Shown here: piece by piece, positions 1 to 64,000 of the stretch | How positions within the stretch are numbered: the first letter of the stretch is position 1 | Layout: each line of letters starts with the position of its first letter | Assembly (NCBI GenBank): GCA_028287785.1 | Contig: JAQBOZ010000017.1 | Span: 72,225 to 136,224 of the forward strand | DNA length: 64,000 nucleotides | Reading direction: 5' to 3' | Origin: Chlorobiota bacterium | GTDB lineage: Bacteria; Bacteroidota; Ignavibacteria; OLB7 | Notes under the pieces: model-generated | The model's input: the letters and a program-made list of their open reading frames with translations, nothing else | Databases searched by the model: none | What the model was told of the DNA's origin: nothing | Translations under genes and position numbers: made by a program

Positions 1-1
1 C

Positions 2-535
2 CCATCGGTTGGAATAGACAACGCGGCCACCTACGCTGCCGACGTCTTCATCTTCATCCTCTCGCAGCCGCAGTCCCGCTTTCAGCGCAAGCTGGTGGAG
101 AGCGGCATAGCGCAGGGGGCCAGCATCAGTTACTACACGCAGCGTTACACCGGCCCTATCTCGGCATCGGCCACAACCACGCCGGACCGGACCAGGCAGG
201 CGATGGACGCGCTCTGGAACGAGATTCAGGCGTTCGATTCCCCCGATTACTTCACCGACGACGAGCTGGAGACATCGAAATCGATCCTCCGCGTCAGGGC
301 GCTTTACGAGAGCGAGGAGACATCGGACTGGGTCCATACGCCATCATTCTGGTGGAGCACCACCGGGCTGGATTACTATATCGGCTATCTCGACAATCTG
401 GCGAAGGTGACAAGGGCCGATATCCAGAATTACGTGCGGAAGTATATCAAGGGGAAGAATTATGTGCTGGGGGTTGGAACCGATCCGGCCACGCTGGCGA
501 AGCTCAATCTAAAGCCGGCGGAGGTGCTGCGATGA
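2..535 (+). CDS. M16 (insulinase/pitrilysin-like) peptidase, C-terminal part; the 5' end lies outside the window
   Basis: The frame is open from the window edge to TGA 533-535. The translated tail resembles the non-catalytic C-terminal domain of M16 peptidases. The stop overlaps the ATG of the next M16-like gene (ATGA at 532-535). Confidence 0.5.
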   Translation, partial: PSVGIDNAATYAADVFIFILSQPQSRFQRKLVESGIAQGASISYYTQRYTGPISASATTTPDRTRQAMDALWNEIQAFDSPDYFTDDELETSKSILRVRALYESEETSDWVHTPSFWWSTTGLDYYIGYLDNLAKVTRADIQNYVRKYIKGKNYVLGVGTDPATLAKLNLKPAEVLR

Positions 536-1992
536 ACAAGATCCTGATCAACGAATCAATCAGAACGATTGGAGAGAAGAAGCCCGTGGTGATCAAATCG
601 AAGCTCCGGCGCGCGGCCGGCCTGCGTCTGTCCCTGCTCGGCCTGGCCCTGCTGGCCGGGGTGTTCCCGGCGCGTGGCAACGCCGAGCCGTTTGCGCCGC
701 TGGTGAGGAACGTGAAGCAGTTCACGGTGGCCGGGATACCGGTGCTGTTACGGCCCAGCGATCCGGCGAACCATGTGATCGTCGCAAAGCTCTTTATTCG
801 TGGTGGAACCACCGCGCTTCCCGAGGGGGTTTCTCCGGCGGTCGAAGCGCTCTCGCTGGAGATTCCATCGCTCAGCGGGCCGAAGGGAATGGATCGCGCC
901 GCGTATCAGCGGCAGATTCAGCGGATGTATATCGGCATCCAGCCGGCGCAGGGACGCGATTTTTCCACGCTGACGCTCCGCTGTGTCGATGAACAGTTCA
1001 ACCCGTCGTGGGATCTGTTCGCGGGGGTGATCACGCAGCCGCAGTTTGATCCGGTCGAGCTTCGGAACGCGAAGGACCGGACGCTGAGCGCGCTGAAGAA
1101 CAGGCAGATCAACCCGGAGGCGTACGCCAACTATCTGGCCGACAGCGCCTTCTTCTACGGTCATCCGTACGGTCGGTTCGCGCAGGAGCAGGATATCCCG
1201 CCGATCACCGCGGCCATACTCGCCGATCATTACAGGGAGCTTTTCGTCAAGTCGCGCCTGCTGCTTGTGGTGGTGGGAAATGTCGATTCGGCCGATCTCT
1301 ACCGGAAGATCACCAGCTCGCTCGGAAAGCTGCCGCAGGGGAGCTATCGCGAGCCTCTGGTGCCGACGCCGAAGAACGCGAAAACGCCGATGCTGATCGT
1401 GCGTCCTACCGCCGGCCGCGCGGTGACCAACTACATCGCGGCGCGGTATCTGGCGCCGAACCGGAACGATTCGCTCTACTATCCGATGATGCGGCTCCTC
1501 AGCTTCGTCTCCGGATCGCTCTTCCGCGAGGTCCGCATCGAGCGCAACCTCAGCTATGCCCCGGATGCCGATGTGACGTTCGCCAATACATCGTATGGCG
1601 ATGTCACCATCTCCACCACGCTTCCCGATTCGGCCTGGCGCGTGGCACGGGGACAGGTGATCGATTTCTTCCGCGATTACGTGATCAAGGATGAGTTCCT
1701 GAAGTCGGGGCTGAGCAGCTGGATCACCAGCAATTACATGCGCGAGCAGACCAACGAATCGCAGGCGACCGAGCTTGGCCGGGCGCAGATCTATACCGGC
1801 TCCTGGGCCAACGCGTTCGGCGTGGTGGAGGGGGTGAGCGATGTGACGCCCGAGCAGATGAACCTGGCGGCGCAGCGATATCTGAAGAACTTCACGATTG
1901 TCGTGGTGGGGAACCCATCATCGGTGACCGCGTCGGAGTTTCTGCCGGCGCCGGCCAGTGGGGGCGGATCATCGCTCCATCATGGTAAATAG
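532..1992 (+). CDS. M16 family peptidase-like protein; no HxxEH zinc motif seen, so probably the non-catalytic partner subunit
   Basis: ATG at 532 overlaps the upstream stop. The 486-aa product has a signal-like N-terminus and M16 C-terminal-domain-like regions. The ORF-track start at 352 lies inside the upstream gene and is rejected. Confidence 0.55.
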   Translation: MNKILINESIRTIGEKKPVVIKSKLRRAAGLRLSLLGLALLAGVFPARGNAEPFAPLVRNVKQFTVAGIPVLLRPSDPANHVIVAKLFIRGGTTALPEGVSPAVEALSLEIPSLSGPKGMDRAAYQRQIQRMYIGIQPAQGRDFSTLTLRCVDEQFNPSWDLFAGVITQPQFDPVELRNAKDRTLSALKNRQINPEAYANYLADSAFFYGHPYGRFAQEQDIPPITAAILADHYRELFVKSRLLLVVVGNVDSADLYRKITSSLGKLPQGSYREPLVPTPKNAKTPMLIVRPTAGRAVTNYIAARYLAPNRNDSLYYPMMRLLSFVSGSLFREVRIERNLSYAPDADVTFANTSYGDVTISTTLPDSAWRVARGQVIDFFRDYVIKDEFLKSGLSSWITSNYMREQTNESQATELGRAQIYTGSWANAFGVVEGVSDVTPEQMNLAAQRYLKNFTIVVVGNPSSVTASEFLPAPASGGGSSLHHGK

Positions 1993-2022
1993 CGCCGACG
2001 GATTGCCGGGAGAATACAACTG

Positions 2023-2060
2023 AAACGGGCCGGGGATGCTGAGCATTTCCCGGCCCGTTT
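2023..2060. terminator. Bidirectional terminator hairpin between convergent genes
   Basis: Perfect 12-bp inverted repeat aaacgggccggg / cccggcccgttt with a 14-nt loop, located between the stop of the + gene (1992) and the stop of the - gene (2087). Confidence 0.6.
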
Positions 2061-2086
2061 CGTTATCGGCTGGACGTGTCGACGGG

Positions 2087-3205
2087 TTATCGTCGCCGGT
2101 CCATGAACTTCTTCCGTCGATTCCTGATGTAATCCACGAAGACGGTCTCCCCAAGCTGGTTCAGCCCCGAATAATATGCGCGACCGTGGTTTGCCTTCGT
2201 CAACTCCTCGACGAAGTTCACCAGATAGGGGTCCTGCGCCACCATGAAGGTGGTGATGGTGATCCCCTCGCGCCGGCAGGCCACGGCCTCATCGAGCGTC
2301 TTGTTGACGATGCGGGGATCGAGCCCGAAGGAGTTTTTGTAGAGCCGTCCGGTATCCTCGAAGATCGCCGATGGCTTGCCGTCGGTGACCATGAAGATCT
2401 GCTTGTTGGCGTTTCCCTTCCGTTTCAGGAGCTGGCGGGCCAGTTGAATCCCGGCGCGCGTGTTCGTGTGGAACGGTCCCACGGAGACAAACGGAAGCTC
2501 GTGGATATTCACCTCCCGAGCCTCATCGCCGAAGAGAAGGACATGAAGCCGATCCTTGGGGAAGCGGGTTGTGATAAGCTCCGAGAGGGCAAGCGCCACC
2601 TGTTTTGCCGGCGTGATCCTATCCTCGCCATAGAGGATCATCGAGTGGGAGATGTCCAGCATCAGCACCGTTGCCACGTTCGTGGTATGCTCCGTCTCGT
2701 GGACTCTGATATCATCTTCCACCAGCGAGAAGTTCGCAAGGTCGCCATCGCGTTTGAGCGCGTTGCTCAGGGTGCTTGTGGAATCGATGTTGGCGGTCTG
2801 ATCGCCGAACTCGTATTCGCGCAGATCGCCCGTGCGTTCCACGCCCGAGCCGGTGTAGGGAGTTTCATGCTGCCCGGTTCCCGATTTCTTCAGTGTCGTG
2901 AAGATCTCCCGCAGAGCATCCTGGCGGATTCTCTGGGCGCCTTTGCGGGTCAGATCGTAATCAGGCCCGCGTCCCCCCTCATTCTCGCGGATCAGCCCGG
3001 CTTTCTTCAGCTCGTCGATAAACTGTTCCATGGTCATATCGCCGAGGATGTTGTATTCCTCATCAATACGGCTCATCCATTCCAGCGCTTCATCGACATC
3101 GCCCGATGTCTTCGTCAGCAGGTAGCTGAACAGCCGGAAGAGCTGTTCCAGGCGTTCCTGGTTGGAGAGGAAGTCATCGGCCCACTCGGAGTATTGAATG
3201 ATCAT
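2087..3205 (-). CDS. VWA domain-containing protein, CoxE-like
   Basis: C-terminal von Willebrand A fold with a MIDAS-like DISHS motif. The N-terminal region resembles CoxE-type VWA proteins that usually partner MoxR-type AAA ATPases. Confidence 0.65.
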   Translation of the reverse strand: MIIQYSEWADDFLSNQERLEQLFRLFSYLLTKTSGDVDEALEWMSRIDEEYNILGDMTMEQFIDELKKAGLIRENEGGRGPDYDLTRKGAQRIRQDALREIFTTLKKSGTGQHETPYTGSGVERTGDLREYEFGDQTANIDSTSTLSNALKRDGDLANFSLVEDDIRVHETEHTTNVATVLMLDISHSMILYGEDRITPAKQVALALSELITTRFPKDRLHVLLFGDEAREVNIHELPFVSVGPFHTNTRAGIQLARQLLKRKGNANKQIFMVTDGKPSAIFEDTGRLYKNSFGLDPRIVNKTLDEAVACRREGITITTFMVAQDPYLVNFVEELTKANHGRAYYSGLNQLGETVFVDYIRNRRKKFMDRRR

Positions 3206-3322
3206 GGTTTCGGAACGTTATCGTACATCATTGCCCGGTACCGGATAAACACGGGGTTCGGTGGGACGTATTGTCCCGCGCGACGGCAATGTATCGAATA
3301 TGGGGGAGAGTGATTACAGGAG

Positions 3323-3350
3323 CGCCCTCTCCGGAATCCCGGAGAGGGCG
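3323..3350. terminator. Strong stem-loop between clpC and the VWA gene
   Basis: Perfect 12-bp stem cgccctctccgg / ccggagagggcg with loop aatc. No U-tract on either side, so intrinsic-terminator function is uncertain. Confidence 0.4.
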
Positions 3351-3388
3351 GCTCTGTACGTGTCGTGCATACCGGACGCGGGTCTGAG

Positions 3389-5968
<2,580 letters not shown>

Positions 5969-6688
5969 CCGGCAGCGGGCGGTGGCGCAATTGGTGAATG
6001 CTTTCCTCTGTCCCTTGTTCAGATGACGCCCGACAGGTGCGTGGCGTTCATCGTTCCGGCCTGGGGAGTTCCCTAATAGTGTGTTAAGTCGTAATCGCTC
6101 TCCTCAACCGCCATCGAGGCAGAGCTGTCCGCTATCGGCATGAGCGTTCTGTAGATCATGGGTACGATGTCGCCAGGGCGACGGATTGTCATACTTGCCG
6201 ACTCGAATGATGACATTGCTGCGGAGATCCGTGACAGATCGATTGTATAATGCTTTATACAACCACAATGGTTCCCGGTTTCAAGCCATCCGCCATATGC
6301 TCCAACTACTGTACCATTTCATCATCCCGAGGAGCATCAATAGGCTGAATCCAGCGGAAAACCGACAGGATGATCGCCTTTCCGCCATCGCCTCGATCTA
6401 TCGGTTTCCAACCGACGAAGCAGGTGGTCGCGCGATACGTGCCGGCGTTGATGCTGATAATAACCACTGGGGGAGGTCTTTACAAGGGAGGGGAGCAAAG
6501 TTTCGAGACTGAGCGATGTTTCCGCGATTGGAGCCATGCGGGCGTCCGGCGCACAAGGGGGGAGGGGGAGATGCTTTTCATCATTTGACACATTGTTTGC
6601 CGCTCCCTTTTTGGCTATCCCCACTCACTACCCGTAACTTTGCAGACTTCGATATATTTTCATCATAAACTTTCAGGAACCTGACCAG

Positions 6689-7843
6689 ATGCTGCAGTTA
6701 GATCTGACCGAAACCCATGAGATGATCCGCGATACCGCGCGCGACTTCGCACAGAACGAGGTTGCTCCCTCCGCCATTCATCGCGACATCAATGCGGAGT
6801 TTCCGTATGAGATCGTCAAGAAGCTCGGCGAGCTCGGGTTCATGGGAATGATGGTCTCCCCGGACTGGGGGGGCGCCGGCCTGGACGCCATGAGCTACGT
6901 GGTGGCAATGGAGGAGATCTCCAAGGTCGATGCATCGGTCGGCGTTATCATGTCGGTCAACAACTCGCTGGTCTGCTGGTCCCTGGAAACCTACGGCACG
7001 GATGACCAGAAGGAGCGCTTCCTCCGCCCGCTGGCGACCGGCGAGAAGCTGGGCGCCTACTGCCTCTCCGAGCCGGAGGCCGGCTCCGACGCAACCCAGC
7101 AGCGCACCACCGCGGTCAGGAACGACGACGGCACCTGGACGATCAACGGCACCAAGAACTGGATCACCAACGGCCTCACCGCCGATGTCTATCTGGTCTA
7201 CGCCCAGACCGACAAGGAGAAGGGCTACAAGGGGATAAGCTGTTTCATCGTTGAGAAGGGGACGCCCGGATTTACGCATGGGGTGAAGGAGGACAAGCTC
7301 GGCATCCGTTCCAGCGATACCTGCTCGCTCCAGTTCCAGGATGTGGTGGTGCCGCAGGAGAATATGCTTGGACCGGAGGGAAGAGGGTTCAATATCGCGA
7401 TGGAGACCCTGAACGGCGGACGTATCGGCATTGCCGCGCAGGCGCTCGGCATCGCCCAGGGGGCCTTCGAGGCGGCGACCAACTACGCCAAGGAGCGGAA
7501 GGCATTCGGCAAGCCTATCTCCAATCTTCAGGCCATCCAGTTCAAGCTGGCCGATATGGCCACCAAGATCGCGGCGGCGCGCGCGCTGGTTCACCGTGCC
7601 GCCTCCACAAAGGACAAGCACGAGCGGTACGTCCGCGAGGCCGCCATGGCAAAGCTCTACGCATCGAAGATCGCCGTGGAGGTCACGCTGGAGGCGATTC
7701 AGGTGCATGGCGGCTATGGCTACGTGCGCGAGTACAAGGTGGAGCGGTATCTGCGCGACGCGAAGATCACCGAGATCTACGAGGGAACTTCCGAGATCCA
7801 GCATATCGTGATCGCCCGCGAGATTCTTCGCGATGCCTCCTAA
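6689..7843 (+). CDS. Acyl-CoA dehydrogenase, short/medium-chain type
   Basis: A 384-aa product with the full ACAD fold signature, including the C-terminal YEGTSEIQ motif. Confidence 0.85.
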   Translation: MLQLDLTETHEMIRDTARDFAQNEVAPSAIHRDINAEFPYEIVKKLGELGFMGMMVSPDWGGAGLDAMSYVVAMEEISKVDASVGVIMSVNNSLVCWSLETYGTDDQKERFLRPLATGEKLGAYCLSEPEAGSDATQQRTTAVRNDDGTWTINGTKNWITNGLTADVYLVYAQTDKEKGYKGISCFIVEKGTPGFTHGVKEDKLGIRSSDTCSLQFQDVVVPQENMLGPEGRGFNIAMETLNGGRIGIAAQALGIAQGAFEAATNYAKERKAFGKPISNLQAIQFKLADMATKIAAARALVHRAASTKDKHERYVREAAMAKLYASKIAVEVTLEAIQVHGGYGYVREYKVERYLRDAKITEIYEGTSEIQHIVIAREILRDAS

Positions 7844-7986
7844 GCTGCCGGGTCGCGCAACGGCAATCGACAGGAATGATCAGCCAACGGCAAGCCCCGA
7901 CATCATCGGGGCTTGCTATTTTATGGCCCGCATGGTAATCTGATTCTCTCATAATCGTCGATGCCCGGTAATCGAGAACGCACGCG

Positions 7987-9648
7987 ATGCCTCCTCACTC
8001 ACCGGCCCGATATCAAGTGGTGATTGTTACAGCCTTGACCCTTCCACGTATATATCAGGTCCTCCTGATCGGCACCCTCTTCGGAGCCGTCGTTTCCTCG
8101 ATGGCGTGGGGGCAGCCCGTCGGGCCGGCGCAGACGGTGGTGCTGGAACATGCCGATACCTTCTCCGGCCATCAGGAAGGGGGGGAGGAGGTGAATGATC
8201 TCCTTGGGCATGTGCGGATCACACAGGGGCTGGTTCATATCGAGGCCGATCATGTGCTCCTCTATGCCGCGACCAATCGCGCCATCCTCACCGGCAACGT
8301 GAAGATGACCCAGCCGGAGATGACGCTCCTGACATCCCATGCCGAGTACGATGGCGCCACCAAGGTGGCAACCGCCACATCGGGGGTGACGCTGATAGAG
8401 TCGGCAGGGACGCTGACGGCCGGCTCCGGACGCTACTACATGTACGAGCGGCGCGCGGAGTTCGAGAACGGCGTGCAGTTGCAGGATGGGCATACCACGT
8501 TGCGGGCGGCATCGGGCGTCTATTATTCAATCGAGCAGAAGGCGAATTTCACCGGCGGCGTCACCGTCGATAACGATTCCGGCACGATCGTCGCGCGCGA
8601 CCTTACCTACTGGCGCGCATCGCGGGAATCGTATGCAACGGGGAATGTGGTGGTGACTTCCCGCCAGAGCGCGGCCGTGTTGATGGGGGATACCGTCAGC
8701 AACGTTCCGATCAGAGGCTATACGATCGCGCTCGGGCATCCCAGGCTGGTGAAGGTCGATACGGTCGCGGCGGCCGATTCGACCCGGTCGGTCAGGCGGG
8801 ATACCACGGTGATCACCGCGCGGAAGCTGGAGGCGTACCGTATCGGGCATGAGGAGTATATCGCCACCGACAGCGTCAGGCTTCGACGGGAGAAGCTGGA
8901 GGCGGTAGCGGCTCTGGCGCGCTTCCTTCCGGGGGAAAATGTGATCGGCCTGGGGTCGGGGCTGCGCCGCAACCAGGATAGCGCCGTTCACGACAGCACG
9001 AAAAAGGATACGGCCCATCGAAAGCCCGATTCCCCCTCCGTCGCCAACGATGCCGTTACAGGTGTTCCGCAGGCGCCGCAGAAGGCGGCCGGCATCTATC
9101 CGGTGGTCTGGTACGATCAATCGCAGCTTACCGGCGACTCGATCACGGTGGGCCTGCTGGAAAAAAAGCTTCGGACGATCGACGTACAGGGGAACGGCTT
9201 CGCGGTAACGCGAGGGAAGGTTCCCACACGATACGATCAACTTGCCGGCACCCGGCTCTTCTTCGATGTTCTGCAGGATACCATCCGCCAGGTGCGGTCG
9301 GAAGGGCTCGCCTCCAGCATCTACTTCGCCTATGAATCGGAACGCCCCAATGGGGTGAACCGGACGTCCGGCGATACCATCAAGGTGCGCTTTGCCGATG
9401 GTCAGGCGTCGAACATCAGCATCATCGGACGGCGGGCGCATGCCGAGGGGGAGTATTTCCCGGAGCAGATGGTGGCCGGGCAGGAGGTGATCTACAGGCT
9501 GGATGGGTTCCGGTGGATCGGCCGCGATGGATCGGTCGACGCGGGTGGAGGAGCAATCCCCAACGCGGGAACCGACCCGGAGATAAAGAAGAAGGAGGGG
9601 AACGGCGGAAACGGAGTGGGAGCTTCCACGCCGCGCATCCGGCAATAG
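7987..9648 (+). CDS. OstA/LptA-like domain protein
   Basis: The N-terminal 250 aa show the repeated OstA-like pattern (A..F.GNV......L..A..Y). A hydrophobic signal or anchor precedes WGQ. The exact start (ATG 7987 or in-frame GTGs at 8017-8022) is uncertain. The 399-aa antisense ORF 8527-9726 is treated as an artefact. Confidence 0.55.
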   Translation: MPPHSPARYQVVIVTALTLPRIYQVLLIGTLFGAVVSSMAWGQPVGPAQTVVLEHADTFSGHQEGGEEVNDLLGHVRITQGLVHIEADHVLLYAATNRAILTGNVKMTQPEMTLLTSHAEYDGATKVATATSGVTLIESAGTLTAGSGRYYMYERRAEFENGVQLQDGHTTLRAASGVYYSIEQKANFTGGVTVDNDSGTIVARDLTYWRASRESYATGNVVVTSRQSAAVLMGDTVSNVPIRGYTIALGHPRLVKVDTVAAADSTRSVRRDTTVITARKLEAYRIGHEEYIATDSVRLRREKLEAVAALARFLPGENVIGLGSGLRRNQDSAVHDSTKKDTAHRKPDSPSVANDAVTGVPQAPQKAAGIYPVVWYDQSQLTGDSITVGLLEKKLRTIDVQGNGFAVTRGKVPTRYDQLAGTRLFFDVLQDTIRQVRSEGLASSIYFAYESERPNGVNRTSGDTIKVRFADGQASNISIIGRRAHAEGEYFPEQMVAGQEVIYRLDGFRWIGRDGSVDAGGGAIPNAGTDPEIKKKEGNGGNGVGASTPRIRQ

Positions 9649-9736
9649 ATTCCCCCGGATCTGATAATGGGCCCTCTCGGCCCGCCCGTGGCCCCCTTCA
9701 GGGGCATAGTGTCGGCGCACGGGCAATTCTCACGCA

Positions 9737-10513
9737 ATGTACATTCGGACATCGACTATCATCCCCCGGTTACGATATCATATCGGCCGTCATGAGGCGA
9801 GTGGCCTGGCCGGTTCCTTGAGCGTGATCGTGCTGATGATCATGATCTGCTCACATGCCCCCCTGGCTGCCCAGACGGCGCCGGATACGATGCGCGTCGT
9901 GGTGGGGGACCCGGAGGGGGGCGATACGATGTGGCTGCCGGTTCCGGGGCATCTCTGGCGATTGTTCAGCACCGATACCACCGATATCACAAGACGGCAG
10001 ACGCCGCTTCACAGGCTGCGGACAACCGTCACGCTGGATCATCCCATGATCCGCGATTATCTGGACAGCCTTCAGAATACGCCGGAGGCGATCATGCGCC
10101 GCAACCTGGCGATGGACCCTTCCCTCTGGCGACCGACCGATGCCGATCGCGCCCGTCGCGACGACGATATCAAGCGATCGCAGGGATGGGATCAGATCTA
10201 TCAGAATATCCCCAGGGTCGGATTCTCCATTCCCCTCTCGTCGATCGGCCGGGCGCTGGGGCTGGTGGAGGATGTGACCCCGCGCATCAAGTACACGCTG
10301 CTGGCTACCGACAACGTCACCGTGAAGGTCTACGATCTGATGGCGCGCACGGTCGCGGTGATGGTCGATGGGGTGCAGTCGCCGGGAGAGTATCGGATGG
10401 ACTGGAATATGCGCGATGACAACGGCCATCGCGTAAGCTCCGGCGATTACGTTGCCGAGGTCGTGGTCGGCGGAAAGCGGCTTATGCTCAGGAAGCGGAT
10501 CGAGGTGCCATAG
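9737..10513 (+). CDS. Secreted hypothetical protein with T9SS C-terminal sorting domain
   Basis: The last ~75 aa match the type-A T9SS CTD pattern (V.VYD..R.V.......G.....W...D..G..V.SG.Y). A hydrophobic segment suggests a signal peptide, but the start is uncertain. Confidence 0.5.
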   Translation: MYIRTSTIIPRLRYHIGRHEASGLAGSLSVIVLMIMICSHAPLAAQTAPDTMRVVVGDPEGGDTMWLPVPGHLWRLFSTDTTDITRRQTPLHRLRTTVTLDHPMIRDYLDSLQNTPEAIMRRNLAMDPSLWRPTDADRARRDDDIKRSQGWDQIYQNIPRVGFSIPLSSIGRALGLVEDVTPRIKYTLLATDNVTVKVYDLMARTVAVMVDGVQSPGEYRMDWNMRDDNGHRVSSGDYVAEVVVGGKRLMLRKRIEVP

Positions 10514-10599
10514 CCGGCGATAACGTCCGTCAGGAAGTCGCGGCGGATGATGTTCTTCGATGGTTCGATAATGATTCATCAACCGATAAGGTGGGATCG

Positions 10600-10908
10600 A
10601 TGGGGCTGATTACCTGGATAATCATTCTTGGAGGGATGTCCTTCATGCTCTGGTACGGTTTCAACCTGCTGGTGCGGCGCCCCGGCATCGATGCCTCGGG
10701 CGATGGGCCGGGGCCGGTTGCGGCGTGCCATCTCTGTCGCCGGACGTTTCCGATCAGATATATGGTCAGCCGCGACAAGATGGCCGGCTTTATCAACTAT
10801 TTCTGCGGCGACTGCATCGAAGGGCTCTATAACGATTACATCGGCGCGCAGCGCGATGGGACCATCTCCCCGATAGAGAAACTGCGCGAAGGGATCAGCC
10901 GGAACTAG
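10600..10908 (+). CDS. Small membrane protein with CxxC...CxxC zinc-ribbon-like motif
   Basis: ATG 10600 is preceded by aaggtgg (SD-like). One TM helix is followed by CHLC...CGDC. Its stop sits 8 nt before dus. Confidence 0.45.
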   Translation: MGLITWIIILGGMSFMLWYGFNLLVRRPGIDASGDGPGPVAACHLCRRTFPIRYMVSRDKMAGFINYFCGDCIEGLYNDYIGAQRDGTISPIEKLREGISRN

Positions 10909-10915
10909 GCCGGCG

Positions 10916-11977
10916 GTGATGAACAGGCATTTCAACGATAGCTTTACTGACGATACCATGAATATTGGACCGATACATGTCGACCGCGGACTTCTCCTTG
11001 CCCCGATGGAGGACGTTACCGATCCGCCGTTTCGCAGAATCTGCAAGCGACTTGGAGCCGATATCGTCTACACGGAGTTCATCTCCAGCGAGGGGCTGAT
11101 CCGCGATGCCCGGCGTTCCAACCAGAAGCTGCTGCTGTACGAGGATGAGCGGCCGGTGTCGATTCAGATCTTTGGCGGCGATGAGAACGTGATGGCGGAG
11201 GCCGCCCGTATCGCCCAGGATGCGGGGCCGGATTTCATCGATATCAACTGCGGATGCTGGGTGAAGAATGTGGTTGCCCGGAACGCCGGAGCCGCGCTGT
11301 TGAAGGATCTGCCGGCGATGGCCCGCATGGCGAAATCGGTGGTGGATGCCGTGAAGCTGCCGGTGACGCTGAAGACGCGGCTTGGCTGGGATAAGAGCTC
11401 CATCCGGATCACGGAGGTGGCGCAGATGCTGGAGGGCGTTGGAATCCAGGCGCTTGCCATTCACTGCCGCACGCGCGATCAGGGGCATGAGGGGGAGGCG
11501 GCGTGGGAGTATATCGAGCAGGTGAAGAAGGTGGTAAGCATCCCGGTGATCCTCAACGGCGATGTGAAGACCCCGCAGGACGTGGTCAGGGCGTTCGATA
11601 CCGGCGCCGATGCCGTGATGATCGGTCGCGCGGCGATCGCCAACCCCTGGATCTTCAGCGATGCCAAACGCTACATGGCTACCGGCGTGCTGCCGGAGCC
11701 GCAGACGCTGGAGGAGCGCCTCCGGGTCGCGATGGAGCATCTCACGCTCTCGATCGAATCCAAGGGGGATCGTTACGGGATCATCGAGTTCAGGAAATAC
11801 TGGGGCGGCTACCTCCACGCGATGCCCCTGGCAACGCAGGCACGGAAGGATCTGGTGGTCCTTTCCGGCGCGGAGGAGATCATTGCGCGTCTTGACCGAT
11901 ATCGCGAGGAGGTGGCGGACTTCAACCGCAGGCGGGAGGAGTGGTCGGTGGAACGCGCGGATGGTGTGACCGTCTGA
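10916..11977 (+). CDS. dus: tRNA-dihydrouridine synthase
   Basis: Dus signature LAPMEDVTD, TIM-barrel FMN-binding region and a C-terminal helical domain. Alternative starts are ATG 10919 or ATG 10958. Confidence 0.8.
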   Translation: MMNRHFNDSFTDDTMNIGPIHVDRGLLLAPMEDVTDPPFRRICKRLGADIVYTEFISSEGLIRDARRSNQKLLLYEDERPVSIQIFGGDENVMAEAARIAQDAGPDFIDINCGCWVKNVVARNAGAALLKDLPAMARMAKSVVDAVKLPVTLKTRLGWDKSSIRITEVAQMLEGVGIQALAIHCRTRDQGHEGEAAWEYIEQVKKVVSIPVILNGDVKTPQDVVRAFDTGADAVMIGRAAIANPWIFSDAKRYMATGVLPEPQTLEERLRVAMEHLTLSIESKGDRYGIIEFRKYWGGYLHAMPLATQARKDLVVLSGAEEIIARLDRYREEVADFNRRREEWSVERADGVTV

Positions 11978-12062
11978 CGCACGATTATGCCGAATACAGG
12001 AAGGCCCGGCGGTGATCAGCACCGTCCGGGCCTTCGAACATTACGGGCCGTTCGGTTCCGGT

Positions 12063-12605
12063 TTATGCAACCGTCTCGGTCACGGGAGCCTTGACCAGCT
12101 CCAGCTCCAGCTCGATCTTCACATCCTCGCCGACCAGAAGGCCGCCCGTCTCGAGCGTCTGGTTCCAGACCAGACCGAAATCCTTCCTGTTGACCTTCGT
12201 GTGCGCGCTGAACCCGGCGCTCGTGGTTCCCCAGGGGCTGTTGGCAACGCCCGCGAACTCGGCCTCCAGTGTTACCGGCCTGGTGACGCCGTGGATCGTC
12301 AGGTCGCCGTTGATGCGAAGATCGTTGTTGCCCGCCTTCTCCACCGATGTGCTCTTGAACGCGATGTTCGGGTACTGCTCCGCGTCAAAGAAGTCCGGCG
12401 ATTTCAGATGGCCGTCGCGCTGCGGATCGCGGGTGTTGATGCTGGCGACATCGATCGTGACGTCAACCTTGAGGTTCTCCAGATTCTCCGGATCGAAATC
12501 GACGGTGCCGGTGAACTCCTCGAAACGCCCGCGGGCGTTCGAGATCATCATGTGACGGACGGAAAACTGAATCTGTGAATGCGACGGGTCGATGTTCCAT
12601 GCCAT
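12063..12605 (-). CDS. YceI family protein
   Basis: YceI-like 8-stranded beta-barrel pattern (SHSQIQFSVRH...GRF..F.G...FDP). Start taken at MAWNID (12605). The longer ORF-track start at 12710 is unsupported. Confidence 0.65.
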   Translation of the reverse strand: MAWNIDPSHSQIQFSVRHMMISNARGRFEEFTGTVDFDPENLENLKVDVTIDVASINTRDPQRDGHLKSPDFFDAEQYPNIAFKSTSVEKAGNNDLRINGDLTIHGVTRPVTLEAEFAGVANSPWGTTSAGFSAHTKVNRKDFGLVWNQTLETGGLLVGEDVKIELELELVKAPVTETVA

Positions 12606-12838
12606 GAGTGTCTCTCCTGTTTTGCTGAATGACGATTGAATTTCTCCGTTGATCATCCGCCGGGCCGATCGCGGACGATCGGAGCGCGAGGATGATCCAT
12701 AGGGAGGCAAGTTAATGCCGGAACAATATCAGTTGCAACGGATATTGTTGTGACGATTGTTTAATGTGAAGAATCTTTCAGCTTTCAAAGCCCCAATATG
12801 CTGAAATTTGACCACAATGGCCGAATTTATTGAGAGGA

Positions 12839-13516
12839 TCAGACGCCGCGGCGATCCGGCTCCCAGATGAACTTATGAAGCTGGAGCTGAAAGCGGACAT
12901 CGAGACCATCCTCCAGGATTCTCTGAACAAGCTCGATCGGTTCAATGCCCCCGAACACCGGGGAGATCAGCACCGCCTGCGCGCGGTTCGGCAGATCGTG
13001 GACGCGGATCATCTCCCGCGTCCATTCATAATCCTCGTGGGAGCCGCAGACGAACTTCACCTCATCATTCCGGGTCAGATGGGGGATATTCTCCAGATGG
13101 TTCCGCTTCATCATGCCGGAACTCGGCGTTTTGAGGTCCATGATCCTGATGGCGCGCGTGTCGCACGACGAGATATCGATATGCCCTCCCGTCTCCACGG
13201 CGACGGTATAGCCCTCATCGAGCAATTCGGAGATGAGGAGGTTGACCTCCGGCTGTTCCAGCGGCTCGCCCCCGGTAAACTCGACGAACCGGGAGGGATA
13301 TCGGTCGATCTCCCGTCTGATCTCATCAAAGCTCTTCCAGTCGCCGCCGACCCGGTGATCCAGCGCGTACGGTGTATCGCAGTAGGCACAGCGGAGGCCG
13401 CACCCGTGCAGGCGAACGAACACGCAGGGCATGCCGGCGCGCGTTCCCTCCCCCTGCACGGAGAAGAAGATCTCGCTCAGCTTGAGCATCCGCTCATGAA
13501 TGGGTGTGATCATCAC
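12839..13516 (-). CDS. queE: 7-carboxy-7-deazaguanine synthase (radical SAM)
   Basis: CGLRCAYC radical-SAM cluster motif and QueE-like length and sequence. Its start overlaps the pheS stop by 4 nt. Confidence 0.8.
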   Translation of the reverse strand: MMITPIHERMLKLSEIFFSVQGEGTRAGMPCVFVRLHGCGLRCAYCDTPYALDHRVGGDWKSFDEIRREIDRYPSRFVEFTGGEPLEQPEVNLLISELLDEGYTVAVETGGHIDISSCDTRAIRIMDLKTPSSGMMKRNHLENIPHLTRNDEVKFVCGSHEDYEWTREMIRVHDLPNRAQAVLISPVFGGIEPIELVQRILEDGLDVRFQLQLHKFIWEPDRRGV

Positions 13517-14529
13517 GCCTGTTCCAGCAGCCGTACATCGTTTTCGTAGAGGACGCGGATATCATCCAGCCCCATTCTGAGCATTTCCGTCCGCTCGATT
13601 CCCATGCCGAACGCATAGCCGCTGTAGATCTCCGGGTCGATGCCGCAGTTGCGGAGGACATTTGGATGAACCATGCCGCAGCCGCCGATCTCCAGCCATC
13701 CGCTCCCCTTGCAGATCTTGCAGCCGGCCCCGCCGCAGAGGAAGCAGGAGATATCAATCTCCGCCGACGGCTCGGTGAAGGGGAAGTAGGAGGGGCGGAA
13801 ACGGAACTGCACATCGGCGCTGTAGTACGCCTTCGCGAACTCGAAGAGGGTCCCCTTCAACTGCGCCATCGTGACGCCGCGATCGATGTAGAGCCCCTCC
13901 ACCTGATGGAATTCCGCGAGCGCGCGGGCGGACACCGCCTCGTTGCGATAGACGCGTCCCGGCATGATGGCCCTGATCGGCGGCTTCTGCGACTGCATCA
14001 CCCGGATCTGCACCGGCGATGTATGCGTGCGGAGCACGATATCGTCCCGGTCGCCGACCTTCACGAAAAAGGTATCCTGCATATCGCGCGCGGGATGATC
14101 CGGCGTAAAGTTCAGCGCCTCGAAGTTGTGATAATCATCCTCCACAATCGGTCCGGTGGCAATCGCGAAGCCCATCCGCACGAAGATCTCCTCCATCCGC
14201 TCCTTCGCCGCCATGATGGGGTGGGGATGGCCGCGATAGAGCGTTCGGCCGGGGAGGGTGACATCGACGCGCTCCGTTGGCTGTGCCGCCGCAACGGACG
14301 CCTGTGCTTCGGCAAGCGCTCCCTCGGCCAGCGTCCGCAGCTCATTCAACGCCTGGCCGACCTCCCGTTTCTCCTCCTTCGGCACCTCGCGAAGCCGGTC
14401 GAACAGTTGTGCGATGGTCCCCTTGCGGACAAGGTGCTTCAGCCGGAAGCTCTCCGGGCCGCCGTTCGACGCGATGGCGGTGATGTCCTGTTCGATCTGT
14501 TTACGGAGTTCGGATATATCGTTGAGCAT
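13513..14529 (-). CDS. pheS: Phenylalanine--tRNA ligase alpha subunit
   Basis: Class II aaRS motifs (FRPSYFPFTEPS, GMGIERT). Start chosen at MLNDISEL (14529) rather than the longer ORF-track start at 14586. Confidence 0.85.
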   Translation of the reverse strand: MLNDISELRKQIEQDITAIASNGGPESFRLKHLVRKGTIAQLFDRLREVPKEEKREVGQALNELRTLAEGALAEAQASVAAAQPTERVDVTLPGRTLYRGHPHPIMAAKERMEEIFVRMGFAIATGPIVEDDYHNFEALNFTPDHPARDMQDTFFVKVGDRDDIVLRTHTSPVQIRVMQSQKPPIRAIMPGRVYRNEAVSARALAEFHQVEGLYIDRGVTMAQLKGTLFEFAKAYYSADVQFRFRPSYFPFTEPSAEIDISCFLCGGAGCKICKGSGWLEIGGCGMVHPNVLRNCGIDPEIYSGYAFGMGIERTEMLRMGLDDIRVLYENDVRLLEQA

Positions 14530-14731
14530 GACGGGATTTCCAGGGAATGCTATAAGAGTGCCTGACAGACTGTTGAAGCACGTCATCTGCGGCGTTGGCC
14601 TTCACCGTTCGCTCACTGCGGCGTCCGGGAGGACGCCGCATTCACTCAGGTTCGGCCGCCTTGCAGCTGATCGTCCTTGAACAGTCTGAGCGCCGGAAGG
14701 ATTTCAACATCCTGTTAACGGAATGGACCGT

Positions 14732-14776
14732 TGTCTGAAAATACAAATCCCCTGATCGCGAACGAAAAGGGGATTG
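14732..14776 (-). terminator. Rho-independent terminator downstream of rplT (minus strand)
   Basis: On the minus strand, hairpin aaatcccct...aggggattt is followed by a uuuuc run, immediately after the rplT stop at 14804. Confidence 0.5.
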
Positions 14777-14803
14777 TTGAAAGTGTATGAGGATGATCGG
14801 AGC

Positions 14804-15151
14804 TTAACCGTTCACATGCTCCACGATCATCTTGAACACGTCAGGCTCGTGCATTGCGATCTCGGCGAGCACCTTCCGGTTGATCACCAGACCCTTCTTG
14901 TTCAATGCGTCGATCAGGCGGCTGTAGGTTGTCCCATTGATGCGCGCCGCGGCATTGATACGCACGATCCACAGACGGCGGAAATTTCTCTTCTTGAGAC
15001 GGCGATCGCGATATGCGTGCGAGAGCCCCTTCTCAATATGATTCTTGGCTATGGTCCAGACATTACTCCGTTCACCCCAGTAGCCTTTTGCCAGCTTTAA
15101 TATGCGCCGGCGGCGTTCGCGCGAGGCGACCTTGTTTTTTGAACGTGGCAT
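14804..15151 (-). CDS. rplT: 50S ribosomal protein L20
   Basis: Unambiguous L20 sequence ([26 protein letters not shown]...). Confidence 0.9.
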
Positions 15152-15352
15152 TGATTCCCTTTACAGATTTTACGTTGAATATTGACGCAGGCGAGTATCT
15201 GTACGGCCTGAGGCCGTCGCCCTGTCTGAGTTGAACTGCCGAAAGGAGTGATGGAGATCACATCCCGCGGGCATCAGGGCACATGCGCCGTGCGCGTAAT
15301 TGAACATCGGCGACCGGAGGCCCGTGGGCATCCGGGCTGCTAACGCAGCATT

Positions 15353-15547
15353 CTACAGCCCGAGCATCCGTTTGATGCGCGGCTCATCGACGGCACCAAC
15401 GGTAACGGACTTGCGAAGCTGACGGAGGCGCTTCGGGGCCTTCTTCGTCAGGATATGGCTGCGATTCGCCGTCTCCCGCTTCAAGTGACCAGAGGCGGTA
15501 AGCTTGAAGCGCTTCGCCGCACTCTTCACGGTCTTCATCTTCGGCAT
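15353..15547 (-). CDS. rpmI: 50S ribosomal protein L35
   Basis: [15 protein letters not shown]...: a 64-aa L35. The start is at 15547, not the longer ORF-track start at 15634. Confidence 0.85.
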
Positions 15548-15630
15548 GAATAGCTCCTCTATGAATCTGTTAACGACTGACTTCCGATGCTGGGATCGTT
15601 GGCGATCGCCGGGATGATCCGGCGATCCGA

Positions 15631-16134
15631 TCACTTCTTCTTCTTGATTTCCGGGGAAAGGATGATCGACATGTTTCTGCCGTCCATCCGAATCGCCTGG
15701 TCCACCTTGGCATCCTCATTCAACGCCAGGATGATCCCTTCGAGCAGTTCCCGCCCGATATTCTGATGGGTCATCTCACGTCCCTTGAAGACAACTGTGA
15801 ACTTTACCTTATGCCCTTCGAGCAGGAACTCGCGGGCATGGCGCGTTTTAAAATCGGTATCATGCGTATCGGTACGAGGGTGCAGACGAACCTCTTTCAG
15901 CTGCTGCTGATGCTGGTTCTTGCGCTGCGTCTTCTCGCGCTTCTGCTGCTCATACCTGAACTTGCCGAAGTCGATGATCTTGCAGACCGGTGGCGTGGCC
16001 TGCGGGGCGATCTCAACAAGATCGAGCTCCCGGTCCATCGCAAGCTGAAGGGCTTCGCGAGAGGACATCAGCCCGAGCTGTTCTCCATGCTCGTCGATCA
16101 CGCGGACGCGAGGTGCGCGGATCTCCCTGTTCAC
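15631..16134 (-). CDS. infC: Translation initiation factor IF-3
   Basis: IF3 N- and C-domain sequence in the conserved infC-rpmI-rplT-pheS order. The true start may be a non-ATG codon slightly upstream, as is common for infC. Confidence 0.8.
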
Positions 16135-16382
16135 GCGCGGCTGCTGCTGGCGTGGGGCACTCTGTGACGGATTCCTGAGTATAGCCGTACTCCCGATTGT
16201 GAAGAAAGAAAAACAAATTCTACGGCAGACTAGCCGACAAAACTACGTAGTCCGAGTCTGACCGCAAAATTTTCGGTTTCCCGATTGAAGAAAAATGTCC
16301 ATCGCGACCCAAATAGTTACACCAGGCACGGGCCATCATCCCTCCAGTGAGGGGGATTCCGGCCGCCGGAGTAAATTCGGGG

Positions 16383-17246
16383 ATGGAGAAGATGCTCGAA
16401 CTGCGCGCCCCGGCCAAGATCAATCTTGGACTCGAAGTCATCCGTCGCCGACCGGATGGATATCACGATATCAACACGATATTCGCGGCGGTCGATCTCC
16501 ACGATACGATCTTCCTGAAGTCGCGCCCCGATAACGCCATCGACTGCCGTGTCGAGGGAAACGATTCCCTGACAAGCGACCGGAACAACCTCTGCGTCCG
16601 GGCCGCCGAAGCATTGCGAAACGCGACCGGATGCCGTCGCGGCCTGGATATCGCACTGCACAAGCGCATTCCGATGGGAGCCGGGCTGGGCGGTGGGAGT
16701 TCCGATGCGGCGGCCGTGCTGAAAGGCGCGGCAACGCTATGGGGAATCGATCCGGGCGACCGGGTTCTTCACGAGCTTGCGGCCGGCATCGGAAGCGATG
16801 TCCCGTTTTTTCTCGGGGCGCCTCTGGCAATCGCGGTTTCGCGGGGAGAGGAGCTTCGGGCGCTGGATATGAATCTCCCCCACGCCATCCTTCTGATCAA
16901 TCCCGGCATCCATGTCGCCACCCCCTGGGCATATGGGGCAGTCAACCGGGGCTCCGGGCGTTCCGCTTCCGACCTCACCACCATCCTTCAGCGCGGCCTT
17001 GTCAGTCCTGACCTGCTTGCCGGGCAGCTCGTGAACGATTTCGAGCCGGCGGTGTTTGCCGAGTATCCACTGCTGCGGATGCTCAAGGAGCGTCTTTACG
17101 AGGCCGGTGCCTTGTTCGCGCTGATGTCCGGCAGCGGATCGACAATGTTCGGGCTGTTCCAACGGATGGAGGATGCGCTCCATGCCGCCACGAACTTTCC
17201 CGGCTGCTGGCATGCCGTTACGCGGTTCGCGGCGCGCAGGGAGTGA
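16383..17246 (+). CDS. ispE: 4-diphosphocytidyl-2-C-methyl-D-erythritol kinase
   Basis: GHMP kinase motif PMGAGLGGGSSDAAA and IspE-like N-terminus KINLGLEV. Start taken at ATG 16383. Confidence 0.8.
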   Translation: MEKMLELRAPAKINLGLEVIRRRPDGYHDINTIFAAVDLHDTIFLKSRPDNAIDCRVEGNDSLTSDRNNLCVRAAEALRNATGCRRGLDIALHKRIPMGAGLGGGSSDAAAVLKGAATLWGIDPGDRVLHELAAGIGSDVPFFLGAPLAIAVSRGEELRALDMNLPHAILLINPGIHVATPWAYGAVNRGSGRSASDLTTILQRGLVSPDLLAGQLVNDFEPAVFAEYPLLRMLKERLYEAGALFALMSGSGSTMFGLFQRMEDALHAATNFPGCWHAVTRFAARRE

Positions 17247-17278
17247 AGGCGTCGGCATATGACGAACACATCGCGAAA

Positions 17279-18121
17279 TTATTCCTGTGACTGGCTGCTC
17301 TCGGCCAGGGAGATTGCCGGGAAGAGACGTCGTGGCTCCATATCGGGCTTTGGCGGGGCGACCGTAATTGGAATGCCGATGATGGGAAGATGGTACTGGT
17401 TGACCTTTCGGGCATCCACGAAGCCAACGCCGATCTTCCGCTGAAAGCGTTTGCCGGGGGGGAGCGCTATGCGTTCCCGCAGCAACGAGTCGCCCCACTG
17501 GCCGGTCATCACCCCGTTCAGTCGGCTGGCGAGGAGAGCTTCATCCCCATCCCGCATCACCCGGAGGCCGGGCAATGATGTGTCACCGAAGGCGATGATC
17601 CTGGCCGGCGAGCCGTTGTGGACATAGACAACGGAGCCCGTGGGGACCCTGCCGAAGAGCCGCGCCCCGGTCTCGTTTGCGATCCGTATGCACCCGTGCG
17701 AGGATGGGCGCTTTCCCAGAAAGCGGTAGTAGGATTTCCCATCCAGCCCATGAAAGCCGATGCCACCGTCAAACCCCATCCAGTAGTTCAGATAGACCTG
17801 AAATTCCTGCGACATCGTCTTTTTCGCCTTTGATTGCACGGAGAAGATGCCGGGTCTGGTGGCGATGCCATCCTCGATCTGCGGATTGCCGGTGGAGCAG
17901 GGATAGGTATCGATTCTTCCGCTTCTGAAGTGATGCAGGATCATCTGCCGATCCAGCCGAACTTCCAGGTACGAGGAGTCGAGCACGAACAGGGTATCGC
18001 GCAGCCTGCCGAATGAAGGACGATATGCCCCTCCTTCGGTGAAGCTGAAACGGTTCTGTCCATGGAGATTCCCGGCCCAGAAGGCGAGAGTCAGCAGGAT
18101 CGTGCTTGATAGACGGATCAT
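17279..18121 (-). CDS. L,D-transpeptidase (YkuD family)
   Basis: Catalytic SHGCIRI motif. A signal peptide follows the chosen start MIRLSS (18121). Confidence 0.7.
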   Translation of the reverse strand: MIRLSSTILLTLAFWAGNLHGQNRFSFTEGGAYRPSFGRLRDTLFVLDSSYLEVRLDRQMILHHFRSGRIDTYPCSTGNPQIEDGIATRPGIFSVQSKAKKTMSQEFQVYLNYWMGFDGGIGFHGLDGKSYYRFLGKRPSSHGCIRIANETGARLFGRVPTGSVVYVHNGSPARIIAFGDTSLPGLRVMRDGDEALLASRLNGVMTGQWGDSLLRERIALPPGKRFQRKIGVGFVDARKVNQYHLPIIGIPITVAPPKPDMEPRRLFPAISLAESSQSQE

Positions 18122-18675
18122 GATTGCGGTTCCGGACGTTATCGAATGTCGTGGCAAACTTACGAAGAATAGAGGCCGCGCTCTGTTTTTTGAGGCCCGA
18201 AAGTAACCATTGTACGAGTTGGAATGTTTATTGAGGTAACGCCTGTCATGTGAAGGGTTTCAGTGGAGAAGGATTGGCAACCGGATGATGAGACGTGACA
18301 GGAGAACGGGAAGATCGATCACGTGTCGTGACATATATTCACGTTCAGGGTCTCAATCGGAAGAAGGTTAGGAATCCTTTAAGAAGAGGGCTTAACGTAT
18401 GACCACATGAGATGGAAGAGCCGGGAGATCACGATCCGAAGATCGTAATGTCTGAAGAGCCTTCAACTATTTGGTTGCTCATACGTTAAAATGATTACAG
18501 TGCATTAATTCAGGTTCCTTGACATTCCCCTTGCGAATTGAAAATTAGAGTAATTTCTTTGCAGGTGAGAGTGGTTATGCGAATGGCACGCATTTGGAAC
18601 TTAAAGTAGGTTAAAAGATGTTAACTATTCGAGCCTGAGAATGGACTGACAGGATAAGCTAAAAGTGTGTGAGGT

Positions 18676-19278
18676 ATGGTCATGAATTACACGTATAAAT
18701 ATCCGAGCAAGATCCAGAGCATCAACGGCCGTAGATTCGGTCACATCAACGTTGCCGAGGATCATCTTAACCAGACTCACAACGAGTTGCTGAGTCGGCT
18801 GGACGTACCAGAGAAGACCATTGCCGTGCAGGTGGAGGTCAATGCGCCAAAGGATAAGGTATGGGCGACCGCCGCGGGCTCCGTGGCAAAGTTCTTCTCG
18901 CATCATCCCATCTTCGTTGGCCTGACGCATCTCAACTCCTTCGGTTCGGAGGAAGGGGGACGCTTTGTGATCCATCGTGCAATCAGCGGCTGTATTTTCG
19001 ATAGAATCGGCGAAGTCTTGATAAATATGCCGGATTCGCAGTTTACCGTCAGCGATGTCGAAATCGCGGATCCAAGCGTCAGCGGGTTCTTCCCATCCCT
19101 CTATACGGTGAAGGTGGAGGAGCATCCGGATGATCCTCAGAAGACGATCGTCCTCCTGACCTATACGATGCTTGGGGTCGCTCATCCGTGGGCGCTCGGG
19201 GTGCTGGCCTATCAGGCCAACGGCATCAAGTATCATTCGGAACATCAACCGAACGCAAACCCCGGAGCTGCCATGTAA
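18676..19278 (+). CDS. Hypothetical protein, possibly SRPBCC (Bet v1/START-like) fold
   Basis: A 200-aa ORF following a 518-bp AT-rich non-coding stretch. It has weak similarity to the polyketide-cyclase/CoxG-like pattern. The function call is tentative. Confidence 0.4.
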   Translation: MVMNYTYKYPSKIQSINGRRFGHINVAEDHLNQTHNELLSRLDVPEKTIAVQVEVNAPKDKVWATAAGSVAKFFSHHPIFVGLTHLNSFGSEEGGRFVIHRAISGCIFDRIGEVLINMPDSQFTVSDVEIADPSVSGFFPSLYTVKVEEHPDDPQKTIVLLTYTMLGVAHPWALGVLAYQANGIKYHSEHQPNANPGAAM

Positions 19279-19303
19279 GCTCGGTTCCGGTATGGATTTC
19301 GAC

Positions 19304-19342
19304 GAGCCCGTGGCGTGCAAGCGCCCCGGGCTCGTTCTTTTT
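19304..19342 (+). terminator. Rho-independent terminator after the 18676-19278 gene
   Basis: GC-rich hairpin gagcccgtggcg...cgccccgggctc followed by gttcttttt. Confidence 0.6.
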
Positions 19343-19601
19343 CCACCCGGCCGTCGTGTTCCGGTCGGCACGATCGAGTTCAGAGCGCGGTGGGAGGGGC
19401 CGGTATTACACACTTCTTTATCCACGGATACGGCGGGCTGGCGGGACATTGTGTCAGGCGTGGTTACGATCTATTAAGAGCTATCGCGGTCGCCGCTATT
19501 ATGTTTGCATCGTTGACGTGATCGATTTCAGGACAACGGTGTCGGATTTCGGATCAGGAGCCACCCCCGCTCGGGGGAACATTCAATCGCCGGAGATATT
19601 T

Positions 19602-20729
19602 ATGGGACTGTTCAGCAACAATTCATCGAAAGGGACAATCACCGAGGAGCAGGTGCGAGCCGTGCTCTCGAAAATCGAGGATCCTGATCTCCATCGCGAT
19701 ATCGTCTCGCTCGGCTTTGTCAAGGACGTGGCGATCTCCGGGACGGATGTCAGGGTCGTGATTCAGTTGACCACGCCGGCCTGTCCCGTGAAGGACCAGA
19801 TGAAGGCGGCCGCCGAGGGATATATCCGCCAGCTTGGCGCCACCGCCGTGGACGTTCAGATGACCGCCCAGGTGGTCGGCGGGACCAGGGGGGGGGGCAT
19901 GCTTCCGGGGGTGAAGAACACAATCGCGGTCGCCTCGGGAAAGGGTGGGGTCGGGAAGTCGACGGTTGCAGTCAATCTCGCCGTCGCGCTGGCGCAGGAG
20001 GGGAGCAGGGTGGGGATGATCGACGCCGATATCTACGGCCCCTCCGCGCCGCTCATGTTCGGGCTGGCGGGCCAGCATCCGCGGCTCTACTCGAACGAGA
20101 AGGGAGAGCGGAAGTTCGAGCCGCTGGTGGCTCACGGCGTTCAGGTGATGTCGATCGGGTTTCTGGTCGATCCGGAGCAGCCGGTGATCTGGCGCGGCCC
20201 GATGGCCTCCGGCGCTCTGAAGCAGTTCATGTCCGATGTCGACTGGGGCGATCTCGATTATCTGATCTTCGACATGCCCCCCGGAACCGGCGATATCCAG
20301 CTTACGCTTACCCAGTCGATTCCCCTCACCGGCGCCGTGATCGTCACCACGCCCCAGGATATCGCCCTGGAGGATGCCCGCAAGGGGCTGAAGATGTTCG
20401 AGCGGGTGCAGGTGCCCGTGCTTGGGATCATCGAAAACATGAGCTACTTCATCGCCCCGGATACCGGAGCGCGTTACGATATCTTCTCGCATGGCGGTGG
20501 CGCGAAGGCTGCCGAAAAGATGAACGTCCCATTCCTTGGCGAGATCCCGCTGATCATGGAAATGCGGATCGGCAGCGATGAGGGAGTGCCGTACGTGGTG
20601 CGGAACCCGGAATCGGAGGAGGCGGGGAATATCAGGAAGATCGCCCGGGCGCTGGCCGCGCAGGTCTCCATCGCGAACATGGGGGGGGCCCAGCAGCCGA
20701 TACAGATCATTCTCGGGAACGACCAGTAA
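19602..20729 (+). CDS. apbC: Iron-sulfur cluster carrier ATPase Mrp/ApbC (NBP35 family) with N-terminal DUF59/MIP18 domain
   Basis: Walker A GKGGVGKST, a CxxC-containing C-terminal region and the DUF59 N-domain. Start chosen at MGLFSNN (19602), in frame with the longer ORF from 19188. Confidence 0.8.
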   Translation: MGLFSNNSSKGTITEEQVRAVLSKIEDPDLHRDIVSLGFVKDVAISGTDVRVVIQLTTPACPVKDQMKAAAEGYIRQLGATAVDVQMTAQVVGGTRGGGMLPGVKNTIAVASGKGGVGKSTVAVNLAVALAQEGSRVGMIDADIYGPSAPLMFGLAGQHPRLYSNEKGERKFEPLVAHGVQVMSIGFLVDPEQPVIWRGPMASGALKQFMSDVDWGDLDYLIFDMPPGTGDIQLTLTQSIPLTGAVIVTTPQDIALEDARKGLKMFERVQVPVLGIIENMSYFIAPDTGARYDIFSHGGGAKAAEKMNVPFLGEIPLIMEMRIGSDEGVPYVVRNPESEEAGNIRKIARALAAQVSIANMGGAQQPIQIILGNDQ

Positions 20730-20741
20730 CCACGGGGCGCA

Positions 20742-21005
20742 ATGAACCCTTCGATGGAGCCAGCCTCCGAACCGGATATCGAGGAGCGGATACTCGCCGC
20801 CATTGCATCGATACGCCCCTATCTTCAGAAGGATGGCGGGGATGTGGAGTTCGTCAGGTTCGAGGCCGCGACCCGGACCTGCGAGATACGGATGGTCGGC
20901 TCCTGCGAACATTGCGCCCTTGCCCCGCTCACATTGCGGGCGGGGGTGGAGCAGGCGCTGATCCACAGCGTTCCGGAGATCCGGCGCGTGGAGCGGGTCA
21001 GGTAG
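20742..21005 (+). CDS. NifU-like Fe-S cluster assembly protein (Nfu C-terminal domain)
   Basis: 87-aa product with the Nfu motif GSCEHCA. Confidence 0.7.
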   Translation: MNPSMEPASEPDIEERILAAIASIRPYLQKDGGDVEFVRFEAATRTCEIRMVGSCEHCALAPLTLRAGVEQALIHSVPEIRRVERVR

Positions 21006-21621
21006 AGCGTCGCGGCTTCAGGGCGCTTCGGGCGATCCATCGCCATGGAAACTCCGCCGCCCTGGTGATGCCGATTCTCGGGGTCGCCACGACCTCATCA
21101 TCAGGCAGCATCTCCCCTTTCTCGATTCTGACCCGGGCATCGGTCATCAGATCGGCGCCGTTCATCCCGGAACCGATGCCAAGCGCGATCACCAGCTTTC
21201 CGGGGCCGTTGGTCAGCTCGATATCACGGCGGGGTGTTTTTCCTCTGCGATCGCGCATCGCGTCGATGCCTTCCAGCGGCTCCACTCCTCTGATCAGCAC
21301 CGCCTCACCCCGGCCCTCTCCGCCGGTCACCACGTTGAAGCAATAGTACATGCCGTAGATAAAATAGATATAGACATGGCCGCCGGCCTGGAACATCGGC
21401 CTGTTCCGGTTGGTGGGGCCGCGGTACGCGTGGCTGGCGTGATCCTCCGTCCCGAGATACGCCTCGGTTTCGATGATCCTTCCGGTTGTCCGGATGCCAT
21501 CGATTTCGGTGACAAGGATATGGCCGATAAGCTCGCGCGCCACCGTCCGGGCATCGCGGGTGTAGAAGCTCCGCGGGAGACGCCTGCGGACATTGTTTCG
21601 GATCGGGGGAACACTACTCAT
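20998..21621 (-). CDS. DNA-3-methyladenine glycosylase (MPG/AAG family)
   Basis: AAG-family sequence (ETEAYLG...HASHAYRG...GHVYIYFIYGMYYC...VLIR). Confidence 0.75.
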   Translation of the reverse strand: MSSVPPIRNNVRRRLPRSFYTRDARTVARELIGHILVTEIDGIRTTGRIIETEAYLGTEDHASHAYRGPTNRNRPMFQAGGHVYIYFIYGMYYCFNVVTGGEGRGEAVLIRGVEPLEGIDAMRDRRGKTPRRDIELTNGPGKLVIALGIGSGMNGADLMTDARVRIEKGEMLPDDEVVATPRIGITRAAEFPWRWIARSALKPRRST

Positions 21622-21768
21622 CGTCGGCAGCCGTTTATCGGCCCATTACTATCGTAAGCGGACGGACACTCCCTTGCACACTCCGTGCCTGTGGAGTATG
21701 TTTGATGTCTTTCTTCGTGGAGAACTCCTCCATAGTGGAGTGTCTGCTCTGCTTCCTCGTGCTCTGCT

Positions 21769-23583
21769 ATGAACCATATTAGAAATTTCTGCATCATTGC
21801 GCATATAGATCACGGCAAATCGACGCTGGCTGACCGTCTTCTGGAGACAACCGGACGGATCACGGCGCGCGAGATGACCACCAACCAGGTTCTTGACGAC
21901 AACCCCCTTGAACAGGAGAGGGGTATCACCATCAAGCTTCATGCAATCCAGATGGATTACAAGCGGAAGCCGGAGACTGGCGATACGGCGAACTACGTCC
22001 TGAACCTGATCGATACCCCCGGCCACGTCGACTTCAGCTATGAGGTCTCCCGCTCGCTTGCCGCGTGCGAGGGGGCGCTCCTGGTGGTGGACGCCACGCA
22101 GGGGGTGGAGGCGCAGACAATCGCGAACCTCTACCTGGCGATCGAAGCCGGGCTGGAGATCATCCCGGTCATCAACAAGATCGATCTTCCCTCCGCCGCA
22201 ACAACGCTTCCCGGTGTCAAGCAGCAGGTGCTGGATCTCCTCGGCTGCAAGGAGGAGGATATGATCCTTGCCTCGGCCAAGGCCGGTATCGGCATCGATG
22301 AGATTCTCGAGGCCATCGTCGCCAGGATTCCATCGCCGCGCGGCAACCCGGCCGCACAACTGCGGGCGCTGATCTTCGACTCCCTCTTCGACAGCTATCG
22401 TGGCGCCATCACCTACGTGCGCGTGGTGGATGGGGAGCTGCACGAGGGGCAGAAGATCAAGTTCATGCACAGCAAGCGGGAGTACATCGTGGAGGAGGCG
22501 GGCGTTCTCCACATGGACCGGATCAGGACCAAGGTGATCCCCTGCGGCTCCGTGGGATACTTTACCGCGGCCATCAAGGATGTGAAGGATACCAAGGTCG
22601 GCGATACCGTCACCACCGCCAAGGATGGCGCCGAGCTGCCGATTCCCGGATTCCGCGAGGTGAAGCCGATGGTCTTTGCCGGCCTCTATCCCGCCGATTC
22701 CGATGACTACGAGGCACTGCGGGATGCGCTTGGCAAGCTCTCGCTGAACGATTCCGCGATTCTCTACGAGCCTGAGACCTCCACGGCGCTCGGCTTCGGG
22801 TTCCGCTGCGGCTTCCTCGGCATGCTCCACATGGAGATCGTCCAGGAGCGGCTGGAGCGGGAGTTCGATCAGACGCTGGTGACCACGATCCCGAACGTCG
22901 AGTACATCGTCACCAAGACGAACGGCGAGCAGGTGACGATCGATAATCCGGCCGATCTGCCGCCGGTGGGACAGATTGAGACGATCGAGGAGCCATATAT
23001 CAAGGCGCAGATCATCTGCCCGGCCGAGTATATCGGCGTGGTGACGAAGCTCTGCATCGAGCGGCGCGGGATCTACAAGAACACCACCTACATCTCGCAG
23101 TCCCGCGTCGATCTGACGTTCGAGCTGCCGCTGGCGGAGGTGATCTTCGATTTCTACGACAAGCTGAAGTCCGGCTCGCGCGGGTACGCGTCGCTGGATT
23201 ACGAGGTGATCGGCATGCGGGAGGGGGATCTGGTGAAGATCGATATCCTTCTGAACAACGATCCGGTGGATGCGCTCTCGATGATCATCCATCGCTCGAA
23301 ATCCTACGGCTACGGACGGAAGCTCTGCGCGAAGCTCCGGGAGTTGATCCCGAGACAGATGTTCGAGATCGCGATTCAGGCCGCTATCGGCGCCAAGATC
23401 ATCGCCCGCGACACCATCAAGGCGATGCGGAAGGATGTGATCGCCAAGTGCTACGGCGGCGATATCTCCCGCAAGCGGAAGCTCCTCGAAAAGCAGAAGG
23501 AGGGGAAGAAGCGGATGAAGCAGGTCGGCGCGGTCGAAATCCCCCAGGAGGCATTTCTCGCCGTGCTTTCGATGGATGACTGA
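21769..23583 (+). CDS. lepA: Elongation factor 4
   Basis: GTPase motifs [14 protein letters not shown] and NKID, plus the LepA-specific C-terminal domain. Confidence 0.9.
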
Positions 23584-23763
23584 TGCGTTCGGGGGAACAT
23601 CGCAAACGGCGCGCGCGATCCACGGGCCGCGGGCCCGATGGAAGGGGATTGCAGGGTAACATTATCGCGCGAGCAGGCGTAGGGGGCAGATCGCCCACGG
23701 CTTTTTCCGCTCGGAGATATGCCGGGGCATCATCAAGTTCAGTTGAGTAGACACCAGACAGTT

Positions 23764-24726
23764 ATGAACGCAGAAGAACGGAAGCGTATACTCGCGGGAA
23801 GGAAGGGCTCCAACAAGCGCTCCACCAACGCCCGGAATCCCGGAGCCGGAACCACGCCGGGGGAGCCGCCGCGCACGTTCGGCGAGGAGCTTCTCTCATG
23901 GGTGAAGACCATCGTCAGCGCGTTGCTGATCGTGATGGTGGTCAACGGCCTGCTGATCGCCTCCTTCGTGGTCCCCACCGGATCGATGGAGAATGAGGTG
24001 ATGGCGGGGGATTTCCTCTTCGTCAACAAGTTCATCTACGGCGGCTCCACCCCACAGACCATTCCGTTCCTCGATACCCCTCTGCCATACTATCGATTCC
24101 CCGGCATCCGCGAGCCGAAGAAAGGGGACGTTATCGTCTTCATCTTCCCCGGCATGCGCGATCAGCGGAAGGCCGATGAGTTCCAGTACTATCTGAAGCG
24201 CTGCGTTGCCGTCGCCGGCGATACTCTCCAGGTGAAGAACAAGAAGGTCTTCATCAACGGCCAGGAGCAGCCCACGCCGACCAACGCGCGGTTCGAGCCG
24301 GGCCTGCCCCAGCCCGACGACACCCTCCGCACCTTTCCCGAATATGCCCACTATACCCGCGACAACTGGGGTCCGGTCCGCATTCCGAAAAAGGGGGATG
24401 TGATTCAGATGAACGATTCCACCTTCTATCGCTGGTACATTTTCATTCAGCGGGAAGGGCATGAGGTGGAGAAGGAAGGGCAGATTGTGACGGTCGATGG
24501 GAAGCCGGCCACATCCTACACGGTACAGCGCGACTACTGTTTCGGCATGGGAGACAATCGCGATAACTCGCTCGACAGCCGCTACTGGGGCTTTGTTCCC
24601 ATCGAAAATGTCGTGGGGACGCCCCTGTTTGTCTACTGGTCGTGGGACCCCAACCTCTCCCTTTCGCAGCTTGGCGACAAACTGAGCTCGATACGGTGGA
24701 GCAGAATATTCAAGGGGGTTCACTGA
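23764..24726 (+). CDS. lepB: Signal peptidase I
   Basis: Catalytic serine box PTGSMENE, lysine box KRCVAVAGDT and GDNRDNSLDSRYWG. Start at MNAEERK (23764). Confidence 0.8.
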   Translation: MNAEERKRILAGRKGSNKRSTNARNPGAGTTPGEPPRTFGEELLSWVKTIVSALLIVMVVNGLLIASFVVPTGSMENEVMAGDFLFVNKFIYGGSTPQTIPFLDTPLPYYRFPGIREPKKGDVIVFIFPGMRDQRKADEFQYYLKRCVAVAGDTLQVKNKKVFINGQEQPTPTNARFEPGLPQPDDTLRTFPEYAHYTRDNWGPVRIPKKGDVIQMNDSTFYRWYIFIQREGHEVEKEGQIVTVDGKPATSYTVQRDYCFGMGDNRDNSLDSRYWGFVPIENVVGTPLFVYWSWDPNLSLSQLGDKLSSIRWSRIFKGVH

Positions 24727-24825
24727 TCCGGTCAGGGCTGGAATCGGTGCCGTGGCCTGAGAGGCCCCTCCGGGGCTTATCGCTCCGATCTCTCATAGAT
24801 TCCGTGAAGCGGGGATGATCCATCG

Positions 24826-25701
24826 ATGGATGTTCCAGAACAAGTTTCCAGCGAGCCTTCGGCACCGGCCCGGCCCGATTCCGGACCACTTTCTGAGGAT
24901 CGGCGCCGGCTGCGAATCCTTGTACGGATACTGCTGATCACCGGCCTTGTCCTGGTTCTGGTCCGGGTATTTATCCTGGAACCGTATGCGATTCCCACCG
25001 GCTCCATGCGGCCGGTAATCCTCGAGGGGGATGTTATCCTGGTGAGCAAGCTCCCCTACAGGATTCGTTCGCTCAGATATCTTCCGTTCACCCAAACACC
25101 GCTCCCGTATCTGGAGCTTCCCGGCCTTGGTCATCTCGAACGGGGCGATGTCGTGGTGTTCGATTATCCGTTTCCGAGCGAGATCAACCCCGGCGAGGGG
25201 ACGCAGTATGTGAAGCGCGCCTTGGCGATTGCCGGCGATACGGTGCAGTTGGTTGAGGGGCGGATCAGGGTGAACGGCCGTGAGGTCCCCTCCCGCTGGG
25301 GTGTCGAGGAGGATGGCCGCAACCGGCGGGCCCCCGTGATCCCGGAACAGGCATCGCGCCTCTTTCGCGCCGGCGATCCGGTTGTTACCCCCTTCAAGGG
25401 CTACGAGATTCAGATCGATTCGGTCATCGCCGAACGGTGGCGGCTGGTGATGGAGGGGGAGGGCTACTCCGTCGGCTTCCGCAATCATATCGTCTTCATC
25501 GGCGGGCTTCCGGCAACGCGATACACGTTCAAGCGGGATTATTTCCTGGCGCTCGGGGATAACTCCCTGATCAGCAAGGACAGCCGGTACTTCGGGTTCG
25601 TTCCGTACGATAATCTAATCGGCCGGGCCTGGATGATCTACTGGTCCCGCGATCCCGACGATGGCGTTCGATGGGGCCGTATCTGCAATCTCATTCGTTG
25701 A
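24826..25701 (+). CDS. lepB: Signal peptidase I (second paralog)
   Basis: PTGSMRPV, KRALAIAGDTV and GDNSLISKDSRYFG boxes. Tandem with the first lepB, downstream of lepA. Confidence 0.75.
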   Translation: MDVPEQVSSEPSAPARPDSGPLSEDRRRLRILVRILLITGLVLVLVRVFILEPYAIPTGSMRPVILEGDVILVSKLPYRIRSLRYLPFTQTPLPYLELPGLGHLERGDVVVFDYPFPSEINPGEGTQYVKRALAIAGDTVQLVEGRIRVNGREVPSRWGVEEDGRNRRAPVIPEQASRLFRAGDPVVTPFKGYEIQIDSVIAERWRLVMEGEGYSVGFRNHIVFIGGLPATRYTFKRDYFLALGDNSLISKDSRYFGFVPYDNLIGRAWMIYWSRDPDDGVRWGRICNLIR

Positions 25702-25780
25702 TCGGTCACGGCAATGACGTGGACCCGGCGACGGTTCTCCAGGCCACGTGGAACGGTGGTTTCGTGGCGCAGGCATTTAC

Positions 25781-27007
25781 ATGGCGGGTCTCTACATCCA
25801 TATCCCCTTCTGCGAGAAGAAGTGCATCTACTGCAGCTTCTACTCGATCGAAACGATCGAGGGGAAGGGGCGATTTCTGAGCGCCGTGGTTCGAGAGATC
25901 GATATGCGGGCCGACGCGCTGGAGGCGGCCGGAGAGGCGCCCCGGCTCTACGATACGATCTTCTTCGGGGGAGGAACGCCATCGCTGCTGTCACCGGAGG
26001 AGATCGGCTCCATCATGGCGGCGCTGCGGCGACGTTTTACGATCGGCGACGATGCCGAGATCACCATGGAGTGCAACCCCGGCGCCCTTACCGCGGAGTG
26101 GCTGGAGGGATATCGCTCGCTTGGCGTGAACCGGCTCAGCTTCGGCGTGCAGTCATTCCACGACGACGAACTTCGCTTCCTGAGCCGCATTCATACGGCG
26201 GATGAAGCGCGACGAAGCATCGCTCTGGCACGGAGTGTCTTCGAGAATGTTTCGCTTGACCTTATATTCGCCCTTCCAAATCAGACACGGGAGCGTTGGC
26301 GGAGCAATCTGCTTGAGGGGATACGACTTGGAACCGGCCATATCAGCGCATATTCGTTGATTTTCGAGGAAGGAACCAGATTGAACGCGATGCGTCTGGC
26401 CGGTGAGGTAACTCCCGCGCCGGAGGATCTGGATGCCGATATGTACGAGGAGACGATGTCGACCCTCGCCGGGCACGGTTTCGAGCAGTACGAGGTAAGC
26501 AATTACGCTCGCCCCGGCCGGGAGTGCAGACATAACATCGGATACTGGGAGCGGAGAAGCTATATGGCGTTCGGCCCTTCGGCGCACGGCTTTCTTCGTG
26601 GTGCCGGAAGCCAGGTCCGATGGGGGAACATCTCCAACCTGAGCGCCTATCTGGGCGCGGTGGAGGAGGGGACGCTTCCGGTGGCATCGAGCGAAGTGCT
26701 CTCGCCGCAGCTTATGATCGAGGAGATCATCTTTCTCGGTCTCCGCAGCAGTGGGGTCATGCTCGACGAATTTCAGAAGATCGCCGGGATCGATCTCGCC
26801 GATATCGCGGCGAAGGAGATTGCGGCGTATGCCAATGATGGCTATGTGCTTCGGAACGGCGGGCGTCTGACGGTGACCCGGAAGGGATACGCATTCGCCG
26901 ATCGTATCGCTCTCGAGCTCATCAGCGCGGTGGAGCGGGGGCTTCCAACCCTAATGGAGCCCCGGCTGATACTGCCGAGCCTGACGGTCGTTGCTTCCGC
27001 AGCCTGA
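25781..27007 (+). CDS. hemW: Radical SAM family heme chaperone HemW (HemN-like)
   Basis: CEKKCIYCSF radical-SAM motif directly after the start MAGLYIHIPF, plus the HemN C-terminal domain. Confidence 0.8.
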   Translation: MAGLYIHIPFCEKKCIYCSFYSIETIEGKGRFLSAVVREIDMRADALEAAGEAPRLYDTIFFGGGTPSLLSPEEIGSIMAALRRRFTIGDDAEITMECNPGALTAEWLEGYRSLGVNRLSFGVQSFHDDELRFLSRIHTADEARRSIALARSVFENVSLDLIFALPNQTRERWRSNLLEGIRLGTGHISAYSLIFEEGTRLNAMRLAGEVTPAPEDLDADMYEETMSTLAGHGFEQYEVSNYARPGRECRHNIGYWERRSYMAFGPSAHGFLRGAGSQVRWGNISNLSAYLGAVEEGTLPVASSEVLSPQLMIEEIIFLGLRSSGVMLDEFQKIAGIDLADIAAKEIAAYANDGYVLRNGGRLTVTRKGYAFADRIALELISAVERGLPTLMEPRLILPSLTVVASAA

Positions 27008-27126
27008 CGGATAGATGCTGGCCCGGCACCCGATCAGGTGGTTTGAAGGTCGATGCCAAGCGCAGTCGGCCTTTGCATCATGTTCGATACCAGGATCTCT
27101 AATTAGTTATTAATCGAGGAGTTTCG

Positions 27127-30100
27127 ATGAAGCAATACACGCTGATCAATCGTGTTCTTGCAGGCGTGTCGTTTCTGGTCGCACTGATCACCTACACGCT
27201 GACGCTCCAGCCGTCGGTTCCGTTCTGGGATTGCGGTGAGTTCAGCGCGGCTACTGCCTGGCAGCAGGTTCCGCATCCCCCCGGAGCGCCGCTCTTCCTG
27301 ATCGTCGCCCGGTGGTTCCATATGATTCCCATCGGCGATCCTGGGTGGCGAATCAACATGGTTTCGGCGGTGAGTTCCGCCTTTACAGCCGCCGTCGTCT
27401 ATCTGATCGTCGTGAAGATGATCGAGCGGTGGCGTCCGTTCCGCGAGGGGCACTCCCCGATGAGCTACATCCCGACGTTTGGCGGGGCAATCATCGGCGC
27501 GCTTTCGTTCACCTGGTGCGATACGCAGTGGTTCAACTCCGTGGAGTCCGAGGTGTATGCCGCCGGAACGCTCCTTATCGCCATCCTGATCTGGCTGATG
27601 ATGCGCTGGAACGAGGTCGCGGAAAAGCGGGGACACGAGCGGTATCTGCTGCTGATGGCCTATGTGGTCGGCCTGGCGTTCGGCGTTCACCTGCTGGCGC
27701 TCCTTGTGGTGCCGGCCGTCGCCATGGTGATCTACTTCCGTCGCTACAAGTTCACCCCGTGGAGCTTCACCGTGATGCTCGGCATCACCGGCATCGTCTT
27801 CTTCTTCCTCGTCTACAAGGCTCCGCTTCAGTATATCCCGAAGCTCACCGCCATCAACCCGATTATCGGCTTCATGGTGGTGGTTGCGCTGCTTGGAGTT
27901 CTCTGGTGGTCCGTGCGCGAACGGAAGACGGTGGTCTATCTTTCAACCGCATCGTTCCTTCTGATCCTCCTCGGGTTTACCACCTACGCCCACATCCTCA
28001 TGCGCGCAAACGCTCATCCGGTGATGAACGAGAACGAGCCGGATACCGTGAGCGAGCTGGTGGGCTATCTGGGCCGCGAACAGTACGGCAACCGCGGATC
28101 GTGGCCGCGCCGGCAGGAGACCGAATCGTACTACCGGCAGTATCAGGACAAGTACGGCGAGTGGTTTGAGCCGGTGGGCCGCAACGATGACGGCACCTAT
28201 CAGTACGATCAGGTCAACGTTGCCGGTGAGGTGAACTTCCTGCTGAAGTACCAGTGCTATCACATGTATTTCCGCTATCTCCTCTGGAATTTCTACGGTC
28301 GGGTCAGCGATGTTCAGGATGCGGAGGCCGCCGGGTTCAGTGTGAACCCGCAGGAAAAGGCGCAGTTTATCACGCCGACCGGCTACCCCGATGTGTTCCC
28401 GATCCGCTTCTTCGCGCTGCCGTTTCTCCTTGGGCTGATCGGCATGTTCTACCATTTCAAGCGCGACTGGAAGATGGCGCTGGCGTTTATGACGCTCTTT
28501 CTGCTGCTGGGCATCGTCGCCACATTGCAACAGAACCAGCAGCAGCCGCAGCCGCGCGAGCGTGATTACTTCTACGTGGGCTCCTTCATGGTCTTCGCGA
28601 TGTGGATCGGTATCGGCGTCACCGGTATCGCCGAACAGCTCGGAAAGCCGAAGCTGGTGGAGTCGGATGAGGAGGATGGCGAACTGCACGAGCAGGGCGT
28701 GGGCCGCGTGGGCCTGATGACGGCGATCGTGGCGGTCGGCTTCGTCATGGCGCCGCTCAACATGGCGGTCGGTGGCTGGAAGGCGCACGATCGATCCAAG
28801 AACTGGGTGCCGTGGGATTATGCCTACAACATCCTCCAGAGTTGCGAGAAGGATGCGATCCTCTTCTGCAACGGTGATAACGACACCTTCCCTCTCTGGT
28901 ACATGCAGGATGTCGCCGGCGTGCGGCAGGATATCCGTGTGGTCAATCTCTCGCTGGGACAGACCCCGTGGTATATCTGGCAGTTGAAGAACGAGCGGCC
29001 CTGGAACGCCAAGCAGGTCCCCATCAGCTTCTCCAACGAGATGCTGAAGAAGGGAGAGGATGAGGAGGGAGGGCTCCGTCCGGAGATCGCCCGCGAGGCG
29101 CAGACCGTTGTTATCGATGTTCCCGCCGACGTTATGTCCTGGGCCACCAACGGCAAGAACGCGCAGGCCGGAAAGATGGAATGGAAGATGCGCGGTGGCG
29201 ATTATCCGGGACAGGCACAGGGGACCTTCATGGGCGTCCAGCACAAGCTGGTTCGCGATATCATGGAGACCAACCACTGGAAGCGCCCGATCTACTTCTC
29301 CTCCTCCACCCAGAGCGATGTCTGGTCGGGCCTGGAGAACTATTTCAGGACCGAGGGAATGGCCTACCGGATCATGCCGGTGCCGCAGCCGCAGAACTCC
29401 ATCAACCTGGATGTGATGCGGAAATGCCTCCTGGGCGTCCTTCCCGGCAACGACTTCAAGACCGATCCGTCCTACGGCTTCAAGTTCCGCTATCTGAACG
29501 ACAAGAGCGCCTTCTTCATGGATGATCACCGTCGTCTGGTGGTCACCTACCGTCTGCTGTACGACCGTCTGGCGCAGTACGAGCTGACCGAGGGGAAGAA
29601 CCCGAAGGGGGCAATCGCGGCGCTCGACAAGCTGGAGCAGGAGATCGACCCGGATATGTTCAACATGCCGTATCAGATCTCCCAGGAGATCGCCCGGATC
29701 TACAAGGAGGCCGGCGCTCCGGAGAAGGCGGCGAAGTACGCAAAGCTGACCCTCAAGGCGCTGGATGAGCAGAAGGATATCGATGACAACGGCGGAACAT
29801 CCCGCTACAGCGGCAGCCCGGCGGAGGTGCTTGCGGCGCGTGCGGCGATGTACGAGCTGATGGGTGATTATGATCGCGCGAAGAAGGAGTACCAGACGCA
29901 GGATCAGAACAACCCGAACGTCCGCGGGCAGATCGAGCTGATCGACCTCCAGCAGTTCCTCGACAAGAAGGATACGGCCGGCGCCATCAACCAGCTCAAG
30001 AAGATCATTGCCGGCTACGGCAAGGATTCCAGCAATACGGCGATGCAGCGGAACGCCGAGGTCTTCAAGCAGCGGCTCTCCGAGCTGATGAAGACGCCGA

Positions 30101-30156
30101 TCGACAATACCTCGGTAAGCGACTCCACGGCCGGCTCATCGGCGCGCGGCAACTGA
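27127..30156 (+). CDS. DUF2723 domain-containing membrane protein (TMEM260-like, GT-C fold glycosyltransferase-like) with C-terminal TPR-like region
   Basis: The N-terminus carries the family hallmark SVPFWDCGEF...HPPGAPLF, with many TM helices over ~500 aa. The ~450-aa soluble C-terminal part has TPR-like helices. Confidence 0.75.
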   Translation: MKQYTLINRVLAGVSFLVALITYTLTLQPSVPFWDCGEFSAATAWQQVPHPPGAPLFLIVARWFHMIPIGDPGWRINMVSAVSSAFTAAVVYLIVVKMIERWRPFREGHSPMSYIPTFGGAIIGALSFTWCDTQWFNSVESEVYAAGTLLIAILIWLMMRWNEVAEKRGHERYLLLMAYVVGLAFGVHLLALLVVPAVAMVIYFRRYKFTPWSFTVMLGITGIVFFFLVYKAPLQYIPKLTAINPIIGFMVVVALLGVLWWSVRERKTVVYLSTASFLLILLGFTTYAHILMRANAHPVMNENEPDTVSELVGYLGREQYGNRGSWPRRQETESYYRQYQDKYGEWFEPVGRNDDGTYQYDQVNVAGEVNFLLKYQCYHMYFRYLLWNFYGRVSDVQDAEAAGFSVNPQEKAQFITPTGYPDVFPIRFFALPFLLGLIGMFYHFKRDWKMALAFMTLFLLLGIVATLQQNQQQPQPRERDYFYVGSFMVFAMWIGIGVTGIAEQLGKPKLVESDEEDGELHEQGVGRVGLMTAIVAVGFVMAPLNMAVGGWKAHDRSKNWVPWDYAYNILQSCEKDAILFCNGDNDTFPLWYMQDVAGVRQDIRVVNLSLGQTPWYIWQLKNERPWNAKQVPISFSNEMLKKGEDEEGGLRPEIAREAQTVVIDVPADVMSWATNGKNAQAGKMEWKMRGGDYPGQAQGTFMGVQHKLVRDIMETNHWKRPIYFSSSTQSDVWSGLENYFRTEGMAYRIMPVPQPQNSINLDVMRKCLLGVLPGNDFKTDPSYGFKFRYLNDKSAFFMDDHRRLVVTYRLLYDRLAQYELTEGKNPKGAIAALDKLEQEIDPDMFNMPYQISQEIARIYKEAGAPEKAAKYAKLTLKALDEQKDIDDNGGTSRYSGSPAEVLAARAAMYELMGDYDRAKKEYQTQDQNNPNVRGQIELIDLQQFLDKKDTAGAINQLKKIIAGYGKDSSNTAMQRNAEVFKQRLSELMKTPIDNTSVSDSTAGSSARGN

Positions 30157-30203
30157 CGCCGATATGAGGCGGTTTTCCGGCTCATTACCTGATTAACGCG
30201 GAT

Positions 30204-30250
30204 ACGTGCCGGTGGTGGCACATGCCTTCGGGCAGCTTCCACCGGCACGT
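30204..30250. other. 12-bp perfect inverted repeat (acgtgccggtgg ... ccaccggcacgt) between the DUF2723 and GT2 genes
   Basis: Seen directly. It sits 48 nt after the DUF2723 stop and 18 nt before the GT2 start. It could be a terminator, attenuator or protein-binding site. Confidence 0.35.
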
Positions 30251-30267
30251 TCTGTATATTTACCCGT

Positions 30268-31008
30268 ATGAACCTCTCCTTCATCGTTCCGGCCTATAAC
30301 GAATCCGAGCGTATCGAGGCTTCGATCATCAAGATGATCGATTATTTCTCGCGGCAGCCCTACGCCTACGAGGTGATCGTGGTGGATGATGGATCGCGCG
30401 ATAATACGCCGGATATTGTTCGGCGCTATGCGGGCGAACGGATTCGCCTGCTCCAGCAGCCACGCAACATGGGGAAGGGGGCAGCGGTCCGGCGCGGGAT
30501 GCTGGAGGGAAAAGGGGACTATCGAATCTTCTCCGATGCCGATTTCTCCACCCCGATCACCGAGACCGGACGGATGCTCGAGTTCCTGACATCGTATGAT
30601 GTGGTGATAGGGAGCCGGGCAATCGATGAGAGCTTTATCAGGGAACATCAGCCGTGGTATCGGGAGACGATGGGGAAGATCTTCAACAAGATGGTCCAGC
30701 TTGTGGCCGTGTCCGGGATCAAGGATACGCAATGCGGCTTCAAGGGCTTCCGTGGCGAGGCCGCGACGCAGATTTTCAGTCGCACATTGATCGATGGCTT
30801 CAGTTTCGACGTGGAAGCGCTCTTTCTGGCACGAAGTCTGGGGTACTCCATCAGGGAGATACCTGTTGAATGGTACAATGACGCGCGCTCCACGCTTAAC
30901 CCGATATCGGACTCGCTGAAGATGTTTCGCGAGTTGCTGAAGATCCGTTCGCTTCACCGCGACCGGCCGGTTTCCAGCTCGGTGCGGAAGGAGATCGGAT
31001 CGCACTGA
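30268..31008 (+). CDS. GT2 family polyprenyl-phosphate sugar synthase (Dpm1/Ppm1/GtrB-like)
   Basis: N-terminal GT-A motifs (IVPAYNESERI, VVDDGSRDNT, DAD) resemble dolichyl/polyprenyl-phosphate mannose or glucose synthases. Confidence 0.8.
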   Translation: MNLSFIVPAYNESERIEASIIKMIDYFSRQPYAYEVIVVDDGSRDNTPDIVRRYAGERIRLLQQPRNMGKGAAVRRGMLEGKGDYRIFSDADFSTPITETGRMLEFLTSYDVVIGSRAIDESFIREHQPWYRETMGKIFNKMVQLVAVSGIKDTQCGFKGFRGEAATQIFSRTLIDGFSFDVEALFLARSLGYSIREIPVEWYNDARSTLNPISDSLKMFRELLKIRSLHRDRPVSSSVRKEIGSH

Positions 31009-31084
31009 AGGGTGATAAACCGCGCGTTATATGCCTTCGCCGGGATCTCATGATGATGTGAGAACCTGATCAGACGGAGGAGCG

Positions 31085-31735
31085 ATGAACGACCAGCAGA
31101 ATGACCTTGAGGCGATTCACCAGAGTATCCGCGAGCGCTATCCGATGTATATCGTGAACCAGGGGTTCGAGCATTGGCTTCTCGATCGCACCGGTGCCGA
31201 TCTCACGGCGCTCGACCGGTATTTCCGCCTTCTGGATGACTACGGCTATCTCAGCGGCGACGGAACGCTCGCGGCGGATTATGCGGACATGCCCGGCCCA
31301 TCGGAGGTAACTGGCGATATCGAACGCCGTCTGGCCGGGCTGCCGCCGACGACCCTTGAAATGCTCGGTCGGGCAAGCGTGGAGGGGGAGCGGTTCAGAG
31401 TGGAGCCGCTGGCGATGCCGGGGGGAGGCCTCCATCAGGCGGAAGCGCTTCTTCAACCGGCGGTAACGGCCGGGGTGATTGCCTGCGACCGTGGAAGCTC
31501 CGACCTCTCTCCCCTGAAACATCGCTATCGATTCCTTCCGATGCGGACGCGGAAGATGGTCTACGACAGGCTTTCCGAGGCCCAGCGTGCGGACTATCAT
31601 GCGTCGCTGGTGGATTCGCTCAGCATGGAACTGGAACGGGCCGATGATCCCGGCGCTCGCGACATGATCAGCGGGATGATCAGCGAGCATAATAAAAGCG
31701 TTACCCGTCCCGACCCTCCGCCGGAAAAGGAGTAA
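31085..31735 (+). CDS. Hypothetical protein
   Basis: 216-aa ORF preceded by SD-like ggagga. No recognisable domain. Confidence 0.4.
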   Translation: MNDQQNDLEAIHQSIRERYPMYIVNQGFEHWLLDRTGADLTALDRYFRLLDDYGYLSGDGTLAADYADMPGPSEVTGDIERRLAGLPPTTLEMLGRASVEGERFRVEPLAMPGGGLHQAEALLQPAVTAGVIACDRGSSDLSPLKHRYRFLPMRTRKMVYDRLSEAQRADYHASLVDSLSMELERADDPGARDMISGMISEHNKSVTRPDPPPEKE

Positions 31736-31867
31736 TCGCGCATGGCGCCATATCTCCCCCACGGATCGCGCCGGACGGGCCTGGAACCTCTACCCGATAT
31801 GAGCATCGCGGCTCCCGCCGAATCGCTGGCTCGCTCGTTGCAGTGAAATAACGGCGATGGCCGGTTG

Positions 31868-32326
31868 ATGCATCCGCATGAGAAATACCGTATGGAAAAT
31901 GTTAAAGAATGGTCGGCGGGGGGAGTAGTGTTGCGGCGTACCGGTGAAGGACAACTTGAAGTGCTGCTGATCCAGCATAGCATGCACAGAGGATGGAGCT
32001 TCCCGAAGGGATGGGTGGAGCCGGGGGAAACCCCGCAGCAGGCCGCCATCCGCGAAGTGGAGGAGGAGTCCGGCGTGCTAGCGGAGATCATCGCCGATCT
32101 TCCCCCAACGCGATACTTTTTCGTCAACCGGGAGAAGCAGCGCGTGGCGAAAACCGTTACCTGGTATCTTATGCGTTACCTGGGGGAGGGAAATCAGACT
32201 CATGCATTCGAGGTAAGCGCGGTGGAGTGGCTTCCGATCGAGGCCGTTCATACCCGGCTCAGCTATAAGAATGACAAGGATCTCTTCTCCGTCGCCCTTG
32301 GCGAAATCGTTCGCGCAACTCTCTGA
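31868..32326 (+). CDS. NUDIX hydrolase
   Basis: Nudix box GWVEPGETPQQAAIREVEEESGV. Alternative starts are TTG 31865 or ATG 31892. Confidence 0.7.
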   Translation: MHPHEKYRMENVKEWSAGGVVLRRTGEGQLEVLLIQHSMHRGWSFPKGWVEPGETPQQAAIREVEEESGVLAEIIADLPPTRYFFVNREKQRVAKTVTWYLMRYLGEGNQTHAFEVSAVEWLPIEAVHTRLSYKNDKDLFSVALGEIVRATL

Positions 32327-32521
32327 TTCGGTTCCCCCAACTCTGATCCACCACGTCGCTGTCGCACGTCGTTGCTAAAAAAATGAATTGAAATTCCCGG
32401 AAAGAACGCTATGTTCGGGCCACTCCCCTCGGGGAGCTTCTTGTATAGGAGCTTCACCATCGGCTTTTTCTGCGCGCACAATGGCGCGCGTTACCGCTCA
32501 TAAACATTGAAGGTAGTCAGC

Positions 32522-33052
32522 ATGAAGATGATCAGATCCCTTCTCCTTACTCTCATTTTCGGTGTGTTCCTGCTGGGTGCCGCTACGGCATCGGCACAGA
32601 GGGGAACCCCGAACATTGCGCCTGACAAGCAGTTCGGTATCGGTGTATTTACCGGCGGCTCGTTCACGGGTGGCGGCATCACCGGCCAGTATGCCATCAG
32701 CCCATCGCTTCAGCTCGGCGTCGCCCTTGGCGTCCAGGGCTCCAGCGCGAACAGCACGACTGTCACGAACTACAGCACCGAGATCTACGGCCGCTTCCTG
32801 TTCGAGGGAAATGTCAACCCGTTCCTTCAGGCCACGTTCGGTCGCACGTCGCAGGATTTTGCGACGGGGACCACCACCACGACCACAACCGCCAACTCGC
32901 TTGCGGTTGGGTTCGGCCTCGAGTATTTCTTTAATCACAACGTTGGCGTTCAGGCCATGGTAAATGTGATCAAGCTCAACTTTGATCCGAGCAGCACGGA
33001 GTTTGGTTTTGCCAACGGCCGTGTCGGCATTGAGTGGTACTTCAACCCGTAG
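32522..33052 (+). CDS. Outer-membrane beta-barrel protein (small porin/OmpA-like barrel family)
   Basis: Signal peptide ending ASA-Q, alternating hydrophobic beta-strand pattern, Gly/Thr-rich loops and a C-terminal aromatic-rich strand. Confidence 0.6.
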   Translation: MKMIRSLLLTLIFGVFLLGAATASAQRGTPNIAPDKQFGIGVFTGGSFTGGGITGQYAISPSLQLGVALGVQGSSANSTTVTNYSTEIYGRFLFEGNVNPFLQATFGRTSQDFATGTTTTTTTANSLAVGFGLEYFFNHNVGVQAMVNVIKLNFDPSSTEFGFANGRVGIEWYFNP

Positions 33053-33086
33053 TCGGTGTTCGACGATAATGTATCGTATCGGAGGA

Positions 33087-33120
33087 CGGCCCGGATAGTC
33101 TCTATCCGGGCCGCTTTCGC
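33087..33120 (+). terminator. Terminator hairpin after the OMP gene
   Basis: cggcccggata (loop gtctc) tatccgggccg followed by ctttcgc. Confidence 0.5.
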
Positions 33121-33164
33121 ATTCCTCCCTTGCCTCGATGTATCCTGCCAGCTATACTTGCCCG

Positions 33165-33575
33165 ATGCGGATTCTTTCGATCGATTTCGGCACCGTTCGG
33201 ATAGGAACAGCCCTCTCCGATGAGCTGAAGATGCTTGCCTCTCCCTACAGGGTGCTTCCATACTCCCGGAACTCCCCCGCCGAGATCGCCGCAATCGTGG
33301 CGGAACAGAAGGTGGAGAAGGTGGTGATGGGGATGCCGTATGCGCTGGACGGGACGGAATCGGAGATGACGCGGCAGACGAAAAACTTCGCCGAAAAGCT
33401 GAGAGCCCTTATACCCTGCCCGGTGGTGGAATGGGATGAGGCGTTCAGCTCACGCAGGGCGGGGGAGCAGATGCGGGGCGCCGGCATCAAAAAAAAGAAG
33501 CGGAGCCGGAAGGGGATGGCCGATACATGGGCCGCGGCGATCATCCTTCAGGAATATCTCGACGCACTTCGCTGA
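33165..33575 (+). CDS. ruvX: Holliday junction resolvase-like protein RuvX/YqgF
   Basis: RNase H-fold N-terminus MRILSIDFGTVRIGTALSD. Confidence 0.8.
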   Translation: MRILSIDFGTVRIGTALSDELKMLASPYRVLPYSRNSPAEIAAIVAEQKVEKVVMGMPYALDGTESEMTRQTKNFAEKLRALIPCPVVEWDEAFSSRRAGEQMRGAGIKKKKRSRKGMADTWAAAIILQEYLDALR

Positions 33576-33677
33576 CATGCTTGCCGTCCTTCCCTCATTC
33601 GGTTTTCCATCAGTGCCCGGACATCGGCTCCTTGCTCCATTTGTCCCTGGCTTCCTCAGCAGTAGATTTGCCGCTCT

Positions 33678-35012
33678 TTGCAATTATCCAAACACATAGG
33701 GAAGGCCGCCTGGTCAACAGCCGATAGAATGCTGTCGGTCCTGATCGGCTTCGCGTTCTTCATACCGCAGAAGGTGATCGGCCCGTCGCACTGGGGAATC
33801 TATAGTACGGCGCAGGCGCTCCTTACCTCGGTCTATATGCTTTCCGATAGCCTCGCGCTTCAGGCCATGGTCAACTTCGGCATGGAGGAATTGCGACGCA
33901 GGCAGGCTCTTACCCTCTCCGCGCTTATCCACTGCACCTTTATCACGGTCATCACCCTCTCCGTCTATTTCAGTCGCGGGATGATTGCATCGTTTTTCAA
34001 CGAGCCGGAGCTGGTGACGACGCTGGGATATTTCCCCATCGTCTCGCTTGGCTTTCTCCTGCGGAACTACTTTCTCAAGGTCTCCCAGTTGTTTATCGAT
34101 ACGCGCGCCACATTCTTTATCGACCTGGCGTGGATCGGCAGCACGGTGATCCTGATCGTGTACGGATGGCGGCGCGGGACGCTGGTGAATGCCAATGACA
34201 TGATGGTGATCAGTGGGATATCGAGCGGCATCTCCTCGCTGATGGGCCTCTGGCTCTATCGTCGCAAGGTGCGTTTTACCACCAGCTTCGACCGGGCGTA
34301 CACCATCAGGATGATCCGTTTCGGCATCGCCCAGTTCGGCTCCGCCATCACCATGGTGTTGCAGACGCAGGGCGATACGCTGATCCTCAAGAAATTCGTC
34401 ACCTCCGATGTCATCGGCAATTACGACGCGGCCAAGAAGTTCTTCCGCGGCTTCGAGGCGCTTCGCGATGCCGGCGCTCTCTTCGTCTATCCGGCGGTGA
34501 CAAAGCTGGCGGCCGAACGGCGGCATGGCGAGCTGGTGCTGCTGCTGGAGAAGATGATAGGCTTTATGGTGATCGTGATCACGCCGATTGTGGTGTTCGT
34601 CTGGCTTGGGCCGACCGATTACCTCTTCAACCTGATCTACAAGGGGCAGTACCAGCAGGCCGCGACCATCTTCAAGTTTCTCTCGCTCGCTGCCCTTGCA
34701 ATCCCGTTCAGCATGAACACCTATGTGCTGGGGGGGCTTGGCGAGGCGCGCCGCTATTTCCGCGTGACGCTGACATCGGCCCTCTTCTCGGTGGTGGCGG
34801 CGCTTGTGCTGGTGCCGATGATCCACGCAAACGGTGCCGCGCTCGCCGTCGTGGTCAGCTTTGCCACCCTCGGCGTGCTGGCGACGCGCGCGGTCAAGAA
34901 GATCATTCCATTTTCCCTCCCCAACGCGTTCGGCCGCTGGCGCGATGCGCTCAATTTCGTGATCAGGCTATGGCGCCGCGCCATGAGAAAGGGGGACAGG
35001 CCCTCCCAATGA
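33678..35012 (+). CDS. Polysaccharide biosynthesis protein / oligosaccharide flippase (Wzx-like, MOP superfamily)
   Basis: About 12 predicted TM segments and the characteristic length. The N-terminus may start slightly upstream with a non-ATG codon. Confidence 0.55.
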   Translation: MQLSKHIGKAAWSTADRMLSVLIGFAFFIPQKVIGPSHWGIYSTAQALLTSVYMLSDSLALQAMVNFGMEELRRRQALTLSALIHCTFITVITLSVYFSRGMIASFFNEPELVTTLGYFPIVSLGFLLRNYFLKVSQLFIDTRATFFIDLAWIGSTVILIVYGWRRGTLVNANDMMVISGISSGISSLMGLWLYRRKVRFTTSFDRAYTIRMIRFGIAQFGSAITMVLQTQGDTLILKKFVTSDVIGNYDAAKKFFRGFEALRDAGALFVYPAVTKLAAERRHGELVLLLEKMIGFMVIVITPIVVFVWLGPTDYLFNLIYKGQYQQAATIFKFLSLAALAIPFSMNTYVLGGLGEARRYFRVTLTSALFSVVAALVLVPMIHANGAALAVVVSFATLGVLATRAVKKIIPFSLPNAFGRWRDALNFVIRLWRRAMRKGDRPSQ

Positions 35013-35032
35013 ACTCGCAATCAAACTAATCG

Positions 35033-37168
35033 ATGCTGCAAGCCATTCAATACCAGAAAACAGGAGAGCTTCACGTAAAGGAGCTGCCGGCTCCGGAACT
35101 GAAGCCGAAGATGATCGTGGTCCGTACCTACGCCTCGCTGATCTCCGCCGGAACCGAGCGGACATCCGTGGCAACGGCCAAGGCGTCGATGTTCGAAAAG
35201 GCCCGCACCCGTCCCGATCTGGTCAAGCAGGTGCTGGACATGGCGAAGAAGGAGGGATGGCGGAACACCATCGACAAGGTCAGGACGAAGCTGGACAGCT
35301 ACAAGGCGCTCGGCTACTCCGCGGCCGGCGTGGTGATCGAATCGGCGTGCGACGAGTTCGCGCCGGGCGATCACGTTGCCTGCGCGGGGGGGGGCTTTGC
35401 CTCGCACGCGGAGATCATCGCCGTGCCCCGCAATCTCGCCGTGAAGATCCCGGAAGGGGTCACACACGATGAGGCGGCGTTTACCACGCTCGGCGCCATC
35501 GCCATGCAGGGGGTGCGCCAGGCCAGGGTCGGCCTCGGGGAATCGGTCGCGGTGGTGGGGCTTGGGCTTCTGGGGCAGCTTACCGTGCAGTTGCTGAAGG
35601 CCGCCGGGTGCCGGGTGATCGGCCTCGACATCAACGAGCGACAGTTTGCGCTGGCCCGCGAGTTCGGGGCGGATGAACTGGTGGTGACCGGCTCGTCGGC
35701 GCTTGGGAGCATCGAGAGCTTTACGCGCGGCATCGGCTGCGACGCGGTGATCCTTACCGCCGGCACCAGCTCCAACGATCCGATGATCCTGGCGATCAAC
35801 GCGGCCCGGAAAAAAGGGAGGGTGGTGGTGGTCGGCGCGGTCGGCATGGATATCCCCCGCTCGCCGTTCTACGAGAAGGAGCTGGATATCACGATCTCCT
35901 GCAGTTACGGTCCCGGACGATACGATCCGACGTACGAGGAGGAAGGGCATGATTACCCGGTCGGCTATGTGCGCTGGACCGAGCGACGGAATATGGAATC
36001 GGTGCTGGATCTGATCGCGAGCGGGAAGCTGAATGTCGGGCGGATGATCACGCATCGCATTCCGATCACCGAGGCGGAGCGGGCGTACGATCTGATCACC
36101 GGGAAAATTCAGGAGCCGTACATCGGCATCGTCCTGAACTATCCCGATCGTGGGGCAAGGGCGCTGACGCGCGTTGTTCAGGTAAACCAGCCGGTGGGGG
36201 GAAGCGGGCTGGGCATAGGCTTTATCGGCGCCGGGAGCTTCGCGCAGAGCTATCTGCTGCCGCCGCTCAAGACGCTCGGCGTCAACCTGGTGGCGGTATC
36301 CACATCGACATCGGTCAACGCCCGCTCGGTGGCCGAGAAATTCGGGTTCGGCGATGCCTCCACCGACTCCGCCGGCCTGCTCGCCAGAAAGGAGATCGGC
36401 GCGGTCTTTATCGCCACCCGCCACGACACGCACGGCTCATACGTTGCCGATGCGCTGGAGGCGGGGAAGCAGGTGTTCGTGGAGAAGCCGCTGGCGATCA
36501 CGCAGGAGGAGCTTGAGCGCATCCGCGATCTGGCCGCCACGAAGAACGATCGCGTGATGGTGGGTTTCAACCGCAGGTTTTCCGCTCCGCTTGTCGCGAT
36601 GAAGCGCCATTTCGCCGGAAACACGGAGCCGCTGGTGATGCTCTATCGCGTCAATGCCGGCGCCATCAAGCTGGATAGCTGGGTGCAGGCTGAAGCGCAG
36701 GGGGGGAGGATCATCGGCGAGGGATGCCACTTCATCGACTGCATGCAGTTCATGACCGGCGCCCGGCCGGTCAGCGTCTACGCCGCAGCGATCGGCTCGC
36801 GCAACCAGCAGGTCCGCAACGCCGATTCCGTCTCCATCACCATCCGTTTCTCCGACGGCTCGGTGGGGACGGTTCATTATCTCGCCAACGGCGATCCATC
36901 GGTCCCGAAGGAATATTTCGAGGTCTTCGGCGGCGGCGGAACCGCCATCATGAACAACTTCCGCGAGCTGGTGCTCTCCTCCGGCCGGAAGACCAGGGTC
37001 GAGAAGTTCAACGGCGACAAGGGACACTCCGAGGAGGTGAAGCAGACGATCGAGGCGATGAAGAGCGGCGCTCCTATGCCGATCAGTTTCGAGAGTCTGC
37101 ACGATACCACCGCCGCGACATTTGCGGCGCTGACATCGCTGGGATCGGGAAATGCTGTAGCGTTATGA
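35033..37168 (+). CDS. Bi-domain oxidoreductase (N-terminal zinc-type alcohol dehydrogenase/MDR domain fused to C-terminal Gfo/Idh/MocA oxidoreductase domain)
   Basis: MDR Rossmann motif VAVVGLGLLG in the first half and Gfo/Idh/MocA N-terminal NAD-binding motif GIGFIGAGSFAQ in the second half. Confidence 0.75.
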   Translation: MLQAIQYQKTGELHVKELPAPELKPKMIVVRTYASLISAGTERTSVATAKASMFEKARTRPDLVKQVLDMAKKEGWRNTIDKVRTKLDSYKALGYSAAGVVIESACDEFAPGDHVACAGGGFASHAEIIAVPRNLAVKIPEGVTHDEAAFTTLGAIAMQGVRQARVGLGESVAVVGLGLLGQLTVQLLKAAGCRVIGLDINERQFALAREFGADELVVTGSSALGSIESFTRGIGCDAVILTAGTSSNDPMILAINAARKKGRVVVVGAVGMDIPRSPFYEKELDITISCSYGPGRYDPTYEEEGHDYPVGYVRWTERRNMESVLDLIASGKLNVGRMITHRIPITEAERAYDLITGKIQEPYIGIVLNYPDRGARALTRVVQVNQPVGGSGLGIGFIGAGSFAQSYLLPPLKTLGVNLVAVSTSTSVNARSVAEKFGFGDASTDSAGLLARKEIGAVFIATRHDTHGSYVADALEAGKQVFVEKPLAITQEELERIRDLAATKNDRVMVGFNRRFSAPLVAMKRHFAGNTEPLVMLYRVNAGAIKLDSWVQAEAQGGRIIGEGCHFIDCMQFMTGARPVSVYAAAIGSRNQQVRNADSVSITIRFSDGSVGTVHYLANGDPSVPKEYFEVFGGGGTAIMNNFRELVLSSGRKTRVEKFNGDKGHSEEVKQTIEAMKSGAPMPISFESLHDTTAATFAALTSLGSGNAVAL

Positions 37169-37191
37169 CGTACCGCGTAGCGTTATGACGT
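37157..37191 (+). repeat. Tandem 15-bp direct repeat gtagcgttatgacgt (x2, 20-bp period) spanning the stop codon of the oxidoreductase gene
   Basis: Seen directly. The TGA stop (37166-37168) lies inside repeat copy 1. Confidence 0.5.
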
Positions 37192-37242
37192 GCCCTGTCG
37201 GGGCAAGTCTTAGACCTGCCCTGACCCCCATAACTAACTGAA

Positions 37243-37274
37243 AAGGCCATCTCCCGATTCCGGGAGATGGCCTT
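37243..37274. terminator. Bidirectional terminator hairpin between convergent genes (oxidoreductase and rplS)
   Basis: Perfect 14-bp stem aaggccatctcccg / cgggagatggcctt with loop attc. Confidence 0.7.
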
Positions 37275-37301
37275 CGTACAAACCGCTGATTGTTCTCGCG
37301 A

Positions 37302-37685
37302 TCAGGTCGTCTTGGCGCGAACCGCCTTCGGGGCAAGGCCACGGAGGTAGTAGAGCTTTGCGCGACGGACCTTGCCTTCGCGGACGATCCGGATGCCCTG
37401 GATGATCGGCGAGTGGATCGGGAAGATCCTCTCGACGCCGACGCCGTTGCTCACCTTGCGGACGGTGAACGTCTCGCCGATGCCCGCGCCCCGACGGGAG
37501 ATCACGATCCCCTCGTAGTTCTGAATCCGCTCCTTGTCACCCTCGACAACGCGAACTGCAACGTTCACCACATCGCCGGGACGGAACGTCGGCAGGACGA
37601 CTTCGCCGGCCTCGCCGTTGCGGGAGGTACGGCTTGCCGCGGTCTGAGCAATCATCTGCTCGGTCAATGAATCGATCTCTTTCAT
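37302..37685 (-). CDS. rplS: 50S ribosomal protein L19
   Basis: L19 sequence (FRPGDVVNV...RIQNYEG...RRGAG...TFTVRK). Start at MKEIDS (37685). Confidence 0.9.
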
Positions 37686-37815
37686 GATACACCTCCACAA
37701 TACTCACCGCCGACATCGGAAGCGGAACGCCAGGGGTTCCCTGGGCATTCCCGAACCCGGCCCGACAAGCGAGGTTTTGGTTTTTGGTTTCAGTTTATGT
37801 TTACGAACAAATGTT

Positions 37816-38541
37816 CTAGCTCCGCTCGGGGTCATCCAGCAACCCGGGGCGACGTTCCCTGGTGCGTCTGAGAGCCTCGGTATCCCGCCATTCGGCGATC
37901 TTCGCGTGATCGCCGGTCATCAGGATATCCGGAACGGGCATGCCGCCGAATTCAGCGGGCTTCGTGTAATAGGGCGCATCGAGCAGGCCGGCCTGGAAGG
38001 AATCGCTCAATGCCGATTCGCTATCGCCAAGGGCGCCCGGCAGCAGCCGCACAATCGCATCGGTAAGGACCAGCGCCGGAAGCTCGCCGCCGGTCAGCAC
38101 GTAATCGCCAATCGAGATATCCCGCGTCACCAGCGCCGTGCGAACCCGCTCATCCACCCCCTTGTAGTGCCCGCAGAGGAGGATCAGGTTGCGCGCCATC
38201 GAAAGCCTGTTCGCGGCCTTCTGGTCCAGGATATCGCCGTCGGGAGTGAGGAAGATCACCTCATCGTATTCCCGCTCGGCACGAAGTTTTTCGATGCAGG
38301 AGAAGATGGGCTCGGGACGAAGGATCATCCCGGCTCCCCCGCCGTACGGGGTATCATCCACCTGCTTGTAGCGTCCCAGACCGTAATCGTGCAGGTTATG
38401 CACCACGATCTCCACCAGCCCCGCCTCGCGTGCCCGCTTCAGAATCGAGGCGTTCAGCACGCTTTCGAATGTCTGGGGGACAACGCTGATGATATCGATA
38501 CGGAGGAACGGCCCCTCGCGTCTAGTTTCCGCCATCGTCAT
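37816..38541 (-). CDS. trmD: tRNA (guanine37-N1)-methyltransferase
   Basis: SPOUT/TrmD motifs ([21 protein letters not shown]). Confidence 0.85.
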
Positions 38542-39058
38542 CGGTCTCCTCGCCCTTCATCCCGGGGATCGGTCGCACGATTGCAACCCGATCGTCATGC
38601 CGCACTTCCACGATGAACTGATCGACGGCCGGGAGCATCCACTCGTTTCCATCCGACTCCACCACCCAGATGTAATGGGCGGGCGTCTTGAAGATCCCTC
38701 CGATGTTCCCCAGCTCCTCCCCCGATTCGCTCCGCACGTCGTAGCCGACGAGGAGGGGATGGGCGTAGGGCTGATCGTAGTCGAGCGCGGCCATTGGAAG
38801 ATAGAGCGCGCGATCGAGGAGTTTCGCCGCATCCTCACGGGTCGTGCAGCCGGCGAAGTAGCAGATCATCGCGTCGTTCCGGCGCTCGCATTTGATCAGC
38901 TGGAGCGGCTCCGTGAATTTCTCGGAATATCCGCTCCAGGCATCGCACGGGACATTGACCGCGGGGATCGCGTCGGCATCCAGAGTGCAGCGAATACCGC
39001 CGGCAAGGCCATAGGTCCTGTTAAGGACGCCAATACGTACACGGGATTCGCCGGCCAT
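38522..39058 (-). CDS. rimM: 16S rRNA processing protein RimM
   Basis: RimM-like N-terminal barrel (GLAGGIRC) and PRC domain, at the conserved position between rpsP and trmD. Start at 39058 (MAGESRV). Confidence 0.7.
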
Positions 39059-39137
39059 TGGGAACGGAATAGAGAGGGGCACATGAAAAGATGTGAAGCC
39101 CATCGGAATGAGCTTCACATCCTTCTATCACAATAAA

Positions 39138-39701
39138 TTAAGCGTTCGGCTCCGTCTCGGCCGCAGGAGCTTCCTCGGCTGCCGGCGCCTCTTCCGCTGC
39201 GGGGGCTTCCTCGGCCGAAGCCTCGGGAGCTGCCTCCGCCGCTGCTGCCGCTGCGGCGTCCGCCTCTTCCTTGGCGCGAGCTGCATCCTCGGCCTCTTCC
39301 TTGGCGCGGACCGCTGCTTCCTCATCGCGGACGCGCTTCTCGGCGGCGGCCTGGATGGCTGCCAGATCGCGCGACTCGCGGTTCTGCTTGCGGGCGACGT
39401 GGTTCTCGATCTGCTGGGCGATCTCCTCCGAGCCCTTCCCCTTACGGTTCAGGTGCATCTCCAGGAGCATTCCCTGGCGGCTGAGGAGGGAGCGGACCGT
39501 ATCGGTCGGCTGGGCGCCGGTCTGGAGCCAGTGGAGGACGCGATCACGCTTGAGGGTGATCTGATCGGCCACGACCATCGGGTTGTACTGTCCCACCTTC
39601 TCGATGAAACGTCCGTCGCGCGGGCTGCGGCTGTCGGCGGCCACGATGTCATATACCGGACGCTTCTTGCGTCCCATTCTTCTCAGGCGAAGCTTGACCA
39701 T
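39138..39701 (-). CDS. rpsP: 30S ribosomal protein S16 with long Ala/Glu/Pro-rich C-terminal extension
   Basis: N-terminal 80 aa are canonical S16 ([20 protein letters not shown]). The C-terminal ~100 aa are low complexity, with EEAPAA x3 and RAKEEA x2. Confidence 0.85.
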
Positions 39702-39854
39702 GCTGATTCGTTCTTAATGTGATTCTGAATGTATGTTAAACTTATGCTTCTAAACGTTAGGAGCGGGTAACAGAATGGGCGTTGGGCCCGCCGGTCGGGG
39801 GGAAGGCCCGTCCGGGGCATCCTGTCATCAGCATCCGGGATACCGGAGCCCGCA

Positions 39855-41210
39855 TCAGCGGCGGCGTCCGGGGAGCATCGGCAATCCGCCGCCGCCACCC
39901 ATCGTCCGCATCAGATTCTTCATCTTGCCGCCGGTGAGCTGGCGCATCTGGCGGCGCATCTCGTCGAACTGCTTCAGCAGCCGGTTCACGTCCTGGATCT
40001 GCGTTCCGGAGCCGACCGCGATACGGCGGCGACGGCTTCCGTTGATGATCTCCGGACGGCGACGCTCCTCCTTGGTCATCGAGGTGATGATGGCCTCCAG
40101 ACGGACAAACGCCCGTTCGTCGATCTCCACCCCCTTCAATGCCTGGTCCATCCCCGGAAGCATCCCGATAAGGTCGCGGAACGAGCCCATCTTCTTGATC
40201 TGCTGCAACTGCTCGAAGAAGTCATCCAGCGTGAACTCGTTCCGGCGGAACTTCTCCTCCAGCTTCTTCGCCTGCTCTTCATCGAACTGCTCCTGCGCCT
40301 TCTCCACCAGCGAAACCACATCGCCCATGCCCAGGATTCGGGAGGCCATGCGGTCCGGGTAGAACGGCTCCAGCGCATCCATCTTTTCGCCGAGGCCCAC
40401 GAACTTGATCGGCGCCTTGACCACCGAACGGATGGAGAGCGCCGCGCCGCCGCGGGTATCGCCGTCCAGCTTCGTCAGGATCACGCCATCGTAGTCCAGC
40501 CGGTCGTGGAATGCCTTCGCGGTTGTCACCGCGTCCTGGCCTATCATCGCGTCCACGACGAAGAGGATCTCGTTCGGCTTGGTCCGCTCCTTGATGCGGG
40601 CCACCTCTTCCATCATCTCCTCGTCGATCGTCAGGCGACCGGCCGTATCGATGATGATCACGTTCCGTCCGGTCCGCTTTGCCTCCAGGATCGATTTTTC
40701 GGCGATCGACACGGGGTCCTCGCCGGGAAGCGAGAAGACCGGGACATCGAGCTGGGCGCCGAGCGATTTCAACTGATCGACGGCCGCCGGGCGATAGGTG
40801 TCCGCGGCCACCAGCATCGGCTGGCGACCCTTTCCCTTGAAGTAGTTCGCCAGCTTCGCCGAGTGGGTCGTCTTTCCCGATCCCTGAAGGCCGCACATCA
40901 TGATGATCGTGGGGCCGGCCGGCGCCATCCTGATATCCTCGCGCTCGTTCCCCATCAGCTCCACGAGCTCGTCGTAGATGATCTTGACGATCATCTGTCC
41001 GGGGGTAACCGACCCGATCACATCGCGACCGAGCGCGCGGGTCTTTACGTCCTCGACGAATTTCTTCGTGACCTGGAAGTTTACATCGGCGTCCAGAAGC
41101 GCGCGGCGAACCTCGCGCAGCGCCTCCGTGATGTTCTCTTCGGAGAGCCGGGCTTCACCGCTCAGGCGGCGTATCGCCGCGTCAAGTTTGGCACTTAGAT
41201 TCTCAAACAT
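39855..41210 (-). CDS. ffh: Signal recognition particle protein
   Basis: NG domain with GLQGSGKTT and a methionine-rich M domain. Confidence 0.9.
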   Translation of the reverse strand: MFENLSAKLDAAIRRLSGEARLSEENITEALREVRRALLDADVNFQVTKKFVEDVKTRALGRDVIGSVTPGQMIVKIIYDELVELMGNEREDIRMAPAGPTIIMMCGLQGSGKTTHSAKLANYFKGKGRQPMLVAADTYRPAAVDQLKSLGAQLDVPVFSLPGEDPVSIAEKSILEAKRTGRNVIIIDTAGRLTIDEEMMEEVARIKERTKPNEILFVVDAMIGQDAVTTAKAFHDRLDYDGVILTKLDGDTRGGAALSIRSVVKAPIKFVGLGEKMDALEPFYPDRMASRILGMGDVVSLVEKAQEQFDEEQAKKLEEKFRRNEFTLDDFFEQLQQIKKMGSFRDLIGMLPGMDQALKGVEIDERAFVRLEAIITSMTKEERRRPEIINGSRRRRIAVGSGTQIQDVNRLLKQFDEMRRQMRQLTGGKMKNLMRTMGGGGGLPMLPGRRR

Positions 41211-41478
41211 CGGATATCCGGGACATGCGTATCGAAAGAATTGCGCTACGGTTTGAGCAAAGGATCATAAAAATAGGGGAGCGGGGGGAGTTCTGCAACC
41301 GGAAAACCGAAGCTGATGCGAAGGAATCGTGAGTGGATTGGCCGAATCGGCCCAATTACGGGGGTGGAAATGGAATGATACAAAGGCAATCGTGGGTCCG
41401 GCCGGGGAAATCGGTTGTTCACGGGGGCGGCCCGCACGGGAATCGGGGCGTTCGGCAGAACATCGTCCGGCGGATTGT

Positions 41479-41946
41479 TCAGCCCTGCTTCAGCGTGCGA
41501 TCGCGCTGGCGAAGCAGCGGGGCGAGAAATTCCATCATATGAACGATATCATTTCCAATCGGGATCGACTCGAAGTCGAACACGCAGATCGTCCCGAAGA
41601 GGTTTCCGCTTTCGTCGAGGAGCGGCACGCCGCAGTACGACTGCACCTCCCGCTGTTTCGGGTGGCCCTCCACACGGTCATCCTTCAGTGTATCATGCAC
41701 GGTGAACCGGTTTCCGGTTTTTCGGACAAAGACGCAGTACGACGCCATCACCGGGATATCCGGGCACGACTCCACCTCCGGGTTTTCCGCGTCGACGAAA
41801 TAGAGGCTCTTCAGCGTCTCGCCGTCGAAGCGATAGAGTGCGGTGAAACGGTGCGGAGTCTGGCTGTTGAGGAGCCTCAGCGCCGCCCGGATGCCATCCT
41901 GTTCCAGCACGGTCCGCAACTGCGCCAGTGTATTTGCCTCGTTCAT
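41479..41946 (-). CDS. GAF domain-containing protein
   Basis: About 155 aa with GAF-like pattern (CGVPL...G.L.GTICVFD). Start at MNEANT (41946) rather than the longer ORF-track start. Confidence 0.5.
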   Translation of the reverse strand: MNEANTLAQLRTVLEQDGIRAALRLLNSQTPHRFTALYRFDGETLKSLYFVDAENPEVESCPDIPVMASYCVFVRKTGNRFTVHDTLKDDRVEGHPKQREVQSYCGVPLLDESGNLFGTICVFDFESIPIGNDIVHMMEFLAPLLRQRDRTLKQG

Positions 41947-42160
41947 TGAAGTCCGGAAATATCTCGAAAAGAGCAGGGGATATTCGCCGTGGGGATATAT
42001 CGGGAAAATCGAATATACGCATTCGCGCGGAGTGAGGGTTTGCCCGGTTGCCCGGTTCGTGGGTTCGCCCCCACCATCCACCGGTTCTCCGTCCTATCTT
42101 TGCGGTGGAATCTGAAAAGGTATGCCAACCGTCAGCGCATCGATCACGGACTTCGATATC

Positions 42161-43492
42161 ATGGATCATGTCGTCATTATCGGCAATGGGGTTGCCGGCA
42201 TCACGGCCGCCCGGCATATCCGCAAGCTGAGCGACCGGCCGATTACGGTGATCTCCGCCGAGACCGATCACTTCTTCTCGCGCACGGCCCTGATGTATAT
42301 CTACATGGGACAGCTCACCTACGAAGGGACCAAACCGTACGAGGACGACTTCTGGCCGAAGAACCGGATAGCGCTGGTGCGGGGTCGCGTGGAGCGGCTG
42401 GAGACGGAGCGTCGCCGCCTGACGCTTGGCGACGGAAGCGAAATCGAGTACGGCTCCCTGATCATCGCCACCGGATCGCGACCCAACATGTTCGGCTGGC
42501 CGGGGGAGACCCTGGAGGGGGTCCAGGGCCTGTACAGCATTCAGGATCTGGAGTCGATGGAGCGATGGACCGCCGGGATCACGCGCGCCGTGGTGGTCGG
42601 CGGCGGGTTGATCGGGATAGAGATGGCGGAGATGCTGTATGCGCGCGGCATCGGGGTGACGTTTCTGGTGCGCGAGCGGAACTACTGGGACACCATCCTT
42701 CCGCCGGAGGAATCGCTGATGGTGGAGCGGCATATCAGGTCGCACGGCATCGATCTCCGCACGGCGACGGAGCTGCGGGAGATTCTGTCGGATGCGGAGG
42801 GTCGCGCCCGCGCCGTGGTCACGACGCGGGGGGAGGAGATCCCCTGCGGGTTCGTGGGGTTGACGGTGGGGGTATCGCCGAACATCGGCGTGGTGAGCGG
42901 TTCCGCCGTGGAGTGCAATCGCGGCGTGCTGGTGGATGAATATTTCCGGACCAGCATTCCCGGCGTCTACGCGATCGGCGATTGCGCCGAGTTTCGCGAT
43001 CCGCGAGCGGATCATCCCGCGATCGAGCAGTTGTGGTACACGGCGAAGATGCACGGGGAGACGGTTGCGCGGACCATCTGCGGCATCCCGGCCCGCTACG
43101 CCCGCGGCGTCTGGTTCAACTCGGCGAAGTTTTTCGATATCGAGTATCAGACCTACGGCTACGTCTGGAGCCGGCTTCGGGAGACGGAGGAAACCCTTTA
43201 CTGGGAGCATCCCGACGGACGGAAGGCGATCAGGATCAACTACTCGAAGATGGATGGCCGGCTGCTCGGGATGAACCTGCTCGGGATCAGATATCGCCAG
43301 GATGTCTGCCGGAAATGGGTGGAGGAGGGGGCTGATATCGGGACGGTGCTGGGAAATCTCTCCGAGGCGAATTTCGATCCCGAATTCCACCGGCGATACG
43401 AGGCGGAGGTGGTAAGGCTCTACAACGAGCGGAACCCCGGCGGCGCGGTCGTGGTGAAGCGGAAGGGGATGCTGGCGCGGTTCTTCTCATGA
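42161..43492 (+). CDS. NAD(P)/FAD-dependent pyridine nucleotide-disulfide family oxidoreductase
   Basis: Two Rossmann dinucleotide motifs (VVIIGNGVAG and AVVVGGGLIGIEMA) and a GDCA motif near the C-terminus. Confidence 0.7.
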   Translation: MDHVVIIGNGVAGITAARHIRKLSDRPITVISAETDHFFSRTALMYIYMGQLTYEGTKPYEDDFWPKNRIALVRGRVERLETERRRLTLGDGSEIEYGSLIIATGSRPNMFGWPGETLEGVQGLYSIQDLESMERWTAGITRAVVVGGGLIGIEMAEMLYARGIGVTFLVRERNYWDTILPPEESLMVERHIRSHGIDLRTATELREILSDAEGRARAVVTTRGEEIPCGFVGLTVGVSPNIGVVSGSAVECNRGVLVDEYFRTSIPGVYAIGDCAEFRDPRADHPAIEQLWYTAKMHGETVARTICGIPARYARGVWFNSAKFFDIEYQTYGYVWSRLRETEETLYWEHPDGRKAIRINYSKMDGRLLGMNLLGIRYRQDVCRKWVEEGADIGTVLGNLSEANFDPEFHRRYEAEVVRLYNERNPGGAVVVKRKGMLARFFS

Positions 43493-43534
43493 TCCGGCGT
43501 CCCGACGGGAGATCACAACAAGCTGGAGATTGCG

Positions 43535-44929
43535 ATGAGCGATCGTGATGGAAGCCTTCAACTGACGGGGACGATGTCCGGCGATACCGGCGGGATGGGA
43601 AAGGCCGGTATCGCGGCGGTGGCGGCCGGGCTGCTGGTGATGCTGGGCGCGGCCTGCGGCGGCGGGATATCCCCCATGCTCTTTATGCTGGCGGGGCCGG
43701 GGCTGATCGTGGCCGGGGCGCTGGCCTATATCCTTCCACATCACCTCCGGCGCTCCGCATCGGCGCAGAACAACGGCGTGATGTTCTCCGGCGCAACCAC
43801 GCGCGGCGCGATTGCATGGGGGCTGGGGGTGGCGATCACCGGCTTCTACGTGCTCCTCTACTGGTGGCCCCAGACGCTGGCGGGGCTGATCCGCATGTTC
43901 GATCCGCTGAGCATGCGTCTCCGCGGCATCCCGGCCGATCACTGGTTCATGTACGGGGCGTTCTATACCCTCGCCGTGCTGGTGATGGGAGCGCGGGCGC
44001 TGCTGAAATACCGTCATAACCGCTACCAGATCATCCGCACCCTTTCGGTCATCTTCTTCCAGCTCGTCTTCGCGTTTCTGATCCCGGCCACGCTTCAGCT
44101 CTTCAAGCAGCCGGAATTCTACTTCACCTACTTCTGGCCGCTGAAGCCCTACTACCTTTTCCCCGACGGCGTGAAGTCGCTGGAGATGGCCGGAGGGCTT
44201 GGCCCGTTCATGATCCGCTGGGCGGTGATGATGACGTTCGTTGCAACCCCCGTGCTGACCTATTTCTTCGGCAAGCGGTGGTACTGTTCGTGGGTTTGCG
44301 GGTGCGGCGGGCTGGCGGAGACCGCGGGCGATCCCTACCGGCAACTGGCGAGCACATCGTTGAGGTCGTGGAAGATCGAGCGATGGATGATCTACTCCGT
44401 GCTGCTGTTCATTACCATTACCACGGCGCTCCTCTGGATCAACTCCGCGGCGCAGGGAGCCCTGCTCGGGGGGGCTTCGCGCGGGTTCGCGGATGTCTAC
44501 GGCTTTCTGATCGGCGGGATCTTCTCCGGCGTGGTCGGCGTCGGCTTCTATCCGATCATGGGGGCGCGCGTCTGGTGCCGTTTCGGCTGCCCGATGGCGG
44601 CTGTGCTGGGGATCATCCAGAAATACTATTCGCGGTTCAGGATCACCACCAACGGCGGGCAGTGCATCTCCTGCGGAAACTGCTCCACGTACTGCGAGAT
44701 GGGGATCGATGTGCGATGGTACGCGCAACGGGGGGAGAACATCATCAGAGCCTCCTGCGTGGGGTGCGGGGTCTGCGCCAACGTCTGCCCGCGCGGCGTG
44801 CTGTCGCTGGAGAATGGCCCGATGGAGGGGCGGTACAACGGAGCGCAGTTCGTCGGCACGGCGGAGGTGATCATCCCGGCGCTGAACGGGGAGCCGGAAC
44901 GGACACGGCAGTTGAGGTATATCGATTGA
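43535..44929 (+). CDS. Membrane-bound 4Fe-4S ferredoxin-type protein (NapH/MauN-like)
   Basis: Multiple TM helices, a CSWVCGCGG motif and two C-terminal CxxCxxCxxxCP ferredoxin motifs. Confidence 0.6.
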   Translation: MSDRDGSLQLTGTMSGDTGGMGKAGIAAVAAGLLVMLGAACGGGISPMLFMLAGPGLIVAGALAYILPHHLRRSASAQNNGVMFSGATTRGAIAWGLGVAITGFYVLLYWWPQTLAGLIRMFDPLSMRLRGIPADHWFMYGAFYTLAVLVMGARALLKYRHNRYQIIRTLSVIFFQLVFAFLIPATLQLFKQPEFYFTYFWPLKPYYLFPDGVKSLEMAGGLGPFMIRWAVMMTFVATPVLTYFFGKRWYCSWVCGCGGLAETAGDPYRQLASTSLRSWKIERWMIYSVLLFITITTALLWINSAAQGALLGGASRGFADVYGFLIGGIFSGVVGVGFYPIMGARVWCRFGCPMAAVLGIIQKYYSRFRITTNGGQCISCGNCSTYCEMGIDVRWYAQRGENIIRASCVGCGVCANVCPRGVLSLENGPMEGRYNGAQFVGTAEVIIPALNGEPERTRQLRYID

Positions 44930-44988
44930 TATCGCGATCCTCCCCCGGAAGCCTTCCCCCGCGGGGCTTCGCGGGGAGCGAAGGCAAG

Positions 44989-45282
44989 TCAGCCACGCCG
45001 GGCAAGGCTCCGTCTGCGAACCAGAAACTGCGTTATGGAAACGACCAGGCCGATCAGAAGAATGATCCCCCCGATGCGATAGATCGTGGAGGTAATCCCG
45101 GATGTGATGGCGAAATCCAGTTCATATGCGTGCTGGAGCGCCGGCGGAGGGTCCTGATAGGGGATGTTGACGGAGAGAAGGTCGTAAAGAAATCCTATGC
45201 CCAGCATCAACAGGCCGGTGATCGCTATCAGCTTGCCGGCCGCCTTTCCGAATCGTGCCATCTTCATTGCTGCCTCCCTCAA
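44989..45282 (-). CDS. Small hypothetical membrane protein (two TM helices)
   Basis: ORF with two hydrophobic helices. Start may be MKMARF (45267). Confidence 0.35.
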   Translation of the reverse strand: MREAAMKMARFGKAAGKLIAITGLLMLGIGFLYDLLSVNIPYQDPPPALQHAYELDFAITSGITSTIYRIGGIILLIGLVVSITQFLVRRRSLARRG

Positions 45283-45320
45283 CGATTATCAGGTGTGGAA
45301 ATCCATTCCCGCGCGATGTA

Positions 45321-45776
45321 TCACCCGTTGCCGATCCGATCCCCACGCAGTTCATCGCGAACCCGCATCAGGATCCGGCCAAGCATGTTCCTGCCGCTGC
45401 CGTCGCCGCCATCGCCCCAGTAGCTGTCCCTCTTCGTATGCTCGATGATCTCCGCGTCGCCGGTATCGAGGAGCGTGGCTGCCAGCTCCGGGTGCTGGCG
45501 GAACTTCGTTCTGACGGCGACGAGCATCACCTCATCCCTGACCGCCTCCCAGTCCGGGCGGAGCGGACGTTTCCTGTCGCGCCCCTTCCTGGCGGCGATC
45601 ATGGGCGAGGGGGTAAGGCGGATCTCCTCATCGTGCCCGGTGCCGGGAAATTTGCTCCCCTGGAAGTAATGTTCGCTCGTCGGCCAGACCTTTCCATCGA
45701 TTTCGATGGGATAGGCGGCGAAGTTGGAGAAGCATCCGTGAGCGTCCTTTGTGCCGTAGAATCGTATAGTGCTCAT
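45321..45776 (-). CDS. NADAR family protein (YbiA-like, DUF1768)
   Basis: FYG...GCFSNF...SEHYFQGSKF motif set typical of NADAR/YbiA proteins. Confidence 0.7.
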   Translation of the reverse strand: MSTIRFYGTKDAHGCFSNFAAYPIEIDGKVWPTSEHYFQGSKFPGTGHDEEIRLTPSPMIAARKGRDRKRPLRPDWEAVRDEVMLVAVRTKFRQHPELAATLLDTGDAEIIEHTKRDSYWGDGGDGSGRNMLGRILMRVRDELRGDRIGNG

Positions 45777-45976
45777 AGCGGTTTACGGGTTGGTCCTGAA
45801 CGATATTCCGTTCGCCCGCGCCGGCCTGTCGGGGGGGGGATGCCGGGCAATCGAGAGGAACCTTCAATCTACCAAATTCGCCCGAACAGGCCGCGCGTTC
45901 CGGTACATCCTGCAACGTCCCTTCCGCTTGTGCGGAGCCATCGCTTCGCTATCTTTGCTCTCTGCATCCGATCGTC

Positions 45977-46175
45977 AGGTGTCCTGGGAGAAGCCAGGAA
46001 GAATAGGGAATGCCGTGCGCCCGCAAGGGCTAATCGGCAGCGGTTGCGCCGCTGTAACGGGCGACGACCTCTCCAACTGAGCGCTCAACAACCGAGTGCC
46101 GGGCCACTGTGAGCTGCTGCTCACGGGAAGGCCGGAGAGTTCGAATGACCCCGAAGCCAGAAGACCTGCCTGATG
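45977..46175 (+). promoter_or_regulatory. Cobalamin (B12) riboswitch aptamer; the expression platform probably extends to about 46355
   Basis: Seen directly: AATAGGGAATGCCGTGCG...GCAGCGG...GGGCCACTGTGAGCTGCTGCTCACGGGAAGGCCGG...CCCGAAGCCAGAAGACCTGCC. Block for block this matches the conserved core and the B12 box of the E. coli btuB leader, as recalled from the RF00174 consensus. Confidence 0.8.
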
Positions 46176-46355
46176 ATCCTCATCCACGATCCCATTGGGA
46201 TCAGCTTTCCCGCCAAGGAAAGTGATGAGGAGATGGTCTACACTCCGTTTCGGGGAGAGGCGCCGCGCCTCCCGTTCCCGCCACTGTAGCATCATTTCCC
46301 GTCGTCCATCGTTACCGCTCCCGACCTGGCATCGGAGGGCATCGGCGTTCGTGAA

Positions 46356-48650
46356 ATGAATCTTCGCTTTCTGCTTCCACTCGTCCTTTTCCTGGGAGGG
46401 CTTTCCATTGCCCAGGGACAATTCCATCACATCCAGACGGACAAATCTCCGTCGTTTATTTTCAATGATCCGGTCAAGGGGCACATTCATGTGATCACCC
46501 TGGGGGTGGACGCCAACTTCGACGGCGTTTTCCAGCCCGGCTCCGACGTGGCTCCGCGCTGGTTTGTGCTGGATGCCGCTACCGAGGAGGAGGTGGGCTC
46601 CACCACATTCACGGGGTTCTTCAACTCCTTTCCGCTTCGCGCCGGCGTTGATCTGAAGGGACGCCGGCTCTACGTGCCGCAGCTCGGCCGCGTCCGCGCG
46701 TTCGATATCGACGATCTGGGGATCGTCCAGGATTCCGTCTCCACGACGAATGCCTCCACCGTCATGTTCGATTCCCTGACGGGATATATCACCCTCTCCT
46801 TCCGCCCCGGATTTACCGTTCCGGGATGGACCGAGACGATCGACCCGCGCACCGGGAAGCGTATCTCGATGATGAACACCGGCGTCAATCCCGGCATGGC
46901 CGTGCCGAAGGGGGCTGAAACGTATACCATCACCGAGGGGGGGCCGGGCATTCCCTCGACGGTCGCCTACAGCCGCTACCGGGCAAGCCTCTACGCCGGG
47001 GCGCTCGGCGGCAACGGGAATCATATGGTCGTGCGCGGAACCGCCGCCTATCTCGTGATGAGCGCCACCAACCAGATTCGGATCATCGACACCAGAACGG
47101 GGAGGGATACCCTCTCTTCGCCGATCGCTGTTGGCACGGCCGGATTCGGGAGCCCCCGCATGCTCGACGTTCAGGGGGACAGCGTGCTGGTGGTGGCGAC
47201 ATATGCCAGGGATATCCGACGATTCAGAATCGCGACCGGGGCGATGATCGACAAGATCGCGCTCCCCGGCGCCGCGGAGGCCGTTGCCGTGCGCGACTCG
47301 CTGGCATACGTGGCGATTCCGCTCGATTCCGCCCGCCATACCGATTCCCTGGTGGTGGTGGTGAACCTGAACAGCGGCCGGCCGGTCGATACGCTCGCCG
47401 TGGGGCCGAACCCGCTCGGGCTCTTTATCGATCGCCTCGGAAATCTTCAGGTGGTTGTGGCCGATACCATCCCCGGCGCCGGCCGGCTGGTGAGCTACGA
47501 GCGCGGAACGCTTCTCAAGAAGGGGGAGCGCCCGCTCCACGGCGCGATCAGCAACCCGCTGCATATGGCCTACGATAATTCCGACGACTCGCTCTTTATC
47601 GTCCTTTCCGATACTCTCTTCGCGTTCGCGGTTTCCGGCTCCGGCTCGCCGTTGCGCGCCGCCTATACCGATACGCTCGCCAGGGGGGCTCTCTTCGGCG
47701 TCAGCGGCGCGGGCGATTATCTCCTGATCACCGAACGCCCGAAGAACCCAGGGGAGGATTCATCCTATGTCCACATCGTGAGCCGGAAGAGCGGAGGGGA
47801 GGTGGCGAAATTCATGGCGGGTTACCTGGTGATGATGGCGCTGCCGGTGGTTTCCGGTCGCGGCGACCATGCGATGAGCTTCTACGCTCTCAACCAGGGA
47901 GGGTTTGCGGCGACTGCATCCACCCTGACCTCCTTCGAGTTCCAGCCCGATATCCTCGGCCCCGATACGCTGGGAAGCGGCGCGAACCATATAACGTTGG
48001 AGGGACTGAGCGCCGATAACGACAAGGCCCTGGTGACGATGAACGGGAACCACAGCGTTGTCCGGCTGGACCTCGATACCTGGACGGTGATGCGCCGCAC
48101 GTCGACGAAGACGACCGGGTTCGATGGCCCGCGCGAGACGATGGCGCTCTCCCCGTCGACGTTGCTCGTGAGCACCTACGCCGGCGATGTGCGCCGGATC
48201 ACGGTGAGCGATAACTCCGTCCGGGTGATCCCGGTCTATGGAAAGGCGGAGGGGATGGCGCGCGCCGGAAGCAAAGTCTACGTGGCCCTGCCGTTCGCTC
48301 CCGATGCCACCTACACGCCCTCCGCAAGCGTCGCGGTGATCGATACCGCCGCGATTGCATCGGTACGTCGTGATGATGCGATCGCATCCGCCACGACGCT
48401 GGAGCAGAACTATCCGAACCCCGTATCGTCCGGCACCGAGATCCGTTTCTCGGTCGCCGTGGCCGGCAGAGTGACCCTTGCCCTCTACAGGCCGGATGGC
48501 GCCCTTGCCGGCACGATCGTCGACAGGGAGATGGAGCCGGGAAGCTATACCGCGCGGATGGACGTGGCCGGGCTTGCCAGCGGATCATACATCTACACGC
48601 TTCGCTCCGGAGGAACGCTTCTGAGCAGAGTGATGAAGGTCGTGCGATAA
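46356..48650 (+). CDS. Secreted YVTN/YncE-like beta-propeller repeat protein with T9SS C-terminal sorting domain
   Basis: Signal peptide, repeated beta-propeller blades and a C-terminal T9SS CTD (NYPNPVSSGTEIRF...VTLALYRPDG...SGSYIYTL). First gene downstream of the B12 riboswitch. Confidence 0.6.
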   Translation: MNLRFLLPLVLFLGGLSIAQGQFHHIQTDKSPSFIFNDPVKGHIHVITLGVDANFDGVFQPGSDVAPRWFVLDAATEEEVGSTTFTGFFNSFPLRAGVDLKGRRLYVPQLGRVRAFDIDDLGIVQDSVSTTNASTVMFDSLTGYITLSFRPGFTVPGWTETIDPRTGKRISMMNTGVNPGMAVPKGAETYTITEGGPGIPSTVAYSRYRASLYAGALGGNGNHMVVRGTAAYLVMSATNQIRIIDTRTGRDTLSSPIAVGTAGFGSPRMLDVQGDSVLVVATYARDIRRFRIATGAMIDKIALPGAAEAVAVRDSLAYVAIPLDSARHTDSLVVVVNLNSGRPVDTLAVGPNPLGLFIDRLGNLQVVVADTIPGAGRLVSYERGTLLKKGERPLHGAISNPLHMAYDNSDDSLFIVLSDTLFAFAVSGSGSPLRAAYTDTLARGALFGVSGAGDYLLITERPKNPGEDSSYVHIVSRKSGGEVAKFMAGYLVMMALPVVSGRGDHAMSFYALNQGGFAATASTLTSFEFQPDILGPDTLGSGANHITLEGLSADNDKALVTMNGNHSVVRLDLDTWTVMRRTSTKTTGFDGPRETMALSPSTLLVSTYAGDVRRITVSDNSVRVIPVYGKAEGMARAGSKVYVALPFAPDATYTPSASVAVIDTAAIASVRRDDAIASATTLEQNYPNPVSSGTEIRFSVAVAGRVTLALYRPDGALAGTIVDREMEPGSYTARMDVAGLASGSYIYTLRSGGTLLSRVMKVVR

Positions 48651-49633
48651 TGCGATCATCATCATACCGCCGGCCGGGAGCCATCCCCGGCCGGTTGCGC
48701 CGGCTTGCCGCCGCCGCGCTGCTCTTCCTGGCAATCGCGTCGCCGGGCCACGCCCAGTGGGAGAACACCGGCGCCGATGCCGTGGAATCCTTCACCCCCG
48801 GAACCGGGGCGGGGCTTGGCTCCGATCACTATCCCGAGAATGTCCTCGGCCTTCCCGACTCGGCCGCCCGAGCCGATATCCCCACGATCGATCCCGTTCA
48901 GATCCTGTCGCTCGGGCTCGGCGGCGAAATCGTCCTCCGGTTCGATCGCGCGCCGATCACCGATATCCCCGGCCCCGACTTCACGGTGTTCGAAAACGCG
49001 TTCACCTATATCATCGGTGGAAAGGAGAAGACCTATGCCGAGCCGGGCGAGGTTGCGGTAAGCCGGGACGGCGTTCACTTTCTGACATTTCCGTACGACT
49101 CCATCACCCTCCGCGGGTGCGCCGGCGTTGGCCCCACCAACGGCGGGAACGATCCCGGCGATCCGCTTGTCTCCGGCGGCAACAGCTTCGATCTTCACGA
49201 TCTCGGGGTCGACTCGGTTCGATGGGTTCGCATCCGCGATGTGACCTCGATCGTCAAGGATCATCCCTCGCATCCCTTCTGGGACCCCACGCTGACCGGG
49301 TTCGATCTTGATGCCGTTGTGCGCGCCACGAAATCCCATCCGGGCGGCATCGCCACGGCTCCCACGGGCGCGCACGCTTCGGCGGTGCTTTCGCCCAACC
49401 CGGTTGCCGGACAGGGGGTGCTCCGGGTTGATGCTCCCATATCGGGAGACCTCACGGCGCGGGTGACCGATCTTCTCGGAAGAGAGGTGATGACAATCTC
49501 CGGCGGCGCTATCGACCGAGGCCGGAACGTGCTTCCGTTCGATGCCTCCCGGCTGGCCGATGGCGTCTACTTCATAGCCGTGGCGATCGATGGACATCCC
49601 GTGACGATGCTCAGGGCCCAGGTATGTAGATGA
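48650..49633 (+). CDS. Secreted hypothetical protein with T9SS C-terminal sorting domain
   Basis: Signal peptide and C-terminal CTD (LSPNPVAGQGVLRV...DGVYFIAVAIDGHPVTMLRAQV). No recognisable catalytic motif. Its start overlaps the upstream stop (TAATG) and its stop overlaps the TBDR start (ATGA). Confidence 0.5.
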   Translation: MRSSSYRRPGAIPGRLRRLAAAALLFLAIASPGHAQWENTGADAVESFTPGTGAGLGSDHYPENVLGLPDSAARADIPTIDPVQILSLGLGGEIVLRFDRAPITDIPGPDFTVFENAFTYIIGGKEKTYAEPGEVAVSRDGVHFLTFPYDSITLRGCAGVGPTNGGNDPGDPLVSGGNSFDLHDLGVDSVRWVRIRDVTSIVKDHPSHPFWDPTLTGFDLDAVVRATKSHPGGIATAPTGAHASAVLSPNPVAGQGVLRVDAPISGDLTARVTDLLGREVMTISGGAIDRGRNVLPFDASRLADGVYFIAVAIDGHPVTMLRAQVCR

Positions 49634-51618
49634 GAGCCCTTGCCCTCCATATCTCCCTGCTCGTGCTTTCCGGGGCATGCGCGGCGGCCCAGCCCGGAAC
49701 CCCGGAGCCGGGGAAGGGAAAGGATTCCGCGAGAGTCTACCACGCTCCTGAAGTGCGCGTGGAGGCACGGTCGATACTGACGCGGGTATCGCGGGGAACG
49801 CAGCCGCGCGCGGTTGTGACCAGGGCGCAGATCGAGGCGGCAAACGGCTTCGACCTTTCCGATGCCGTTGCGTACGCGCCGGGGGTGTTCGTGAAGCAGT
49901 ATGGCGGCGTCGGCGGGCTGCGGACGATATCGCTGCGCGGCACATCGGCGCAGCAGACGGTGATCCTGATCGATGGGATCCGGTACCGGAGCAGCGCGGA
50001 CGGGGGGTTCGATTTCAGCAATCTTCCCTCGGCATCGGTCGATCAGGTGGAGGTGCTCCGCGGCGGCAACGCGGCGCTCTACGGCGCCAATGCACTCGGC
50101 GGCGTGATCAACGTGGTGACGCGAGCGCCATCGGCCGGCGGGACGGCGCTTACGGCGCGAGGGGGATATGGCTCGTATGGTCAGCGGGAGATGGGCATCG
50201 GGGGGAACGGCGCGGCGGGAAACCATGTGTGGGATGCCGGTTTCAACGCCACCGCCACAAACGGCAACTATCCGTTCAGCTTCAATGAGTTCGGTGCCAC
50301 CTCGACCTTCGAGCGGGATAATGCGGACTTCTCCAACTATTTCGGCCGTGGAGGCTGGGCATATCATCGCGATGATGGCCTGCGGCTTTCGGCCTCGATG
50401 CAGGGCTATCGATCCGAACGTGGCGTCCCCGGCGCGGTGGTGCAGGGAAACCGCGAACAGCTCCATGCGCGCCTGAATGAGAGCGATCTGTTTGCCGCCG
50501 CCGCCGCTTCCTGGCCCACGGAGGAGTGGCAGTTCTCCATCTCGGCGAGCGGTCGCCTGAACGCCCTGGGCTACCGCGATCCCGACGCGCGCGTTGCCGG
50601 CCCGTCCGGCATCGACGACGAGTATCGGGAGAGGGAGGGGAACTTCATGGGGAGGGTGAGGCGGGCAATCGGTGACCATGGCGTTGCGGAGGGGACGGCG
50701 GAGGTTTCTCAGACGCATCTTCGCGGCGACAATCTGGACCCGGCGCTGGGCTCCGCCGCATCGCGGACTTCGGTGAGCGGCGCGATCGCAACAAACTGGC
50801 TTTATGACGATGGTCTGTTCGGCTGCGAAACCGCCCTCGAAGCCGGCCTTCGTCTCGATCTCTTCGATGATCTTCCCACCGCGCTGAGCCCATCGGCCGG
50901 GTTGATCTGGCGCGCCGGCTCCACCCCGCTCCGGCTGCGGGCGCATGGTGGGCTGAACTACAGGGCGCCGAGCTTCGCCGAGCAATACTATCTCAACTAC
51001 GGCAACGCGAACCTGCGGCCCGAGCGTTCCATGAGCGGCGACCTTGGGGCTACCTACGAGGTGGGGGAGACGTTCGCCCTGGAATCGAGCTTCTTCATGA
51101 TCGCCACGCGCGATCAGATCGTCTCGGTGCCGCGCAGCCCCGTAAGCTGGAGCGCGGCAAACGTCGAGCGGGTTCTTTCGCGCGGCCTGGAGCTGGGGGG
51201 ATCGGGGACGCTGTTCGATGGGATGCTTGGGCTTCGGGCCTCCTACACGCTGACACGGGCCGAGGACAGGAGCGGGGGAACGGTGGATGGAAAGCTGCTG
51301 GTGTATGCGCCCGAGGAGTTGACCAACGGCATCGTGGATCTGCGGCTGGGTCGTTACGGCATCGGAGCGGCGTGGCAGTACGTCGGTCATCGCTTCACGC
51401 TCCCCGCGAACGATCCCGGTTCCGCGCTGCCACGTTACGGCCTGCTTGCCGCAAATATCTCCGCGCGCTGGATCATTGGCGGCGTGGGGGTGAAGGCGCG
51501 CCTGGAATGCTCGAACATGTTCGATACGGAATATCAGGTGGTGAGGAATTATCCCATGCCGGGGAGAACGTTTCTCGGAAGGGTCGAGATCGATTTTCAT
51601 GATGGGCCGCAACCATGA
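49630..51618 (+). CDS. TonB-dependent receptor, BtuB-like size class
   Basis: Plug domain (DQVEVLRGGNAALYGANALGGVINVVTR) and a 22-strand barrel-like C-terminal region with terminal ...RVEIDF. In a riboswitch-led operon. Confidence 0.8.
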   Translation: MRALALHISLLVLSGACAAAQPGTPEPGKGKDSARVYHAPEVRVEARSILTRVSRGTQPRAVVTRAQIEAANGFDLSDAVAYAPGVFVKQYGGVGGLRTISLRGTSAQQTVILIDGIRYRSSADGGFDFSNLPSASVDQVEVLRGGNAALYGANALGGVINVVTRAPSAGGTALTARGGYGSYGQREMGIGGNGAAGNHVWDAGFNATATNGNYPFSFNEFGATSTFERDNADFSNYFGRGGWAYHRDDGLRLSASMQGYRSERGVPGAVVQGNREQLHARLNESDLFAAAAASWPTEEWQFSISASGRLNALGYRDPDARVAGPSGIDDEYREREGNFMGRVRRAIGDHGVAEGTAEVSQTHLRGDNLDPALGSAASRTSVSGAIATNWLYDDGLFGCETALEAGLRLDLFDDLPTALSPSAGLIWRAGSTPLRLRAHGGLNYRAPSFAEQYYLNYGNANLRPERSMSGDLGATYEVGETFALESSFFMIATRDQIVSVPRSPVSWSAANVERVLSRGLELGGSGTLFDGMLGLRASYTLTRAEDRSGGTVDGKLLVYAPEELTNGIVDLRLGRYGIGAAWQYVGHRFTLPANDPGSALPRYGLLAANISARWIIGGVGVKARLECSNMFDTEYQVVRNYPMPGRTFLGRVEIDFHDGPQP

Positions 51619-52745
51619 GCGCGATTGCGCGGGATATCCATATGCCGATAAGAAAATGCGTAGCCACGCGGCTTTGCGGGGCGATCGTGCCATCCGCTCT
51701 GCTTGCGTTGGTGCTTCTGCTGGCCGGCTGCATATCCGATCCCACACTCACATCTCCTCCGGTGGTGAGCGCCGGAGCGCATGGGGTGCTGGTGGTGAAC
51801 GAGGGGGTATGGAAGCAGGATAATTCCACGCTCACCTTCTACAACCCCGATAGCGGCGGGCCGGTTCAGGACTATTTCGCGGCGCGCAATCCCGGCCTGC
51901 GTCTGGGGGATCTCGGCAACAGCATCGTTACCTGGAAGGGACGGGGATATATCGCCGTCTCCACGTCGCGGGCGGTGGAGGTGATCGATCTGGCGACCGG
52001 GCATTCCCTGGGGCGCGTCCGTCTGAACGCCCCGAACGAGCCGCGCATGATCGCGATCATCGACAGCGCGACCGCGTTTGTCACAACCTTTGCCGATTCG
52101 GTGATCCGTTTCAACCCGATGACGCTGGCAACGACGGGATCGTTCGCCGTGGGGCCGGCCCCGGAGGGGATCGCGTATGCCGCCGGCCATCTTTTTGTGG
52201 CGAACTCCGGGCTCGGCAATCTGCGGCGCACCGAACCAGGGGCGGGGACGATCTCGGTGCTCGATCCGGCAAGCGGCGCGGAGCTGGCGATGCTTCCCAC
52301 CGGCACCAACCCGCTGAGCGTTCATTATCTGCCATCGCGGGGGCGCGTCTACGTGCTGGCCCGTCCCATTCTCCCCGATACGCTCGGCGCCGTGGTGGAA
52401 TACGATCCGGCCTCGTTGCGCGAGGTTCGTCGCTGGCCGGTGGCCGGTGGCTACGACATGGCTGTCGATGACGGGCGCGGGATCATCTATGTGATGCATG
52501 GGGAGGGCGTGGCGCGGATCGATCCATCGGTTGCGGGGGATAATGTGAGGGGGCTGGTGCAACTGGGCGAGGCGGGGGCGATGTTCTATTCGATCGGGGT
52601 GGAGCCGGTAAGCGGCGATATCTATCTGGGGACCACGAACGGGTACTCAAGCGTGCCGGCGGCGGTGATGATATACGACCGCGCTGGCGCGTTCAAATCC
52701 CGTTTTCCCTGCGGCATCTATCCCGGCGATTTCGCGTTCTATTGA
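51615..52745 (+). CDS. YncE-like beta-propeller surface lipoprotein (BtuG-like candidate)
   Basis: Lipobox LLLAGC in the signal peptide, beta-propeller repeats, immediately downstream of and overlapping the TonB-dependent receptor. Confidence 0.55.
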   Translation: MSAIARDIHMPIRKCVATRLCGAIVPSALLALVLLLAGCISDPTLTSPPVVSAGAHGVLVVNEGVWKQDNSTLTFYNPDSGGPVQDYFAARNPGLRLGDLGNSIVTWKGRGYIAVSTSRAVEVIDLATGHSLGRVRLNAPNEPRMIAIIDSATAFVTTFADSVIRFNPMTLATTGSFAVGPAPEGIAYAAGHLFVANSGLGNLRRTEPGAGTISVLDPASGAELAMLPTGTNPLSVHYLPSRGRVYVLARPILPDTLGAVVEYDPASLREVRRWPVAGGYDMAVDDGRGIIYVMHGEGVARIDPSVAGDNVRGLVQLGEAGAMFYSIGVEPVSGDIYLGTTNGYSSVPAAVMIYDRAGAFKSRFPCGIYPGDFAFY

Positions 52746-52861
52746 GCGCCTGTCGTCGAAACGAAAACGGGCGTTCCGATGATTCGGGACGCCCGTTGCT
52801 GTTTACTATCGATGGGGTGCGTTAGCGTTGTTCCATTGCCGGTTGGCGGAAGGGGTCTCCG

Positions 52862-53206
52862 TCAGGAGGCCTTCGGGGCCATCTGGTAGACGATCTTGCG
52901 GATCGTATCGAACTGAAGATACGGGTGCATCTGCTGAAGCTTATCGATGGCATCACCGGCGGACATCTTCTCACGCATTTCCCTGTAGGACTTGCGGATC
53001 TGATAATCGCGAAGGGATTTCTGATCGATCAATCGATGCTGCTGGAGGAGCGAGAATGTTGAATCGTCAATCAGATCCGCCAGGGGATTCAGCCGGACTT
53101 CGGTCTGCATCTGAACGCTGAACCCATCATTGGCGACGATCTCTTCGGGTGCGGTGACGGCTGCCTTTGCGAGGCGAATCCTGGAGCGTACGGTTGTCGC
53201 GGGCAT
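52862..53206 (-). CDS. Hypothetical small protein with putative C-terminal helix-turn-helix (Mor-like regulator?)
   Basis: 114-aa product. The start is preceded by a strong SD (gtaggagattaactATG). The C-terminal IRKSYREMREKMSAGDAIDKLQQ region resembles small HTH activators. Weak call. Confidence 0.3.
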   Translation of the reverse strand: MPATTVRSRIRLAKAAVTAPEEIVANDGFSVQMQTEVRLNPLADLIDDSTFSLLQQHRLIDQKSLRDYQIRKSYREMREKMSAGDAIDKLQQMHPYLQFDTIRKIVYQMAPKAS

Positions 53207-54049
53207 AGTTAATCTCCTACTCGATTCGTGTCTGTTGAGGGAAAACGTAACGCACAATGCGTGATCATCGTAACAACTTGCCTGGGCGTTTCTTCGGTTT
53301 AAGTGAGATTGTACAGCTTGGTCAATGCTGCAAAGCTATTGACACGGATTAGATGTGAAACCTTACATGAGCCAGCGCGCTACCGTATTTTTTAAAAAAT
53401 CAGCCGGAAAAAAAAGCCGAATAGCGCATATGTACGCATCCGGCTCGACCAGCATATATACCAGTGATAGCGAGCCAATTACTTCGACTGTTGCCAGATC
53501 ATCCTCTATCGGGACAAACCCGTAAATCCACAAACCTTAGTGTGCCGATTGCCACTAATCATAAGGTCTGCTGGCTCAGAGTTCAGCGCCGGAGAGTGAT
53601 CGATTTTCCTGAGCAGCGCAGGCCACAGTACAGAGTAATTGGATTATATCAATAGCGTCGTTTTCGTTTTGTTGAGAGGAGCGAGAGTGACGGAAAGACC
53701 CGCGGAATCCGATTGTGTCACACGCCGTCAATTATTTCTCCCGCTCTAGCATACGAACACATCACCTTACAAAAAGTTAGCGGTTGGCGTCAGTGGAATA
53801 AAAAAAATGGCGGCGAACGTTTTTCAAACGTGTCAGGCAACGGGCGGTGGAGCTGTTGATGGCAGTTCCGCCAGAGCATCTATTTAGCGGAATGAGCCGC
53901 CGGCCGGTTAAAGAAGGCCATTGCGGCGCATATTGTCGAGCGTTCTAAATACTCCGGCGCAACTATTACCGTGACGATTTTGCACGGTAAACGATATTGG
54001 CGAATTTCGGGCGTTTACCGGAAATTCGTCGCGCAATGTCGGTGCAAAT

Positions 54050-54976
54050 CTACGCCCCGAGCAGATCGCGAAGCGCTTCCGGGAGTTTTGGAAAACGGAA
54101 ACGATAGCCGAGTTTCTCCGTCCGCTCGGGAATCGCGTGCTGTCCCTCCGTCAGGATGATGGCTCCCTCGCCGAAGATCAGGCTCAACGCGAATCCGGGG
54201 ACGGGGAAAAATGATGGGCGATGGAGTGCCGAGCCAAGCGCGGAGGAGAATTCCCTGTTCCTGACGATGCCGGGAGCCGTTCCATTGACCGCCCCGGTGA
54301 TGCCGGTGTTATCGAGCGCCCAGAGGAACATCTCCACTTCATCGGTGATATGGATCCATGGAAACCACTGGCGACCGGAGGCGATCGGGCCGCCAACGAA
54401 GAGCCGGAACGTCGGGGCCATCTTCGCCAGCGCTCCATCGCCGGGATCGAGCACGATGCCGGTCCGTATCAGCACCACGCGAACGCCCAGCTTCTCCGCT
54501 TCGAGCGCCTCCGCCTCCCACGCGCGGCAGACATCCGCCAGAAAATCCTTCCCCGGCCCCGATTCCTCCGTGAAGACACGATCGTTCGATGTGCCGTAAT
54601 AGCCAACGGCGCTGGCGCTGATCAGGGCCGCCGGCTTCCGCGCCGCGCGCGCGATTGCCGCCACCACGTTGCGCGTGCCGTCAACCCGGCTCTCGCGGAT
54701 TCTCTTCTTCTGCTCGTCGCTCCAGCGGGTTGCCACCGGGGAGCCGGCCAGATGGATCACCGCGTCCGCGCCATCGATCGCCGCCGTCCACGGGCCGTCG
54801 GCCATGGAGCTGGACCAGGCAAGATAGTCGGCTGCTCCGGGGGCCAGCCGCCGCCCGCGCTCAACATCGCGCACCAGCGCCGTCACCCGGTCGCCCCGTT
54901 TGCTCAATCGCTCTATGATCTTCCTGCCGATCAACCCGGTTGCCCCGGTCACGATGATATGTTTGTTCTCCGCCAT
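54050..54976 (-). CDS. TIGR01777-family NAD-dependent epimerase/dehydratase (YfcH-like, with DUF1731 C-terminus)
   Basis: N-terminal IIVTGATGLIGRKI Rossmann motif and the YfcH-like C-terminal domain. Start at MAENKH (54976). Confidence 0.75.
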   Translation of the reverse strand: MAENKHIIVTGATGLIGRKIIERLSKRGDRVTALVRDVERGRRLAPGAADYLAWSSSMADGPWTAAIDGADAVIHLAGSPVATRWSDEQKKRIRESRVDGTRNVVAAIARAARKPAALISASAVGYYGTSNDRVFTEESGPGKDFLADVCRAWEAEALEAEKLGVRVVLIRTGIVLDPGDGALAKMAPTFRLFVGGPIASGRQWFPWIHITDEVEMFLWALDNTGITGAVNGTAPGIVRNREFSSALGSALHRPSFFPVPGFALSLIFGEGAIILTEGQHAIPERTEKLGYRFRFPKLPEALRDLLGA

Positions 54977-55111
54977 CGCGTTGCTCCTGGTAAGTTTGTT
55001 GCAGGAATATAACCCACGGCGGCGGGAGAAGATTCCCTGAACCATGCATGGCTTCATTCTCTCCCGCGGCCCGGCGTATATTGGGATGCACAACAGCGGA
55101 CAAAAAATCAC

Positions 55112-56206
55112 GTGGCAGACAGCTCAAGAAAAAGCGGCAAGCACAACAGGCTCAGGCGTACGCGAAAGGATTGGATCAAGGGCAATCGCGAGCGGGCACA
55201 GCGGATAGACCCGGACAACGAATCGATTGTCCACGGGCGGGAGAAGATGCGTCCGAAAGGGATCACGATCGACGCGATGGGGGATCTGGAGGGGCTTCCG
55301 CGGGGCCAGGTGGTGGAGGCGGAGAGCGGTCGTCACGACGTGAAGCTGGAGGCGGGTGAGCTTCTCTCATGCCAGATCAAGCGGGGCGCATCCACGGAGA
55401 ACGAGCAGTCCACGCTGGTCGTGGTCGGGGATTTTGTCAGGGTGCAGCCGCTGGAGGATGGGCGTGGGCTGATCCATCATGTCGAGGAGCGGAAGACCTG
55501 GCTGGGCCGGAACGCGGCCGGGGAGAAGGGGATGGAGCATGTGCTGGCCTCGAACATCGATCTTCTTCTCTGCATAGCGGCGGCCGACCGTCCCGATTTC
55601 CGCAGGACGATCATCGATCGCTATATCGTTGCCGCCCTGCTTGGCGGGGTGACCCCGGCGGTCGTGGTCAACAAGAGCGATCTGATCGAAGGGGAACTGG
55701 AGGAGCTGATACGGGAGGATGTGGAGGTGTACGGGAACATCGGCTACCGGACGCTGTTTACGAGCGCGGAGACCGGCGATGGGATCGATGAATTGAGAGA
55801 TGTGCTGAAGGGAAAAACGGCGGTGCTGATCGGGCAGTCGGGGGCGGGGAAATCATCGCTGGCGAACGCGATCCTGGGGTACGATCTGCGTCGCACCGGC
55901 GAGGTTCGGGAGAAGGACCGACGCGGAATGCACACCACCATCAGCTCCGTCATGCTGGAGATCCCCGGCGGCGGCTATCTGATCGACACGCCCGGCCTGC
56001 GGGAGTTCGGCATATGGGATCTGGAGCCGGAGGAGCTGGATGCTTATTTCGTGGAGTTTCTGGATCATCTGCGGGAGTGCAGATTTCTCCCCTGCACCCA
56101 CACGCACGAGCCGGGATGCGCCGTGATCGCTGCCGTTGAGAGCGGCGATATCGATGAAGGTCGCTATCAGAGCTATCTGGCGATCTTCGAATCACTGAAA
56201 CGATAG
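55112..56206 (+). CDS. rsgA: Ribosome small subunit-dependent GTPase A
   Basis: Circularly permuted GTPase motifs (VVNKSDL then GQSGAGKSSL), a C-terminal zinc finger (CRFLPCTHTHEPGC) and a basic N-terminal extension. GTG start at 55112. Confidence 0.8.
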   Translation: MADSSRKSGKHNRLRRTRKDWIKGNRERAQRIDPDNESIVHGREKMRPKGITIDAMGDLEGLPRGQVVEAESGRHDVKLEAGELLSCQIKRGASTENEQSTLVVVGDFVRVQPLEDGRGLIHHVEERKTWLGRNAAGEKGMEHVLASNIDLLLCIAAADRPDFRRTIIDRYIVAALLGGVTPAVVVNKSDLIEGELEELIREDVEVYGNIGYRTLFTSAETGDGIDELRDVLKGKTAVLIGQSGAGKSSLANAILGYDLRRTGEVREKDRRGMHTTISSVMLEIPGGGYLIDTPGLREFGIWDLEPEELDAYFVEFLDHLRECRFLPCTHTHEPGCAVIAAVESGDIDEGRYQSYLAIFESLKR

Positions 56207-56220
56207 TGTCTGTACGTTGG

Positions 56221-56249
56221 TCGGGGCGGGTTTCAAACCCGCCCCGACG
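56221..56249. terminator. Bidirectional terminator hairpin between rsgA and the histidine kinase gene
   Basis: tcggggcgggttt c aaacccgccccga: a near-perfect 13-bp stem. Confidence 0.7.
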
Positions 56250-56272
56250 ATTCGACGCTTCTCGACATCGAT

Positions 56273-57949
56273 CTATCGTCCTCCGCGCGAACGCTTCAGC
56301 AACCGCGGCAGCTCAAACGCCGCTGCCCGTCCTTTCTGCTTCTGCGCGCCGGGATCGTCCGGCGGGGTCACCGGCTCCTCGATCAGCAGCGGCAGGCGCA
56401 CGATAAAGGTGCTTCCCTGTCCCGGTTCGCTTTCCACCGCGATGGTGCCGCCATGAATCTGCACGATCCACTGTACAATCGACAATCCCAGCCCCGCGCC
56501 TCCAAGCTCCCGGCTCCGCGCCTTGTCCACCCGATAAAATCTGTCGAATATCTTCTTCCGATGCTCCGGGTTGATGCCGATGCCGGTATCCCGCACCCGT
56601 ATCTCCGCGAACTCCCCATCCGGGTGGACCGCGATGGAGATCATCCCTCCCTCCGGCGTGTACTTGATGGCGTTGTCCACCAGGTTCAGGAACATCTGAT
56701 AGAGCTTGGCCCGGTCGGCCTCGATAAAGAGAGCCTGGCTGTGCCTGAAGGAGATGTAGATGTTCTTCTGCGTCCCGAGGATCGTGGCGGCGTCCGCGAC
56801 CTCCTCCAGCGTCTCGGTCAGGTCGGTCGGCTCCTTGATCAGGGATATCTGCCCCATGTCCGTGCGGGAGAGGAGGAGGAGCGATTCCACCACATGGGAG
56901 AGCCGCAGCACCTCCTGAAGGGCGCTGGAGAGGACATCCTGATAATCCTCCGGCGATTTTCTGGTCCGCAACGCCAGCTCCAGCTCGCCGGTCAGGATCG
57001 TCAGTGGCGTCCGCAGCTCATGCGATGCATCGGCGGTGAACTGGCGTATCCGTTCAAACGAGCTTTCCAGGCGGGAGATCATGTCATTGAGCGTCTCGGA
57101 AAGTCGGCCTATCTCATCGTTGCTCTTCGGGATGGGGAGGCGGCGGGAGAGATTGGATGCCGTGATATCCTGCGCCGTGCGGGTGATCTCATCGACGGGA
57201 TGGAGCGTGGTCTTGGCGAGAAACCATCCCCCCACCATCGAGAGGAGGAGCACCGCCGGGGCAAGAAGGATAAGCGTGGAGAAGAACTGATCGAGCAGCG
57301 ACTGAACCTCATCCACCTGATAGCCGGCCACGATATACGCGGATCGGGAGCGCGCCAGGGCAATTCTCAGCCGTTGCGTCCCATCCTTCCCGCGGATCGG
57401 CTGATCCACCGAGATAAACTGCACCGTGGAATCCTGCGCCGTGGTGATAAAGCTCCCAGGCAGATGGAGCGAGTCCTTCCCGAGATTATCCGAACGGTAG
57501 ACGATGGTGCCGTTGGTATCCATCACCTGGATCATGAAGTTCCGGGGGTTCAGGATGATATGCTCGTAGATCGCCGTCCAGACCGCATCGACCTTCTGAT
57601 CCTGCTTCTGCGCGGCAAGCTCGGTCTTGAGCGGCTTGATGGCGGTCTTGATCGTGGAGTCGGCGGCGAGGGAGTCCTTGCTCAGGAAGGCGAGATCGTT
57701 GCTCTTCGAGCCCTTCTTATGCGGCACCGGCGGTGGCGGAGCAGGCTTTTCTCCGGCCTCCTTTGTCTGCTCGGCGCGTTTGCGGATGATCACGTCGAGC
57801 GAGGAGATGACATTTTTCAGCGAGACATCCAGGTTGGATGTCAGCTCATTGGAAACCGACCCGTAGGTGAGCACGCTGAAGACCGCGAGGGAGATCGCCA
57901 TCACCAGGCAGAACCAGAGCGTAAGGCGGGCACGGAGGGATAGATTCAC
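56273..57949 (-). CDS. Two-component sensor histidine kinase (CusS/heavy-metal-sensor-like architecture)
   Basis: TM1, a ~190-aa periplasmic domain, TM2, HAMP, HisKA (ADASHELRTPLT) and HATPase_c. GTG start at 57949 overlaps the response-regulator stop (GTGA). The ORF-track extension to 58555 runs through the response-regulator gene and is rejected. Confidence 0.8.
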   Translation of the reverse strand: MNLSLRARLTLWFCLVMAISLAVFSVLTYGSVSNELTSNLDVSLKNVISSLDVIIRKRAEQTKEAGEKPAPPPPVPHKKGSKSNDLAFLSKDSLAADSTIKTAIKPLKTELAAQKQDQKVDAVWTAIYEHIILNPRNFMIQVMDTNGTIVYRSDNLGKDSLHLPGSFITTAQDSTVQFISVDQPIRGKDGTQRLRIALARSRSAYIVAGYQVDEVQSLLDQFFSTLILLAPAVLLLSMVGGWFLAKTTLHPVDEITRTAQDITASNLSRRLPIPKSNDEIGRLSETLNDMISRLESSFERIRQFTADASHELRTPLTILTGELELALRTRKSPEDYQDVLSSALQEVLRLSHVVESLLLLSRTDMGQISLIKEPTDLTETLEEVADAATILGTQKNIYISFRHSQALFIEADRAKLYQMFLNLVDNAIKYTPEGGMISIAVHPDGEFAEIRVRDTGIGINPEHRKKIFDRFYRVDKARSRELGGAGLGLSIVQWIVQIHGGTIAVESEPGQGSTFIVRLPLLIEEPVTPPDDPGAQKQKGRAAAFELPRLLKRSRGGR

Positions 57950-58638
57950 TCTTTTTCCTCCTCGGGAACTCCTTCGCGCATCACATAGCCGACGCCGCGA
58001 ATCGAGTGGATCAGCCGCGAACCGCCATCCACCTCGACCTTGTTCCTGAGGCGATTGATATACACATCCACCAGATTGGAATCCACCGCGAAGTTGTAGT
58101 TCCAGACATGCTGCGTGATCACCGAGCGGCTGAGCACGCGATCGGCATTCCGCATCAGATATTCCAGCAGCGCGTACTCCCGCGTGGTCAGCTCGATCTC
58201 CGTGTTGACGCGCTTTGCCTTCCGGGTGATCGAATCGAGATAGAGATCCCCCACCTTCAACTGATTCGATTTTTCGACGGAGCGGCGGCGGAGCATCGAG
58301 CGGATTCTGGCGGTCAGCTCCTCGAAATGGAACGGCTTCGCCAGATAGTCGTCGGCGCCGGAATCCAGCCCGGTGATCTTGTCCTGAATCGTCCCCTTGG
58401 CCGTTAGGATCAGCACCGGCGTGGTCATGCCGCGGGCGCGGAACTCCCGCAACAGCGAGATGCCGTCGCGCTTCGGCATCATCAGGTCCAGCACGATGCC
58501 GTCGAATTCTCCCGTGAGCGCCTTCTCCAGCCCCTGCTCGCCATCGTAGGCGCAATCCACATCGTAATGTTCCTCACGCAGACCCTGCATGATGAAGTTC
58601 GCCACCTTCTTTTCATCCTCGATTACAAGAAGCTTCAT
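57946..58638 (-). CDS. OmpR-family response regulator (CusR-like)
   Basis: Receiver domain MKLLVIEDEKK...VLDLMMP...LILTAKG and a winged-helix C-terminus (GVGYVMRE). Start at 58638. Confidence 0.85.
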   Translation of the reverse strand: MKLLVIEDEKKVANFIMQGLREEHYDVDCAYDGEQGLEKALTGEFDGIVLDLMMPKRDGISLLREFRARGMTTPVLILTAKGTIQDKITGLDSGADDYLAKPFHFEELTARIRSMLRRRSVEKSNQLKVGDLYLDSITRKAKRVNTEIELTTREYALLEYLMRNADRVLSRSVITQHVWNYNFAVDSNLVDVYINRLRNKVEVDGGSRLIHSIRGVGYVMREGVPEEEKE

Positions 58639-58756
58639 AACACCAAAATCCTGTGTACTCGAACAAATGCTCTCCGCCATCGGACCATGCTGAATGCCGG
58701 ACACAGGGGAGAGAAGTGGAAAAATACAGAATGGGACGACGCAAATGGCCGGAATT

Positions 58757-58855
58757 CATTTGAAATGAATGCGGGCATCTGAATGCGCGTGTTTGAAACG
58801 AATGCATGCATCTGAACACGCGCATGTGCAGATGTCGGAGTTCGTTTCAAACGAA
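58757..58855. promoter_or_regulatory. Operator-like repeat cluster upstream of the response-regulator gene: two ~35-bp direct repeats plus a perfect palindrome TTCGTTTCAAACGAA
   Basis: Seen directly. Repeat 1 is catttgaaatgaatgcgggcatctgaatgcgcgtg. Repeat 2 is gtttgaaacgaatgcatgcatctgaacacgcgcatg. The palindrome is at 58841-58855, in the divergent intergenic region between the response regulator and the 58998 gene. Confidence 0.4.
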
Positions 58856-58997
58856 GCCCTCCCCCGGACACGATCAACGGGAGATACCGCATGGCACGCT
58901 ATTCGTGACGGACTGAGCAACTACTTCTGCCGGTATAATGCCCCGGTAGTCCGGAATCGGGTGCCGGCGATTCATCAGTTGTGAAGGAATCGACCTT

Positions 58998-59564
58998 ATG
59001 GGACGTTGTTCAGGGATCACACATCGCGGAGGATGGCTGGCGGCGCTGCTGCTGCTGCTCTGCGGAAGCGTTCTGACCGCGCAGGTGCGGACGCTGAATC
59101 TTCGCGAGATGGTCGGCTCGGCCGGGACCATCTTCATCGGCTCCGTCGCCGGGGTTTCCTCGGGATCGGATGAACATGGCGATATCGTCACCTACACCAC
59201 ATTCCGGGTGGAACAGCCCATCTACGGCGGCGCCGCCGGAACCGTCACCGTCAAACAGCTTGGCGGGGCCTCCGGCGGGCTCTCCACAAGGCTCGAACAT
59301 ATGCGCTACTTCCGCACCGGCGAGCGTGTGCTGGTGGCCTTCTATCCCATCAGCTCCCTTGGCTTCACCAGCCCCATCGGGCTTTATCAGGCCGTCTGGA
59401 ACGTCACGTCGGACGGGCAGGTGCTGGGGGTGGGGGATACATCGCTTGGGGGACTGGACGCGCTGCTCAGGCGATATCACCTGGACCGCAACGGCGGCAC
59501 GGTGGCGGCTTCCACGTTCGTTTCGATGATCGATGATCTTCTCAGGGAGGCGGGAAAATTATGA
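58998..59564 (+). CDS. Secreted hypothetical protein (signal peptide, Gly-rich)
   Basis: 188-aa ORF with an N-terminal signal peptide. Its stop overlaps the start of the giant downstream gene (ATGA). Confidence 0.45.
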   Translation: MGRCSGITHRGGWLAALLLLLCGSVLTAQVRTLNLREMVGSAGTIFIGSVAGVSSGSDEHGDIVTYTTFRVEQPIYGGAAGTVTVKQLGGASGGLSTRLEHMRYFRTGERVLVAFYPISSLGFTSPIGLYQAVWNVTSDGQVLGVGDTSLGGLDALLRRYHLDRNGGTVAASTFVSMIDDLLREAGKL

Positions 59565-62500
59565 GAACGATCACAATGATTCTTGCCGCGGCGATTATCG
59601 CCCTGACGGCGCTTCCGACGCATGCGGGGGGGCCGCTGACCGCCAACGGGACCACGGCGCGGAGATATCCCGCCGGCTCCATTCCCATCTCCTTCAAGAC
59701 CGATCAGGGGGCGCTCGGCTCCTTCTCCAACGGCACGGCAACCGGGATCGCGGTCTACGCGTTCCAGCAGTGGGATAACGTGGTCACTGCCGCTCTCTCC
59801 TTCAACAACGCGGGGCAGCTCCCGCGTGATGTCACCACCGCCGCCGATGCGTTTATCTCCGGCGCCGGACAGTTCAGCGATGGCGTCAACCCGGTGGTGT
59901 TCGACAACGACGGCTCCATCACCGACGCCAAGCTGGGGGTGGGGGCCAGGAACTCCGTGCTCGGCTTCGCCAGCTCCGCCTACGCCGGGAACAACTATGT
60001 GGAGGGATACGCCATCATCAACGGCTTCCTGAGCGGCGCCGGGGGCGTTGCGGAACAGGATGAGTACAAGGCGACGATCACCCATGAGATCGGGCATTTT
60101 CTCGGGCTGGGACACTCGCAGGTTTCCATGCACGCCGATTACGCCACGATGTATCCAGTCATCGAGAAGACCGCGCAGAAAACCCTTTCACCCGACGATC
60201 AGGCTGCCATCTCCATTCTCTATCCGGCCGCGGGGTATACCGCCACGGTCGGCGGCATCACCGGAACGGTGCGGCGGCTTCCCAACACCTCCCTGAGCGG
60301 CGTGAATGTGATCGCCGAGGACTCCGCGACGGGCGCGGCCTACAGCACCGTGGTCGATTACTTCTCCGGCGGGAAATCGGGGTTTGACAACGCTCCTGCG
60401 GCAACCGGCACCTACACATTCACGGGGCTGCCGCCGGGGAGATACTTCGTCAGGATCGAGCCGGTCACGGCAACCTTTACCGGCGGTTCGTCGGTCGCCA
60501 GCTACGATACGCCGGCCAACATGAATATCGATCGCGAATGGTACAACGGCACGGCGGAGAACGGGGATATGCTCCTCGACAACGTCAACGAGAAGACGGG
60601 CGTGGTGGTGGCCGCCGGCGCCACGACATCCAACATCAGCTTCCTCGAAAACGAGTCCATCACGATCAGCTCCCTGGTCTATCACGACGGCACTCCCTAT
60701 TATCTCTTCGATCTGCCGCAGGCGGGGATCAGCCGCTATGCCGTGCGGTTTACGGCTCCCGGCACCGGATCGCTGGTGGGGGTGAAGTTCAAGCTGGGCG
60801 CCGGCTCGGTGCTGCCGCTCAACGGCACGCTTACCGTCACGGTCCACGCCAACGCGCCGGGGAGCGTGGCGGGGGTGCCGGGGACGGCGCTCGGATCGGT
60901 GACGATCCCGTACAGCGATATCGCCGCCGATCAGAACGTGGAGGTCTACCTGCGCGGCATAGGGTTGCCGATAAACTTCCCGGCCGGAACCAACTTCCAC
61001 GTCTCGCTCTCCACGAACGGCGTCGGCACGCTTGAGCTTTTTACCGATAACGGGAGCACGACGCAGAACCGGACATCGTACTACAACGGCACCGTCTGGC
61101 GGAATTTCCCGGAGGGGGGCTATCAGGCGGGATATAATCTCGTGATGTCCGCGGTCTACTCCTCCTCCATCGCCGGCACGCCGCAGCCCGCTCTCTCGGC
61201 CACGCCCACGTCGCTCCAGTTCGGACGGGTCAGGCCGGGGAACAGCATCACCAGGACAGTTACCGTGACCAACACCGGCACCGGCCTGCTGACGGTGAAC
61301 ACGACGCCGATCCTCGGGCGTGACAGCCTCGATTATTCGGTCACGGCGGGGAAGGGGCCGTTCACGGTGGACCCGGGATTGTCGCACGATATCAGCGTGC
61401 GGTTCACCCCGCGGGACGCGGGGGGAGTGGAGGACGGGACGAAGTCGGCGATGATGGCGATCGTCAGCAACGCGGCGACATCCCCCGATAATGTCCCGCT
61501 CAGCGGTCGCGCGGTCGCGCCGCTCGTCATGAAGGTGACATCGGCCGTGGACTTCGGTTCGCGACGGGTTGGGGGCACCTATATCATCGATACGGTCCTG
61601 TTCAGGAACGCCGGCAACGATACGCTTCACGTCACCGGCGTAACCGCCCTCGGCCCGGATGACGGCAGCGGCCTCCGGCTGCTGAACGGCAGTGGTGCCA
61701 CCATTGTCCCACCGGATTCCAGCTTCCGTGCCCGCATCCAGTTTACGCCGACGGAACGGCGCATATATACGCTCAACCTCCGCATCGTCCACGACGACCC
61801 GAAGAACACCCCGACCGATATCACGATCGCCGGCCGCGGCGTGGCGGCCATCATCTCCACGGCGGGGACCTTCTCGGTGGGCAGGGCCCGCGTGGGAACC
61901 ACCATCGACGCGCCGCCGCTCTTTGTGCGGAACAGCGGGGATATTCCGGTGAGGATCACATCGCTCACGATAAGCGGCGCCAACGCGACGGAGTTCATTG
62001 TTCTTTCACCGGTGCCGCCGGTGACGCTGGCTCCCGGCGATTCTCTTCCGATCCGCTTCCGGTTCCATCCGATGGCAATCGGAATTCGCGTGGCGACGCT
62101 CCAGGTGGGGGCGGATTCGCTGGCGCCGATCAGTATCCAGCTCAATGGCGAGGGGATACAGGGGGCGCTCTCCTTCCGTTCGGCGGCCGTCGATTTCGGC
62201 GATGTTCCTCTGGCATCCAACGGCGAGCGTGATATCGCCGTGGTGAACTCCGGCACCGATACGGCAACCATCAGCTCGGCCGATGTCACGGGGTCCGGGT
62301 TCTCGCTCGTGACGCAGTCGCTCGCGGGACGGAAGCTCCTTCCGGGGGATAGCGTCATCGTCCGTGTCCGATTTGCGCCGACGGTTGCGGGCACTTCATC
62401 GGGGAGCCTCCGCATCGCCAGCAACGGCTCCGATCCGCTGATCGTCGCTTCGCTCTCCGGCCGGGGAACGGCGGCGGGGCTTACGCTCAACCGCACCCGC

Positions 62501-63415
62501 GTCGATTTCGGAGCGGTGGCCACCGGCATATCGCGCACCGATTCGTTTACCGTGCGGAACACCGGCAACGCTCCTCTGACCGGCGTGACGTTGACGTTGA
62601 CTGGGCCTGACGCCGCGGCGTTCGAGATCATCTCGCCGACCCCCCTTGCCGTTTCCCCCGGAGGGGCGCAGACCGTCCTGGTTCGGCTGAAGCCGCAGGC
62701 ATCGGAGCGCGCGCTGTCGGCGGGCGTTGTGGTGCAGCCCGCCGGTGGATCATCGGCCGAGGTAACGCTGTCGGCAACGATTGGTAGCGGCATTGCCGCC
62801 ACGGTTGCCGCCGTCGATTTCGGAAGTAGGCTCCCCGGCGGGGCTTACGATACCACGGTGGTCATCAGGAACATCACATCCGGCAGCATCACCATCTCCT
62901 CCATCGCCGCCAGTGCCGGCAAGGATGGCGCTTCCGGCGATTATTTCCGCTCGATGAGCCCCGCGCCGGTGATGATCCCGCCGAACGATTCGATCGCGAT
63001 TGTCGTGCGGTTTTCGCCGGCCGCCGGAACGGGTCGGTACACCGGATCGCTGGCGATCGCCGTCAACGGCTCCGCGCCGCTGGTGATCTCACTCGTCGGC
63101 CGGGCTTCGGCAGTCGGCGGCGTGGCCGATGGGATCGTGGCCGGGGAGGGGATGCCTGCACTACTGCCGGTTGCGCCGAACCCCGCGGCCGGGGTCATAG
63201 AGATCGGGTATCGCGCCGGTGGAGGGATGATGCCGGTGGAGATCGTCATTACCGATGCAATCGGCAGGGAGGTTGCGGTTGTCTATCAGGGAACCGCAAC
63301 GCGCACTGACGAGCGCGTTCGATTCAACACCTCACCGCTGCCGTCCGGGAGATATTACGTGCTTCTCCGATCGGCGCGCGGCAGCGTTACGCAACCGCTG
63401 GTGATCGTGAAATAG
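59561..63415 (+). CDS. T9SS-secreted matrixin-like (M10 metzincin) metalloprotease with multiple Ig-like ASH / choice-of-anchor-D type repeats
   Basis: Signal peptide. Catalytic domain with HEIGHFLGLGHS (HExxHxxGxxH), a Met-turn ATMYP, and matrixin-like AFQQWDNV and DDQAAISILYP. At least seven ~100-aa repeats begin with V/LDFG...V.N.G...L.I. C-terminal T9SS CTD. Confidence 0.75.
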   Translation: MRTITMILAAAIIALTALPTHAGGPLTANGTTARRYPAGSIPISFKTDQGALGSFSNGTATGIAVYAFQQWDNVVTAALSFNNAGQLPRDVTTAADAFISGAGQFSDGVNPVVFDNDGSITDAKLGVGARNSVLGFASSAYAGNNYVEGYAIINGFLSGAGGVAEQDEYKATITHEIGHFLGLGHSQVSMHADYATMYPVIEKTAQKTLSPDDQAAISILYPAAGYTATVGGITGTVRRLPNTSLSGVNVIAEDSATGAAYSTVVDYFSGGKSGFDNAPAATGTYTFTGLPPGRYFVRIEPVTATFTGGSSVASYDTPANMNIDREWYNGTAENGDMLLDNVNEKTGVVVAAGATTSNISFLENESITISSLVYHDGTPYYLFDLPQAGISRYAVRFTAPGTGSLVGVKFKLGAGSVLPLNGTLTVTVHANAPGSVAGVPGTALGSVTIPYSDIAADQNVEVYLRGIGLPINFPAGTNFHVSLSTNGVGTLELFTDNGSTTQNRTSYYNGTVWRNFPEGGYQAGYNLVMSAVYSSSIAGTPQPALSATPTSLQFGRVRPGNSITRTVTVTNTGTGLLTVNTTPILGRDSLDYSVTAGKGPFTVDPGLSHDISVRFTPRDAGGVEDGTKSAMMAIVSNAATSPDNVPLSGRAVAPLVMKVTSAVDFGSRRVGGTYIIDTVLFRNAGNDTLHVTGVTALGPDDGSGLRLLNGSGATIVPPDSSFRARIQFTPTERRIYTLNLRIVHDDPKNTPTDITIAGRGVAAIISTAGTFSVGRARVGTTIDAPPLFVRNSGDIPVRITSLTISGANATEFIVLSPVPPVTLAPGDSLPIRFRFHPMAIGIRVATLQVGADSLAPISIQLNGEGIQGALSFRSAAVDFGDVPLASNGERDIAVVNSGTDTATISSADVTGSGFSLVTQSLAGRKLLPGDSVIVRVRFAPTVAGTSSGSLRIASNGSDPLIVASLSGRGTAAGLTLNRTRVDFGAVATGISRTDSFTVRNTGNAPLTGVTLTLTGPDAAAFEIISPTPLAVSPGGAQTVLVRLKPQASERALSAGVVVQPAGGSSAEVTLSATIGSGIAATVAAVDFGSRLPGGAYDTTVVIRNITSGSITISSIAASAGKDGASGDYFRSMSPAPVMIPPNDSIAIVVRFSPAAGTGRYTGSLAIAVNGSAPLVISLVGRASAVGGVADGIVAGEGMPALLPVAPNPAAGVIEIGYRAGGGMMPVEIVITDAIGREVAVVYQGTATRTDERVRFNTSPLPSGRYYVLLRSARGSVTQPLVIVK

Positions 63416-63482
63416 GGATGGGCGCGCTCATCGGCGGTCATGGTCGCCAATGACATGCTCCACGCAGGGATCAGGCTACGGG

Positions 63483-63516
63483 CCGGGGGGATCATCTCCT
63501 CCCGGCTTTTTTATTT
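63483..63516 (+). terminator. Rho-independent terminator after the metalloprotease gene
   Basis: ccgggggga (loop tcatc) tcctcccgg followed by cttttttattt. Confidence 0.75.
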
Positions 63517-63646
63517 CGGCTCGCGCCATTTGGGGCTGGCTCGTATCTTCGCGACCGGGATCAGGCCGTGCGGCGTACCCTTCCTCCGGCCATGTCCCCG
63601 AACGCTCCAACCAACCTGTCAACCCGTTCCCGAGGAGAAGCCCATC

Positions 63647-64000
63647 ATGCGAACCCGTACCATTCTCTGCGCGTTTGTGCTCACCATCGCGGTAATTCAT
63701 GTATCGCGGGCACAGGAGGACAACAAGGCGATCGTGGCCGATCTGGTGAAGAAGAGCTTTGCCGCCACCGATGGCGGCGATCTGGATGAGGGAATGCGCC
63801 TGATGGAACAGGCATTGAAATACGATCCGGAAAATTCGGATCTGAAATATGAGATCGCCTATATCCAGTACTCGCGCAAGGAGTACGAGAAGGCGAGGGT
63901 GATCCTGGAGGAGATCTTCGCGCAGCGTCCCAAGGGATCGCCCGAGTGGTTTCAGCTTCTCGGCAACGCCTACGATATGCTGGGAAATCCGAAGAAGGCA
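63647..64000 (+). CDS. TPR repeat protein, N-terminal part; the 3' end lies outside the window
   Basis: ATG 63647 preceded by gaggagaag. Signal peptide MRTRTILCAFVLTIAVIHVSRAQ, then TPR-like helices (ALKYDPENSDLKYEIAYIQY...). The frame is open to the window edge. Confidence 0.55.
   Translation, partial: MRTRTILCAFVLTIAVIHVSRAQEDNKAIVADLVKKSFAATDGGDLDEGMRLMEQALKYDPENSDLKYEIAYIQYSRKEYEKARVILEEIFAQRPKGSPEWFQLLGNAYDMLGNPKKA

Follow-up and report, generated by a model that had tools for sequence, protein, structure and literature searches.

The closest known parallels to the locus described here are the PotA-karilysin pair of Tannerella forsythia and the Mtz-Tim pair of Listeria monocytogenes. 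The potempins of T. forsythia, which include PotA, are outer-membrane lipoproteins of 98–132 residues, located at the cell surface and encoded by small ORFs immediately upstream of T9SS-secreted peptidases with which they are co-transcribed; PotA is a single-domain OB-fold β-barrel with its functional loop between strands 4 and 5, its partner karilysin is an MMP-like M10 enzyme, and each potempin is specific for the genetically linked peptidase (PMC9890683). In the Listeria system, a secreted metzincin, Mtz, is paired with a protein of predicted TIMP-like fold, Tim, a lipoprotein that Mtz cleaves to free an active fragment; the gene order is mtz then tim, the dedicated adjacent regulator is a phage-type CI/Cro switch, and the system is of prophage origin in a Gram-positive host (PMC8235301). 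The serralysin inhibitors are also considered, in the discussion of the same paper, as periplasm-protecting proteins encoded beside metzincins (PMC8235301). Animal TIMPs and NTR modules (MEROPS I35; PF00965, PF01759) have an OB barrel with flanking helices, and TIMPs act on MMP-fold catalytic domains. The serralysin inhibitors APRin/Inh of Pseudomonas, Erwinia, and Serratia are small periplasmic β-barrel proteins encoded beside a secreted metzincin and are thought to protect the periplasm.

The present locus, part of a window of 64,000 nucleotides (the whole stretch of DNA that was analyzed), is a four-gene module composed of a kinase, a regulator, a small protein, and a protease (Table 1). 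The stop codon of the regulator overlaps the start codon of the kinase in a GTGA sequence at 57946–57949, and the regulator is separated from the divergent 188-aa gene by a spacer of 359 bp (58639–58997). The small-protein ORF ends in TTATGA, within which the ATG of the protease lies, so that the two reading frames are coupled by an ATGA overlap and form one translationally coupled operon, closed by a terminator with a 12-bp GC-rich stem (63480–63508; −22.3 kcal/mol, z = −3.0). All of these gene features, namely the GTGA coupling, a divergent region of about 360 bp, the secreted 188-aa protein with its stop overlapping the protease start, and a strong terminator after that unit, had been described in the original prediction and were found where it had placed them.

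Table 1. Positions of the features of the module within the window
Feature	Position	Strand	Basis
GC-rich hairpin GTCGGGGCGGG-TTTCAAA-CCCGCCCCGAC	56220..56248	.	Read from sequence; between convergent rsgA and kinase genes
Sensor histidine kinase, 558 aa, GTG start	56273..57949	-	Pfam HAMP, HisKA, HATPase_c
OmpR/PhoB-type response regulator, 230 aa	57946..58638	-	Pfam Response_reg, Trans_reg_C
GGAAAAATACAGAATGGG motif	58718..58735	-	Gibbs sampling; also in alignment with L011
Repeat cluster (palindromes and direct repeats), candidate regulator-binding array	58754..58855	.	Sequence
TATAAT hexamer, 59 nt upstream of 188-aa gene	58934..58939	+	Read from sequence
Small secreted partner protein, 188 aa	58998..59564	+	Signal peptide, AF2 model, Foldseek, family synteny
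Matrixin-like T9SS protease, 1284 aa	59561..63415	+	Pfam, NCBIfam, AF2, Foldseek
Zinc-binding motif HEIGHFLGLGH (aa 175-185)	60083..60115	+	Translation; aligned to MMP-12
Intrinsic terminator of small-protein/protease operon	63480..63516	+	Stem then TTTTTTATTT

The structural model identifies the large product, like karilysin, as a zinc endopeptidase with a predicted MMP (matrixin) catalytic fold. A signal peptide (aa 1–22) is followed by the MMP-like catalytic domain (aa ∼40–225), a CarboxypepD_reg-like domain (aa 233–300), six choice-of-anchor-D Ig-like domains (aa ∼540–1190), and a C-terminal T9SS type A domain (aa 1204–1284). The assignment of a matrixin-like T9SS protease made in the original prediction is upheld by matches to Pfam Peptidase_M10 (36.4 bits versus a cutoff of 24), Por_Secre_tail (29.9 versus 27), and HYDIN/ASH domains, by NCBIfam choice_anch_D in six stretches and TIGR04183 (28.3 versus 23), and by the AF2 model (pLDDT 86.5), for which all of the top 50 Foldseek matches in the PDB are MMP catalytic domains, karilysin among them. 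The zinc motif is followed by Ser186, giving HExxHxxGxxHS overall, and by the Met-turn ATMYP (aa 195–199); His175, Glu176, His179, Gly182, His185, Tyr198, and Pro199 are invariant in 49 homologues. The T9SS sorting domain indicates export of the enzyme to the surface of the cell or into the medium. The protein has neither a prodomain nor a cysteine switch, the catalytic fold beginning ∼18 residues past the signal peptide, and an enzyme with the MMP fold and active-site motif would therefore be expected to need an external latency factor.

The small protein has a type I signal peptide (aa 1–28, with cleavage predicted between LTA and QVR) and no T9SS domain and should therefore remain periplasmic. 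It gave no match in Pfam or NCBIfam, and its family, which is large (4724 clusters), has no sequence similarity that could be found to TIMP, NTR, or any solved chain, potempins included; the family profile matched none of the PDB chains at E values up to 10. The AF2 model (pLDDT 90.6, pTM 0.80) predicts a TIMP/NTR-like OB-fold core from aa 29 to ∼140, followed by two C-terminal helices, and the top Foldseek matches in the PDB are TIMP-2, agrin NtA, TIMP-1, and the NTR modules of PCOLCE and meteorin, with generic OB folds ranking lower; the similarity is modest and structural only (best E-value 5.6e-3, none ≤1e-3; TM-scores 0.3–0.6). In both sequence and model, the mature N terminus precedes the first strand of the barrel by about 15 residues, as it does in N-TIMP. 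It should be noted, however, that the small protein lacks Cys1, the three disulfides of N-TIMP, and the C-terminal TIMP domain; since the mature protein contains no cysteine at all, the TIMP mechanism of zinc chelation by Cys1 cannot apply as such. A near-invariant loop, S119-x-x-G-F-T-S-P-x-G-x-x-Q-G132, connects strands 4 and 5, topologically the place at which OB-fold potempins carry their functional loops (PMC9890683). The small ORF is also, as in PotA-karilysin, directly 5′ of the gene for a T9SS-secreted peptidase, but the small protein differs from potempins in being 160 residues long when mature, in its type I signal peptide, with no lipobox conserved in its family, in the extra helices that make it an NTR/TIMP-like module, and in belonging to a family present in many phyla independently of T9SS; furthermore, inhibition is established for potempins, whereas here we infer it. 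The Listeria pair resembles the present one in its metzincin, TIMP-like partner, and adjacent regulator but has the reverse gene order and a different type of regulator. APRin/Inh differ in their eight-stranded barrel, M10B serralysin partners, and type I secretion, and no sequence relation between them and the small-protein family was found.

The most notable point about the locus, and one missed in the original prediction, is that the small-protein/protease pair is an ancient cross-phylum cassette, independent of both the two-component system and T9SS. Of 51 species-level genome loci, 50 have a catalytic-domain homologue next to the small gene, following it on the same strand, and the exception (L055) is cut by a contig end; in L051, the protease homologue is upstream of the small gene instead. 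The paired loci come from Kapabacteria, Ignavibacteria, Bacteroidota, Myxococcota, Binatia, and Acidobacteriota. The two genes overlap by 4 nt or are 1–13 nt apart, and the C-terminal sorting domains of the paired proteases vary by phylum. When the search was reversed, starting from the catalytic domain, a small-family homologue was found immediately upstream in 47 of 57 informative metagenome loci, with ∼18% of related protease loci having no partner. In one natural protein, P0251, the small domain and the protease are fused. These observations give strong support to a dedicated partnership between the small protein and the catalytic domain. The earlier suggestion of an inhibitor, chaperone, or partner thus holds firmly for “partner” and gains a concrete structural basis from the predicted TIMP/NTR-like fold.

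The small protein would most likely be a tight-binding inhibitor, in effect a prodomain supplied in trans, made together with the enzyme by coupled translation. The TIMP/NTR-like OB barrel would occlude the active-site cleft during passage of the folded protease across the periplasm, probably by means of a surface composed of the strand 4–5 loop (Ser119–Gly132) and the conserved N-terminal segment that begins at the signal-peptide cleavage site, and it may additionally aid folding of the protease. Transcription of the operon would probably be controlled from the shared spacer by the divergent regulator/kinase pair. We consider the chances of this reading as a whole, a cognate periplasmic inhibitor that serves as a prodomain in trans and is probably controlled by the adjacent two-component system, to be about even.

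The part of this reading that concerns control by the two-component system, although probable, derives from conserved synteny. The four-gene arrangement, with its divergent adjacent regulator, is kept in 11 of 12 species-level Kapabacteria loci, and such a regulator is present in several further contigs. Alternatively, the adjacency could be gene order kept by descent without any direct regulation, and the repeats in the spacer a functionless, strain-specific tandem duplication; this is rather unlikely. In the subclade of the window, the module lies inside a conserved chromosomal neighborhood, so part of the synteny may be mere inheritance, and the pair is found without an adjacent two-component system in the Kapabacteria lineages L005/L013 and L009 and in every case outside that phylum. 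On the other hand, the module is retained in clades whose flanking genes differ on both sides and in which the small protein and kinase are only 47–56% identical, and in other genomes further T9SS proteases lie within the same two-component operon or have been added to it: in L012, a second pair of secreted protein and T9SS metzincin is nested between regulator and kinase, and in the L002/L007 clade genes for an ASPIC T9SS protein and an S8 peptidase come after that of the kinase.

The spacer itself contributes to both sides of this question. A 31-nt direct repeat (58759–58789 and 58792–58822, 26/31 identical, 33-nt spacing) is accompanied by perfect palindromes, ATTCATTTGAAATGAAT at 58754–58770 and TTCGTTTCAAACGAA at 58841–58855, and the + strand of the spacer carries five copies of GAATG. 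Among 1000 dinucleotide-preserving shuffles of the spacer, none reached 26/31 (maximum 21) and 0.1% had two palindromes with arms of at least 7; the palindrome pattern is unique within the 64 kb. The repeats noted in the original prediction are therefore real and far beyond chance, and they are located between two putative divergent promoters, but their description as typical OmpR-family operators was not confirmed. The closest relative, L011, has a single repeat unit, in a block 86 bp shorter, despite a 100% identical regulator, and no motif comparable to the repeats is common to the more distant spacers, although the regulators are 78–100% identical. Because copy number varies under an identical regulator and distant conservation is lacking, an operator role for 58757–58855 is unproven. 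A single motif, GGAAAAATACAGAATGGG, is conserved among the divergent spacers of related loci (14.4 bits of information content by Gibbs sampling versus ≤13.0 in 10 shuffled sets). In 8 loci it lies 33–97 nt upstream of the start of the regulator, and it is probably either a −7-like box in the promoter of the regulator/kinase operon or a site of autoregulation. On the other strand, the TATAAT hexamer, which reads TAGAAT in L011, is a possible −10 element; a sigma-70 scan found no full promoter.

With respect to the small protein, it is unlikely that it is an activating cofactor of the catalytic domain, or a periplasmic chaperone for its folding or secretion, rather than an inhibitor. Such a protein would bind transiently, aid folding or keep the protease T9SS-competent, and then be released, and the obligate pairing, tight coupling, and natural fusion would suit a foldase equally well. 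Many protease prodomains both fold and inhibit, those of subtilisin and α-lytic protease among them. In addition, NTR modules can enhance rather than inhibit metzincins, as PCPE does (PMC2871463). However, the partner accompanies the catalytic domain in lineages whose export or anchoring domains differ and is consequently not T9SS-specific; inhibitory TIMP domains dominate the closest structural matches; and the Tannerella OB-fold partners encoded at the same gene position are inhibitors.

The original prediction had called the two-component system CusRS-like and raised the possibility of a metal signal. The kinase (TM1, a periplasmic domain of ∼185 aa, TM2, HAMP, HisKA, HATPase_c) and the OmpR-type regulator share with CusRS/CopRS (TIGR01386/TIGR01387) their domain architecture, best family-model matches, and translational coupling of the two genes. 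That they are an ordinary copper, silver, or heavy-metal system, with the protease operon unrelated or merely metal-induced, is nevertheless improbable. The kinase narrowly exceeds the curated cutoff of TIGR01386, the heavy-metal sensor kinase family (308.1 bits versus 292.55), and Pfam's CusS sensor model matches its residues 3–64, but the regulator, although TIGR01387 is its best match, falls below the cutoff (253.5 bits versus 279.2). The periplasmic domain contains a variable Lys/Pro/Glu-rich low-complexity insert, has no invariant His, Met, or Cys across 12 orthologues, and does not match the solved CusS sensor domain in sequence. Among the neighbors scanned, no genes for metal resistance were found; here and in related loci there are no adjoining efflux, P-type ATPase, or multicopper oxidase genes, the conserved neighbors being secreted proteases. 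The CusRS label thus fits the CusS/CopS sequence family but not the signal, and it is unlikely that copper or silver is perceived through CusS-type ligands.

That the small protein is instead a substrate or effector processed and released by the protease to act on the envelope or other cells, as the Listeria metzincin does in cutting its TIMP-like partner to release an active fragment (PMC8235301), is very improbable, since the small protein is not a lipoprotein, its gene is upstream rather than downstream of the protease, nothing points to a conserved cleavage site, and it has no sequence match in a phage collection in which phage-borne Tim homologues might have been sampled. At the other end of the module, the gene convergent with that of the kinase is rsgA, recognized by Pfam RsgA_GTPase, and the hairpin between them is likely a bidirectional terminator. 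The source of the module is a soil bacterium that is Kapabacteria-like (Chlorobi group).

A two-component system beside a secreted protease, which is how the original prediction framed the locus, is an ordinary arrangement, and the metal and operator parts of that framing are unproven. The notable part is the small gene, whose product is assigned by profile searches to a large unannotated family, has a predicted fold of the TIMP/NTR-like kind, and is a near-obligate operon partner of bacterial MMP-like proteases. The gene structure is as originally described: the small secreted ORF ends in ...TTATGA, with the ATG of the protease ORF inside, and a strong terminator closes the operon. The protease is likewise matrixin-like and a T9SS protein, as had been proposed, with the models for both properties above cutoff; PF00413 (matrixin, MEROPS M10A) scores 36.4 bits against a cutoff of 24, and the T9SS sorting domain (residues 1204-1284) scores 28.3 against 23 with TIGR04183 and 29.9 against 27 with PF18962.

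Features of the protease locus and its surroundings (positions within the window)
Feature	Position	Strand or side	Description
Four overlapping co-directional genes upstream	46356-52745		764-aa and 327-aa products (no Pfam match), TonB-dependent receptor (Plug), DUF5074-like product
Hairpin between convergent rsgA and kinase genes	56220-56248		Perfect 11-bp, GC-rich
Histidine kinase, 558 aa, GTG start	56273-57949	-	HAMP, HisKA, HATPase_c (Pfam)
Lys/Pro/Glu-rich insert of kinase periplasmic domain, EKPAPPPPVPHKKGSKSND	57700-57860		Kinase residues ~55-115
Response regulator, 230 aa, OmpR/PhoB-type	57946-58638	-	Receiver, Trans_reg_C (Pfam)
Divergent spacer	58639-58997		359 bp
Spacer motif GGAAAAATACAGAATGGG	58718-58735	Regulator side in every case	Sole motif common to divergent spacers of related loci
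Direct repeat, 31 nt, two copies	58759-58789 and 58792-58822		Identity 26/31, period 33 nt
Small protein, 188 aa	58998-59564	+	Secreted
Protease, 1284 aa	59561-63415	+	MMP-like catalytic domain
Operon terminator	63480-63516		12-bp stem, -22.3 kcal/mol

The Pfam and NCBIfam domains of the protease are Peptidase_M10, a CarboxypepD_reg-like domain, six Ig-like domains of the choice-of-anchor-D/HYDIN type, and a T9SS type A sorting domain. It has the zinc site HEIGHFLGLGHS (HEIGHFLGLGH, then Ser) and the Met-turn ATMYP, the key residues of which are invariant in 49 homologues; a homologue search with the catalytic domain alone returned 3 proteins, and the full-length query was used instead. When an AF2 model of residues 1-340 (pLDDT 86.5) was compared with the PDB by Foldseek, the top 50 matches were all MMP catalytic domains, karilysin included, with E values from 8e-5 and TM-scores, normalized to the catalytic-domain targets, of 0.54-0.67. 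The protein has neither a prodomain nor a cysteine switch (PRCGxPD), the stretch from the signal peptide to the catalytic fold being free of Cys; the core fold begins ∼18 residues past the signal peptide, with the first core strand starting at residue 43.

The small protein carries a signal peptide and matches no Pfam or NCBIfam family, nor did any of 55 members scanned singly against Pfam at E values up to 5. Its 60 close homologues are all about 180-200 residues long, and when 1.84 billion representative proteins were searched with the family profile, 4724 clusters (50% identity) matched at E values up to 1e-3 and 685 at 1e-10, with almost all of the 150 listed matches between 130 and 260 residues in length; a search of a phage collection gave no match. 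The AF2 model (pLDDT 90.6, pTM 0.80) is a β-barrel with a short helix before it and two helices after it, and its best PDB matches in Foldseek are TIMP-2, agrin NtA, TIMP-1 from MMP complexes, and the NTR modules of PCOLCE and meteorin, with generic OB folds ranking lower; it should be noted that these scores are modest (best E value 5.6e-3, TM-scores up to 0.59). Among 136 diverse members, conservation is highest in the loop between strands 4 and 5 (Ser119, Gly122, Ser125, Pro126, Gly128, Gln131, and Gly132, 85-99%) and at Asp58, and a short N-terminal segment (Val30, Leu35) that starts at the signal-peptide cleavage site is also conserved. The mature protein, Gln29-Leu188, contains no cysteine and hence has neither the Cys1 nor the disulfides of TIMPs.

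The signal peptide is of type I, with a conserved ...A|Q-V-R junction, and a reading of the small protein as a lipoprotein modified at Cys22 was rejected because Cys22 is not conserved among the 55 homologues. The predicted first mature residue, Gln29 (window position 59082), is the same in all 55 close homologues, an invariance that does not extend to other phyla; the first mature residue of the protease is Gly. A "Q-rule" of pyroglutamate N termini has been described for Bacteroidetes, not for the whole FCB group (PMC5837995), and Gln29 may reflect either this rule or a function.

The pairing of the two genes extends well beyond this lineage. Searching with the small protein located 51 species-level genome loci, and in 50 of them the small gene is followed, on the same strand, by a gene whose product is homologous to the catalytic domain; the sole exception is truncated by a contig end, and in one locus the two genes stand in the opposite order. 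The loci come from Kapabacteria, Ignavibacteria, Bacteroidota, Myxococcota, Binatia, and Acidobacteriota; the two genes overlap by 4 nt in Kapabacteria and are separated by 1-13 nt elsewhere. The reverse test, which started from the catalytic domain in metagenomes, found a homologue of the small family immediately upstream in 47 of the 57 loci that had enough upstream sequence. The C termini of the proteases differ by phylum (related loci L023-L061), with a T9SS domain in Bacteroidota, Ignavibacteria, and Kapabacteria, a Cys-containing tail of the form ...DRCT...DQLRLRC(L)K in Myxococcota and Binatia, and, in a few loci, the ending GGCSLIR(K), similar to a C-terminal signal of the sortase type. 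Because the pairing is conserved despite these changing C termini, the small protein is tied to the catalytic domain and not to T9SS or the Ig-like repeats. One 807-residue protein from the representative-protein search, P0251, joins a small-protein domain (residues 11-182) to an MMP-like protease (HEFGHYANLDH) and a CarboxypepD_reg-like domain, with a non-hydrophobic linker at the place of the protease signal peptide; it could be either a natural fusion or a frameshift artifact. The earlier suggestion that the small protein is a partner of the protease is well supported by the two pairing counts and by P0251, and in these data, which rely on metagenome-assembled sequences, it is very probably a dedicated partner of the catalytic domain.

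As to what the partner does, a function as an inhibitor or latency factor is slightly favored. In the mechanism proposed, translational coupling would yield the small protein stoichiometrically with the protease; after Sec export it would be retained in the periplasm, where it would bind the prodomain-less MMP-like catalytic domain and block its cleft, most likely through the strand 4-5 loop and the N-terminal segment, and it may aid protease folding too. The protease would then leave via T9SS, and the two-component system would set operon transcription in response to a periplasmic signal. In a more general interpretation, the family would comprise a very large, unannotated set of bacterial TIMP-fold inhibitors that are ancestral operon partners of MMP-like metzincins in many phyla, so that the animal MMP-TIMP pairing would have a prokaryotic counterpart, possibly its origin, and bacterial latency would be achieved by a prodomain encoded as a separate gene; this we consider unlikely. 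The narrower inhibitor or latency function would make the operon a variant of something known in kind, a protease with its co-transcribed cognate inhibitor.

The closest functional analogue of the pair is provided by PotA-karilysin and the other potempins of Tannerella forsythia, which are encoded by small ORFs directly upstream of T9SS peptidases, as is the small gene here (ATGA overlap, kept in related loci). PotA is an OB-fold inhibitor of the MMP-like karilysin, with its functional loop between strands 4 and 5 (PMC9890683). However, potempins are outer-membrane lipoproteins, whereas the small protein has no lipobox Cys, is larger, has an NTR-like layout, and belongs to a family distributed over many phyla. 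Potempin structures have been solved (PMC9890683), and sequence similarity to them was not found, no PDB chain having matched the family profile. Listeria Mtz-Tim is the sole case reported of a bacterial metzincin paired with a TIMP-like protein (PMC8235301), and it differs from the present pair in its reverse gene order, in having a lipoprotein partner that is cleaved by the protease, and in its phage-type switch; the authors of that study found no prior description of TIMP-like proteins in bacteria (PMC8235301). With animal TIMPs, the small protein would have in common the fold predicted for it and the putative target but not the cysteines, the sequence, or the two-domain build, and no sequence homology to TIMP/NTR families (MEROPS I35) was detected in Pfam (E values up to 5, 55 members) or the PDB (E values up to 10). 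Bacterial MMP-like enzymes have been discussed as evolutionary links to animal matrix metalloproteases, in a 2025 study whose text does not mention TIMPs and in which "inhibitor" occurs only in the reference list (PMC12587646). If the small protein is an inhibitor, it would explain the latency of prodomain-less bacterial MMP-like enzymes, offer a new framework on which specific MMP inhibitors could be built, as PotA did for MMP-12, and open the origin of the MMP-TIMP pairing to testing.

The kinase and regulator are translationally coupled, as had been read, through a GTGA overlap. Their description as CusRS-like is valid for the sequence family, the kinase scoring 308.1 bits with TIGR01386 (heavy-metal sensor kinase CusS/CopS/SilS), a small margin over the curated cutoff of 292.55, but the regulator falls below the cutoff of TIGR01387 (CusR/CopR; 253.5 bits against 279.2) and the Pfam CusS model spans kinase residues 3-64 only. 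A CusS-type metal signal is unsupported, because in an alignment of 12 orthologues none of the His, Met, or Cys residues of the periplasmic domain is invariant, a sequence search against solved sensor domains gave no informative match, and no metal-resistance (efflux or detoxification) families occur among the window neighbors scanned or in related loci. The genes around the two-component system encode an epimerase, RsgA, the protease operon, and a TPR protein, and the upstream ORFs scanned matched only a TonB-receptor plug, DUF5074, a ferredoxin-type protein, SRP54, an oxidoreductase, and a TMEM260-like transferase. A scan for anti-phage defense families gave generic kinase and receiver similarities only. 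The Lys/Pro/Glu-rich insert in the periplasmic domain varies in length and sequence among orthologues, with conserved flanking segments, and is probably disordered. As a speculative extension of the general interpretation considered unlikely above, the kinase with this insert would monitor periplasmic protease activity rather than metal.

Of 12 Kapabacteria species loci, 11 have the regulator next to the pair in divergent orientation, as do several further contigs. Included here is a clade of related loci (L002, L007, L020-22) in which both flanks are different and the small protein and kinase are 47-48% and 54-56% identical, respectively, to those of the window. In two of these (L002:63-7850 and L007:151-7746), the regulator and kinase genes are followed co-directionally, with small gaps or overlaps, by genes for an FG-GAP/ASPIC protein with a T9SS tail and an S8 peptidase of ∼1000 residues, which suggests that the two-component operon of this clade itself carries secreted-protease cargo. 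In a Kapabacteria relative (L012:1133-6772; JBMDXA010000242.1, Kapaibacteriota), two co-directional genes lie between the regulator and kinase orthologues and encode a 350-residue secreted protein (no Pfam match) and a 401-residue metzincin (HEFGHMLGFAH) with a T9SS sorting domain; they form a second pair of secreted protein and T9SS metzincin within the two-component operon. Against the link, L005/L013 and L009 hold the pair without the two-component system, which is also absent beside the pair in all other phyla. On balance, regulation of the protease operon by the two-component system is somewhat favored, and the link provides a handle on secreted-protease regulation in an uncultured soil lineage.

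The divergent spacer contains, besides the direct repeat, two perfect palindromes, ATTCATTTGAAATGAAT and TTCGTTTCAAACGAA. The direct-repeat score was reached by none of 1000 dinucleotide-preserving shuffles of the spacer, two such palindromes occurred in only 0.1% of these shuffles, and the palindrome pattern is found nowhere else in the 64-kb window. In the nearest relative, L011, the regulator is 100% and the small protein 89% identical to those of the window, and the spacer has conserved flanks, a repeat block 86 bp shorter, and a single palindrome-like unit. Among related spacers the palindrome pattern was found in this relative only, and more distant loci have no spacer repeats despite regulators that are 78-91% identical. 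The repeats and palindromes pointed out in the original prediction are therefore real, but their role as an OmpR-family operator is unproven; well placed between two putative divergent promoters, they constitute a candidate operator only. Across 11 spacers, no shared words (7-9-mers, one mismatch) exceeded shuffled controls, and Gibbs sampling gave one motif that beats shuffles, GAAAATACAGAATG / TTGAAAATAcaGAATG, which in 8 of the 11 loci precedes the start of the regulator gene by 33-97 nt. On the strand of the regulator, the window copy reads ...TGTATTTTTC and resembles TAnnTTTG, the -7 element of promoters in the Bacteroidetes group. The motif is read as a putative promoter for the regulator operon or as an autoregulatory site. 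The pentamer GAATG, picked after inspection of the data, occurs five times on one strand of the spacer of the window and is enriched in closer relatives but absent from the L002/L007/L017/L018/L022 group of related loci; its enrichment is a lead only.

The kinase gene is missing from the L011 contig (L011:137-811 and 1019-1753; JBDSJW010000288.1), where an integrase/tyrosine-recombinase-like ORF on the opposite strand lies directly past the regulator stop, an arrangement that could have arisen when a mobile element inserted or when contigs were joined in assembly. In the window, the hairpin between rsgA and the kinase gene is absent from the terminator-scan output, has flanks without a run of T, and is likely a bidirectional terminator. 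The four overlapping genes farther upstream may be an uncharacterized outer-membrane uptake cluster.
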